DNA from: Planktothrix sp.
GTDB taxonomy: Bacteria; Cyanobacteriota; Cyanobacteriia; Cyanobacteriales; Microcoleaceae
Direction of reading: 5' to 3'
Assembly (NCBI GenBank): GCA_048595135.1
Contig: JBMDYE010000129.1
Location: 1 to 51,369 of the forward strand
Length of the DNA: 51,369 bases
The notes under the pieces were generated by a model, which saw nothing but the letters and a program-made list of their open reading frames with translations, was not told the DNA's origin and searched no databases. A program made the translations under genes and the position numbers. Below, in pieces: positions 1 to 51,369 of the stretch (its first letter is position 1; each line of letters opens with the position of its first letter).

Positions 1-119
1 GGGAGATCAGGTCAAAGAAATTTAAGTCTTAGCGAAAGACACGCTTTACAAAAACAACAACAAGAAAACCAAATACCTAGTTAAAAGAAATCAAGTTTCT
101 GAGTTAACCCTAAGACCCA

Positions 120-186
120 AGAAACCGGGTTTCTATATTAGAAATTTGTATTTCCTCTTCAAGATGTCAGAAGAAACCCGGTTTCT
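120..186. repeat. Inverted pair of the 15-mer AGAAACCGGGTTTCT (120-134) and AGAAACCCGGTTTCT (172-186), separated by a 37-nt non-conserved spacer
   Basis: Read directly from the sequence. The two 15-mers are exact reverse complements. The same architecture recurs at 40859-40923, 41596-41663 and 43754-43821. Confidence 0.9.
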
Positions 187-696
187 GTAAGCGATGAATT
201 ATATTAAATAAAGTTATCAATATGGCGATTTTGTTTTGAATATTAAAATAATCAGGGAAAACCCGATTTTTTTATTGAAAATAAGTCGCAATTACTTGAC
301 GAAATCTCAGGCTTTGAGCTATGCTTTAGGAAAGCTTCTCAAGGGGTTACCATGTCTATTTGTAAAAATAAAGGCTGAAACCTAATAACCTCGTTAAATA
401 TTAAGCAAATTTAATCAAATTTTGATGAGATTTTCCCCTGGCGATGCACGAGTTTTTGGGAGCGGATCGGGGTCAAAGGGAAAACCACTTGACAAAAGCA
501 ATATTTTATGCGTCAAAAAAAATAGTAATTTTTACTCAAAATTAACAACTCGCTTGCTTGGGTGTCCCAACAGTGAGATGATTTAGATGCAGTCTGAGGG
601 GAATTCCAGAGCCACTTATAGCGTAGAATCTGAACTCGTTAAGATTTTATGCTCCGGCACTCACGCACTCACTAAAGTTTACAGATAACAATAATT

Positions 697-2703
697 ATGG
701 CTGTTGCAACCCAATCACTTGAAGAACTTTGTATCAATTCAATCCGCTTTCTTGCCATTGATGCCGTAGAAAAGGCAAAATCTGGCCACCCAGGACTCCC
801 AATGGGCGCTGCACCGATGGCGTTTGTACTGTGGGATCGGTTTATGCGGTTCAATCCCAAAAATCCCAAATGGTATAACCGCGATCGCTTCGTTCTCTCT
901 GCGGGTCATGGCTCCATGTTACAGTATGCCCTGCTGTACCTGATGGGATATGACAGCGTATCCTTAGACGATATCAAAAACTTCCGTCAGTGGGGGTCTA
1001 AGACTCCTGGACATCCAGAAAACTTCGTGACTGCTGGGGTGGAAGTCACCACAGGCCCCTTAGGTCAAGGGATTGCCAATGGGGTTGGGTTAGCAATGGC
1101 GGAAGCCCACATGGCTGCGACCTTCAATAAACCCGATGCCAATCTCGTAGACCACTACACCTATGTCATCTTAGGGGATGGTTGCAACATGGAAGGGGTT
1201 TCCGGTGAAGCGTGTTCTTTAGCCGGACACCTCGGACTCGGTAAATTAATCGCCCTCTATGACGATAACCATATTTCCATCGATGGAAATACCGAAATTT
1301 CCTTTACCGAAGATGTCAGCAAACGGTTTGAAGCTTATGGCTGGCACGTGCAGCACGTTGAAAATGGCAACACTGATTTAGAAGCGATCGCCGATGCCAT
1401 TGCCAAAGCCAAACAAGTCACCGATAAACCCTCCTTTATTAAAGTCACCACCATCATTGGTTATGGTTCTCCGAACAAACAAAACACTGCTGGAGTTCAC
1501 GGTGCTGCTTTAGGGGGAGATGAAGTCAAAGCCACCCGTGAAAACCTGGGTTGGGAACATGAACCCTTTGTGGTTCCCGATGATGCCTTAGCCCATTTCC
1601 GTAAAGCCGTTGAACGGGGTGCGGATTTAGAAGCCCAATGGAACAAAACTTGGGAAGAGTACAAAGCCAAATATCCCCAAGAAGCCGCCGAATTTGAACG
1701 GCGCATCCTGGGTAAACTTCCCGAAGGATGGGAAAAAGCCCTGCCTTCCTTCACTCCCGAAGAAAAAGGAAAAGCCACCCGTCAATATTCCGAAGGCGTT
1801 CTCAACGCCTTAGCCCCCGTCCTGCCTGAATTAATCGGTGGTTCTGCGGACTTAACCCACTCCAACTTAACGGAGATGAAAGGGTTTGGGAACTTCCAAA
1901 AAGGACAATATCAAAATCGTAACCTGCGTTTCGGTGTCCGGGAACACGGAATGGGTGCAATTTGTAATGGTATTGGCCTGCATTACTCCGGTTTAATTCC
2001 CTACTGCGCTACCTTCTTAGTGTTCGCCGATTATATGCGGGCGGCGATTCGGTTATCCGCCTTATCGGAAATCGGGGTAATTTACGTGATGACCCACGAC
2101 TCCATCGCCCTTGGGGAAGATGGCCCCACCCACCAACCGGTAGAAACTATTGCCTCTTTACGCGCAATTCCTGACTTGTTGGTGATGCGTCCGGCGGATG
2201 GAAATGAAACCTCTGGTGCGTATAAAGTCGCCGTTGAAAATCGGAATCGTCCCACACTGATCGCCTTAACACGTCAAGCCTTACCGAACTTAAACGGAAG
2301 TTCCATTGATATTGTCAGCAAAGGCGCTTATGTTCTGTCCGATAGTGAAGGAACCCCTGACCTGATTTTAATCGGAACCGGAAGCGAAGTGTCTCTGTGT
2401 GTGGAAGCCGCTGCTAAATTAACGGCTGAAGGCAAGAAAGTTCGCGTGGTTTCCATGCCTTGTTGGGAACTGTTTGAAGAACAAGATGCAGAATACAAAG
2501 AATCTGTGTTACCCGCTGGAGTGACCAAACGATTAGTGGTGGAAGCCGCCAGCCGTTTCGGTTGGGAACGCTATATCGGTACAGAAGGCGACATGATCAG
2601 TATTGATCGCTTTGGTGCTTCTGCTCCTGGCCCTGTGCTGATGGAGAAATTCGGATTCACCGTTGACAATGTGTTAGATAAAGCCAAAGCGTTATTAGGC
2701 TAA
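697..2703 (+). CDS. tkt: Transketolase
   Basis: 668-aa ORF. The N-terminal [19 protein letters not shown]..., the ThDP-binding GDGCNMEG and the [16 protein letters not shown] motifs are typical of transketolase. Confidence 0.97.
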
Positions 2704-2771
2704 ATCGAGACAGAAGGCAGGAAATAACGGCTATCAATGATAGCGCTATGCCTGCGGGTCAAGGATAAGTC

Positions 2772-2805
2772 AAAAGCCCGGTTTCTAGAAGAAGCCGGGT
2801 TTTTT
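2772..2805 (+). terminator. Rho-independent terminator downstream of tkt
   Basis: AAAAGCCCGGTTTCT-aga-AGAAGCCGGGTTTTTT forms a stem of about 14 bp followed by a T-run, 69 nt after the tkt stop. It is a variant of the CCCGG-core palindrome family. Confidence 0.6.
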
Positions 2806-3481
2806 AGTTCCTATTTTTGATGAGTTTGTCTGTACAATCAGGAGTAGAATCGTTAATAATCAAGGAAAGTCACCCTCATTAATGTCCTCATCTCAGCTTG
2901 AAGAAGCTAAAATTAGGACAAGTGTACTTTTAATTTTCATTACTTTATCATCAAAAAATAATCGTTGAATTGCTCAAACAACGCTCCCTAAAAGCCTAAA
3001 TGAAATAGCCTTTCAAAACTAATTTTAGGCAGATGCAAACCCTTGTAAGACGATTAAAATCAAGAGTAACTTTTGGTTTTTTTGAACCTGAACTTCTCTG
3101 GGCGACCTTAGCAACTCACCCAAAATCAGATCCACCGCTTAAGCAAGGGACAAATCAATGGTGATCACACCGTTAATTTACGGTTTTACCCATCAGCTTG
3201 CTAAAATTGACAATTGTTTTTAAAATTTTCAATAATTGGGTTAACCGGACATCTACTTGCCCTCAAGCCACAATAATTCATCCACTCCTTAAAGCCAAGT
3301 CCCTGATTAAAATAATATTCAATTGTGATGTGAATAACTGTCTTAACTGGGAGCAAAATGGGAGAATATTGGGGTGATAGAGTGAATAAATCTATAATTC
3401 AACCAAGAGCAGAAACACTGCAAGAGCAATTATAAAATCTTTCAACAATTTGATTGCACCGTACTACCAGACTAAAAAACT

Positions 3482-6400
3482 ATGATATCCCAACAAATTC
3501 ATTCTAATCTTAGGATTGCAGTGATTGATGATTGTGCCGAAGATCGGGCGGTTTATCGTCGCTATTTGCAATGCGACCCGCGCCACCATTGGCAGATTAA
3601 TGAATTTGAAACGGGTATAGAAGCCCTGGAATGGTGTCAACATCATCCCCCCGATGCGATTTTACTGGATTATCAGCTTCCTGATCTGAATGGGTTAGAA
3701 GTGCTTCAGGATTTACAACCGTTGTATAATACCAACCCCCTACCTGTGATTATCTTAACCGGACAAGGGAATGAGTCCGTTGCGGTGCAAAGTATGAAAA
3801 ACGGGGCGATCGATTACCTAATCAAGGGAAAATTAACCCGTGAAATGCTCTCTCAAGCCATGCACAGCCTTGTAGAACGGGGGAGTTTGCTCCAACAGTT
3901 ACAACACCAACACCAACAACAACAATTAATTGCCACCACGGCGCTTCATATTCGCCAATCCCTACAATTAGAAAGTATTCTAGAAACAACTGTTCATGAA
4001 GTCCGCCAATTTCTGCAAGCGGATCGAGTAATTATTTACCAATTTCAAAGCGATCAAACGGGTCAAATTGTTGCAGAGGCGGTTCTTCCTCAGTGGATTT
4101 CTTGCCTCAACGCCCAGATCCAAAATCGTTGTTTTCAAGAAAATTATAATCACGAGTACCGTCACGGAAAAATAGCAACCCTTTCTAATATTTACGAAGC
4201 GGGACTGACAGAATGCCAGATTCAATTATTAGAAACATTTCAAGTCAAGGCGAGTCTTGTGGTTCCCATTATCCTGAACACCTCTCCTCAAAATTCTGGC
4301 TTGGCTACCTCCCATCCAGAGCCTTATCTTTGGGGTTTATTAATGGCTCATCAATGTAATAGTCCTCGCCACTGGCATCAATCTGAACTCGAATTAATGA
4401 GTCAATTGGCGATTAACTTAGCCATTGCGCTTCAACAAGCGGAACTTTATAACAATATTCAACTGCTCAATACCCAACTCGAACAGAAAGTCGAAGCACG
4501 AACGGCGGAACTATTGCAAAACGAACGCAAATTTCGGGCGATTTTTAATAATACCTTTCACTTTACCGGGTTGCTGACTCCAGACGGAATCTTACTAGAA
4601 GCCAATCAAACCGCCTTGGACTTTGGGGGACTGCAACTCTCGGATGTTGTTAATCGTCCCTTTTGGGAGGCTTACTGGTGGACAATTTCCCCCGAAACCC
4701 AACTGCAATTACAGGAATCGATTAAACGGGCGGGACAAGGTGAGTTTATTCGCTATCAAGTGGATGTTTTAGGCGCGAACCAGCGAGTCGCCACCATTGA
4801 CTTTTCCCTGCGACCCTTGAAAGATGAATCCGGACAGGTGATGTTATTAATTCCTGAAGGGCGAGATATTACTGAACAAAAACAAATCGAACTGGCGCTC
4901 AAAGAAAGCGAAGAACGTTACCGACTGGTCATCCTGGGTTCAGGAGAAGGGTTATGGGCTTGGGATCTTCAAAATAATGGGGCTTATATTTCTCCCCGCT
5001 ACAAAGAAATTCTCGGTTATAACACCAATGAATTATCCCCCAAATATTCCGTATGGGAAAATGCCATTCATCCCGATGATCGCGAAGTTGTCCTCAGCGC
5101 CCTCAATCAACACTTAACTCAACGTTCCCCTTACAAACTGGAATATCGCCTGCGTCGGAAAGATGGGAATTACTGCTGGGTTTTTTCCACAGGTCAAGCT
5201 TTGTGGGATGAGACGGGTAAACCGATTCGCATGGCGGGTTCCATTCAAGATATCACCGCTCGTAAACTGGCGGAAACCCAACTCCAAACCCTGACCCAAG
5301 AGTTACAACAACTGAATCGAGAACTAGAACAGCGCGTCGAAGAACGCACCGCCGCCCTACGGGATAGTGAAGCCCGCTTTCGTCTGTTAGCCGAAAATTC
5401 CATTGATATCATTTCACGGGAAACGGTAGATGGAACGATTCTGTATATTTCTCCTTCCTGTCAAACGTTATTAGGTTATGAACCGGAAGAACGCATCGGC
5501 TGCTTAAGTCGGGAATTCGTTCATCCTGATGATTTACCCGCCTTGATCAAAAAGTTTGATGAGATTGATGCTCCTGGACAAAATATTATTAATACGTTTC
5601 GCCTCCGCCATAAACAAGGTCATTATTTATGGTTTGAAACGATAACCCAACCTATTTTTGATCCGCAGACCGGAACGTTACTAGAATTTCATAGCGTTTC
5701 TCGGGAAATTAGCGATCGCAAACAAATGGAAGATGAATTGCGAAAAGCCAATGAACAGTTAAGTTTAACCAATGCAGAACTTGCTAGAGCTACGCGACTC
5801 AAGGATGAATTTCTAGCGAATATGAGTCATGAATTGCGAACCCCTCTGAATGCAATTTTAGGATTAACCGAAGCGTTACAAGAAGGCATTTATGCTCCCC
5901 TCAACCCTCCCCAAAAACGGGCTTTAGAACGGGTTTATAAAAGTGGAAAACATCTGTTATCATTAATTAACGATATTTTAGATCTCGCTAAAATTGAAGC
6001 CGGAAAATCGAAGTTAGAAATTGCCCCCACAAATATTCGGTTTCTGTGTCAATCTAGTTTAAGCTTTGTAGAAGAACAAGCGTATCAAAAAGGAATTACA
6101 TTACAGCTTAATGCGCCGCGGAATCTGCCGAATTGTGAATTAGATGAGCGAAGAATTCGTCAAGTCTTAATTAATCTTCTCAGTAATGCCGTTAAGTTTA
6201 CCCCTGAAGGAGGAATTGTCAAATTAGAAGCCAAAATAGACGGAAAAACCGCCTTACTTTTATCCGTCACCGATACTGGAATTGGCATTCCTGAAGAAGC
6301 AATGTCTCGCTTATTCCAAGCCTTTTTTCAGATTGATAGTAGTTTATCCAGAGCTTATGAAGGAACCGGATTAGGATTAGCATTAGTCAAACAACTCACG

Positions 6401-6940
6401 GAAATGCACGGAGGAACGGTTTCTATTCAAAGTACCGTCGGACAAGGTAGTTGCTTCACCGTTCACCTTCCATTAAATCAGTTAAAAGAGCATGATTATA
6501 AACCGATTATTACTGAGTTTGGAGACATGAAAAATTCTAGTATTCCCCTACAATTTGTGCAGAATAAACCGTTAATTTTAGTGGCAGAAGATAACCCAGA
6601 TAATATTCATCTTCTTGAAGATTATCTCACGTATCTTGGGTATAGAATTGTGATTGCAAATGATGGAAAAGAAGCCGTTACCCTGGCTCAAACTCACCAT
6701 CCCGATCTAATCTTAATGGATATTCAAATGCCAGAAATGAATGGATTAGATGCGATTAAACAGATTCGTGCGGATGAGAATTGTTCCAATATTCCCATTG
6801 TTGCCCTAACAGCCCTAGCCATGCCCGGTGATCTAGAACGATGCTTAGAGGCAGGTGCAGACGATTACCTGGCTAAACCCGTCTCTCTCCAAGCTTTGAA
6901 AGCGTCCTTACAACACTGGATGGGAAGAATTAAGAATTAA
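3482..6940 (+). CDS. Hybrid sensor histidine kinase (REC-GAF-PAS x3-HisKA-HATPase-REC)
   Basis: 1152 aa. It has an N-terminal receiver (DAILLDYQLPDLNG), a GAF-like segment, repeated PAS-like blocks, an H-box (FLANMSHELRTPLN), G-boxes (DTGIGI, GTGLGL) and a C-terminal receiver (DLILMDIQMPEMNG). Confidence 0.9.
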   Translation: MISQQIHSNLRIAVIDDCAEDRAVYRRYLQCDPRHHWQINEFETGIEALEWCQHHPPDAILLDYQLPDLNGLEVLQDLQPLYNTNPLPVIILTGQGNESVAVQSMKNGAIDYLIKGKLTREMLSQAMHSLVERGSLLQQLQHQHQQQQLIATTALHIRQSLQLESILETTVHEVRQFLQADRVIIYQFQSDQTGQIVAEAVLPQWISCLNAQIQNRCFQENYNHEYRHGKIATLSNIYEAGLTECQIQLLETFQVKASLVVPIILNTSPQNSGLATSHPEPYLWGLLMAHQCNSPRHWHQSELELMSQLAINLAIALQQAELYNNIQLLNTQLEQKVEARTAELLQNERKFRAIFNNTFHFTGLLTPDGILLEANQTALDFGGLQLSDVVNRPFWEAYWWTISPETQLQLQESIKRAGQGEFIRYQVDVLGANQRVATIDFSLRPLKDESGQVMLLIPEGRDITEQKQIELALKESEERYRLVILGSGEGLWAWDLQNNGAYISPRYKEILGYNTNELSPKYSVWENAIHPDDREVVLSALNQHLTQRSPYKLEYRLRRKDGNYCWVFSTGQALWDETGKPIRMAGSIQDITARKLAETQLQTLTQELQQLNRELEQRVEERTAALRDSEARFRLLAENSIDIISRETVDGTILYISPSCQTLLGYEPEERIGCLSREFVHPDDLPALIKKFDEIDAPGQNIINTFRLRHKQGHYLWFETITQPIFDPQTGTLLEFHSVSREISDRKQMEDELRKANEQLSLTNAELARATRLKDEFLANMSHELRTPLNAILGLTEALQEGIYAPLNPPQKRALERVYKSGKHLLSLINDILDLAKIEAGKSKLEIAPTNIRFLCQSSLSFVEEQAYQKGITLQLNAPRNLPNCELDERRIRQVLINLLSNAVKFTPEGGIVKLEAKIDGKTALLLSVTDTGIGIPEEAMSRLFQAFFQIDSSLSRAYEGTGLGLALVKQLTEMHGGTVSIQSTVGQGSCFTVHLPLNQLKEHDYKPIITEFGDMKNSSIPLQFVQNKPLILVAEDNPDNIHLLEDYLTYLGYRIVIANDGKEAVTLAQTHHPDLILMDIQMPEMNGLDAIKQIRADENCSNIPIVALTALAMPGDLERCLEAGADDYLAKPVSLQALKASLQHWMGRIKN

Positions 6941-6987
6941 GAATTAAGAATTAAGAATTAAGAATTAAGAATTAAGAATTAAGAATC
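6925..6987. repeat. Tandem heptamer AAGAATT, 8 perfect copies plus 1 imperfect (AAGAATC)
   Basis: Read directly. Copies start at 6925, 6932, and so on to 6974, with an imperfect copy at 6981. The kinase stop codon (6938-6940) lies inside the array. Confidence 0.95.
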
Positions 6988-7030
6988 GCGTAGCGTCCTG
7001 AGCGGAGCGAAGGATCTGAATTAAGAATAA

Positions 7031-7051
7031 GGGAATAGGGAATAGGGAATA
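7031..7051. repeat. Tandem heptamer GGGAATA x3, followed by a pyrimidine-rich tract (7059-7127)
   Basis: Read directly. GGGAATA occurs at 7031, 7038 and 7045. Downstream, CCCCTGCTCCCTCCGCTCCCTCCGCCTCCCCCGCTCCCTTGTCCCTTTGTCCCCTATT is partly complementary to the purine-rich repeats. Confidence 0.9.
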
Positions 7052-7253
7052 GAAATCTTCCCCTGCTCCCTCCGCTCCCTCCGCCTCCCCCGCTCCCTTG
7101 TCCCTTTGTCCCCTATTATTGATTTAATTCTATAGATAAAATAAACTTAATAGACTTTTATCTATAGTAATCTACGATAAAGTTTTATAAACAAATCGTT
7201 ACAAATGGGAGTACAATGTAAACATTCACAGCCGAGTATTTATTCCTAGTGTC

Positions 7254-8942
7254 ATGATGGCCAATCAATTTCCCTGGCTAACCACGATTATCCTGCTTCC
7301 GCTCGTGGCTTCCCTGCTCATCCCAGTGCTTCCCGATCAAGACGGTAAGCGTGTGAGGTGGTACGCGGTCGGTGTAGGAATCGCGGATTTTCTGTTGATG
7401 TGCTACACCTTTTGGAACCATTACGATGCGAGCAGTGCAACCCTTCAACTCGTGGAGAAGTATGCCTGGGCGCCTCAGTTGGGCCTGAATTGGGCCGTTT
7501 CTGTTGACGGTCTATCGATGCCACTGGTGCTTCTAGCTGGACTGGTAACGACACTTTCGATGTTGGCGGCGTGGCAAGTTGATATGAAGCCACGCCTATT
7601 TTACTTTTTAATGCTGGTGCTGTATTCCGCCCAGATTGGGGTGTTCGTTGCCCAAGACTTGCTGTTGCTGTTCATTATGTGGGAATTAGAACTGGTTCCC
7701 GTTTACTTGCTTGTCTCCATCTGGGGCGGGCCGAAACGTCGCTACGCAGCTACAAAATTCTTGCTTTATACCGCAGCAGCATCCATCTTTATCCTAGTAG
7801 CAGCATTGGCAATGGGTCTGTACGGTGGTGGCCCGCTTACCTTTGATATTGTGGAACTGGGCATGAAGGATTACCCCCTCAGCCTGGAACTGCTGCTCTA
7901 TGCCGGACTCTTGATTGCCTTCGGGGTAAAATTAGCCGTCTTCCCCCTACACACCTGGCTCCCGGATGCTCACGGTGAAGCGTCTGCTCCCGTTTCGATG
8001 ATTCTGGCAGGTGTGTTGCTAAAAATGGGTGGATATGGGCTAATTCGCCTGAATATGGAAACCCTTTCCGACGCTCACATTTACTTTGCACCGATTCTGG
8101 CAATTTTAGGCGTCGTTAATATTATCTACGGCGGGTTAAACTCCTTTGCCCAAAATAATATGAAGCGTCGTCTGGCTTATTCCTCCGTGTCCCACATGGG
8201 ATTTGTACTCTTAGGCATTGCCTCTTTCACCGATGTCGGCGTCAGTGGTGCCTTATTACAAATGATTTCTCACGGATTAATTGCGGCGGTGTTATTCTTC
8301 CTGGCGGGTGTGACCTACGACCGGACTCATACCTTAGCAATGGACGAAATGGGCGATATTGGCAAGGCGATGCCGAAAGTGTTTGCCTTGTTTACCGCAG
8401 GTGCAATGGCATCTCTGGCGTTACCGGGGATGAGTGGGTTTGCCAGTGAAGTGTTGGTGTTCGTTGGCATTACCACCAGCGATATCTACAGTTCAACCTT
8501 CCGCATCGTCACGGTGGTCTTAGCTGGGGTGGGGCTGATTTTAACCCCCGTTTATCTGCTGTCCATGCTGCGCCAAGTCTTCTACAATACGGGTGTTGCT
8601 CCCGCTTGTATTATTACCGATGGTGGTCAACAAGTGACGGATGATGACGAGGCGGTTTGCTTCGGAACCAACTGCGTCCTTCCTGGAAACGCCATCTACA
8701 GTGATGCGAAACCCCGTGAAGTGTTGATTGCGGTTTGTTTCCTGGTCTTAATTATCGGCATTGGGTTATATCCCAAACTGGTGACTAACGTTTATGACGT
8801 GAAGATGGTGGCGGTTAACAGCCAAGTTCGAGATTCCTATACCTTTGCAAAATCGAATCCTCAACTGTATGCGAAAGGATTTTTATCCCCAAAAATCCCC
8901 GCCAAACCGGAAGTGGCTACTGTTTCTGGGATGATCAAATAA
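7254..8942 (+). CDS. ndhD: NAD(P)H-quinone oxidoreductase subunit 4 (NDH-1 subunit D, NuoM family)
   Basis: 562 aa and polytopic. Conserved NuoM/NdhD blocks are present ([49 protein letters not shown]). Confidence 0.93.
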
Positions 8943-8978
8943 TCGGATTCCCTCTAACTTGATCTTCATCTAAATTAA

Positions 8979-9015
8979 GGCGATCGCTTTTTTGAAAAAA
9001 GGGCGATCGTTTTTA
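8979..9015 (+). terminator. Possible terminator hairpin after ndhD
   Basis: GGCGATCGCTTTTTT / AAAAAAGGGCGATCG is an imperfect inverted repeat followed by TTTTT. It is built around two HIP1-like sites. Confidence 0.4.
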
Positions 9016-9083
9016 TTGAAAGGGCTTTTTTTGTGGACGGTTCATCCTATACTACAATTGTAGTAACCTCTCAACGGTGATCA

Positions 9084-9938
9084 ATGATGAACCGAAATCA
9101 CAGAGCAACCCTAGCTCAAGAAACCCTAGAAATTCTCAATCAAGGCTTCTACTCAAACCCCGCAGGAGAAACCGTAGACCTTCAGCAACAAATCAATCAC
9201 TGTGTTGAAAATACCTGCTATTATTCCCCTGAAGATCTCAATTTGATCTTAAATCGGGTGTTACAGTTACCGCCTTTACCCAAACCCAGCCAATTTGAAA
9301 TTCAAAACGAAACCACCTTACAAGGGGCGCGACGTTTAGCCTTATCCAAACCATTTCAAACGATTGTTGCCTTGAATTTTGCCTCCGCCAAAAATCCGGG
9401 TGGCGGGTTTTTATCAGGAAGTCAAGCCCAAGAAGAATCCTTAGCCCGCAGTTCTGCTTTATATTCTTCCTTATTAAAAGCTCCAGACTATTATGAATTT
9501 CATCGAAATTATCGTTCAACTGCCTATTCTCACCGGATGATTGTATCACCTAATTGCCCAATTTTTAGAGACGATACAGGGGAATTATTATCAGAACCTT
9601 ACGCAATTACATTTATTACTAGCGCCGCTCCCAATGCAGGGGCAATGCTCAAAAATTCCCCAGAAGAAGTGCCGAATATCCCGATTATTTTACGAGAACG
9701 GGCGGCACGGGTATTGGCATTAGCGGTTGATTTGGGTGCAGATGCAATTGTTTTAGGGGCTTGGGGTTGTGGCGTGTTTAGAAATAATCCCCAACAAGTT
9801 GCTGAAATATTTTATTCTTTATTTCAACCTGGGGGAGAATTTGAAAACCGCTTTCCGACGGTTTTATTTTCTGTTTTAGATACTTCAAAAGATCAGCTAA
9901 CTTATCAAGCGTTTAATACCGTCGTGAGTGCGCTTTAA
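9084..9938 (+). CDS. TIGR02452-type macrodomain protein (microbial PARG-like / DUF2263)
   Basis: 284 aa. ALNFASAKNPGGGFLSGSQAQEESLARSSALY plus GAWGCGVF matches my recollection of the TIGR02452 PARG-related macrodomain family. No search was run. Confidence 0.7.
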   Translation: MMNRNHRATLAQETLEILNQGFYSNPAGETVDLQQQINHCVENTCYYSPEDLNLILNRVLQLPPLPKPSQFEIQNETTLQGARRLALSKPFQTIVALNFASAKNPGGGFLSGSQAQEESLARSSALYSSLLKAPDYYEFHRNYRSTAYSHRMIVSPNCPIFRDDTGELLSEPYAITFITSAAPNAGAMLKNSPEEVPNIPIILRERAARVLALAVDLGADAIVLGAWGCGVFRNNPQQVAEIFYSLFQPGGEFENRFPTVLFSVLDTSKDQLTYQAFNTVVSAL

Positions 9939-10049
9939 TCAAAGTTATGAACTAGATTGAGGTTCAATAATTGCTGAAACGGTTAATTAGAAAAATTAAA
10001 GTTATATAATAGATTAAGAGAAAATTAGAAAACATTCAGAATCGTTAGC

Positions 10050-10649
10050 ATGACTAATCAAAAACGCCTGATCGTTGGAATTAGTGGGGCGACAGGCATT
10101 ATTTATGGTGTCCGTCTTCTCGAATTACTCCAACAAACCGATGTAGAAACTCACCTTGTTGTGTCCCGTGCAGGAGATCTGACCAGGGCCCATGAATTAG
10201 GAATTGATGCTCAACATCTTCGCAGTCTCGCCACCGTCAGCTATTCGATTAATGATGTTGGTGCCGCCATTTCTAGTGGTTCCTTTAGAACAATGGGGAT
10301 GGTGGTTTTACCCTGTTCAATGAAAACGTTAGCAGAAATTGCCACAGGAGTCACCAGTAGTTTATTAACGCGCGCCGCCGATGTGGTATTGAAAGAACGG
10401 CGTCGGTTAGTCTTGCTCACCCGCGAAACTCCCCTTCATGTGATCCACCTTAAAAATATGTTAGCTGTGACCGAATGCGGTGGAATTATTATGCCCCCGG
10501 TTCCTGCTTTTTATACTATGCCTCAATCCATTGATGAAATGGTCACGAATACCGTCTGTCGAGTGTTAGATTTATTTGAGATTGAAGCTGGACAACTGAA
10601 ACGGTGGGGGGAAGATATTGATATTAAATCGGCTCGATATCCTGAATAA
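10050..10649 (+). CDS. ubiX: Flavin prenyltransferase UbiX
   Basis: 199 aa. It shows the typical UbiX/Pad1 flavoprotein blocks GISGATGIIYG, LPCSMKTLAEIA and PPVPAFY. Confidence 0.9.
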   Translation: MTNQKRLIVGISGATGIIYGVRLLELLQQTDVETHLVVSRAGDLTRAHELGIDAQHLRSLATVSYSINDVGAAISSGSFRTMGMVVLPCSMKTLAEIATGVTSSLLTRAADVVLKERRRLVLLTRETPLHVIHLKNMLAVTECGGIIMPPVPAFYTMPQSIDEMVTNTVCRVLDLFEIEAGQLKRWGEDIDIKSARYPE

Positions 10650-10712
10650 ATAGAACTTGATCGAGAATAAAAATCTGTCAAATGACAATCTTATTACCCC
10701 CGAATTTAGTTT

Positions 10713-13700
10713 ATGTTACTTTGCTTTTTTAGTCAAGCTAAAAAACAGATTCCCATCCGTACTGTCTTAATTGTTCCATTCTTAGTTCAAATTTTTGGAG
10801 CCGTCGGAATTGTCGGATGGTTATCGTTTCAAGCGGGACAAAAAGCGGTTCATGAAGTGATTAGCGATTTACAAAATGAAATTAGTGCCAGAGTAGAACA
10901 AAATTTAACCTATTATTTACACACCCCTCGCAAAATTAATCAAACTAATATTAATTTAGTTAAAACCGGAATTTTAGATTTTAAAAATTTAACAAGTTGG
11001 GAAAAGTATCTCTGGCGAGAAGTGCAACTTTACCCTGATATTAACTTTATTAAAATTACCAATGCAGCCGGACAGGAACGCACGGGGGAACAATTACTCG
11101 ATGGAACGATGAGAATTAACGTGATTGATCAATTCACAAATTTTGATTTTTATTCTTATCGAACCAATGAAAAAGGCGATCGTACGGAAGTAGCAACCAT
11201 TGTTAGAAATTTTGATACTCGCAATGGATCTTGGTATCAAGATGCTGTTAAAGCGGGAAAACCGACCTGGAGTTCTGTTTATCTATCTTTATTAGAACCC
11301 ACATTATTAATTAGTGCCATAGTTCCGGTTTATGATCCTGAAAATAACCAACTGCAAGGGGTGTTAAATACTGCCTTACGGTTGGATGGAATGGGACGAT
11401 TTTTAAATAACTTAAATGTGGGAAAAACCGGACAAACTTTTATTATTGATAATCAAGGTATTTTATTAGCAACGTCTACTTTAGAAAAACCCTTTAGAAC
11501 GATTAATAATGAAAGAAAACTGTTTCCCGTTATCGAAAGCCAAAATCCTTTAACCCAAGGAATTAGCCAATCTTTAACTAAAATTTATTCTAATTGGAAC
11601 CAAGTTAAAACCGATACTAATTTAAGACTAACGTGGAATAATCAACGTTATTTTGTTAAAGTTTTGCCTTATTCTAAGTATGAAGGGATTAATTGGTTGA
11701 TTATTGTTGTGGTTCCTGAATCAGATTTTATGGAACAAATTAATGCCAATACCCGCACGATGATTTTCTTATGTAGTTTAGCCTTATTAGGGGCGACTGG
11801 CGTGGGATTATTAACCTCCCAATGGATTGTTAAACCCATTTTAAAGTTAAATAGTGCAGCTAAACAAATTGCTCAAGGTTCCTGGGATCAAATCGTTCAT
11901 TTAAAACGAGAAGATGAATTAGGAGAATTAGCAAAATCTTTTAATAGTATGGCAGAACAGTTAAAAACGTCCTTTGCTGTTTTAGAATCTAAAAATCAAG
12001 AATTACAAAAACTGGATCAATTAAAAAATGAATTTTTAGCTAATACCTCCCATGAACTGCGTACCCCTTTGAATGGAATTATCGGGATAGCTGAATCTTT
12101 AATGGATGGTGCAACGGGAGAGTTACCCGAAAATACACAATTCAATTTAGCCTTGATTGTTGCGAGTGGTCGCCGTTTATCCAGCTTAGTCAATGATATT
12201 TTAGACTTTTCTAAACTTCGGCATAAACATATCGAATTAAAGCTTCAGCCTGTTGATATTCATGCGATCGCTGATGCTGTTTTAATGTTAAGTAAACCCC
12301 TCACTTCCGATAAAAATATTCAACTCATTAATCAGATTTCTAGTCATTTTCCTTTGGTGCTAGCCGATGAAAACAGGCTACAACAAATTCTTCATAATTT
12401 AATTGGAAATGCGATTAAATTTACCCCAGAAGGAACCGTTAAAATTTCTGCAACTCAAATCAGTTCTTCTCAACTCGCCATTACCATTTCTGACACCGGA
12501 ATTGGCATTTCACAAGATAAAATAGAGCGAATTTTTGAATCCTTTGAACAAGGGGAAGGTTCTATTGCGAGAGAATATGGCGGTACAGGCTTAGGACTGA
12601 CCATTACAAAACAATTGGTTGAATTACAGGGCGGAAAAATCACCGTTGAATCGACGCTTGGTGTCGGTTCAAAATTTACCTTTACGTTACCCATTGCGGA
12701 AACCCTTGAAACAACTTCACCAATTCCGGTTATTAAAGAATCCCCTCAACCGGAATTATTAAATAATCCATTAGTCTTCCCTTCGCGGGCTTTGAATATT
12801 TCGCCCAAGATAGAGTCTTCATCAGAACTTATTAAAGTTCTAATTGTGGATGATGAAGTGATTAATCGTCAAGTTCTGGTGAATCATTTATCACTTCATA
12901 ATTATAAACTTTTTCTAGCTTGTCAGGGCGAAGAAGCCTTAGAATTAATCAAAAAGGGATTAAAACCGGATATTATTTTATTAGATGTGATGATGCCAAA
13001 AGTGACGGGATATGAAGTGACTCAAAAACTCCGAGAAAAATTTTCCACCACTGAACTTCCCATTATTTTATTAACAGCAAAAACTCAAGTTCAAGATCTA
13101 GTCATTGGATTCAATTTGGGTGCGAATGATTATTTAACTAAACCCATTAGTAAAGATGAACTTTTAGCTCGAATTCGTACCCATGTTAATATTTGCCGTT
13201 TACGCGCAGAAAATACCCGTCTAGCGGCGGAATTAGACGTCACTCGCCGCCTCCAACAAATGATTTTACCCAAACCGGAAGAATTAGCCGCCATTCAACA
13301 ATTAGAAATTGCAGGATATATGGAACCTGCGGAAGAAGTGGGGGGTGATTATTATGATATTTTAGAAATTGATAATGTCGTAACCATCGGGATTGGAGAT
13401 GTGACCGGACATGGGTTAGAAAGTGGAATTTTAATGTTAATGGCTCAAACAGCAATTCGCACCCTTAATGAGATTCGAGAATCGGATGCTGTCCAATTTC
13501 TGAATATTCTTAACCGCACCATTTATAAGAATATTCAACGGATGAAAGCCGAACGAAATTTAACCTTAGCTATTTTAAATTATATTAATGGAAAAGTTAG
13601 AATTAGTGGACAACATGAAGAAATTTTAGTGGTACGTGTTGGCGGTCAAATTGAAAGAGTTGATACGATTGATTTAGGACTTCCTCTCGGATTTGATGAA

Positions 13701-13961
13701 GATATAACCGATTTTATTAGCTCCACTTCTATTGAATTAAATTCAGGAGATGGTATCGTTTTATATACCGATGGAATTACAGAAACGTTTGATTTGAATA
13801 AAAAACAATATGGACTTGATAAACTGTGTCATATTATTAGTCAAAATTGGCATCATTCTGTAGAAGAAATTAAACAAGCTGTGATTGATGATGTGCAAAA
13901 ATTTAGAGGAGAACAAAAACAGTTTGATGATATTACGTTATTAGTGATTAAACAAAAATAA
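10713..13961 (+). CDS. Membrane sensor: Cache-like periplasmic domain, HAMP, HisKA-HATPase, REC, PP2C (SpoIIE) phosphatase
   Basis: 1082 aa. Two TM segments flank an extracytoplasmic domain of about 300 aa. Further motifs are a HAMP-like region (ELGELAKSFNSMAEQL), an H-box (TSHELRTPLN), G-boxes, a receiver (DIILLDVMMPKVTG) and a PP2C region (GGDYYD...GDVTGHG...DDITLLV). Confidence 0.9.
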   Translation: MLLCFFSQAKKQIPIRTVLIVPFLVQIFGAVGIVGWLSFQAGQKAVHEVISDLQNEISARVEQNLTYYLHTPRKINQTNINLVKTGILDFKNLTSWEKYLWREVQLYPDINFIKITNAAGQERTGEQLLDGTMRINVIDQFTNFDFYSYRTNEKGDRTEVATIVRNFDTRNGSWYQDAVKAGKPTWSSVYLSLLEPTLLISAIVPVYDPENNQLQGVLNTALRLDGMGRFLNNLNVGKTGQTFIIDNQGILLATSTLEKPFRTINNERKLFPVIESQNPLTQGISQSLTKIYSNWNQVKTDTNLRLTWNNQRYFVKVLPYSKYEGINWLIIVVVPESDFMEQINANTRTMIFLCSLALLGATGVGLLTSQWIVKPILKLNSAAKQIAQGSWDQIVHLKREDELGELAKSFNSMAEQLKTSFAVLESKNQELQKLDQLKNEFLANTSHELRTPLNGIIGIAESLMDGATGELPENTQFNLALIVASGRRLSSLVNDILDFSKLRHKHIELKLQPVDIHAIADAVLMLSKPLTSDKNIQLINQISSHFPLVLADENRLQQILHNLIGNAIKFTPEGTVKISATQISSSQLAITISDTGIGISQDKIERIFESFEQGEGSIAREYGGTGLGLTITKQLVELQGGKITVESTLGVGSKFTFTLPIAETLETTSPIPVIKESPQPELLNNPLVFPSRALNISPKIESSSELIKVLIVDDEVINRQVLVNHLSLHNYKLFLACQGEEALELIKKGLKPDIILLDVMMPKVTGYEVTQKLREKFSTTELPIILLTAKTQVQDLVIGFNLGANDYLTKPISKDELLARIRTHVNICRLRAENTRLAAELDVTRRLQQMILPKPEELAAIQQLEIAGYMEPAEEVGGDYYDILEIDNVVTIGIGDVTGHGLESGILMLMAQTAIRTLNEIRESDAVQFLNILNRTIYKNIQRMKAERNLTLAILNYINGKVRISGQHEEILVVRVGGQIERVDTIDLGLPLGFDEDITDFISSTSIELNSGDGIVLYTDGITETFDLNKKQYGLDKLCHIISQNWHHSVEEIKQAVIDDVQKFRGEQKQFDDITLLVIKQK

Positions 13962-13967
13962 ACGATT

Positions 13968-14996
13968 TCATTCGCCTGCGATCGCTTGAGATTTAATTAA
14001 TCGTTGAACACTGATAATAGCCCGATTGAATTCATACCCCCGACGTTGAGGGTTTTGTAAATAAGCTTGTTGTTCTTCTTCCATCATCAAAATATCTTGT
14101 TTCACTAACCCATCTAATAATGTTTGGGCGGAACCAAAACATAAATCTTTCACAAAACGTCTAAATTTTATTGGTAGTTTATGCAGTCGCCAAAAGGCAT
14201 TTAAAGAGGTAAAATGAATTAAATAAGCGCGAGTTTCTGTTAAACTAATCGGACAAAATAAACAGTAGATTTTAAAATCCTCTCCTAACGTTGATACCCA
14301 GTGAGGATAGAGATAACTCACATTTAAAGGTTCTGGATGAAGTTGTCTTAAAGCCGGAAAGAATAACTGAGAAATTGACCAGATTTTATTAATTTTATAA
14401 TAACTTTGAGCTTGATAATAAGCATCAACTCGGCTTTCATCTTCTTTTAATTCTTTTAAAATCGCATCTGTCCACGCTTGCCAATTTTGATGTAAATGTC
14501 CATGATACATATCCATCAAATTTTCAATTAAAAAGGAAAAATGGGCTTGACAATGAATAATAGAAACCGTTGCAATATAATTAAGATGATCCCATTCAGG
14601 AACCCCCAAGGGTTTCATCTCGGTTGAATTTTCCCCTGGAAATAACCAAATAAACCCGTCTAACTCAAGAGTTAGATATTCTCGAATTTTACAATTTTTA
14701 GGAACGTTTTGGTTATCTTCTAAATAGGGAACCGTTACACAGTCTCCCTGAGTATTAAATTGCCAACCGTGATAGGCACATTCTAAATAATTATCTACGA
14801 TTTTACCATGACTTAGTTTAACCTGACGATGGGGACATCGATCTTCTAAAGCATGGATTTTTCCTAAACTATCTCTAAATAAAACAATATTTTTATTCCA
14901 AATCGTAACCCCTAATGGTTGATTTTTGACCTCCGTACTCATTGCAACCACATACCAATGATTCAGGTTAATTCCTAACTGTCGAACATCGTTCAT
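13968..14996 (-). CDS. Rieske [2Fe-2S] non-heme iron oxygenase (PAO/Tic55-like family)
   Basis: 342 aa. The Rieske motif is CPHRQVKLSHG...CAYHGWQF and the mononuclear-iron motif is ENLMDMYHGHLH. Confidence 0.85.
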   Translation of the reverse strand: MNDVRQLGINLNHWYVVAMSTEVKNQPLGVTIWNKNIVLFRDSLGKIHALEDRCPHRQVKLSHGKIVDNYLECAYHGWQFNTQGDCVTVPYLEDNQNVPKNCKIREYLTLELDGFIWLFPGENSTEMKPLGVPEWDHLNYIATVSIIHCQAHFSFLIENLMDMYHGHLHQNWQAWTDAILKELKEDESRVDAYYQAQSYYKINKIWSISQLFFPALRQLHPEPLNVSYLYPHWVSTLGEDFKIYCLFCPISLTETRAYLIHFTSLNAFWRLHKLPIKFRRFVKDLCFGSAQTLLDGLVKQDILMMEEEQQAYLQNPQRRGYEFNRAIISVQRLIKSQAIAGE

Positions 14997-15001
14997 AATC
15001 T

Positions 15002-15254
15002 GTAGGATGGGCTATGCCCATCAAAAATTAACATTAATGATTAACAACGAAATTTTATCGTTATTTTGAGGGTTGTCATGGGCATAGCCCATCCTACTAT
15101 GCCCATCAAAAATCAACATTAATGATTAATAACAAAATTTTATCGTTATTTTGAGGGTTGTGATGGTCATAGCCCATCAAAAATTATTATTAATTTTTAA
15201 TCATAAAATTTTATCGTTATTTTGATGAGTGATGATGGGCATAGCCCATCCTAC
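15002..15254. repeat. Three tandem copies (about 85, 71 and 80 bp) of an intergenic element bounded by GTAGGATGGGCTATGCCCAT / ATGGGCATAGCCCATCCTAC
   Basis: Read directly. CCCATCAAAAA recurs at 15017, 15102 and 15173. The terminal 20-mers at 15002-15021, 15078-15097 and 15235-15254 are reverse complements of one another. Confidence 0.9.
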
Positions 15255-15274
15255 TAATAACAAAATTCATCGTT

Positions 15275-17323
15275 TTATAGGTTGAGGAAGCCTTGGGGAT
15301 TAACAGAAAAAAGCGATCGCCTTTTTAACCCCTCTTGACTTAAAATTTCATTCGCTGCTAATAACCCACTACTGACTGCCCTCTCCATTAAACCACAGGG
15401 AAACGGCATTTTCACCCAATCTCCGGCAAACATTAAGTTAGAAACACCGGAATTGGTAACGGGACGATTAACATAACTTCCGGGGGGATATCCGGCAAAA
15501 TTTTTCTGATTCACTAATTCTCGATGTAATAAATTAGCGGTTTTCAACTCCGGTACAATTTCATATAACTCCTGTTCAAAGGTTGTTAATAACGCTTCTT
15601 GATGGGGAAATTCTGCTTCTTTATAACAATACGCGTGTAATTCCACCACACTCCCTCCTGTTTTTTCATGCCATTGAATATACTCATCTTGAATGCGATG
15701 ATAAAGGGTAATACTATCCGTTAATCGGTAGCCCGATAATGAGGTAAAATGGCTATATTCCCAAGGAAAATCTTGATCAAACCAAAAGCGACAAACGGCA
15801 AAAGGATCAGCCACTTCTAACTGTTGAATTTGTTCTTTAATGGGTTGATTAATCTCTCCTTTCATCAGAGAAAATAATCGTTGCGTTCCGGGGATATCGG
15901 TGGCAAAGACATAATAATCCGCTTGCAAAATTTCCAGGTCATTTGTAACAGAAGTAACAGATGAATCTGCTTGCACTGTTGTATTGTAATAACTACTTAC
16001 CCCTCGTTTCAAATTTACCGCTTCCCCCCAGCCCTTGGGGGGTTGGGTTCTTCTTGCCTTTAACTGCACTTGGTTCTCCTCTCGCTCCACCACCTCAAAC
16101 TGCGGTAAATCTCGTTGAGCAGGCCCAGAAATCACCGTCCCATCCGCCGCAAAAACAGCGCCATGACAAGGACAGTGAAAACACCCATCCTCAGCCCATT
16201 GAACGGTGCAGCCTTGGTGCGTACATTGCAAAGAAATCGCCGTTGATTGCTGTTTTGATACGGCGTAGACATCATCTCCCGCCCCAAAATATTCAAAAGC
16301 AAAATTATTATTATTTTCTAATAAAACGGGATTGCGTTTTACCCAAAACAAAACATTATTAATTTGATTGCCTTGGTAATAAGAAATAGAGTTAATTTTT
16401 CCGTCTTTCCAAGTTAAATCATTAACGGTGACATCTGTTAAAATTGTTCCTCCTTTTTGTTGAATGGCTTCTGCAATGGGTTCAACTAAACTGCGTCCCA
16501 TATCTTGACGGGTTCCATTAAACGCTAACCCTTCAGGATTGCCAAAAAAATAGAAATGAAAAAACTGCATCAGTTCCCCAACACTGAGTTGGTCGGGTGC
16601 ATTTAAACTGGATTTTGCAAAGGGAAGGAAATATAAATCATATAATCCTTTTGGGAAATCTTGACTCACCCAATCTGCAACAGAAATCTCATCTAGGCGT
16701 TGGAAACTGTCAGGAATTTTAAAGCCGCCAATTTCTCTAAATACTTTCCAATGGTTAAGATGAGTTAAGTTAATTCCCCAACGGAGACTATTTTGAGAAG
16801 AAATCCCTAAATCTACAACATTCCAAGGAAAAGCGGAATGACTCGGTTTAAAAATTTCCGGTTTATATTCGTTATTTCTAAATACAACGGCATAGGATTC
16901 TAGGGAAACAAAATGATCTTTAATATTCAGTTCTTCAACTAAGGCATTGAGATTATAATATTGAGGAAAGAACCCATGAAAGCCATGTTCCATTCTGAAG
17001 GGTTCATTGCCCACTTGAATGTCCCAACTGGCAATTTTACCGCCTAATTGGGGAGATTTTTCTAATAAAGTAACTTGAAATCCCCGTTGACTTAATTCGT
17101 AAGCACAAGCTAAACCAGCCAACCCACCCCCAATCACAACAACGTGTTTGGGTTGTGATAAATAGTCAGGTAAGTTAATGGTATCGGGTTGAAAAATAGC
17201 AGGCTGAGGTTTATAAAAACGAGAATATCCTAACAGTCCCCCCACCGCACTAATTCCTAGAAATTTCAGAGCATCACGGCGAGAAATTGCAGGAAAGGAA
17301 GCGTGATTAAATTGTTCAGTCAT
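15275..17323 (-). CDS. Tat-signal FAD-dependent oxidoreductase (amine-oxidase/CrtI-like fold) with an embedded PetC-type Rieske domain
   Basis: 682 aa. It has a twin-arginine signal (SRRDALKFLGISAVGG), a dinucleotide fold (VVVIGGGLAGLACAYEL) and an internal CTHQGC...CPCHG Rieske motif around aa 360-400. Confidence 0.8.
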   Translation of the reverse strand: MTEQFNHASFPAISRRDALKFLGISAVGGLLGYSRFYKPQPAIFQPDTINLPDYLSQPKHVVVIGGGLAGLACAYELSQRGFQVTLLEKSPQLGGKIASWDIQVGNEPFRMEHGFHGFFPQYYNLNALVEELNIKDHFVSLESYAVVFRNNEYKPEIFKPSHSAFPWNVVDLGISSQNSLRWGINLTHLNHWKVFREIGGFKIPDSFQRLDEISVADWVSQDFPKGLYDLYFLPFAKSSLNAPDQLSVGELMQFFHFYFFGNPEGLAFNGTRQDMGRSLVEPIAEAIQQKGGTILTDVTVNDLTWKDGKINSISYYQGNQINNVLFWVKRNPVLLENNNNFAFEYFGAGDDVYAVSKQQSTAISLQCTHQGCTVQWAEDGCFHCPCHGAVFAADGTVISGPAQRDLPQFEVVEREENQVQLKARRTQPPKGWGEAVNLKRGVSSYYNTTVQADSSVTSVTNDLEILQADYYVFATDIPGTQRLFSLMKGEINQPIKEQIQQLEVADPFAVCRFWFDQDFPWEYSHFTSLSGYRLTDSITLYHRIQDEYIQWHEKTGGSVVELHAYCYKEAEFPHQEALLTTFEQELYEIVPELKTANLLHRELVNQKNFAGYPPGSYVNRPVTNSGVSNLMFAGDWVKMPFPCGLMERAVSSGLLAANEILSQEGLKRRSLFSVNPQGFLNL

Positions 17324-17337
17324 AAATCTTTTACTAA

Positions 17338-17826
17338 TTATATTAATTGTAAATAAGTTTTGATTTCGGTGATAATTTCTGCGGGGGAATTGTCAACATT
17401 AACATAAAGGGCAGTTTTCGGTTCTTCTAAAATTTCAAATTGGGTATTTAGAAGGTTTGCAGGCATAAAATGATTTAATCGTTGCTGCATTCGTTGTTGA
17501 ATTAACTCCGGCGAACCTTTTAAATAAACGATCCGCATTTGTTGCGGGTCACGCCAGAGCATTTGACGATAGGAATCTTTAAGGGCAGAACAAGCTAAGA
17601 CCCGATTTTCCTGTTGTTGTAGCCACGTGTCAATGGCATTTTGGAGTAACGCTAACCAAGGCATTCGTTCTTCGTCCGTTAAAGCAATATTCTGGCTCAT
17701 TTTAGCAATGTTTTCTCGACCATGAAAATCATCGGCATCGCTAAATTGCCAACCGAGAGACTCAGCGAGAAGTTTACCAATTGTTGTTTTTCCTGAGCCG
17801 GAAACGCCCATTAATAAAATGATCAT
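17338..17826 (-). CDS. gntK: Gluconokinase
   Basis: 162 aa. The P-loop GVSGSGKTTIG, FSDADDFH and CSALK blocks are typical of GntK-family kinases. Confidence 0.85.
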   Translation of the reverse strand: MIILLMGVSGSGKTTIGKLLAESLGWQFSDADDFHGRENIAKMSQNIALTDEERMPWLALLQNAIDTWLQQQENRVLACSALKDSYRQMLWRDPQQMRIVYLKGSPELIQQRMQQRLNHFMPANLLNTQFEILEEPKTALYVNVDNSPAEIITEIKTYLQLI

Positions 17827-17880
17827 GGTTCATTAATTTCTGCTAAACTTAGGTATAGCTGATTTTAAAAATATCTGCAA

Positions 17881-18345
17881 ATGCCCATTGAGATTGAACG
17901 AAAATTTTTAGTCAAAGGTGAGGAATGGCGATCGCTGGGTGTTGGCACCATCTATCGTCAAGGTTATATTACCAATACTCAAGGGCGAACGGTGCGGGTG
18001 CGAGTTGTGGGAGAACAAGGCTATTTAACCATCAAAGGCCCCACAAGCAACGCTGGACGGTCTGAATTTGAATATCTTATTCCCGTTGCTGATGCGGAGG
18101 AACTGTTAAATACCTTATGCGATCGCCCCTTGATTGAAAAAAACCGATCTAAAATTAAAATTGGGGAATTCATCTGGGAAGTTGATGAATTTTGGGGCGA
18201 TAATCAAGGGTTAATTTTAGCAGAAGTTGAACTAGAATCCGCCGATCAAAAGATTGATATTCCTGATTGGATCGGGGAAGAAGTGACTGAAGATCCTCGA
18301 TATTATAATTCTAATTTAGTTAAAAATCCTTTTAAAAATTGGTAG
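17881..18345 (+). CDS. CYTH domain protein (triphosphatase / class IV cyclase-like)
   Basis: 154 aa. The N-terminal EIERKFLV (ExExK) and the acidic strands (EVELES, EVDEF) are typical of CYTH. Confidence 0.85.
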   Translation: MPIEIERKFLVKGEEWRSLGVGTIYRQGYITNTQGRTVRVRVVGEQGYLTIKGPTSNAGRSEFEYLIPVADAEELLNTLCDRPLIEKNRSKIKIGEFIWEVDEFWGDNQGLILAEVELESADQKIDIPDWIGEEVTEDPRYYNSNLVKNPFKNW

Positions 18346-18414
18346 TTTCTAGGGCTTAGAATCAGTGAGGCAGAGCCTCATTGTTTGATTCCCTGGTAGA
18401 ACCAGGGAACCAGA

Positions 18415-19509
18415 TTAGTGAGAAATAGCTAAGGTTTTATCGTCGGTTTTTGATTGCTGTTGTTGCTGTTCAATCCACTCTAAAACGCGATTCCAAGCCC
18501 ACCAACGATCAGGATCATTAAATTGATTTTGACAAGCTTTGCTACTAATATAACCCACATGACCGCCGTATTGAGTTGAAACTAAATGAATCGCAGAATT
18601 GGGGGAAGCAGCGGCTTTTAAATCAGGAATAATTGTGGGATCAAATAACGGATCATCCTCAGCATATAAAATTAATGTTGGTTTCCTGAGTTGGGGGATT
18701 AACTGTAAACCACTACTCGCTGCATAATACTCTTCAACGGAAGCAAAGCCTAACCGTTTAATCACAAATTCGTGATCAAATCCCCAAATCGAATTTGCAC
18801 GTTTCATCGCGTCTGGATCAATCTCATTGGGGTGGTATTGATCAATTTGTTTCACTAATTTTTTTAGTTCTTTCGCAATGGCTCGTTCTAAATATTTTCC
18901 CCAAGAATGCTGCATTAAATAAGATAAAGAACGAGTTGAATCTAAACTCGGACAAATTACAGCGCCACCCGCTAAATCGGAATCTTTTAATCCTAAATCT
19001 GCCCCCCATTCATTCACCGTTTGGGCAAATTTAATCCCCCATAAGGCTAATTGTCCTCCCAAGGAAAATCCAGAAAACCAAAAGGGAGCGGGACAACCCA
19101 TTTGTTTAGATTGAGCCGCAATTCTAACAAAATCTTCCCCTTCATATAAGCCATCAGACGTTAAAGCGGGAGATAATTCTGCGGTTTTTCCATGAGCGCG
19201 CCAATCAAATAAAACCACCGCATATCCAGCAGCAAAGGCTTTTCTTCCTAGAATTCGCAAAAACCATTGATTGTCTAAAGTTCCGGTAATGCCGTAGGTG
19301 GCAACAATGGTTCCTTTTGGGTTTTCTGGGAGCGCAACAATACCATAAATGGGTGTATTCTTGGCTCCATAAAAAATCGTTTCCTGATAATTCGGTTCTG
19401 GTAAGGTGATGGTTGTTTCCCAATTTTTACTGGCTCTTAATGCAGCATAAACGGTCATTGAAAAGCCATTTTTGAGAAGAAAGGGAGGAGTATAAACAGC
19501 TTGAGTCAT
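18415..19509 (-). CDS. Alpha/beta hydrolase (YheT/ABHD-like)
   Basis: 364 aa. It has the nucleophile elbow GFSLGG, a late Asp (AEDDP) and a late His (GGHVGY). Confidence 0.8.
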   Translation of the reverse strand: MTQAVYTPPFLLKNGFSMTVYAALRASKNWETTITLPEPNYQETIFYGAKNTPIYGIVALPENPKGTIVATYGITGTLDNQWFLRILGRKAFAAGYAVVLFDWRAHGKTAELSPALTSDGLYEGEDFVRIAAQSKQMGCPAPFWFSGFSLGGQLALWGIKFAQTVNEWGADLGLKDSDLAGGAVICPSLDSTRSLSYLMQHSWGKYLERAIAKELKKLVKQIDQYHPNEIDPDAMKRANSIWGFDHEFVIKRLGFASVEEYYAASSGLQLIPQLRKPTLILYAEDDPLFDPTIIPDLKAAASPNSAIHLVSTQYGGHVGYISSKACQNQFNDPDRWWAWNRVLEWIEQQQQQSKTDDKTLAISH

Positions 19510-19660
19510 TAACGGTTAGAAGTTCTCAACAAGTTACTGCTTATAGGGTATCTCTTTTTCGGGCAAAATGCGATGTTAATCGATGAGAACTTAGCGCCTC
19601 GGAGTAGAGTCATCGGTTGTCATCCACCTGATTTTATAAACCCCGTTTCGACATGAGTAT

Positions 19661-21712
19661 CTAAACCGCTTGACCGATGGTTTTGCGTCCGGTTATAAAA
19701 TAAGTGGTCATGTTTCCTTTTCCTTTAACAAAAACGGTTCCTCGACATTCAAAATCATATTGCTCTTTTAGATGGTGATAGATTGTTTCAGTGACTTGAA
19801 TCCGGTCTTTTTGTCCTTGAGATTCCATCCGAGAGGCAATATTAACCGTATCTCCCCATAAATCATAAATAAATTTTTTAATCCCAATCACACCTGCGAC
19901 AACGGGGCCTGTATGAATGCCAATTCTTAGCCTAAAAACTTCACCCGTTGAGGTTTGAAATTGACTGATAACCTCCTGCATAGCTAATGCCATTTCTGCC
20001 ACCGCTTCGATATGATCCGGTCGAGGGTTTGGAACTCCTCCTACTACCATGTAAGCATCGCCAATGGTTTTAATTTTTTCTAATTTATAGGTTTCGGCTA
20101 ACTGATCAAAAGTCGAAAAAATTTGATTTAGTAATTCGACAACCGCTTCTGGATCAATAGTAGAACTGAGTTGCGTAAAACCGACAATATCGGCAAATAA
20201 AACTGTTGCTTCCGCAAAACTATCGGCAATGGTAATATCTCCTTGTTTTAAGCGTTTGGCGATCGCTTCTGGTAAAATATTTAAAAGTAATTTTTCAGAA
20301 TTTTCCTGTTGTTCCCGTAACGCTTCGGTACGTTCTTCGACTCGATGTTCTAATTCTTCATTTAGTTTTTGGAGGGCAATTTCAGCTTTTCTCCGTTCTG
20401 TAATATCCGTTCCAATACAGAGTAATCCGATAAAATTTCCTTGGTCATCCACTAACGGTTTATTTGACCAAGCCACCCAAACCCGTTCCCCATTGCGTTT
20501 AATATTTTCATTTTCATTTCGAGTAAATTGATTGGCATCAGTTAAAATATTTTTAAACATCGTTTCTAAGTCTTTTCCTTCCGAATCTTGGTAAGGAATT
20601 ACTCGACCCAGTGCCGTTTGATTTAAAATTTCTTCCTGAGAATACCCAAAAAACTGTTGAGCAAATTCATTAAAAAAGGTAATTCTCCCTTGAGTATCGA
20701 CTTTTAAAATAATACTATTGGCATTTTCTACTAATTCTCGATATTTCAGTTCACTGTCCTTTAAAGATTTCTCCGCTAAGGCTCGTTCTGTTACGGTTGC
20801 TGATAATAATAACGAGGTAATGGTAATCACACTCATAAAGGTTTGCAGTAACAAAATCGCTTGATTAATGTTGGCAACCTTGGTGACAAAAGGCCCTCCC
20901 CCTTGGGAACTGCCCCAAATGGCAATGGTTGAGACAATAAAAGAGGCAATAATCGATGCTTTTTGACCGAATTGAATTGCCGCCCAAATAATGAACGGAA
21001 ACGGGAAGTATTCTAAGGGGTAAGTTGCGATCGCACCTTCTGTTTTAGAAGCAAAAACAACCCAACTCACCGTAATTAATAAAATAAACCAAACTGTTGC
21101 TTTTAAATAAAATCCTTTTAATAAAGTTGGTTTTAGGGGTTGAAAAAGCGGTTGAGGTTGTGTTAAAATTAAAATTAGCGGAGTAAAAACCAGTACCCCC
21201 ATTGAATCGCCTAAAAACCAATTCCATCGGACTCCCCAAAAATCACTCCAAGGCACAAAACCCATTAAACAAATTCGTAAAACCCCCAAAGTCGAATTAA
21301 TTTGGGGTGCTAATAACGCCCCAAACCCAATCAGTTTTACAACGTCAATGGCTCGATTCAAAGAAGGATTAAAGTTAGCTCGTTTTAACCAAATCACCGC
21401 CAGAACCGCTTGCAAACTGGCACCCAATCCCGATCCGAAAGCATTTAACAGTGAAAATTGCTGTTGAATAATATCAAAGAGAAAAGCACCTAACGCCACT
21501 CCCACCCAGAGGCGAGTTCCCATTAAAATTAAAGCCGCTTGTGCAATTCCCGCCGGAGGCCAAACCGCCGACCCTAACCGATGCACCCCAGGAACAGAAA
21601 GAGCCAGTTTAGCTGTTAACGCATAAGAAATGGCGATTAAACTGACTTTAATTAAATAATCGGCAATTCTGGACTGGGAAAAGTTCCAGAAACGAGGGGG
21701 GTTGGGGTTCAT
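19661..21712 (-). CDS. MASE1-PAS-class III adenylate/guanylate cyclase
   Basis: 683 aa. The N-terminal region has about 8 TM helices and resembles MASE1. It is followed by a PAS block, a coiled coil and cyclase motifs (FADIVGFT, GDAYMVVGG, WGDTVNIASRME). Confidence 0.88.
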   Translation of the reverse strand: MNPNPPRFWNFSQSRIADYLIKVSLIAISYALTAKLALSVPGVHRLGSAVWPPAGIAQAALILMGTRLWVGVALGAFLFDIIQQQFSLLNAFGSGLGASLQAVLAVIWLKRANFNPSLNRAIDVVKLIGFGALLAPQINSTLGVLRICLMGFVPWSDFWGVRWNWFLGDSMGVLVFTPLILILTQPQPLFQPLKPTLLKGFYLKATVWFILLITVSWVVFASKTEGAIATYPLEYFPFPFIIWAAIQFGQKASIIASFIVSTIAIWGSSQGGGPFVTKVANINQAILLLQTFMSVITITSLLLSATVTERALAEKSLKDSELKYRELVENANSIILKVDTQGRITFFNEFAQQFFGYSQEEILNQTALGRVIPYQDSEGKDLETMFKNILTDANQFTRNENENIKRNGERVWVAWSNKPLVDDQGNFIGLLCIGTDITERRKAEIALQKLNEELEHRVEERTEALREQQENSEKLLLNILPEAIAKRLKQGDITIADSFAEATVLFADIVGFTQLSSTIDPEAVVELLNQIFSTFDQLAETYKLEKIKTIGDAYMVVGGVPNPRPDHIEAVAEMALAMQEVISQFQTSTGEVFRLRIGIHTGPVVAGVIGIKKFIYDLWGDTVNIASRMESQGQKDRIQVTETIYHHLKEQYDFECRGTVFVKGKGNMTTYFITGRKTIGQAV

Positions 21713-21951
21713 ACAGGAGGTTGAGGGTTAAGGTTGTGTGATGAGATCCCTGGTGTCTATTGTTGAGGGAGATTTCCTAAGACTTGATTATTCTAACCCT
21801 TTAGGAAACGAGCAAACTGAACGAATGAAGAAAGTTGAAGTTGTCCAATCTGATCCAAAGGGCGAAATGAGTATAGAGTTTTATGTTTAGGAATTGATCA
21901 TAGATAAGAATTTCGGCAAACTACCTTTTTTAAATTACTCAAAATAGAATT

Positions 21952-24900
21952 ATGCTTCTAGATAAATCCGAAAAAGTGCATCGCTGTATAACTCTATTAA
22001 TAAGTGTGGTATTTGCGACTGCCTACAGCATCCCCATCAGAGCCCAACCCATTACTCCTATCCCATCCCAGCCATCAACAACAGAAAACCCCAACCCATC
22101 AGGAACGCAGCAATCCGTACAGGCGTTTGCTGGACAACTCGCCGTGTTTTTAGGACATCAGGCGGATCTCACCAGTGCCGTATTTAGCCCCGATGGCAGC
22201 AAAATTTTGACGGCTAGCGAGGATGAAACCGCCCGCCTGTGGGATCTCAATGGCAATCTTTTAACGATATTTCGGGGTCATGAGAAAGAAGTTAGAAGGG
22301 CTATCTTTAGCCCCGATGGCAGCAAAATTTTGACGCTTACCGATTATGAAGCAGTCCGCCTGTGGGATCTTCAAGGCAATCTCCTCAAAGAGTTCCGAGG
22401 CGTTGACGATGGCGATAAAATCATAAATGCTGTATTTAGTCCAGATGGTAGCCAAATCCTGACGATTAGTCGGTTTTATAAGCAAGCCGGTTTTGGAGAT
22501 ACATTCCATCTATGGGATACCAATGGCAATCTCCTAGCACAGTTTCAGGGTCGTCCGGAGAAGAGCAGTGGTGGATCAATTTACTCAAAAGCTGTATTTA
22601 GCCCGGATGGTCGCAAAATTCTTACTGTCGATTCCCACGGAACCGTGTCCTTGTGGGATCTCAAAGGCAATTTGCTCAAAGAGTTTCAGGGGCATAAAGA
22701 TGTTGTCATTCGAGCAGAATTTAGTCCCGATGGCAACCAAATCCTCACCGCGAGTGTAGATAAAACTGCCCGTCTGTGGGATGTTCAAGGCAATCTGCTC
22801 AGAGAGTTTCAGGGCCATAAAGAGCTAGTTTACAGTGCAGAATTTAGTCTCGATGGCAACCAAATCCTCACCGCGAGTAGCGATACAGCCCGCCTTTGGG
22901 ATACTCAAGGCAATATGCTGACAGAATTTCGAGGACATGAAGTTTATAGCTGGAGTGTACAAGGATTTAGTCCCGATAGCCGGCAAATCCTGACCAGTGG
23001 TCGAGATGGAACCGCTCGTCTGTGGGATACCAAAGGCAATCGACTCGCAACGTTGCGGGGACATGAGAGTGCAGTTAGTGCAGTATTTAGTCCCAATGGT
23101 CGGCAAATTATCACCTTTGGTTGGGATCAAGTGCCTCGTTTGTGGGACGTTTCAGCCGCAATTGCTGCCGAATCTGAGCAAATGGCTGCCAGGAAAATCC
23201 TTCTAGAAAGTGTGTCTGAAAATAATGCTCAACTAGCAATCTTTCGGGGACATGAAAGTTATGTCAGTAGTGCTGTCTTTAGTCCAGATGGTACGCAAAT
23301 TCTCACTGCAAGTCGAGATGAAACAGCACGATTATGGGATCTTAAAGGCAATCTCTTGGCAGAGTTTAAGGGGCATGAAGAAGGGATTTATCGAGCCCTA
23401 TTTAGCCCGGATGGGAGCAAAATCCTCACCACAAATGGTGAGAACATCCGTTTATGGGACAAGAAAGGCAATCTCCTCTCTGTATTGCAAGGACATAATC
23501 ATATCAATGCAGTATTTAGTCCGGATGGGAGCAAAATCCTCCCCAGCGATTGCCAATGCTATCCGGTTAGCTTGTGGGATAGCCAAGGTAATCTCCTTAC
23601 TGAGTTGCGGGTACCCAGGAAAGTTGAGGAAATAGAAGAATGGTATTGGATTGTTAACAGTGCAGCATTTAGTCCTGATAGCAGCCAAATTCTCACCGTT
23701 AGTGAGGATAGAATTGCTAGATTGTGGGATATCAAAGGTCATCTTTTAGCCGAATTCCCACTAGGGCATGAGAAGACTGTCAAAAGTGTAGTTTTTAGTC
23801 CCGATGGTCGCCAATTCCTGACAGCAAGTAATGATGAAACTGCCCGGTTGTGGGATCTCACAGGCAATCTCCTTGCTGAGTTCCGGGGGCATAAGGAAAG
23901 ACTCGAAAGTGCTCTATTTAGCCCAGATGGAAGTCAAATCCTGACCAAGAGTTTAGATGATACGGCTCGTCTGTGGGATCTCAAAGGCAATTTCTTGACA
24001 GAGTTTCGAGTCGATGAAAGACATCTTAGAAGTGTAATCTTTAGCCCGGATGGTCGGCAAATTCTCACCACCAGTAGTGAAACTTTCGGCCCTGGAATCG
24101 CCCGGTTGTGGGATACCAAAGGTAATCTTCTAGCTGTGTTTCGGGGACATGAAGGCACCACCCACAGTGCAGTATTTAGCCCCGATGGCCGACAAATTCT
24201 CACGGCCGGTGATGATGGCACTGCCCGGTTGTGGGATGTCTCAGTGGCAATTGCAGCCCAAGCCGAGCAAACGGCTGCTTTGCAAGCTTTTCAGGAAAAT
24301 CTTTCTAAAAATAGTGCTCAACTGGTAGAGTTACGGGAAGACAAGGAAGTTCAGAGTGCAGTATTTAGCCCCGATAGCCGACATATCCTCACGGCTAACG
24401 GAGAAATCGTCCGCTTGTGGGATAGCAAAGGCAATCTTCTAACCGAATTTCAAAGCTCAAAAGAAAGGATTGGTAGACCAGTATTTAGCCCCGATGGTCG
24501 CTATATCCTTACAACTGGTGATGAAACCGCTTACTTGTGGGATATCAAAGGTAATATGGTGACAAAGTTCCAGGGGCACAAAAGTTCTGTTACCAGTGCA
24601 GTATTTAGCCCGGATGGCCAGCAAATTGTTACCACAAGTATAGATAGCACCGCCCGCCTGTGGGATACCCAAGGTAATGTTCTGGCTGTATTCCAAGGCC
24701 ATGAGAGTTATGTCAACAGCGCCGTATTTAGTCCCGACGGCAGCCAAATCCTCACCGCTAGTTTAGATAACACCGCTCGGTTGTGGGATACTAAAGGCAG
24801 TCTTCTGGCTGTGTTCCGGGGGGATGATAGGAAAGTTGAAAATGCAATCGTCGAAAGTGCAGTATTTAGCCCTGATGGTCGGCATATCCTGACTGCCCAC

Positions 24901-27813
24901 AGTTCTGTCTATGGAGATGCCCGCCTGTGGGATACCCAAGGCAATCTTTTAGTAGAGTTTCAAGGGCAGAAGGATGTAAGTCAAAGCCGAGGTTTCCGCA
25001 ATCGTGCAATATTTAGCCCGGATGGGAGTCAAATTCTGATTACCAGTAGCGATGGAATCCCTCGTTTATGGCATATCAAAGGCAATCTCATTAAAGTATT
25101 TCGAGACCATGAAGGTTCTGTTAACAGTGCAGTATTTAGTCCAGATAGCCAGCAAATCCTTACTGCTAGTTGGGATAAAACTACCCATCTGTGGGACAAC
25201 GAAGGAAATTTGTTAGCAATCTTCCGGGGACATGAGGATAGTGTCGAAAGTGCAGAATTTAGCCCCGATGGTCGCCAAATTCTGACGGCTAGCAGGGATA
25301 GAACCACCCGTGTATGGGATATTGCCACCGGAATCAAGGTTTCTGCGGCTGAAGTCGCCTACATCAAAGGTAATCAACTCTCAAACCAAGGAACTATTGA
25401 ATCTAGACAACTCGCCCTCCAGAAGTTGGAAGAAGCCCTCGCACTCTATCGTGAAGAGGGAAACTATGCCCAAGCTGCACGTACTCTTTTATCAATGGGT
25501 AAAATTTACGTTAATTTCGGACAATTTCAATCGGCTCTCGATTCCTACAATCAAGCATTGCCTTTATCGCGACAAGCGGGTGTCAAAGCAGAAGAAGCAG
25601 TTCTACTCAACAGTCTCGGTCAACTCTACACCGATTTAGCCGACCCGAAAACAGCCCTCGATTACTATAACCAAGCATTGCCCTTATTTTATCAATTAAA
25701 TGACCAAAGTGCGATCGCCCACACCCTCAACAACATTGGTAATATTTATGCGGCTACCGGACAATGGGAAAAGGCGATTTCCTCCTACAATCAAGCTTTA
25801 GTCTTCTCCCGACCCATCGGTGATTTAGCTGCCGAAGCGACTGCCTTAAGTGGTATTGGTAGCACTTACATCGCCTCCCAAGACTGGTCAACCGCCCTCA
25901 ATGCCTACAACCAATCTCTCCTGATTTCCCGCCACCTCAACGACAAAATCAAACAAACGACAATACTCAATCAACTCGGAAAAATAAACGCTGCATTAGG
26001 TCAGAATTCCACCGCCATCGAACACTACAACCAAGCTTTATCTTTAGCCCAACAACTCGGTTACAAAACCGAAGAAGCCCACATTCTCTATAATCAAGCC
26101 CTCTTCAACCGCCAACAAAATAACCTCACCGACGCCAAAACCGAAATCGAAACCGCCATTAATATTATCGAATCACTCCGTACCCAAATCGCTTCTCAAG
26201 AACTGCGACAATCTTACTTTGCTCGTAACCAAGATTATTATCAATTTTACATCGATTTATTAATGCAATTACACCAACAAAACCCCAATCAAGGATATGA
26301 TGGTGAAGCCTTGCACATTAGCGAACGCGCCCGCGCCCGCAGTCTGATAGAACTCCTCACCGAAGCCACTGCGAATATTCGTTCAGGTGCTGACCCCAAA
26401 CTATTAGAACAAGAACAAAGTTTACAACAACAACTCAATGATTTAGAAAATCGCAAATATCAACTGCAAAGCGGTCAATATAACCAACAAGAACTCGATG
26501 AAATTCAACAAAAAAGGGACAATGTTCTGGCTCAACTCAAACAACTCGAAGCCCAAATTCGCACCAGTAGTCCCCGCTACGCCGACCTCAAATATCCCGA
26601 ACCTTTGAATCTCCAACAAATTCAACAACAGGTACTCGATGATGATACTCTACTTCTAGAATATTCCCTTGGCGAAGACCGTAGTTATCTTTGGGCCGTT
26701 ACCAAAAACAGCATTAATAGTTATATACTGCCCAAACAAAGCGAGATAGAAAGTGCTGTTGAAACTTTCCGTCAATCTGTAACTCAAGATAGCGCAGCAA
26801 CTATCGATACCGGACTCCCACTCAGCCAAATCCTTCTCTCTCCTGTCGCCAATCAATTCGGGAATAAACGTTTATTAATTGTCGGAGATGGAGTCTTGCA
26901 ATATGTTCCCTTTGCGGCATTACCGATACCGACCTCTTCTCCCTCCTTCCCTGCGAGGGAAGGGGGGTCGGGGGGGTTAGGTCTGTCCCCTCTCCTCGTC
27001 CAAAACGAAATTGTGACGCTTCCTTCTGCCTCAACGGTTGCCATTCAACGTCGCCAACTGCAAAATCGTTCCCCTGTCGCCAAAACGGTCGCCGTGATTG
27101 CCGATCCGGTTTTCAGTCTCAAAGATTCTCGGATTACTGGCAATCCACCTGTACAATCCCGCAATACATTATCCGAGCTTAACCTAAATCGCGCTACCCG
27201 TAACCTATTAGGTTTAGGGGGAGGGGGTCAAATCTTTGACCGTCTCAAATATACCCGCGATGAAGCGAATCAAATTATCGCCTTGGTTCCCGAAACCCAA
27301 CGTTTCCAAGCATTTGATTTTGAAGCCTCTCGCCAAATCGCCACAAACCCGAATTTAGCCGAATATCAGATTATTCACCTCGCCACTCACGGATTAATCG
27401 ATCCCATCAATCCTGAGTTATCAGGAATTGTGCTATCTCTTTACGACCAAAAAGGCAACTCGGAAGATGGTTTTTTGCGCCTCCATGATATTTTTAACTT
27501 GAATTTACCTGCGGAATTAGTCGTATTAAGTGCTTGCGAAACGGGATTAGGTGAAAATGTCAAAGGGGAAGGTTTAGTGGGCTTGACAAGAGGTTTTATG
27601 TATGCAGGCTCAAGGCGGGTGGTGGTGAGTTTGTGGAGTGTCAATGATGCGGCAACTTCTCAGTTAATGGCAAAATTTTATCAGAAGATGTTACAAGGAA
27701 AGCAAAATCCGACGACAGCACTTCGAGAGGCGCAACTGGAAATGTGGAATTCTCAGCAATGGCAGTCTCCCTATTATTGGGCGGCATTTACGGTACAGGG
27801 CGACTGGCGATAA
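21952..27813 (+). CDS. Giant WD40 (three propeller modules)-TPR-CHAT domain protein with an N-terminal signal/anchor
   Basis: 1953 aa. It contains dozens of FSPDG.QILT...ARLWD blades, TPR-like repeats (YNQAL.. periodicity) and a C-terminal CHAT domain with a caspase-like His (HLATHG) and Cys (VLSACETG). Confidence 0.92.
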   Translation: MLLDKSEKVHRCITLLISVVFATAYSIPIRAQPITPIPSQPSTTENPNPSGTQQSVQAFAGQLAVFLGHQADLTSAVFSPDGSKILTASEDETARLWDLNGNLLTIFRGHEKEVRRAIFSPDGSKILTLTDYEAVRLWDLQGNLLKEFRGVDDGDKIINAVFSPDGSQILTISRFYKQAGFGDTFHLWDTNGNLLAQFQGRPEKSSGGSIYSKAVFSPDGRKILTVDSHGTVSLWDLKGNLLKEFQGHKDVVIRAEFSPDGNQILTASVDKTARLWDVQGNLLREFQGHKELVYSAEFSLDGNQILTASSDTARLWDTQGNMLTEFRGHEVYSWSVQGFSPDSRQILTSGRDGTARLWDTKGNRLATLRGHESAVSAVFSPNGRQIITFGWDQVPRLWDVSAAIAAESEQMAARKILLESVSENNAQLAIFRGHESYVSSAVFSPDGTQILTASRDETARLWDLKGNLLAEFKGHEEGIYRALFSPDGSKILTTNGENIRLWDKKGNLLSVLQGHNHINAVFSPDGSKILPSDCQCYPVSLWDSQGNLLTELRVPRKVEEIEEWYWIVNSAAFSPDSSQILTVSEDRIARLWDIKGHLLAEFPLGHEKTVKSVVFSPDGRQFLTASNDETARLWDLTGNLLAEFRGHKERLESALFSPDGSQILTKSLDDTARLWDLKGNFLTEFRVDERHLRSVIFSPDGRQILTTSSETFGPGIARLWDTKGNLLAVFRGHEGTTHSAVFSPDGRQILTAGDDGTARLWDVSVAIAAQAEQTAALQAFQENLSKNSAQLVELREDKEVQSAVFSPDSRHILTANGEIVRLWDSKGNLLTEFQSSKERIGRPVFSPDGRYILTTGDETAYLWDIKGNMVTKFQGHKSSVTSAVFSPDGQQIVTTSIDSTARLWDTQGNVLAVFQGHESYVNSAVFSPDGSQILTASLDNTARLWDTKGSLLAVFRGDDRKVENAIVESAVFSPDGRHILTAHSSVYGDARLWDTQGNLLVEFQGQKDVSQSRGFRNRAIFSPDGSQILITSSDGIPRLWHIKGNLIKVFRDHEGSVNSAVFSPDSQQILTASWDKTTHLWDNEGNLLAIFRGHEDSVESAEFSPDGRQILTASRDRTTRVWDIATGIKVSAAEVAYIKGNQLSNQGTIESRQLALQKLEEALALYREEGNYAQAARTLLSMGKIYVNFGQFQSALDSYNQALPLSRQAGVKAEEAVLLNSLGQLYTDLADPKTALDYYNQALPLFYQLNDQSAIAHTLNNIGNIYAATGQWEKAISSYNQALVFSRPIGDLAAEATALSGIGSTYIASQDWSTALNAYNQSLLISRHLNDKIKQTTILNQLGKINAALGQNSTAIEHYNQALSLAQQLGYKTEEAHILYNQALFNRQQNNLTDAKTEIETAINIIESLRTQIASQELRQSYFARNQDYYQFYIDLLMQLHQQNPNQGYDGEALHISERARARSLIELLTEATANIRSGADPKLLEQEQSLQQQLNDLENRKYQLQSGQYNQQELDEIQQKRDNVLAQLKQLEAQIRTSSPRYADLKYPEPLNLQQIQQQVLDDDTLLLEYSLGEDRSYLWAVTKNSINSYILPKQSEIESAVETFRQSVTQDSAATIDTGLPLSQILLSPVANQFGNKRLLIVGDGVLQYVPFAALPIPTSSPSFPAREGGSGGLGLSPLLVQNEIVTLPSASTVAIQRRQLQNRSPVAKTVAVIADPVFSLKDSRITGNPPVQSRNTLSELNLNRATRNLLGLGGGGQIFDRLKYTRDEANQIIALVPETQRFQAFDFEASRQIATNPNLAEYQIIHLATHGLIDPINPELSGIVLSLYDQKGNSEDGFLRLHDIFNLNLPAELVVLSACETGLGENVKGEGLVGLTRGFMYAGSRRVVVSLWSVNDAATSQLMAKFYQKMLQGKQNPTTALREAQLEMWNSQQWQSPYYWAAFTVQGDWR

Positions 27814-27826
27814 CTTCTTGGGATTT

Positions 27827-28339
27827 CTACAACGGGGTTCCAAAATTCTGTGTCCAATAATGATTATAATTCAGGGTACCAGAATCAGTTTCTAAACAAT
27901 AATAACCCACACCAATTTCTGTTAAATTAGGATTAAGAATATTGGCTCGATGCCCTGGACTATTCATCCATCCAGAAACAACTTGTTCAGGAGTTGTATA
28001 GCCTGCTGCGATATTTTCTGCCGCACTTGAGAATTGATATCCAGCCGCTGTAATTCGCTGCGCCATCGTACTTCCATCAATCCCTGTATGACTAAAAAAG
28101 TCTTGCCATGCCATATTTAAACTATGATTTTCAGCAGAATATTCTAACAAAGGATTATAGGTCAACGGGGTTAAACCTGCTTTAATTCGTTCTTCATTGG
28201 TCAGATCAAAAACGCACTGTTCAAAAGTTTTAGGAACAGTGACATTACCGATGAGAGGGTCATAGTAGGGATAACTATTAAGAGTTTCTAGGTTAGGAGT
28301 TCCGGTGAGAATATCAATATTGGCAGGATCGTTAGTCAT
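27827..28339 (-). CDS. CAP/SCP/PR1-like domain protein
   Basis: 170 aa with the CAP-domain blocks FSHTG, AENIAAGY and GWMNSPGHRANIL. Confidence 0.85.
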   Translation of the reverse strand: MTNDPANIDILTGTPNLETLNSYPYYDPLIGNVTVPKTFEQCVFDLTNEERIKAGLTPLTYNPLLEYSAENHSLNMAWQDFFSHTGIDGSTMAQRITAAGYQFSSAAENIAAGYTTPEQVVSGWMNSPGHRANILNPNLTEIGVGYYCLETDSGTLNYNHYWTQNFGTPL

Positions 28340-28608
28340 AATTTCCTCTTGATTAGAATTAAGAGGACTATTTAGAAAAAGTCTAAAATCTCCCTCTTAA
28401 ATAACCGTTTATTTTTTAATCTCTTTCCTAATAGGATGGATTTAGTCTTGACTTTCTTTACTGTAAATCTTTGAATATAATTAGCCAACAGTAGACCTAC
28501 GGAACTTTAGATCATTCTTGTTTTCCTAGATCCGTAAAATCCCTAAATGAGTTTGCTGTTGGGTAAAAAATAGAGAGTCAAACTTGATTCTGTAAAGTTC
28601 GTAAACTA

Positions 28609-28641
28609 AAAACCCCGGTTTCTCTAAGAAACCGGGGTTTT
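28609..28641 (-). terminator. Perfect 15-bp hairpin terminator downstream of argZ/agrE
   Basis: AAAACCCCGGTTTCT-cta-AGAAACCGGGGTTTT, with T-runs on both strands, 83 nt after the stop at 28724. Confidence 0.6.
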
Positions 28642-28723
28642 GGCTTGTAGGAACCCCCAACAAAAAAAACGATCGCACTTAATAATATAAATGCGATCGC
28701 CCTTAAATTAATTTCAATTAAAA

Positions 28724-30838
28724 TTAACCCACCGTCGCCACATTATAACGACTGGTTAATTTATCCAATTGTTTGGTTAATAAACTCAGGAATAATCCCA
28801 CATCAGTCACAACGCCGATCGATTCAACAGAACCGCGATCGCTCAGTTTTGTCACCACCGCCGGGTTAATATCCACACAAACCATTTTCACCCCAGAAGG
28901 CGTCATATTTCCAACCCCAATGGAATGCAGCATCGAAGACAACATCAGAATCATATCCGCGCCTTTGAGCAATTCGGCATAATGTTCTTGAGCTTTAATT
29001 AAATCCATGTGGGTATCGGGGAGGGGGCCATCATCCCGAATTGAACCCGCTAGGGAGAAGGGAACATTATGTTTCACGCATTCATACATAATGCCACTGG
29101 AAATCACCCCTTGTTCAACGGCGGCGGCAATACTTCCACAACGACGAATGCTGTTAATCACTTTCAAATGGTGGCGGTGTCCCCCTTTGACGGCGACGCC
29201 TTGTTTCATATCGACACCGAGGGAAGTTCCCATGATCGATTGTTCCATATCGTGAACCGCGATCGCATTTCCCCCTAACAACGCCTGGACATAGCCTTCG
29301 CGGATCAACCGGGAGAGGTGTTCCGCACCACCCGTATGGATCACCACGGGGCCAGCCGTTACCACTACTTTACCGCCACGATCGCGAATTTGGCGCAATT
29401 CCCAAGCGACTTGTTCCACAATTAACTCAACGCGGCGTTCACTGGAAACTCCCGCCGACATAAAGCTAAATTCTTGAGTGTTGCGTTGTTCGCGAGATTC
29501 GGTTTTGCGAATAGTACGAATACCGACGACATCCACCACCACTTGTTCGCCAACTTCTAAGTCGCGGAGAATCTTGCATTTGGCGACTAAACCGTCGGGC
29601 GTTTGGGAAATGGCGATCGCACCGTCCATCCGTTGATTTTGAACCGTGATCCATTCTCCATTCACCCGCACTTCCGTCGGATAAATGGTGCTGACATAGA
29701 AATCATCTGGCGCCACCCCATTTTTCAGGACGGGTTCTAACTTCGCATCCCGCAGATCTTGATCCACAGACACCACGCCAATATCAATTAATTGGCTCAT
29801 AATTTCTTCCATGACTTCATGGGAAGGTGCTGTGATCTTAATATCCGCTTTGGAAGTGCTTTGGCGTTGTTCTCCTAAGTTAAAATTCAGGACTTGGAAG
29901 CTACCGCCCCCTTCAACCACTAAATCTAAGGCGCGGTTAATTAAGCCTGCATCTAAGAGGTGTCCTTCCATGCGGACGGTGCGGCTTTCGATATTGACGG
30001 CGGCGTGGCGATCGCCAATAATCGGTTCAGTCACCCGCAGCGTCAAACATTTCGCAGCGCCGCCGGCTTTGAGAAATTCCGTTAACGGTGTTTCAAGAAC
30101 GGTAAAGCCTGCTTCTTGCAGTTTAGCTTTTAAGTTATCGCTGGCTTTGTTCATAATCACCGTTTGATTAATATTCACGGTGTTACAAGCAAAGTTAATG
30201 GCGTCGGGTTCTTCCACAATAATGCGTTTTTCGGGAGGAACTCGCAGTTCAATTAAACGATTAGAATAGGAGTCAAAAGCCGGAGGATAATACATCAAAT
30301 AACCGCCTGTCAGAGGACAGAAGCAGGTATCGAGATGATAAAAGCGTTCATCCATTAACCGCAGAGACAGCACTTCAATATCCAGCCATTCTGCGATCAG
30401 GGGGTGGGAGTCGAGTTCTGACCGGAAGCCATAGCCCGCCCAGAGATAGCGTCCTTCCCGATCAAATAAGGCATCTCCAGCGCCTTCAAAGGGTAAATCT
30501 TTGGGGAGTTCATGAACGGTGAAGCCTTGGCTTTCAAACCATTCTTTAAAATACGGTTCTTCGCCTTGGCGTTCTTTATGATAAAAACGACTCAGAACAA
30601 CGGTTTTGTCGAGAACTAATCCCGCGTTGGCGGTGAATACCATGTCCGGCCAACCTTTGGCGGGGGTTACTAAGTCAACGATGGCGTGATCTTTGAGGGT
30701 ATGATAAAGTTTTTGCCATTGTTCTCTGGCGCGATCAAAGGAAGATTTGTGGATGTTGCCCTCCATCCAGGGATTGATTACATAGTCCACATCATAGTGG
30801 TCTGGAGGACACATGAGAATGCGAATTGATTCTGTCAT
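28724..30838 (-). CDS. argZ: Bifunctional arginine dihydrolase / ornithine cyclodeaminase-like protein (ArgZ/AgrE family)
   Basis: About 704 aa counted from the ATG at 30838; the ORF track begins at a TTG 9 nt upstream. An N-terminal guanidino-group-modifying fold (MCPPDHYDVDYVINPWM) is joined to a C-terminal LOR/SDH-like domain. Size and architecture match Synechocystis Sll1336 and Anabaena AgrE as I recall them. Confidence 0.85.
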   Translation of the reverse strand: MTESIRILMCPPDHYDVDYVINPWMEGNIHKSSFDRAREQWQKLYHTLKDHAIVDLVTPAKGWPDMVFTANAGLVLDKTVVLSRFYHKERQGEEPYFKEWFESQGFTVHELPKDLPFEGAGDALFDREGRYLWAGYGFRSELDSHPLIAEWLDIEVLSLRLMDERFYHLDTCFCPLTGGYLMYYPPAFDSYSNRLIELRVPPEKRIIVEEPDAINFACNTVNINQTVIMNKASDNLKAKLQEAGFTVLETPLTEFLKAGGAAKCLTLRVTEPIIGDRHAAVNIESRTVRMEGHLLDAGLINRALDLVVEGGGSFQVLNFNLGEQRQSTSKADIKITAPSHEVMEEIMSQLIDIGVVSVDQDLRDAKLEPVLKNGVAPDDFYVSTIYPTEVRVNGEWITVQNQRMDGAIAISQTPDGLVAKCKILRDLEVGEQVVVDVVGIRTIRKTESREQRNTQEFSFMSAGVSSERRVELIVEQVAWELRQIRDRGGKVVVTAGPVVIHTGGAEHLSRLIREGYVQALLGGNAIAVHDMEQSIMGTSLGVDMKQGVAVKGGHRHHLKVINSIRRCGSIAAAVEQGVISSGIMYECVKHNVPFSLAGSIRDDGPLPDTHMDLIKAQEHYAELLKGADMILMLSSMLHSIGVGNMTPSGVKMVCVDINPAVVTKLSDRGSVESIGVVTDVGLFLSLLTKQLDKLTSRYNVATVG

Positions 30839-31214
30839 TTTTAACAATAGGGTAGACGCTTAGAATTTCTACCGATACTAGATTTAAGTTACTGCTCCGT
30901 CCCGATTCTTTTATAGAAACGGGGAATTTTGAGCGATGAAAAGCCAACTTTTAATTATATCACGAGGATACGGTTGGCTTTTCCCGGGTTGGGGATTATG
31001 TTATGAAATCTTGATATTAAGTTTCTGTTAGTTTAGTTACAGTTTTTGCAGGTTTTGTTGCGATCGCGTGTTCACTAAACTCTTGCCAGTCAAGGGATTT
31101 CTTGAAAAGAAAAATTGCCAGTAGCCACTTAAGAAAAATAGAGATTGATTTTAAAGGGTTAATTTTAAAACTTAGATAAAATCCATTTCAATTCAATTAA
31201 TAAGAACTAGGATA

Positions 31215-31250
31215 GTCAGGCTAAACCACCGTTTATCCTGACATTTTTTT
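31215..31250 (+). terminator. Orphan terminator-like hairpin in an ORF-free gap
   Basis: GTCAGG-16 nt-CCTGAC is followed by T7 (31244-31250). No annotated ORF lies upstream on this strand. Confidence 0.35.
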
Positions 31251-31875
31251 AGCTGTGAAATCAAGTTCTGGCATTGGGAGGGGTTGTTTAAAGATTTTAT
31301 TTCACCCATAAACCACCTGAATCAACTTGCCTCTCTAAGGATCTGAAACTCTAAATATCGGGGATTGATGGGCAGAGCATCGTCCTACTCAATTCATTTT
31401 ACGAGGTTTAAGTTCTTTTTAACTTGCTTACGAAATCGTTAAATTCTGGATAATTAAGCCAATCTCCATCACAATAGAAATAGAAGCAGAACACCATCGC
31501 ATGATTCCGACAAATCAGAAGAATGATGGGAGAAGCAAATTTTGCAAGTACAGTCAAGTTGTCATCAGTCTTAAGCTAGATTCTGTATCGGACTCAAGAC
31601 GACAGAGGTTGATTTTATGATTGTTTCAACCTAGAGATTAACTGACAAAACTTGCTATTGTTGTTTAAGGTTGAAAAATGTGTTGATCTTGCTCACTGAT
31701 GGATTGTTCCACCGCAACTCGACCCGTCTTCTCTGCTTGTTCATGGTTCTGTGAGAACCTCTCGACGCCTAAAACAATTTGGCTTTGAGGGTCGTTGTAT
31801 CCTGTGCTAGCCGTAACGGCGAGGTCACCTCGTCCCATAAACGGACGCTGATTTTCTCTGGAGGATTAACTTTAA

Positions 31876-34800
31876 ATGTTCCCCCAAACTGACCTCCAAA
31901 CCTTTGTTCAGGTTGTGCCTGTTTGCTGCACTGAGGCTCCGCTAGAAACGCTGCGGTTAATTTTTTCTGAAGGAAACTGTGAACAGGTGATCATTGTCAA
32001 CCCACAGAACCATCCCCTGGGTTTGGTTTCCTTGCATCGGTTATTGCCCTATCTGCTGAACTCCTCCCGTTTAAACTGGCACCAACCGCTATCGACTGTC
32101 AACCATGGGCTGATGACCTCCCTACGTTTAGTTCCCGCCCATCTGAACTTAGAAACATTAGGATTATATCTGCAACAACAAACGGATCATTTAACCGAAG
32201 TCACTGCGCCTTTAGCGTTGGTGAATGACAACGGAGAATTTATCGGACTGGTTAATAACTTACAAGTATTGCAGTATTTAACTCAACAGTCGCTTTCCCT
32301 CAATCCTGTTCAACCCCCCAAACCCGCCCTGAAAGACGCTTTATTGTCGGCGCGTTTAATTGACTTTTTAGATGAACTGCCTATCCCATTAATGCTGCAA
32401 ACCGAGGATAGGACACTTGTTCATCAAAATTCGGCTTGGCAATCTTTAATTGGTAATAGTCCAGAACAGTTGCAAGAAGTGGCGGCATCTGTCACCCGTT
32501 GGACGTTTCCGACCCCTGCCACAGTGGCGGTTCCCAGCCCCACCCCTTTGTCTTCCGTAGAATCCGGTGCTGTTCCCTTCAGAAATCGGGGTTCTAGCCA
32601 TTTGCCCGAACCACTGCCCGAACCCGCTTCCGAGGAAACGGCGGCGTTACAAATGCCGAGTTGGTGTCAATTGGGCAACCAACCGGACACTTATATTTGC
32701 GTTTGTCCGATGCCCAATAACCAAGAACGGGTTTGGCAATTTACCCGCCAACGGTTGAATCCTGAATGTCAGACCCCCAACGAGTGGGCGACTGACCCGG
32801 AATTAATAGGGGTTCTTAATCATTCCGTTTGGCTGGTTCTCGCTCAAGACATTACTGAACAACATCGAGTCGCCCAAGAATTAACCGCTAAAAATGCCGA
32901 TTTAATTCAACTGAATCGCCTTAAAGATGAATTTTTAGCTTGTATTAGTCATGAATTAAAAACCCCCTTAACCGCCGTTTTAGGTCTTTCGAGTTTATTA
33001 AAAGACCAAATGTTAGGACAATTAAACGACCGCCAAGCCCGCTATGCCGAATTAATTCATAAAAGCGGTCGTCATTTGATGTTAGTAGTCAATGATATTT
33101 TAGACTTAACTCGAATTGAAACGGGACAATTAGAATTAAGTCCCGAACCGATTCAAATTCGCGCCGTTTGTGAACGGGCGTTTGAAATTGCCCTCCAACA
33201 ACATCAAGAACAAGATAAATCGGAAGCCCTCCCCAAAACCGATTCTTTAACCGCCACTAAACCTCGATTTAAGTTAGAAATAGAAGCGGGTTTAGAATCC
33301 TTTGTTGCCGATGAACTGCGATTGCGGCAAATGTTAATTAATCTGCTTTGTAATGCCTTAAAATTTACCCCCAACCGCAGTGGTTTTGGTTTAAAAGTCA
33401 GTCGTTGGGAAAATTGGATTGCCTTTACCGTTTGGGATAAAGGAATCGGCATTCCTGAAGACAAACAACATTTAATTTTTCAGAAATTTCAACAACTAGA
33501 AAGTCCCCTAACCCGCAAATTTGAAGGCACCGGATTAGGATTAGTATTAACCCAACGACTGGCGCGGTTACATGGCGGCGATGTCAGCTTTATTTCTAAA
33601 CCGGAAAAAGGCAGTCAATTCACCTTATTATTACCGCCGCGTCCTCCGTCGGTGAATTGGGAATTTGACGAAAATACCACTCAGGAACGCCGGGAATTAT
33701 ATCCGCCCACTCGTTCTAATCCGATGTCTCAATCTCGGTTAGTGTTAGTGGTCGAAGCAGTTCCCCAATTTATTCAAACCCTCAGTAATCAACTCACCCA
33801 TTTAGGATATCGAGTGGTCATTGCTCGTTCAGGAACAGAAGCCGTTGAAAAAGCCCGTCGTCTGCAACCGAAAGTAATTTTACTCAATCCGTTGCTACCG
33901 TTATTATCGGGTTGGGATGTTTTAACGTTACTGAAAACCGATAATCAAACTTATGAAATTCCGGTGATTATCACGGCGACTTTAGCCGATAAACAACGGG
34001 CAATGGTGAACCGTTGTGATGGATTTTTAAGCTTACCTGTTCATGCTTTAGACTTACAACAAGTGTTAGCTGAATTAATTCCTGAACCGAATTTAACACC
34101 ACCGGAACCGTTAATGATTCTTTGGTTAAGTTTAAATGATGGTTCATCCGTTTTAACAAAAGAATCTGAAAGTTTTGTCTATTCTACTACTGAGGATTTA
34201 GAAGCGGGATTCATTCCCCCTTCTATTTATCGTTCTGCGTTATTTTTACCCCATTTTTCCCACTGTCGAATTTTAGAAGCCGATGACTTAAATCAAGCCC
34301 TAATGATTGCTCAAATTTGGCGTCCGAATGTTATTGTTTTAGAACGTCATGCTTCTGTAGAAAACCCCTTAACTTTTCTGAGTAAACTGAGCGAACAAGA
34401 AAGTTTAGCTCGTTTACCCATTGTTACCCTTGATTCGGTCACCACTCAAGTCGCTAACCAAATTAAAAACTTATCAATTTTTCCCTGTTTAACCCATGCT
34501 TCTGAGGAAAATCAAACTGCCCAAGATGCCTTTATGCAAACGGGAACCGCCTTATTAGAAGTGATTCAAATTGCCACTCGCTTAAGTTGGAAACCGAATA
34601 TTTTAGTGATTGATTCTTTACTTTTCCCTAAAAAACAACCCGGAAATGAATCAAAAATGAATTCAGGAACGGGAGAGAATCATCGCTCCTCAAGTTCTTG
34701 TAATTTTAACCCGAAATCCAAAATTTCTAACCCTCGCAAACCTTCAACGGTTAAACTGCAAAATCAAGAGGGTAATGATGTTAATTCTCAATTAGATAAA

Positions 34801-35211
34801 GCCTTACTACAATATATTGAAATTGCAGGATTTCGCAGCATTATGGGACAAAGTTGGCCGGAGATTCTTCAGCAGATTCAATGTCAAAGTATTGATTTAA
34901 TTTTAATTTGTTTACGAGACAAGTCTTATATTAATCTCGTTGATTCTTTGCATTCCATTGAACAAATGCTGAAAAAAATTCCCATTATTGTCTTACCCCA
35001 TTCTCCGTTAAAATTATCCCTGAAATCTGAAAAAAGTCAAAAATCTAAAAAAGAAACGGGAACTGAGTTACAGGGGTTTACTGCTTCAGAAATGCAAACG
35101 TATCTACAACGCTTAAATTCTAGCTTACGGCTGAAAATTATGCCGAATCAAACCTCTGGAGAACAACTCCTAGAACAAATTAAGATTCTTCTGACTCAAG
35201 TTAAAGCTTAA
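31876..35211 (+). CDS. Sensor histidine kinase with a CBS/PAS-like N-terminus and three degenerate (pseudo-)receiver domains
   Basis: 1111 aa. It has an H-box (FLACISHELKTPLT) and G-boxes (DKGIGI, GTGLGL). Three REC-like modules follow in which the phospho-acceptor Asp is replaced (VILLNPLLP, VIVLERH, LILICLRD). Confidence 0.85.
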   Translation: MFPQTDLQTFVQVVPVCCTEAPLETLRLIFSEGNCEQVIIVNPQNHPLGLVSLHRLLPYLLNSSRLNWHQPLSTVNHGLMTSLRLVPAHLNLETLGLYLQQQTDHLTEVTAPLALVNDNGEFIGLVNNLQVLQYLTQQSLSLNPVQPPKPALKDALLSARLIDFLDELPIPLMLQTEDRTLVHQNSAWQSLIGNSPEQLQEVAASVTRWTFPTPATVAVPSPTPLSSVESGAVPFRNRGSSHLPEPLPEPASEETAALQMPSWCQLGNQPDTYICVCPMPNNQERVWQFTRQRLNPECQTPNEWATDPELIGVLNHSVWLVLAQDITEQHRVAQELTAKNADLIQLNRLKDEFLACISHELKTPLTAVLGLSSLLKDQMLGQLNDRQARYAELIHKSGRHLMLVVNDILDLTRIETGQLELSPEPIQIRAVCERAFEIALQQHQEQDKSEALPKTDSLTATKPRFKLEIEAGLESFVADELRLRQMLINLLCNALKFTPNRSGFGLKVSRWENWIAFTVWDKGIGIPEDKQHLIFQKFQQLESPLTRKFEGTGLGLVLTQRLARLHGGDVSFISKPEKGSQFTLLLPPRPPSVNWEFDENTTQERRELYPPTRSNPMSQSRLVLVVEAVPQFIQTLSNQLTHLGYRVVIARSGTEAVEKARRLQPKVILLNPLLPLLSGWDVLTLLKTDNQTYEIPVIITATLADKQRAMVNRCDGFLSLPVHALDLQQVLAELIPEPNLTPPEPLMILWLSLNDGSSVLTKESESFVYSTTEDLEAGFIPPSIYRSALFLPHFSHCRILEADDLNQALMIAQIWRPNVIVLERHASVENPLTFLSKLSEQESLARLPIVTLDSVTTQVANQIKNLSIFPCLTHASEENQTAQDAFMQTGTALLEVIQIATRLSWKPNILVIDSLLFPKKQPGNESKMNSGTGENHRSSSSCNFNPKSKISNPRKPSTVKLQNQEGNDVNSQLDKALLQYIEIAGFRSIMGQSWPEILQQIQCQSIDLILICLRDKSYINLVDSLHSIEQMLKKIPIIVLPHSPLKLSLKSEKSQKSKKETGTELQGFTASEMQTYLQRLNSSLRLKIMPNQTSGEQLLEQIKILLTQVKA

Positions 35212-35474
35212 TTTGTTTTGCTAAAATAAGGTACTTTCAATCAACAGCCAGACTGACTCTGTTGGTCTTGTCCTGCTCAACCGAGAATCAACCGTTGTTC
35301 TGAGAGGTTCATCATTGGGGTGTATTTACGACATAAGATAACATAGCACTACGCATTACGGTTAAGACAGAGAGAATAACTGTAATTGTGTCGATGATTA
35401 AGAATTCTCCTGGCTCATACAGCGTAGCTGCTATAAAAGTGTTCTAATCAGGATGTTAGCCCGGTATCCAGACT

Positions 35475-37220
35475 ATGACTCAAAAATCGATTACAACCGT
35501 CGTAAATTCTAATTCCCAGCGGAATTTTACCTTCACTAAACGTGGGTTGGTTTCACTAATAGGTGGATTTTTTACCACATTAATTGCCGCTTTCCCTGTT
35601 CAGGCAGCCGAGGATGTTTCCTTAACCTTTGGAAATGCTAAAATCACCGTGTCTGTAGAAGCGTTAGAAGCCTATGCGAACTCAGGAACGGTTGATCCCA
35701 AATTAAGAAGTTTTTTGCTGATCTTGAATGGAGAAGATCAAGAACAGTTTAAAAATGTCTTACTTGATCCCCATAAAATCGACTCGGTGATGCTATCTCA
35801 ATTTTTAAATTCCCGGACAGGAGATATATTTTTAAGGAAACTAGGCAATATTATTCAAGCTGAAAGAAACCTACAAGATTCAGTAGCCATTCAAAATGGA
35901 TCAGAAGCGATTAAAACAGCTTTAATTAAATCAAGTCAAGAGCCGGAAGGAATCACGTTACTGAATATTCTACGGCAATTTCCCAATCCAGAAATTCAAC
36001 TCAATATCCAACATATTTTTCAACTGCGGAGCCAGGTAAATGACCTCCTAGAAGAAACCAATGCCGTTGTTGCAGAAATTGTTAAATTATCCTCAGAAGA
36101 AATGGCTTTAGCTCCTACGATTGATTATAGTAAAAAAAGAGATTTAAAGCAATCAGGAGACTTTCAAGTTAACAAAAAAACGTTAACGTTAAAAGATACT
36201 CAACGGAATCGAGAATTAGTCGTTGATCTTTATATTCCCAGTCCATTAAGTGCCGTTAAACGGGGAAAAGTTAATTCTATTCCCATTATTATGATTTCTC
36301 ACGGATTAGCCGCTAACCGCGCTAATTTTGCTTATTTAGGAGAACATTTAGCCTCTCATGGATTTTTAGCGGTTCTTCCTCAACATCCAGGGAGTGATAC
36401 GGATCAACTCCAAGCTTGGTTATCCGGTCAAGTTTCCGATGGATTTCAAGTCACTGAATTTATTGACCGACCCCTCGATATTCACTTTATTTTAAATGAA
36501 TTAGAAGCGCGAAATGCCAGTGAATTTAATGGTCAGTTAAATCTGCAAAAAGTTGGGGTAGCGGGTCATTCTTTTGGGGCTTATACTGCCTTAGCCGTCG
36601 CCGGAGCTAAAATTGATTTTAATAATTTAAGAAAAGAATGCACACATCAGTTTAATTCGATTAATTTAGCCCAGATTTTCCAATGTCGAGCCTTAGAACT
36701 GCCCGAACAAACCTATAATTTTAGAGATGAACGGGTAAAAGCCATTGTGGTAATGAATCCGGTTAATAGTAGTATTTTTGGGCAACAAAGTTTAAGCAAA
36801 ATTTCAATTCCGGTGTTCTGGAAAACCAGTGGAAAAGATACCGTCGCGCCTGTTGCTTGGGAACAAGTGCGATCCTTTACCTGGTTAACGACCCGGCAAA
36901 AATATTTATTATTAGCAGAAGGCGATCGCCATATTAACCTGAATTTAAACTTAATGAATCAAACCCTGAGTGCCTCTTTAAAAGAAATTGTTGCCCCCGT
37001 TCCTGAACCTGTAACCGAATATATTCGCGCCTTTAGTCTGGCTTTTTTTGAAGCCTATGTCAGAGAAGATCAAACCTATAAATCTTATCTAAATGCGTCC
37101 TATGCTAAAACCATTAGTCAAGAACCTTATCCCCTCAGCTTAGTTCATTCTCTTTCAGCCGAACAGTTTTTACAAGTGTTAGAAAGTCGGCCAAAAACTC
37201 GATCTTCCGAACCTAACTAA
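35475..37220 (+). CDS. Secreted DUF1400-type domain + alpha/beta hydrolase, paralog 1
   Basis: 581 aa. It has a signal/anchor, an N-terminal module (ITVSVEALEAYANSG) and a hydrolase core (ISHGLAANRANFAYLGEHLASHGF, GHSFGAYTAL). Confidence 0.8.
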   Translation: MTQKSITTVVNSNSQRNFTFTKRGLVSLIGGFFTTLIAAFPVQAAEDVSLTFGNAKITVSVEALEAYANSGTVDPKLRSFLLILNGEDQEQFKNVLLDPHKIDSVMLSQFLNSRTGDIFLRKLGNIIQAERNLQDSVAIQNGSEAIKTALIKSSQEPEGITLLNILRQFPNPEIQLNIQHIFQLRSQVNDLLEETNAVVAEIVKLSSEEMALAPTIDYSKKRDLKQSGDFQVNKKTLTLKDTQRNRELVVDLYIPSPLSAVKRGKVNSIPIIMISHGLAANRANFAYLGEHLASHGFLAVLPQHPGSDTDQLQAWLSGQVSDGFQVTEFIDRPLDIHFILNELEARNASEFNGQLNLQKVGVAGHSFGAYTALAVAGAKIDFNNLRKECTHQFNSINLAQIFQCRALELPEQTYNFRDERVKAIVVMNPVNSSIFGQQSLSKISIPVFWKTSGKDTVAPVAWEQVRSFTWLTTRQKYLLLAEGDRHINLNLNLMNQTLSASLKEIVAPVPEPVTEYIRAFSLAFFEAYVREDQTYKSYLNASYAKTISQEPYPLSLVHSLSAEQFLQVLESRPKTRSSEPN

Positions 37221-37291
37221 TGCAGAATACAATATTGTTAAGCCTTCTGATTCTGACTTCTGCCCTCTCAAACAATTAGGAAATCGCAATT

Positions 37292-38929
37292 ATGCGTTGG
37301 TTTCACGCTTTAACGTTAGCAACTGTCTTAACGATTGGATCAGCTTTTCCTGGGGTTGCCGCTGATTTTATCGTCTTACCCCTTGGCAAAAATAATGTAA
37401 AAATTTCCGTCAATTCTTTAGAAACCTATGCAAAAGGAGGTCAATTAAATCAAGATGATCCGTTGTTTCCCTATCTGAAATTATTAAATCCTCAACAAGA
37501 ACAAAGCTTCCGAAAAATCTTACAATCTCGTTATTCTCCCCAAGGGGTTTCGATTGATCAATTCTTAAATTCTCCTTTAGTCGCTGGACTTTTAATTAAC
37601 CTTGGAAAACTATTACAAACTCAGTCGGGAGACAATGGCGCCAGTGCGATCCAAACGGCGGTTGTTCAAGCGGCTAAGACTTCCCCTGACTTTACCCTTT
37701 TAGAGATTATCCGTCAGTTTCCCAGTCCTGAAATTCGGGTGAATCTGGAGCAAGCGGTGGGAACAATGGCAGAATTATTAACGTTAGTTCAGCAAACGGA
37801 ATCGGCTTTTAATCGTTTAGAAGAATTATCAAAACTTGAAGCAGCAACAACAACCCCTGTTAATTTTAATCAAATGCAAGATTTAAGAAAACAGGGGAAC
37901 TTAAAGGTTTCTAAGCAAACCATTTCTGTTCCTAGTTCTCAAGGCAATGGTTCCTTTGAGGCTGATGTTTATTTTCCGGAACTTAACTCCAATCAATTTT
38001 CCTATCCTGTCCTGGTCATTTCTCATGGTTTAGCGTCCCACCGTTCTCGGTTTGAAAATTTAGCAAAACATCTCACTTCCTACGGATTTGCGGTGGCAGT
38101 TCCGCAACATTTAGGCAGTGATTATCAACATTTTCAATCTTTAATTCATGGGAATACGGAGAATTTATTAGAACCGGAAGAATTTCTAAACCGACCCAGG
38201 GATATTACCCAGTTACTGAATGAACTAGAAACATTAAATAGTTCCTTATTTAAAAATCAGTTAAATCTAGAAAATGTCGGGATTATTGGTCATTCGTTAG
38301 GGGGATATACCGCTTTAGTATTAGGGGGAGCTACCCTCAATTTTACCCAACTTAAAACCGACTGTGAACGGGAAGAAATTCCCTTAAATCCGTCTCTTTT
38401 TCTTCAGTGTTTAGTCTTAAAAATTCCTGAAGCTAATTATAATTTACAAGATCCAAGAGTGCAAGCTGTTTTAGTTTTAAATCCATTAAATAGTAGCGTT
38501 TTAGGAGAATTAGGATTAAGCCGAATTCAAGTTCCTGTGATGATGGCAACGAGCAGTGCTGATTTCTTAACCCCTGCGGTATTAGAACAAATAAAATCCT
38601 TTACTTGGCTGACAACTCCCCATAAATATTTAGTGGTTCAAAATCGAGCGAATCATTTTTTTGATATCAGAGACAAAGATAACTCAGAACAATCCGTCAT
38701 TTCTTCGTTAGTTTCTCCGAGTTCTGAAATTAATCATGGTTATATTAGAGCCTTAAGTGTTGCATTTTTTAAAACCTATATTACTCAAGATTCTCAATAC
38801 AAACCCTATCTCAATGCCGCTTATACTCAAACAATTACTAACTCTAATTATCCTCTCAGTTTAGTGCAATCTTTCACCCCAGAGCAATTCGCTGAAGTGG
38901 TTAAGCGTAGAACATTTCCCCAAGAATAA
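37292..38929 (+). CDS. Secreted DUF1400-type domain + alpha/beta hydrolase, paralog 2
   Basis: 545 aa with the same block order (ISVNSLETYAKGG, ISHGLASHRSRFENLAKHLTSYGF, GHSLGGYTAL). Confidence 0.8.
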   Translation: MRWFHALTLATVLTIGSAFPGVAADFIVLPLGKNNVKISVNSLETYAKGGQLNQDDPLFPYLKLLNPQQEQSFRKILQSRYSPQGVSIDQFLNSPLVAGLLINLGKLLQTQSGDNGASAIQTAVVQAAKTSPDFTLLEIIRQFPSPEIRVNLEQAVGTMAELLTLVQQTESAFNRLEELSKLEAATTTPVNFNQMQDLRKQGNLKVSKQTISVPSSQGNGSFEADVYFPELNSNQFSYPVLVISHGLASHRSRFENLAKHLTSYGFAVAVPQHLGSDYQHFQSLIHGNTENLLEPEEFLNRPRDITQLLNELETLNSSLFKNQLNLENVGIIGHSLGGYTALVLGGATLNFTQLKTDCEREEIPLNPSLFLQCLVLKIPEANYNLQDPRVQAVLVLNPLNSSVLGELGLSRIQVPVMMATSSADFLTPAVLEQIKSFTWLTTPHKYLVVQNRANHFFDIRDKDNSEQSVISSLVSPSSEINHGYIRALSVAFFKTYITQDSQYKPYLNAAYTQTITNSNYPLSLVQSFTPEQFAEVVKRRTFPQE

Positions 38930-39029
38930 TGATCTAGACTGGGAAATTCTCACGTTTTTATTGAATAAAAATTTACGGCTAGCATTTTTAATGCTAAAAT
39001 TAGCTCAATTATTTTAATTGACTCCATCA

Positions 39030-40715
39030 ATGAACTTATTTAATAAACCTTCGGTTTGCCCAAAAAACATTAAAAAAAAGTTAAATAATTCTAGGCTCTA
39101 TTTCCACTTTTCTAGTCTATGTTTAGGAATTTTCTCAGGACTGCTAGCCACGACTTCTTCAGTAATGGCTGCTGAACGAATTGGTCTTAAATATGATATT
39201 GGTACGGCTTATGTTTCCGTTGCTGACCTCGAAAAATTTGCGAAAGAAGGAGATGTTTCTCCGGTTTTATCCGTTTATCAACAAATTTTACAAATCGAAG
39301 ATCAAGAAAAACTGCGTCGGCTTTTACTCACCCCAGCAGAAGCCAGTCCTTGGGCAATTCAACAGTTTAATAATACCCCACTCGGTACGGCTGTTTTAAG
39401 TCGTTTTGGCAATATTATTCGAGTTGATAACGGTCAAAATGGTTTAGATGCTTTAAAAACAGCAATTAATAAAGCATCTGGTCTTGAAAATGGTTTAACG
39501 CTGCTGGGAATTTTACAAGAATTTCCATCTGAAACGATAGAAATTGACCTTAATTATGGGGTAGATATTATTCGAGATTTATCTCAAATTATTTATGAAG
39601 ATAAAACCGTGATTAACTGGATTAATCAACAAGCTAAAACTAAAACCGATAATCCCGCCATTAACAAGCCACATCCTAATTTTAAAAACCCCGGTTCGAT
39701 TCGCTGGGAAAAACAAACCTTTACCTTTCAAAATCCCAATCGCGATCGCCCTTCTCCCGTTGACATTTATATTCCTCAAGTGTCAACTCCTACCTCCGTT
39801 ATTGTTATTTCTCATGGGTTAGGTTCGGATCGAAATACCTTCAAATATCTAGCCGAACATTTAGCGTCTCATGGCTATTTTGTCGCCGTTGTTGAACATT
39901 TAGCCACCAGTGCGGAAGGATTAGGAAACTTTTTTCAAGGTTTGTCTAAACCCCCTAACCCCACAGAATTTATTAATCGACCGTTAGATATTAAATTATT
40001 ACTAGATGCTTTAGAAAAAAAAGCCAACGCTGCCGAATTTCCTAGCCCATTATTACTTAATAATGTAGGGGTACTCGGTCAATCCTATGGCGGTTATACA
40101 GCCTTAGCGTTAGCAGGTGCTAAATTGAATCCTAATCAACTTAATCAAGAATGCGATAACTCAACAAATCGAAGAATTACATTAAATATTTCTGTCTTCC
40201 TTCAATGTCGAGCTAGCGATGTTATTAATCAAGCTAATAATATTCAAGATAAACGTGTTAAAGCTATTATTGCAATTAACCCGTTTACTAGCCTCATCTT
40301 TGGAGAAGAAGGGATGAGCCAAGTTAAAATTCCAACCTTAATGATTGGGAGTAGTAATGATTATGTGGCGCCTGCATTCAGTGAACAAATTATTCCGTTT
40401 ACTTGGCTAAAAAATCCTGAAAAACATTTAATTTTATTAGATCAGGGAACGCATTTTTCCTTCTTAGAACCCGGAGAATCAGTTCTCCCAGTTCCGGCTC
40501 AAATGGTCGGGCCTGATCCACAACTGTCTTTTCCTTATTTAAAAGCAATCAGTTTAGTATTTTTTAATAGTTATATTCGCGACGAAGTGGAGTATTTACC
40601 CTTTTTAAGCCCTGGTTATATTAAAAGAATGGAACAAGCTCCATTTGGTTTAAGTATTATTGATTCTTTAACAAAAGAAGAACTTCAAGCGATTATTAGT
40701 GACCCGTCCCAATGA
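39030..40715 (+). CDS. Secreted DUF1400-type domain + alpha/beta hydrolase, paralog 3
   Basis: The ORF track starts at TTG 39018; I prefer the ATG at 39030. The same blocks are present (VSVADLEKFAKEG, ISHGLGSDRNTFKYLAEHLASHGY, GQSYGGYTAL). Confidence 0.8.
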   Translation: MNLFNKPSVCPKNIKKKLNNSRLYFHFSSLCLGIFSGLLATTSSVMAAERIGLKYDIGTAYVSVADLEKFAKEGDVSPVLSVYQQILQIEDQEKLRRLLLTPAEASPWAIQQFNNTPLGTAVLSRFGNIIRVDNGQNGLDALKTAINKASGLENGLTLLGILQEFPSETIEIDLNYGVDIIRDLSQIIYEDKTVINWINQQAKTKTDNPAINKPHPNFKNPGSIRWEKQTFTFQNPNRDRPSPVDIYIPQVSTPTSVIVISHGLGSDRNTFKYLAEHLASHGYFVAVVEHLATSAEGLGNFFQGLSKPPNPTEFINRPLDIKLLLDALEKKANAAEFPSPLLLNNVGVLGQSYGGYTALALAGAKLNPNQLNQECDNSTNRRITLNISVFLQCRASDVINQANNIQDKRVKAIIAINPFTSLIFGEEGMSQVKIPTLMIGSSNDYVAPAFSEQIIPFTWLKNPEKHLILLDQGTHFSFLEPGESVLPVPAQMVGPDPQLSFPYLKAISLVFFNSYIRDEVEYLPFLSPGYIKRMEQAPFGLSIIDSLTKEELQAIISDPSQ

Positions 40716-40858
40716 TAGGTTGGGTTTTAACCGTCTTCTGAATTAAAAGAATATTGATGCCAATAATCCTTTACTTGGTCATCAAATTGACTAGCATTGT
40801 CAAAATGATATATTTTCATAGGTTTAATCTTATATAAAGTTCTATACCGAGACTTCCC

Positions 40859-40923
40859 AGAAACCGGGTTTCTACAATCACTTTACTACACAATAAAAAG
40901 ATTCGTTCAGAAACCCGGTTTCT
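40859..40923. repeat. Inverted pair AGAAACCGGGTTTCT / AGAAACCCGGTTTCT with a 35-nt spacer
   Basis: Read directly. It lies 12 nt downstream of the ThiF-like gene stop. Confidence 0.9.
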
Positions 40924-40934
40924 CCCGATCGCCA

Positions 40935-41573
40935 CTAATCTAAAAAGGGCTGAATACTGAAATCTTTGAAAGTAATTGTATAACTCAACCGTTTTCCTGT
41001 TGTAATAAATTTCATCATCGTTTCACTCGCAACCCCAACGGTTAAAACTACTAAATTTCGAGCCAAAGGATAATCACAAACATCATCATTAACATCAGAA
41101 GGAACGCGATAATATTCATTCCAAATTACCTCAGCATAATCACTGGATAATCCGACATGAAGACAAGGTAAATTCAGATTCATACAGTAATCGGTCACAA
41201 TTTGACGCGCAATACTGTTATCAAAGGCATCAATAACTAAACCCCTATTACTGAACAGTTGCTTAATATTAGAAGCGGTTAACTCCTTCGTTTCAACTTG
41301 AATTTGTACCCCAATGGCACGATATAAAGAATTGGCTAAAATTTTCGCTTTAAATGCTCCCACATCTGAACGATAATAAGGTTGAGTCGAAAGATTATGT
41401 TCTTCAATGCGATCGCGATCAATCACTTTTACATTTCCAAACCCAGACCGCACTAAATTTTCAGTTAAATTCGCACCCAACGCACCCGCACCACAAATCG
41501 CGATCGGAAACTGACGAAATTGTTCTAAAACTTGACAAGAACGATACAATTGTTCATGTAAAAAAATAGACAT
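40935..41573 (-). CDS. Minimal ThiF/MoeB/HesA-family E1-like adenylyltransferase
   Basis: 212 aa. It has a Rossmann ATP-binding block (ICGAGALGANLTENLVRSGFGNVKVIDRDRIEEHNLSTQ), the Mg/ATP Asp block (VIDAFDN) and a single later Cys (DDVCDYP). Confidence 0.85.
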   Translation of the reverse strand: MSIFLHEQLYRSCQVLEQFRQFPIAICGAGALGANLTENLVRSGFGNVKVIDRDRIEEHNLSTQPYYRSDVGAFKAKILANSLYRAIGVQIQVETKELTASNIKQLFSNRGLVIDAFDNSIARQIVTDYCMNLNLPCLHVGLSSDYAEVIWNEYYRVPSDVNDDVCDYPLARNLVVLTVGVASETMMKFITTGKRLSYTITFKDFSIQPFLD

Positions 41574-41595
41574 TTTTTTAGCTCCATAACTTACG

Positions 41596-41663
41596 AGAAA
41601 CCAGGTTTCTTAACGTAAAATAGGGATTTAATCCTCAAAACCTAGATGAGAAACCCGGTTTCT
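41596..41663. repeat. Inverted pair AGAAACCAGGTTTCT / AGAAACCCGGTTTCT with a 38-nt spacer
   Basis: Read directly. It sits between the 275-aa ORF stop (41673) and the ThiF-like start (41573). Confidence 0.9.
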
Positions 41664-41672
41664 AAGTTTCTA

Positions 41673-42500
41673 TCAATCCCGATTTTCAACCACCGCAACC
41701 AAGGATTGTAAATCAAACTCTTGATCCCGTCCGCTTAAACAAATTCCTGCACCAATGACCGTTAAATCCTGCTTAGAAATCGCGCTACTGTGTTGTTCTC
41801 CAGTTCGAGTTGTCCATTGAACTGTCCAATACTCTCCTTGATCATAAAACTGTTCTAAGGTTCCTCCTGCAAAATTTAAAGCCGTTTTCAAGCGTTTTTC
41901 ATCTTGATTTTGTTGAGAAAATTCCTCTCGATTTTGGGTAACTAATTCATAAACGGTTCGGAGTTCGGGAGTCATCCCCGAAAACCGTAAATCTTGAGGA
42001 AAAACTAACCCTTTGAAAGCCGTTTGTAGTGCTTCAATAGCAGACAGATCAGCGCGCCGATCTAAGTCTTCAAACCACCAAGCCGAACCATCCCAACGCG
42101 CAATAATTTGTTCAAAAGAAACCCCTTCCGTTACTAAATGAACCACGACAGGTTTAACATTGTTAAACCGTTGTTTCATATCCCCTTCATTACTCGGATA
42201 AGCTAGCCAAGTTTGATGTTTTAATTGATACGCTAACCGTAACCGTAACGCTTTAAACTGTTGTAAATATTTAGAAATTTGCGCTAAATTTGCCTCCTCA
42301 ATTACCTCAGCATAGCGTTCATTGACAGGTTGAAAGATTCCCCATCCTGCAAAATTTTTCGGCTGGGGAAGAAACGTATAAACTAAATGATTAACTCTGG
42401 TTCTGACTCGTCCGGCTTTCACACAAGGCGCGAGAAATTGCGTTAAACGCAGTTGTGTTTCGGAAGCAGAAACTTGATTAAGCAATTGATGAATATTCAT
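41673..42500 (-). CDS. Hypothetical protein with a C-terminal GAGICLSG motif, possibly E2/UBC-like
   Basis: 275-aa ORF. Its ATG lies 1 nt after the kptA stop, which suggests translational coupling. I recognised no known family. The motif is discussed in the findings. Confidence 0.7.
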   Translation of the reverse strand: MNIHQLLNQVSASETQLRLTQFLAPCVKAGRVRTRVNHLVYTFLPQPKNFAGWGIFQPVNERYAEVIEEANLAQISKYLQQFKALRLRLAYQLKHQTWLAYPSNEGDMKQRFNNVKPVVVHLVTEGVSFEQIIARWDGSAWWFEDLDRRADLSAIEALQTAFKGLVFPQDLRFSGMTPELRTVYELVTQNREEFSQQNQDEKRLKTALNFAGGTLEQFYDQGEYWTVQWTTRTGEQHSSAISKQDLTVIGAGICLSGRDQEFDLQSLVAVVENRD

Positions 42501-42501
42501 A

Positions 42502-43056
42502 TTAATCCTCCATCTTTGATAAATAATTAGGAGGAACGTGATCGACTAACCAAACGTTATTAGCAGAACAGTAAAACGGAATCCCCGCTTGATTCATGGC
42601 GGCGGCATCAATTTTCAAAATAACTGGACGACCCTGCCGCATTCCCACCCGTTTTGCGGTGTCAATATCTATTGATAAATGCACATGATGACGAGACATT
42701 TTTAACAGTCCCGACTGCAAAATCGAATTAACAAATTGTTCTGCGGTTCCATGATATAAACTATCTGGTGGCGTTTGCGGTTCTAGTTGTAAATCAACTT
42801 CCACACTATGACCTTGATTGGCTCTTATTTTCGTTCCCATTTCATCAAAGGAAAAGCGTTTTTTATCATTAGTTGCGACCACTTCTTCTAATTGTTCACG
42901 GGTAATGGGAAATTGATGATTTGCACAAGCGGTTAACAGTTCATCCACATCAACCCATCCCCCAGGTGCTAAGTTTAATCCCAAACGTTCGGGTTGATGG
43001 CGCAAATGTTTACTTAAATATTTGCTAATTTTAATAAGTTGTTTTTCTGTTCTCAT
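42502..43056 (-). CDS. kptA: RNA 2'-phosphotransferase (KptA/Tpt1 family)
   Basis: 184 aa. LSKHLRHQPERLGL...GGWVDVDELL, RANQGHS, LYHGT and HHVHLS are the conserved Tpt1/KptA R-H-R-R blocks. Confidence 0.9.
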   Translation of the reverse strand: MRTEKQLIKISKYLSKHLRHQPERLGLNLAPGGWVDVDELLTACANHQFPITREQLEEVVATNDKKRFSFDEMGTKIRANQGHSVEVDLQLEPQTPPDSLYHGTAEQFVNSILQSGLLKMSRHHVHLSIDIDTAKRVGMRQGRPVILKIDAAAMNQAGIPFYCSANNVWLVDHVPPNYLSKMED

Positions 43057-43124
43057 AAAAATAATAAAATCAAGGGATCATTTTTTGATTATAAATATTT
43101 CTTTCGTGTAGGAAAATTTATTTT

Positions 43125-43139
43125 AGAAACCCGGTTTCT
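43125..43139. repeat. Solo copy of AGAAACCCGGTTTCT upstream of kptA
   Basis: Read directly. No partner copy lies within 60 nt. Confidence 0.85.
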
Positions 43140-43286
43140 CGCTCTCAGAAATGATTGAAAATCCCGTATAAGTTTAAAAAGCAGGTCACGTTTTATTAGT
43201 TTACTTTTCAGGTAAAGTGTGTAGGCTTTTTGAATTAGGATACGGGATTTTTGGGGATCACTTCATGTAAGTTGAAAAAGCTGTGA

Positions 43287-43360
43287 TGGATCATACGCAG
43301 GATTTGAACCTGCTACCAATCGAACCTTAATCGATCGCTCTACCAATGAGCTAGTATGTA
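43287..43360 (-). tRNA. tRNA-like gene with a degenerate acceptor stem, possibly a pseudo-tRNA or specialised RNA; the anticodon-loop position reads AAG
   Basis: The reverse complement folds as TACATAC-TA-GCTC-ATTGGTA-GAGC-G-ATCGA-TTAAGGT-TCGAT-TGGTA-GCAGG-TTCAAAT-CCTGC-GTATGAT-CCA. The D, anticodon and T arms are canonical. Acceptor pairs 1:72 (T/T) and 2:71 (A/A) are mismatched. Confidence 0.5.
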
Positions 43361-43425
43361 AGCTTTGTCGGTTAGGACACGAAGTGATATTAAGATTAAC
43401 CTCCGTCAATACTTAAGGCTAATTT

Positions 43426-43650
<225 letters not shown>

Positions 43651-43694
43651 CTAATCTGGGTATTCCTCGCTGTTTTTTTGCTTTCTATATTGTT

Positions 43695-43723
43695 ATACTA
43701 CATTTGTACTACAAAGTTGTCAA
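43695..43723 (-). promoter_or_regulatory. Sigma70-type promoter for the 66-aa gene (-35 TTGACA, 17-nt spacer, -10 TAGTAT), overlapped by a LexA-box-like sequence
   Basis: The minus strand reads TTGACA-actttgtagtacaaatg-TAGTAT. The spacer and -10 contain TAGTACAAATGTAGTA (43696-43711). Confidence 0.4.
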
Positions 43724-43753
43724 GGGGGATCTGAAAATTTTTTGTCACTCAGC

Positions 43754-43821
43754 AGAAACCGGGTTTCTCGCCTAGATTTTGCTGATGAAATCCAGATGGA
43801 ATATTGAGAAACCCGGTTTCT
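43754..43821. repeat. Inverted pair AGAAACCGGGTTTCT / AGAAACCCGGTTTCT with a 38-nt spacer
   Basis: Read directly. It lies between the promoter of the 66-aa gene and the psaK stop. Confidence 0.9.
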
Positions 43822-43920
43822 AAAGCTGAAGGGTGGCTGAGTCTCAGTCGCAAAGGGGTTTTACCCGATTTGACTGTTCTCATCCACCCGACAAAAGTTG
43901 ATATTGATGGGTTAATACAA

Positions 43921-44181
43921 TTAAATGACGCCTAAGTTGGAGAGTCCTAAAATCACTCCAGCACCTAAGATGTGACCGAAACTGGTGGTTGCTAAAACCG
44001 CAGGTAAACCGAACCCACCAAACATATTAGAGGCGGGGAGTTGGGGGCCAGCATTGGGATATTTGATGGTGTATCTACCGATCGCGATCGCTAAAATATT
44101 GCAAACGATCATAATAATAGCAGTGGTGGGACTCCAAGGATGAGTCGAGACAGTGCGAGTAATTTCAGCTAAAAGCAGCAT
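43921..44181 (-). CDS. psaK: Photosystem I subunit PsaK
   Basis: 86 aa with two TM helices. The blocks PWSPTTAIIMI...GFGLPAVLATTSFGHILGAG are typical of PsaK. Confidence 0.9.
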   Translation of the reverse strand: MLLLAEITRTVSTHPWSPTTAIIMIVCNILAIAIGRYTIKYPNAGPQLPASNMFGGFGLPAVLATTSFGHILGAGVILGLSNLGVI

Positions 44182-44357
44182 GGATTATTTCCTCAAATTT
44201 GTTAAAGAGTACCGACATCAGATTGAGCGTTATAGCTAAGATGTTTTACCAAACAAAGGTAATCCGTTTTCCACCTTGTAGCAATACTTAACAGAATCAG
44301 TTTTTAATTGTTATCCTAGTTTAGAGAAACTGATCGACTGCGAGAACCCCTTGACCC

Positions 44358-45551
44358 ATGACTGAACAGCAAACGCGAATCTGTATTCTTGGTGGTGGCT
44401 TTGGTGGACTGTACACCGCCTTACGGTTGAGTCAATTACCTTGGCAAAAATCGGAACAACCGGAAATTATTTTAGTAGATCAGAATGATCGCTTTTTATT
44501 TTTACCGTTATTGTATGAACTGCTCAGTGATGAATTAGAAACTTGGGAAATTGCTCCCCCATTTACCACGTTATTAAAAGATACAAATGTGCGGTTTTGT
44601 CAAGATACCGTAAGAGAGATTGATGTTGATAATAAACGAGTTCAACTTCAAAATAATGGGGCGTTACCTTATGATTATCTCGTTTTAGCAATGGGAGGTG
44701 AAACGCCTTTAGATCTTGTTCCTGGGGTGGCTGAATTTGCCATGACGTTTAGAAGTGTGGCGGATGCTTACCATTTAGAAGATCAGTTGAAACGTTTAGA
44801 AGCATCCGAGGCGGAGAAAATTCGAGTGGCGATTGTTGGTGGTGGTTATTGTGGTGTTGAATTAGCCTGTAAATTAGCCGATCGCTTAGGAACAAAAGGA
44901 CGGATTAGAATTATTGAACAAGGTGATCAAATCTTACAAACTTCTCCCGAATTTAACCGAGAAGCGGCTCAAAATGCGTTATCAGAACGGTACGTTTGGC
45001 TGGATTTAGAAACAAAAGTTCAGTCCGTTGAAGCCGATCAAATCTCGTTAGAATTTCACGGACAAGTTGATACGATTCCGGTCGATATTGTCATTTGGAC
45101 GGTGGGAACACAGGTTTCTCCAGTGGTGCGATCGCTTCCCCTTAAACAAAATCAAAGAGGTCAAATTGTCACGACACCCACACTACAAGTGATTGATCAT
45201 CCCGAAATTTTTGCATTAGGAGATTTAGCGGACTGCAAAGACGCCGAAGGTCAAAAAGTACCAACCACCGCACAAGCCGCCTTTCAACAAGCGGATTATG
45301 CAGGCTGGAATATCTGGGCATCTATTACCAAAAAACCGCTTTTACCCTTCCGTTATCTGGCGTTAGGGGAAATGATGACATTAGGAATTGATAACGCCAC
45401 CTTAACAGGTTTAGGTATTCAATTAAACGGTCAATTTGCTCATTTAGCCCGACGTTTAATGTATTTATATCGGTTCCCGACTTTAGATCATCAAGTTCGA
45501 GTTGCTTTTAATTGGATGACTCGACCCTTTCAAGAACTCATTAAGAATTAA
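44358..45551 (+). CDS. Type II NAD(P)H dehydrogenase (NDH-2, NdbB-like)
   Basis: 397 aa. Two dinucleotide folds (ICILGGGFGGLYTA, VAIVGGGYCGVELA) and the GDLAD motif are present. The size resembles Synechocystis NdbB, but that assignment is tentative. Confidence 0.85.
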   Translation: MTEQQTRICILGGGFGGLYTALRLSQLPWQKSEQPEIILVDQNDRFLFLPLLYELLSDELETWEIAPPFTTLLKDTNVRFCQDTVREIDVDNKRVQLQNNGALPYDYLVLAMGGETPLDLVPGVAEFAMTFRSVADAYHLEDQLKRLEASEAEKIRVAIVGGGYCGVELACKLADRLGTKGRIRIIEQGDQILQTSPEFNREAAQNALSERYVWLDLETKVQSVEADQISLEFHGQVDTIPVDIVIWTVGTQVSPVVRSLPLKQNQRGQIVTTPTLQVIDHPEIFALGDLADCKDAEGQKVPTTAQAAFQQADYAGWNIWASITKKPLLPFRYLALGEMMTLGIDNATLTGLGIQLNGQFAHLARRLMYLYRFPTLDHQVRVAFNWMTRPFQELIKN

Positions 45552-45585
45552 GAAATAGGGAACAGGGAATAGGGAATAGGGAAGA
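45543..45585. repeat. AAGAATT/AAGAAAT followed by GGGAA[C/T/G]A heptamers x4
   Basis: Read directly. The NDH-2 stop TAA (45549-45551) lies in the AAGAATTAAG junction. GGGAACA is at 45558, GGGAATA at 45565 and 45572, and GGGAAGA at 45579. Confidence 0.9.
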
Positions 45586-45606
45586 AGCAAATTCTGATTG
45601 GTGACT

Positions 45607-45683
45607 GGGTACGGGCGGGATCTTTCGGTAGGTGAGTTATCGGTTTTTAGCATAAATTTCTGCCCGAAAGATCCCGCCCCTAC
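45607..45683. mobile_element. MITE-like hairpin element with 20-nt terminal inverted repeats, flanked by the direct repeat TGGTGACT
   Basis: GTACGGGCGGGATCTTTCGG (45609-45628) pairs with CCGAAAGATCCCGCCCCTAC (45664-45683) with 1 mismatch. TGGTGACT occurs at 45599-45606 and 45684-45691. Confidence 0.55.
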
Positions 45684-45718
45684 TGGTGACTAATTACTGA
45701 TTACTAATTAAAATAACT

Positions 45719-46432
45719 ATGAATTTGAATCAAAGTGCTAAACAACCCCGTGTGATCTTTTTTGATGCGGTGGGAACGTTATTCGGAGTTCGGTATAGTG
45801 TAGGGGAAGCCTATCGATTGATTGCCAGTGAATTTGGTGTGGAAGCCGAAGCAGAGGTTCTGAATCAAGCGTTTTTCCAGAGCTTTTTAGCCGCACCGAG
45901 TATGGCATTTCCAGGGGCAAATATTCAGGAGATTCCCCAACTCGAATTTGAATGGTGGAAAGCGATCGCCGTTCAAACCTTTCAAGCGGTCGGACTGTAT
46001 GAAAATTTTACGGATTTTTCGTTATTTTTTCAACAACTTTATGACCATTTTAGTACCGAAAAACCTTGGTTTGTCTATCCTGATGTCGTTCCTGCTTTGC
46101 AAAACTATTATAATCAAGGAATAGAATTAGGCGTATTATCTAATTTTGATTCTCGGTTATATCCAGTTTTAGAAGCGTTAAATTTAGATCAATTTTTTAC
46201 CACAATTACAATTTCTACTGAAGTGGGAGTGGCAAAACCCAGCCCTGAAATTTTTCAGATCGCTTTAAATAAACATCAGTGTTCACCGGAAGATGCTTGG
46301 CATATTGGGGATAGTTTTAAAGCAGATTATGAAGGAGCAAAAGCAGTTGGAATTCGGGGTATTTTAGTAAATCGGGAAGATTTATTAAAAAAAATGATTG
46401 ATGAATATGAAAACTTGACTATTATTCCCTAA
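45719..46432 (+). CDS. HAD-superfamily hydrolase
   Basis: 237 aa with motif I (VIFFDAVGTLF), motif II (LSNFD) and motifs III/IV (KP...GDSFKADYEGA). Confidence 0.85.
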   Translation: MNLNQSAKQPRVIFFDAVGTLFGVRYSVGEAYRLIASEFGVEAEAEVLNQAFFQSFLAAPSMAFPGANIQEIPQLEFEWWKAIAVQTFQAVGLYENFTDFSLFFQQLYDHFSTEKPWFVYPDVVPALQNYYNQGIELGVLSNFDSRLYPVLEALNLDQFFTTITISTEVGVAKPSPEIFQIALNKHQCSPEDAWHIGDSFKADYEGAKAVGIRGILVNREDLLKKMIDEYENLTIIP

Positions 46433-46483
46433 TCGATCGAGTAAACCATTCAAAGTTATAACAGATCCCTGGGTCTATCCCCC

Positions 46484-47062
46484 TTAAAAGGGATCTAATT
46501 CTGTATTTCTAGACTGTTGATAAGGAGAGATGTATAAGGAATGATTACTGTTAAATTCTGAAGGGTCAATATCTTTATCATCTTCATAATCGGAAGTATA
46601 AATTTCTAACCGTTTCATCTCTCTTTCTCTTAATTGATAAGAAGATTTTCCCCCGCCAGACAACCGATTTCCGCCTCGACGCTGAGAGTCAGAATTATTT
46701 TTACGAGTAAACGTTTTCCACGCCACCCGAATTCCTGTAAAAACACTTCCGGTGGTGGATTGTATTTTTTTCGCTTGCTGTTTCGCCGTATCTAATCCTT
46801 GATCAACTTGTTTCACCACTTGATTTGCACTTTGTACCCCTTCACTGACTTCTCCACTCAGTTCGCTAAGTTCCAAACCCGTCAAACGAATTGCTTCCAG
46901 AGTTGGCGGAAATTCACGGGATAAGGTATCTGCCAATTTTTCCACACTGCGCGCCGCCCTGGCAATTGCCATAAAAGCAGGTAATGCAACGACTAAAACA
47001 GCAGTTAGACTAACTGCTACTAGAAATAGGGATAATCCCAGCCAAAACAAAGGTTCAGTCAT
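46484..47062 (-). CDS. DUF948-like membrane-anchored protein
   Basis: The ORF track begins at TTG 47071; I prefer the ATG at 47062. It has an N-terminal TM helix, then the coiled segment ARSVEKLADTLSREFPPTLEAIRLTG. Confidence 0.7.
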   Translation of the reverse strand: MTEPLFWLGLSLFLVAVSLTAVLVVALPAFMAIARAARSVEKLADTLSREFPPTLEAIRLTGLELSELSGEVSEGVQSANQVVKQVDQGLDTAKQQAKKIQSTTGSVFTGIRVAWKTFTRKNNSDSQRRGGNRLSGGGKSSYQLREREMKRLEIYTSDYEDDKDIDPSEFNSNHSLYISPYQQSRNTELDPF

Positions 47063-47123
47063 CCGATTCAAGGATTGATAAGTTTAAATTCCGGTACTTT
47101 ATCTTAGCTTGAATTTTCACCCC

Positions 47124-47513
47124 TCAACGTTCCCGTAAGGAGGGTTTTTGAGGCTCTACCAAATGATTTTTCGTTTCTGGGTTCGATAAAGTTTCGTGTT
47201 GTTTTTGACTCGCTTCTAATCCCGCCGCGATCGCCTCTTTCAACCGGGTTAAGGTTTCATCCCAATTTCGCAACGCTGACTCGGAAAGGCGGTCAGCTTG
47301 GACTTGAATGTTACTGGATAAATCTTCGACTAATTCAGGTAAAGCATCTGCGGATTTTTTCAGTAACGTTCTAGTTTCTTTACCAGATCGAGGTGCAATT
47401 AATAAACCGACGACCGCACCGACCGCAGCGCCTAACGCAAAACCCCCTAGAAATTTTCCCGACTGTTGATTTGACATATTGAACCGCAGAATCAATGCTA
47501 TCCACTTAGCCAT
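47124..47513 (-). CDS. YtxH domain protein
   Basis: GGFALGAAVGAVVGLLIAPRSGKETR is the YtxH signature. The true start may be the internal MSNQQ codon at 47477. Confidence 0.8.
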   Translation of the reverse strand: MAKWIALILRFNMSNQQSGKFLGGFALGAAVGAVVGLLIAPRSGKETRTLLKKSADALPELVEDLSSNIQVQADRLSESALRNWDETLTRLKEAIAAGLEASQKQHETLSNPETKNHLVEPQKPSLRER

Positions 47514-47541
47514 TGTAACTAGGTTTGGGATTGATCAGGAT

Positions 47542-47847
47542 TTATTTTCTCCTCCGTCGGGGGAATTTCCACAACCGCAGCCCCAAGGACACCAGCGCCA
47601 CCCCTTGTTCAAGTTGTCGCAGTTGACCCTGCAATTGGTCATATCGTTGACGCAGTTGTTCAGATCCCCGTTGTCCTGTCATCACAAACTCAGGGGCGAC
47701 GGATAGAACCGCATAAGTTTGGCGTTCCATGTTCAGGATACGTCTTTCCAGCGCCTCAATGATGAGTCGATACCGCCAAATCAGTCTAGCAATATATAAG
47801 CACGCTAAGGAAATCAACAAATTTGTTGCGATAATAGCAATTAACAT
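47542..47847 (-). CDS. Small membrane/coiled-coil protein
   Basis: 101 aa with an N-terminal TM helix. It is co-oriented and tightly spaced with the YtxH and DUF948 genes. Confidence 0.55.
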   Translation of the reverse strand: MLIAIIATNLLISLACLYIARLIWRYRLIIEALERRILNMERQTYAVLSVAPEFVMTGQRGSEQLRQRYDQLQGQLRQLEQGVALVSLGLRLWKFPRRRRK

Positions 47848-48068
47848 AGTCGATTAACGCTAAACATCATATTTGCTAGTTTATCAGCGATCGCTTCTGT
47901 CATCACTACTATGTTAATAAGAGAAAATTCAGCACGGATCAAAGCTATCTATCGTTTCAGCTTATGTTACGGGGTTGGTGATTAAAGATAAATGAACAAC
48001 AAATTCAAGATAAAATTAAAACATCTCTCAGATATCCACAGCTACAACAATCAGGAGATTAATTAACA

Positions 48069-48305
48069 ATGACAATCAAAGAACGAATCAACCAAGAACT
48101 CAACCAATTTACAGAAGATCAACTTAGAGAAGTAGCCAACTTTATCGCTTTTATTAAATTTCGTTCGAGATTAACAAACTTACCTCAAAGCAATCCCAGT
48201 CAAATTGCTAATCTTTACAGCCAATTTGCTGAAGAAGATAGATTATTAGCTGAAGAAGGAATAAGCGAATATGCAGAGTTACTTCAGCAAGAGGACTTAG
48301 CATGA
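48069..48305 (+). CDS. Type II antitoxin (DUF2281-like)
   Basis: 78 aa. LREVANFIAFIKFR resembles DUF2281 antitoxins. It overlaps the MazF-like gene by 4 nt (ATGA). Confidence 0.7.
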   Translation: MTIKERINQELNQFTEDQLREVANFIAFIKFRSRLTNLPQSNPSQIANLYSQFAEEDRLLAEEGISEYAELLQQEDLA

Positions 48306-48649
48306 ATATTAAACGCGGTGAAGTTTGGATCGCTATTCTAAATCCCACTCAAGGATTTGAACAAGCTGGGGTTCGTCCTGTGATTATTTTTCAAGATGAT
48401 ACTTTAGCTCAATTTACCACGACTGTTATTACTATTCCCTTAACGACTAATCTCGAACGTAGTTCCCTACCCAGTTGTTTATTAATTTCCAGTAATGAAG
48501 GAGGTTTACATCAAGATTCAGTCGCTTTATGCCATCAAATTCGAGTTTTAGATAAAACTAGGTTACGCAGAAAGTTAGGTGAACTATTACCAGAAACAAT
48601 AGCTAGCTTGGAAAATATAGTTTTGTTTACTTTAGGCTATAAACTATAA
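48302..48649 (+). CDS. mazF: MazF/PemK-family endoribonuclease toxin
   Basis: 115 aa. RGEVWIAILNPTQGFEQAGVRPVIIFQDD matches the conserved PemK/MazF N-terminus. Confidence 0.88.
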   Translation: MNIKRGEVWIAILNPTQGFEQAGVRPVIIFQDDTLAQFTTTVITIPLTTNLERSSLPSCLLISSNEGGLHQDSVALCHQIRVLDKTRLRRKLGELLPETIASLENIVLFTLGYKL

Positions 48650-48715
48650 AAAATAAAAGACGATCTAAAAAGCAAAAAACCCCAGAAATTGTTACTTTCC
48701 AGGGCTTTTTTCGGA

Positions 48716-48788
<73 letters not shown>

Positions 48789-48904
48789 TTGTTTTTCACT
48801 GCTTTAGTAATATAGCAAACTCAATCTAGGTTTGGCAACCCCTTTTTTGAAAAATTTTTTGGTAAAGTAAATGGGACTGCACCGTAACCTTGATCCGACT
48901 TGGG

Positions 48905-51369
48905 ATGAAACTAAAACCACCCGCCTTGAACGGTCTCCTGATCGTTAGTATCATCTGGCTTTTAGCTGCTGTGAGCGATCGCATCTGGTTTGGGCTAGAT
49001 CGTTCTGTTCCCGCTTGGGATCAAGCCGACTATCTCAATAGTGCCTTAGATTATTGGCGAATCTGGCAACAACCGCAATGGTTTTCCGGGGACTGGTGGA
49101 GTCGGATGTGGATGTTGTCCCCCAAGGTTCCCCCCCTAACTTATCTGTTAACCATTCCCTTTCAGAATCTTTTTGGGACAGGTGCGGATCAAACCAACTT
49201 AGTGCATTTGCTCTTTAGTGCCATTTTGTTGGGTTCCGTTTATCAGTTAGGAACTGTTTTGTTTAACCGTTCTGTGGGGCTTTGGGCGGTGGGACTCTGT
49301 GTTTTATTACCCGGACTGTATCAACATCGGTTACAGTTTCTCCTCGACTATCCCGTCGCCGCCATGGTGACATTCAGTTTTTATGGGTTGACGATGTGGC
49401 GGTTATCAACGTCGCGGAAACAATGGGTTTGGGCGATATGTTTTGGGTTAAGTTTTGGACTCGGAATTTTAACCAAACAAACCACTTTATTTTTCCTCTT
49501 CACCCCTTTATTATGGGTTGGAATTGCCACCATTAAAAATAGAGAATGGGGAAGATTAGCCCAATTATTAACTGCTTGTTTATTATCCGTTGCGGTATTT
49601 TTCCCTTGGGCGAGAACCAATTGGTTATTAATGTTAACCTCTGGAAAACGAGCAACCGTTGATTCTGCGATCGCAGAAGGAGATCCCGCTTTAACCAGTT
49701 TAGACGCTTGGCTGTATTATTGGAAATTGCTTCCGGCTCATGTGTCTTGGCCGTTATTAATCATTCCCATTGTCGGATTTTTGCTATTTGTTATTAATAA
49801 AATTAAAATATCTGAAGATCTAGCAAAAACAAAGATGATCGCCCTAGATTTAAACTGGGAGTCTTTAAAATGGTTAGGGATCTTTTGGATAGGCGGTTAT
49901 TTTATCTGCTCGTTAAATATTAATAAGGATTTTCGTTATACCTTACCACTATTACCTGTTTTTTCAATCTTCTTAGCATACAGTTTAACGTTATTTCCGC
50001 GACGGTGGGGGCGACAAATTCGGTGGGGAACCATCGGGTTAGGACTGATTTTAATGACCTTTAATTTATGGCCCATTGGCAGTTATCCAGTCCGACAGGT
50101 GATGAGAACTTTAAACCCAGGAAATCAACATCATGTTTATCTGGGAAATCCTTGGCCCAATGAAGCGGTTATTTCAGAAATGATTCAAGCTGAACCTTAT
50201 TTACAATCGAATTTAGGGGTAATTCCATCAACCCCAGAAATTAATCAACATAATTTGAATTATTATGGGTCTTTACAAGATTCTCAAGTATATGGAAGAC
50301 AGGTAGGAACGAAGGAAAAAAATGTTTTAAAAGATGTGCGATCGCTGTCTTGGTTTGTTACCAAAACCGGACAACAAGGGTCAGTTGATCGAATTCAAAC
50401 CGCCCAAGATCTAATTATTAAAACCCTTGAAAATAGTCCAGAGTTTAACCTCAAAAAACAATGGCTTCTACCGGATAACAGTCTTTTAAATTTATATCAA
50501 CGCATCACCCCTTTTGTTCAAGTTGAACCCCTCCCAAAACCCGTTAATAAAGTTGAGTTAGGCAATATTTTAATACCCGAAAAAACACCCCCTGGGGTTC
50601 CAGTCCCAGTAACTTATGATTGGCGTGGTTCATTAGAGGAGTTAAAATCAGGGTTAGTCATTTTAACTTGGCAATTAACATCCCCTAATTTACAGCAAGA
50701 AAACCCTTTAAATCCTCAAAAAACTGCTTGGTTACATGATCATGGAATTGGGATGGGACAGTTATATAATTCCCTAAAAAATCCAGAAAAACCAGTTAAT
50801 CAAAGTTATCAGGTTGTGGAACGAATGGCGATGTTACCGCCCCAAACGATTATTCCGGGAAACTATCAATTAAAAGCAGTTTATTTAAACCGAGAAACAG
50901 GGGAAACTTACCCAATTCCTACACCAAAAGTTACCTTAAAAATTGATCCAAAAGTCGCACCCTTACCTGCACCAGAATTAGATTTAGTGACCCAACTTAG
51001 AACATTATCCATTAATTTACCCCAAGGAATCAAAGGATTAGACCCCATTTTTGCAGAAGTGGGGCGCATTAACCAATATGATCCAACTCAAGATTATACG
51101 ATTCAAGCCGAAAAAACCTTAGAATATCGCTTGAAACAAGAACCAAATCGCTCAGATTTTGCCTATAATTTAGCCTTAGCTAATGTACTACAGCAAGACG
51201 CACCTGGAGCGATTCAAGCCTTAACCAAAGTGGCAGAATTAGATCCTAAAAATCCGAATGCTCATGCTTATTTAGCGTTTGTTTATCTGTATAATTTACA
51301 GTCTAAACAAGCGGAAACAGCGTTAAAACCTGCTTTAGAATTAAATCCTAATCAACCAGAATTCCAAGT
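48905..51369 (+). CDS. GT39/ArnT-like membrane glycosyltransferase with a C-terminal TPR region; 3' partial, runs off the window
   Basis: My own translation from the ATG at 48905 reads MKLKPPALNGLLIVSIIWLLAAVSDRIWFGLDRSVPAWDQADYLNSALDYW... and stays open for about 821 codons to the window end. It has many TM helices, then a soluble domain and TPR-like repeats (AYNLALANVL, AHAYLAFVYL). It is absent from the ORF track, presumably because no stop codon falls within the window. Confidence 0.85.
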   Translation, partial: MKLKPPALNGLLIVSIIWLLAAVSDRIWFGLDRSVPAWDQADYLNSALDYWRIWQQPQWFSGDWWSRMWMLSPKVPPLTYLLTIPFQNLFGTGADQTNLVHLLFSAILLGSVYQLGTVLFNRSVGLWAVGLCVLLPGLYQHRLQFLLDYPVAAMVTFSFYGLTMWRLSTSRKQWVWAICFGLSFGLGILTKQTTLFFLFTPLLWVGIATIKNREWGRLAQLLTACLLSVAVFFPWARTNWLLMLTSGKRATVDSAIAEGDPALTSLDAWLYYWKLLPAHVSWPLLIIPIVGFLLFVINKIKISEDLAKTKMIALDLNWESLKWLGIFWIGGYFICSLNINKDFRYTLPLLPVFSIFLAYSLTLFPRRWGRQIRWGTIGLGLILMTFNLWPIGSYPVRQVMRTLNPGNQHHVYLGNPWPNEAVISEMIQAEPYLQSNLGVIPSTPEINQHNLNYYGSLQDSQVYGRQVGTKEKNVLKDVRSLSWFVTKTGQQGSVDRIQTAQDLIIKTLENSPEFNLKKQWLLPDNSLLNLYQRITPFVQVEPLPKPVNKVELGNILIPEKTPPGVPVPVTYDWRGSLEELKSGLVILTWQLTSPNLQQENPLNPQKTAWLHDHGIGMGQLYNSLKNPEKPVNQSYQVVERMAMLPPQTIIPGNYQLKAVYLNRETGETYPIPTPKVTLKIDPKVAPLPAPELDLVTQLRTLSINLPQGIKGLDPIFAEVGRINQYDPTQDYTIQAEKTLEYRLKQEPNRSDFAYNLALANVLQQDAPGAIQALTKVAELDPKNPNAHAYLAFVYLYNLQSKQAETALKPALELNPNQPEFQ

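Follow-up and report, generated by a model that had tools for sequence, protein, structure and literature searches.

The window, the whole 51,369-nt stretch of Planktothrix DNA that we analysed, contains a tRNA-like element within a protein-coding cassette on the minus strand. A promoter-like site, found by consensus scan only (TTGACA-17-TAGTAT, 43695..43723(-)), lies about 70 nt upstream of a gene for a 66-aa putative ubiquitin-like (Ubl) protein (43426..43626(-)). Downstream of this gene and upstream of kptA lies the tRNA-like element (43288..43360(-)), in the position given by the preliminary description of the locus, with all three on the minus strand. The kptA gene (42502..43056(-)) encodes an RNA 2'-phosphotransferase of the Tpt1/KptA type (PF01885, 1e-55; NF002014, 287.7 bits against a cutoff of 239). 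It is followed by genes for a 275-aa core protein of unknown family (41673..42500(-)) and a 212-aa ThiF/E1-like adenylyltransferase (40935..41573(-)). The 51-kb window contains no vWA/Ro60-like gene, and an intron, a ligase or any other splicing component is likewise missing beside the element.

The 66-aa protein is a candidate ubiquitin-like protein. It has 135 homologues, including a Nostoc 69-aa ORF with 58% identity; its C-terminus, RPEAVYG followed directly by the stop codon, is invariant in the alignment and ends in Gly; and two database clusters of homologues are named Ubiquitin-like or MoaD/ThiS. Pfam, NCBIfam, PADLOC and PDB sequences gave nothing for this protein. The adenylyltransferase matches PF00899 (4.7e-28) and PADLOC E1-E2 models (down to 1.7e-14), and the cassette is predicted on these profile matches to include an E1-like adenylating enzyme. 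For the 275-aa protein, searches returned 825 homologues and 864 clusters at 50% identity, and its gene is present in 515 species genomes. Its AlphaFold model, computed from 52 diverse representatives (pLDDT 96.1), predicts OB-fold-like barrels, whereas an input of 19 close homologues gave only pLDDT 52.6 and was unusable. Foldseek searches with this model returned local OB-fold matches only, with a best E of 5e-3 and none full-length in PDB, and Pfam matched none of 52 family members. The protein also contains an invariant Cys254 within GICLSG. Our guess that this motif marks an E2-like active site is unsupported, as Foldseek found no full-length PDB match; an E2 or JAB match was likewise absent from the AlphaFold, Foldseek and Pfam analyses.

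Read 5' to 3' on the minus strand, the element consists of the acceptor strand UACAUAC, UA, a D arm (GCUC-AUUGGUA-GAGC), G, an anticodon arm (AUCGA-UUAAGGU-UCGAU, the central UUAAGGU being the anticodon loop), a variable loop of 5 nt (UGGUA), a T arm (GCAGG-UUCAAAU-CCUGC), the strand GUAUGAU, an encoded CCA and UCAC. ARAGORN called a tRNA-Leu(aag) at 43288-43360(-), with the anticodon at position 33. Rfam RF00005 matched with 48.8 bits (E 1.7e-7; gathering score 29) over model positions 3-68 only, so that the pairs 1:72 (U/U) and 2:71 (A/A) lie outside the match. The acceptor thus has five base pairs and an unpaired top, with CCA directly after it and no clean discriminator, and it departs from the 7-bp stem plus discriminator of a decoding tRNA. 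All of these features, from the canonical D, anticodon and T arms and the variable loop to AAG at the anticodon position and the broken acceptor top, had been described before from the sequence and were reproduced here by sequence reading, ARAGORN and RF00005. Additionally, the nucleotides for tRNA tertiary contacts are present (U8, D-loop G18G19, T loop UUCAAAU), in columns that are invariant in the family alignment, as is U33, and the body resembles Lys/Asn/Ile-type tRNAs. The element matched neither the Rfam Y_RNA/YrlA models nor, in ARAGORN and Rfam, tmRNA.

This tRNA-like head forms part of a larger module (43260..43385(-)), as supported by a family model (R1), the predicted fold and covariation in 127 flank pairs. 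The module comprises, in order, an outer helix P0 (ACUUCGUGU/ACAUGAAGU), an internal loop (CCUAAC / CAACUU), a second helix P1 (AAAGCU/AGCUUU), the handle UACAUAC and the head, and CCA sits in a 3' bulge between two helices. The pairing of leader AAAGCU with trailer AGCUUU, which had also been pointed out before, is therefore one part of a longer helix pair. In the minimum-free-energy fold of 43255-43385(-), the cloverleaf is placed within two outer helices (z -2.6). R1, which includes the flanks, matches the element with 100.7 bits (E 5e-24) over 43264-43374, compared with 39.6 bits, in the body only, for the genuine tRNA-Phe of the same window. The similarity of the element to the family is far above chance.

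Matching elements occur on the cassette strand beside homologues of the Ubl-like, 275-aa and ThiF/E1-like genes in dozens of cyanobacterial loci. They begin with UACAUAC throughout, and the two covarying helices and the conserved internal loop enclose them in every case. Among 80 loci collected through the 275-aa protein, ARAGORN called one or two same-strand tRNA-like genes starting with (U)UACAUAC in about 50, and a regular expression for the framework matched 161 times on the cassette strand and never on the opposite one. R1 matches of at least 100 bits extend to distant genera. In the cloverleaf alignment of 56 sequences, 93.6% of cells are paired and 12 pairs have changed on both sides; none of 500 shuffles matched the family alignment, and slid controls reached 28-50%. 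The seven inner pairs of P0 (95-99% paired) and the core of P1 (94-99%) mostly show 2-4 pair types among the 127 flank pairs, and both helices covary between module classes. The 5' side of the internal loop, C-C-N-N-A, is nearly invariant across classes, giving a base consensus of CCYRAY...RAAGCU-UACAUAC / AGCUU...AACUU. We conclude that the fold of the tRNA-like module is under selection.

These data also speak to the possibility that the element arose as a copy of a normal tRNA gene and is now decaying, or that it is a remnant of an integration site, as its Lys/Asn/Ile-type body and broken acceptor top might suggest. The pseudo-tRNA option raised in the preliminary description is unsupported because the irregularities typical of the family have been kept: 40 of 55 sequences have A.A at 2:71, and pairing in the leader-trailer helix reaches 97%. 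Leader and trailer are better conserved than the anticodon stem-loop, the variable loop and, in type A modules, which the window's element resembles, the acceptor 3' strand. Against decay also stand the retention of the element in dozens of species, where compensatory changes and conserved flanks are seen, the constant location on the operon strand, and the near identity of close relatives outside the anticodon. We therefore regard this explanation as extremely improbable.

The anticodon triplet is the fastest-changing site of the element. It reads AAG in the window and CUG in the closest relatives, and the only body differences between the window and one relative (L111) are at positions 34 and 35. 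Near-identical pairs of elements show 0.27-0.30 differences per site at positions 34-36 vs 0.00-0.07 outside the loop. Loop entropy is 0.87-0.91 bits, compared with at most 0.3 in the acceptor 5' strand, D arm, T arm and flanks, and U33 does not vary. There are 13 kinds of anticodon loop in 19 type A modules and 20 in 36 type B modules, some of only 6 nt, and the triplets of the family include CUA, UCA, UUA, AAA and AUU. About one third match no bacterial tRNA, which makes the family a poor fit to a decoy for specific tRNAs. The fast change at 34-36 could reflect a mere absence of constraint. Inspection by eye revealed no pattern of complementarity between type A and type B anticodon loops, or with the hairpin module, within one genome, and no reverse transcriptase for DGR-type mutagenesis was seen among the ORFs annotated near the modules.

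Could the element nevertheless be a working decoding or suppressor tRNA, reading CUU in the window or stop codons in relatives? It shares with canonical bacterial tRNA a complete cloverleaf with U8, the D-loop GG, the T loop, the 5-nt variable loop and U33, it encodes CCA, and its type A relatives often carry CUA, UUA or UCA. However, unlike a canonical tRNA, it leaves 1:72 and 2:71 unformed, lacks a clean discriminator, is enclosed by a conserved helix pair whose leader and trailer outconserve the anticodon stem-loop, and lies within a protein operon. Its anticodon is unconserved among orthologous loci, switching from AAG to CUG between close relatives, with some loops of 6 nt. Moreover, to our knowledge bacterial tRNAs do not use A34 for Leu. 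A decoding role is thus very unlikely, as had been suspected from the sequence. Other non-decoding uses of a tRNA shape with a CCA end are known from tmRNA and viral tRNA-like structures, from which the element differs in having no mRNA-like part, in keeping the anticodon arm and in that no viral copies were found. Viral contigs gave 23 matches to the pattern AAGCTTACATACTWGC; at these loci, R1 recovered nothing but ordinary tRNA genes, and the pattern site in L087, the only site read, is not a module. The element is most probably a non-decoding, tRNA-shaped RNA, and it belongs to a modular family with a common stem.

A second module of the same framework, of a small-hairpin class, lies at 43158..43251(-) and had been missed in the preliminary description. 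It has P0 AAAAUCCCGUAU/AUACGGGAUUUU, P1 AAAAAGC/GCUUUUU, the handle variant UACACAC and a short hairpin as its head. R1 matches it weakly at 43165-43237, the framework expression also recovers it, and its fold is strong (z -5.7; 0 of 200 shuffles equally good). This module is kept in the relatives L108 and L111. The stem bears further heads in Nostoc-type loci, namely a second tRNA-like RNA, a YrlA-like permuted tRNA and a module, S, that combines a sarcin-ricin motif with the L11-binding region of 23S rRNA (LSU model positions 1093-1148). The thermodynamic z-score of the S module is not significant. The permuted sibling scores 25.2 bits (E 0.0027) with Rfam YrlA, whose gathering score is 69. 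A further module, H, shares an 18-nt identity with 23S H69-71 and may copy this region, but it had no match to the Infernal LSU model. The sibling heads copy functional rRNA sites near-exactly. The S module recalls L10/L11-type ribosomal-protein operon leaders, which likewise reproduce a 23S protein-binding site, but this holds for the siblings only; the neighbours of the S module are not ribosomal proteins, and its mimic sits on the common base together with a sarcin-ricin motif.

A tblastn survey of 81 loci shows which genes the RNA accompanies. Its presence goes with that of the 66-aa Ubl-like gene and of the 275-aa/ThiF pair, in relatives also with that of a vWA gene, and not with KptA. 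The ThiF/E1-like gene adjoins the 275-aa gene in 74 of the 81 loci, and the Ubl-like gene is the most constant neighbour of type A modules. In 19 Nostoc-type loci, the type A module precedes the Ubl gene by 91-140 nt; in the window and in L081-84, L108 and L111, the order is reversed and the module lies downstream. The Ubl and tRNA-like pair alone survives in three loci (L081-83). A 477-aa vWA gene is present in 62 loci of the survey, Nostoc-type loci among them, and modules flank it in relatives, including L108. By contrast, kptA is an accessory gene that occupies a slot varying between genomes. Conservation at homologous loci with compensatory changes supports the suggestion that the element serves the cassette as a dedicated RNA component.

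The same survey bears on the idea that the RNA is a dedicated substrate or decoy of KptA, carrying or mimicking a 2'-phosphate or 5'-phosphate site that the enzyme processes. Yeast Tpt1 acts on the 2'-phosphate at the splice junction in the tRNA anticodon loop, and Tpt1 enzymes can ADP-ribosylate 5'-phosphate ends; we know of no natural substrate of bacterial KptA. The element is likewise tRNA-shaped and adjoins an intact kptA, which recurs in the variable slot in eight loci, always on the same strand. Nevertheless, no splicing component lies nearby, 73 of the 81 loci lack kptA and most of those keep the RNA, five kptA loci (L001-3, L011, L036) have no module within 5 kb, and in the closest relative the vWA gene occupies the slot where the window has kptA. 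Of the earlier proposal to look at homologous loci, the part concerning a similar element with compensatory changes stood, and the expected link to kptA did not; KptA as defining partner of the RNA is not borne out, and we consider the substrate or decoy explanation quite unlikely.

The nearest parallels to the module are bacterial Y RNAs, known tRNA mimics encoded beside Ro60 genes (PMC4201824). One publication portrays TROVE together with a tRNA-like partner as a platform for RNA repair and assigns KptA to the clearance of 2'-phosphates (PMC7824862). The Y RNAs YrlA of Salmonella and Mycobacterium and Yrn1 of Deinococcus are likewise small RNAs beside a TROVE/vWA gene, often several per locus, and their tRNA-like domain, which has D and T arms, likewise sits on a basal stem formed from the 5' and 3' ends; Yrn1 further resembles the module in that the basal stem continues the acceptor side of this domain (PMC4201824). 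The module differs from them in its full cloverleaf with a 7-nt anticodon loop, hypervariable triplet and encoded CCA, in its strictly conserved base (P0, the CCYRAY/AACUU loop, P1 and UACAUAC), in rRNA-like heads on the same base, and in being linked to genes for Ubl-like, E1-like and predicted OB-fold proteins. The Ro-binding motif GNCGAAN0-1G in the basal stem of bacterial Y RNAs (PMC4201824) is absent from the module base on inspection of the sequences, and in the window the element is further set apart by the lack of an Rfam Y-RNA match and of a Ro60-like gene. In relatives, the 477-aa vWA protein resembles a phage Ro60 homologue (phmmer E 8e-5 over ~380 residues; only E 0.067 for a second orthologue). 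Its Ro60 kinship is kept tentative because Pfam gave no TROVE match and a profile search against PDB was empty. We found no published description of this RNA family in the KptA, sarcin-ricin decoy, TROVE/ThiF and Y RNA literature, and an earlier mention is still possible.

Taken together, we favour, with a probability of roughly 55%, that the element is a dedicated non-decoding tRNA-mimic RNA acting as a Y-RNA-like bait or tether in an RNA-centred Ubl/E1 system. The cassette comprises the Ubl-like protein, the predicted OB-fold protein and the ThiF/E1-like enzyme, joined in most relatives by the vWA protein with its possibly Ro60-like architecture. Every module combines the common base (P0, internal loop, P1 and UACAUAC) with a differing head. 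The observations themselves establish the fold, the family, its gene linkage, the variable anticodon and the unspecific association with KptA. By analogy with bacterial Y RNAs, we infer protein binding to the base, the bait or tether role and any processing: the base may serve as a docking platform for a protein of the system, and the tRNA-shaped head may attract tRNA-recognising factors such as anticodon nucleases or modification or repair enzymes. Accessory enzymes, e.g. KptA, would then act on RNA damage at that site. The analogy leaves the role of the Ubl/E1 pair unexplained.

An extension of this proposal would give that pair a task. Small RNAs on one docking stem would display copies of classic attack sites of the translation machinery and thereby capture or sense ribotoxins or phage factors, Ubl/E1 would tag the captured protein or RNA, and accessory enzymes (KptA, NADAR, RNase T-like, EEP, GNAT) would reverse RNA damage, with the tRNA-like module as the surviving bait of the window. 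The attack sites that come into question are anticodon arms with fast-changing triplets, the sarcin-ricin loop, the L11/GTPase-associated centre and possibly H69-71. We regard this extension as possible, although on balance unlikely.

Another use of the Ubl/E1 pair would make the RNA its partner: the C-terminal Gly of the 66-aa protein, adenylated by E1, might be passed in an aminoacylation-like reaction to the CCA-3' end of type A modules or to an ADP-ribose that KptA has attached to the RNA. Type A modules constantly adjoin the Ubl gene, the Ubl always ends in Gly-stop, and an encoded N73-CCA is found in 17 of 19 type A modules and in the window, compared with only 2 of 36 type B modules. 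E1 and aminoacyl-tRNA synthetase chemistry both proceed via an acyl-adenylate, and KptA and NADAR, which both relate to ADP-ribose, are recurrent accessory genes. However, the proposal is purely inferential and the Ubl fold putative, the position of CCA in a bulge with a helix on either side would call for 3' trimming, and we know of no Ubl-RNA conjugate of this kind in bacteria. We consider it quite unlikely.

The modules might alternatively act in cis on processing or stability of the operon mRNA, if RNase III, RNase P or RNase Z, recruited by the nearly continuous helix of P0, P1 and acceptor or by the tRNA shape itself, cleaves the polycistronic transcript into units and the heads have no function in trans. 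In the Nostoc-type operon, modules fill nearly every intergenic gap, always on the coding strand, and the outer helices are conserved and covary. A consensus scan found no terminator-like site between the promoter-like site and kptA, an interval that spans the Ubl gene and the modules. RNase P cleavage of the tRNA-like domain is documented for one Y RNA (PMC4201824). However, a cis element leaves unexplained why heads copy functional rRNA sites near-exactly, why the anticodon arm is retained in full with its U33, along with an encoded CCA, and why the Ubl and tRNA-like pair alone survives in L081-83. We consider a purely cis-acting role rather unlikely.

On a modest reading, these results describe a large structured-RNA family that Rfam models see only as ordinary tRNA or fragments. 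For annotators, this calls for caution: these cyanobacterial "tRNA-Leu/Phe/Pyl/SeC/Stop" calls are in all likelihood not tRNAs. Several properties of the family are unusual, namely one common stem with exchangeable heads modelled on tRNA and on specific 23S rRNA sites, tight linkage to Ubl-like, E1-like and predicted OB-fold proteins, and the repeated insertion of RNA-end or ADP-ribose enzymes into the locus. We know of no established task for the tRNA-like domain of bacterial Y RNAs. The family offers a compact, widespread test bed for this question and for that of the KptA substrate. If the heads are indeed baits or tethers, they would represent a new coupling of RNA mimicry to ubiquitin-like chemistry or RNA repair.

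The tRNA-like element of the Planktothrix window lies on the minus strand and reads, from 43360 to 43288, UACAUAC-UA-GCUC-AUUGGUA-GAGC-G-AUCGA-UUAAGGU-UCGAU-UGGUA-GCAGG-UUCAAAU-CCUGC-GUAUGAU-CCA. Scored with ARAGORN, as a preliminary description had suggested, it is called tRNA-Leu(aag), with the anticodon placed one position early. The Rfam tRNA model gives it 48.8 bits (E 1.7e-7) and aligns positions 3-68 only, against 70.9 bits over the full length for the genuine tRNA-Phe at 48716-48788, and Rfam 15 recognises the element solely as a tRNA. The limits of the alignment leave U1/U72 and A2/A71 unpaired; together with the sequence, they bear out the mismatches, the immediate CCA and the AAAGCU/AGCUUU flanks noted in that description. 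In minus-strand gene order, psaK (43921-44181) and a 66-aa ORF ending in RPEAVYG (43426-43626) precede the element, which is followed by kptA (42502-43056), a gene for a 275-aa protein without known family (41673-42500) and one for a 212-aa ThiF/E1-like protein (40935-41573). On the plus strand just beyond this cassette (35475-40715) stand three paralogous genes in tandem, for proteins of 581, 545 and 565 aa that each combine a DUF1400 domain with a following alpha/beta-hydrolase domain.

The element is one member of a conserved family. For the 275-aa protein, 825 homologues were found, those named being nearly all cyanobacterial, and 515 species-representative genomes hold relatives. At about 50 of the 80 loci fetched through this protein, ARAGORN reports, upstream of the cassette and on its strand, one or two "tRNAs" with highly diverse anticodons, often placed at position 33 or 35; all of them share the (U)UACAUAC start with the window element. 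Two subtypes occur: type A, which includes the window copy, has the D arm GCUCAAUGGUAGAGC and the anticodon stem GAUCG, and type B has the D arm GCCGAAUGGUAAGGC and the anticodon stem ACUUGA. The junction of D stem and anticodon stem (GAGCGAUCGA, window 43334-43340, minus strand) holds the core of the cyanobacterial HIP1 palindrome GCGATCG, which is also present in most type A copies.

Across an alignment of 56 tRNA-like copies with their flanks, the cloverleaf and the leader-trailer helix are 93.6% paired, compared with 28-50% in slid controls; both sides have changed in 12 pairs, and none of 500 shuffles reached the observed values. The "broken" top of the acceptor is a family trait, since 40 of 55 sequences have A.A at position 2:71; in the window and its closest relatives one of these residues has been lost, leaving a bulged A followed by U73 and CCA. 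An encoded N73-CCA is found in 17 of 19 type A copies, plus the window, versus 2 of 36 type B copies. A family covariance model gives 100.7 bits (E 5e-24) for the window element and 39.6 bits, confined to the body, for the real tRNA-Phe. The preliminary description had considered a pseudo-tRNA, a reading contradicted by the extent of pairing, the two-sided changes and the conserved A.A; the similar elements with compensatory changes that it had proposed seeking at other cyanobacterial loci do exist.

The anticodon behaves differently from the rest of the molecule. Mean column entropy is 0.87-0.91 bits in the anticodon loop, up to 0.65 in the variable loop and at most 0.3 in the acceptor 5' strand, D arm, T arm and flanks; U33 is unvarying and position 37 is mostly a purine. 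When near-identical pairs are compared, the difference per site and pair is 0.27-0.30 for positions 34-36, 0.20-0.24 for the rest of the anticodon loop and 0.00-0.07 in every other region. The 73-nt body of the window element differs from that of a close relative, L111, only at positions 34 and 35 (AAG vs CUG). Triplets seen include UAA, GAA, UGA, UUU, CUG, CUA, UCA, UUA, AAA, AUU and AAU, and two loops have only 6 nt. The AAG with A34 is thus one state of a freely changing site, which argues against decoding and agrees with the earlier doubt on this point; a true tRNA is contradicted by the data. The rapid change may reflect either diversifying selection or relaxed constraint.

The tRNA-like fold is one of several heads on a common framework. 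In a handle scan, several further elements per Nostoc-type locus begin with the same 5' handle, and all modules share an outer helix (P0), an internal loop (5' CC-Y-R-A-Y, 3' AACUU), a second helix (P1, for example GAAAAAGCU/AGCUUUUUC), the handle UACAUAC and a head. A simple pattern for the two module borders, applied to 84 loci, matched 161 elements, every one of them on the cassette strand; two matches fall in the window. Among 127 distinct flank pairs, the seven inner pairs of P0 are 95-99% paired and the P1 core 94-99%, compared with 30-52% in slid registers, and most of these pairs show 2-4 pair types. The 5' internal-loop residues C, C and A lie outside the search pattern and are still almost invariant.

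Two of the head classes are the tRNA-like forms A and B described above. A permuted tRNA-like head of about 124 nt scores a weak 25.2 bits (E 0.0027) with Rfam YrlA, short of the gathering score; this module (positions 665-788 of relative locus L012; 26 loci) is a circularly permuted form, made up of a T arm, a closed acceptor hairpin and a D arm, on the common stem. The "S" module (L012 4702-4906) carries on that stem AGUACGAGAGGA, the exact sarcin-ricin loop motif, and a 56-nt stretch that Infernal aligns to positions 1093-1148 of the LSU rRNA model (46-53 bits, E 1e-10 to 6e-13), the L11-binding region of the L11/GTPase-associated centre. The window lacks this module; about 40 further loci carry it, placed some 270-700 nt upstream of the 275-aa gene. 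The "H" module (L012 474-640; 11 loci seen), on the same stem, contains AUAACGG(U/C)CCUAAGGUAG and presumably has up to 18 nt in common with the H69-71 region of 23S rRNA; Infernal found no match to the Rfam LSU model. A small-hairpin head of about 61 nt is seen in Nostoc loci, and the second window module (43158-43251, minus strand), between the tRNA-like element and kptA, is of this class. It has a perfect 12-bp P0, a P1 of AAAAAGC/GCUUUUU, the handle UACACAC, a short hairpin head and a fold z-score of -5.7, and is kept in the relatives L108 and L111.

Gene linkage was surveyed by tblastn over the 80 loci and the window (81 in total). The 275-aa protein is present in all 81, ThiF in 74, a 477-aa vWA protein in 62, a 240-aa protein in 43 and the 66-aa ubiquitin-like (Ubl) candidate in 33, many copies of the last being cut off by the 5-kb flank. 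Accessory genes fall in a slot of changing content immediately upstream of the 275-aa gene: KptA and RNase T-like (8 loci each), GNAT (7), NADAR (5), EndoU and YoeB (2 each), EEP and OLD-like (1 each). Around the 275-aa gene in L005, L006, L009, L024, L026, L066, L070, L073, L078 and L084, RNA-acting or conflict-type genes differ by genome (NADAR, Exo_endo_phos, OLD-like ATPase-TOPRIM, a 432-aa EndoU toxin, YoeB with Phd/YefM), which suggests a conflict or RNA-repair context. A distinct, protein-only layout occurs in five Capilliphycus/Lyngbya-type loci (L001-L003, L011, L036): the 275-aa gene comes after kptA, an RNase T-like exonuclease gene and a GNAT gene, and ThiF, the vWA gene and the RNA modules are all missing within 5 kb.

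The closest relatives of the window locus are L108 and L111, whose Ubl is 91% identical to that of the window. L108 keeps the psaK-Ubl synteny and both modules, and its vWA gene, 80% identical to the Nostoc protein, sits at the place of kptA; L111, only 628 bp long, carries the Ubl gene and both modules. With KptA in 8 of 81 loci and a vWA gene in its place in L108, KptA is a recurrent accessory and not the defining partner of the RNA; that the element is a KptA substrate, one of the options in the preliminary description, is a rival reading. In 19 Nostoc-type loci the type A module ends 91-140 nt before the Ubl start; it lies downstream of the Ubl gene in the window, L108/L111, Microcoleus vaginatus (L084) and L081-83, the last having Ubl and module with no other cassette gene nearby. 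A 152-aa DUF6847 ORF inserted between Ubl gene and tRNA-like module in L108 (875-1333) shows that their spacing is flexible. An alternative is that the module is a cis-acting punctuation or processing element. The palindrome GAAACCSGGTTTC occurs nine times in the window (0.09 expected): seven copies (40860, 40910, 41597, 41650, 43126, 43755 and 43808) are intergenic within the cassette and mostly paired about 50 nt apart, and two lie at 121 and 173. It recurs near the modules of L108 and may represent an operator, a hairpin or a repeat dispersed over the genome.

Among the cassette proteins, kptA is intact (NF002014, 287.7 bits; cutoff 239) and ThiF is a minimal E1-like adenylating domain. The 66-aa protein always has this length and an invariant C-terminal RPEAVYG; its sequence matches none of ThiS, MoaD and ubiquitin, and its size, terminal Gly, E1 neighbour and two database names make it a hypothetical Ubl. 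In a rival reading, for which the encoded CCA and the Ubl adjacency speak, the RNA would be an acceptor for the Ubl. The 275-aa family comprises 864 clusters at 50% identity with an invariant Cys254; its structure, predicted from a diverse alignment (pLDDT 96.1, pTM 0.85), shows in Foldseek local OB-fold similarity only (IF1, S17, proteasomal ATPase OB domains, Tudor-SN, telomere end-binding protein), which suggests a nucleic-acid binder. The vWA protein, 79-97% identical among the cyanobacterial homologues listed, matches a Thermus-phage Ro60 homologue (PMC12135203) over about 380 residues (E 8e-5), a match that Pfam TROVE, a profile search and a second orthologue did not confirm.

The closest known counterparts of the window element are bacterial Y RNAs, which mimic tRNA, have a terminal stem and are encoded beside Ro60 genes (PMC4201824). 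In the comparative-genomics literature, TROVE together with a tRNA-like partner is regarded as a platform for RNA repair, and KptA as an enzyme that cleans up 2'-phosphates (PMC7824862). On these grounds we read the element as a putative Y-RNA-like tRNA mimic. The literature search, with two key reviews outside its coverage, returned no description of modules that mimic tRNA or rRNA on a shared stem, or of a Ro60/Ubl/E1 linkage, and no viral copies of the module were found. The conserved base of the module may serve as a protein-docking platform and the tRNA-shaped head as bait or tether, a setting in which KptA and other accessory enzymes would deal with RNA damage; any processing of the RNA, like any role of Ubl and E1, would be equally putative. 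We rate the window element as a variant of the known Y-RNA-like tRNA mimics, and there is a real chance that the system as a whole is something new.
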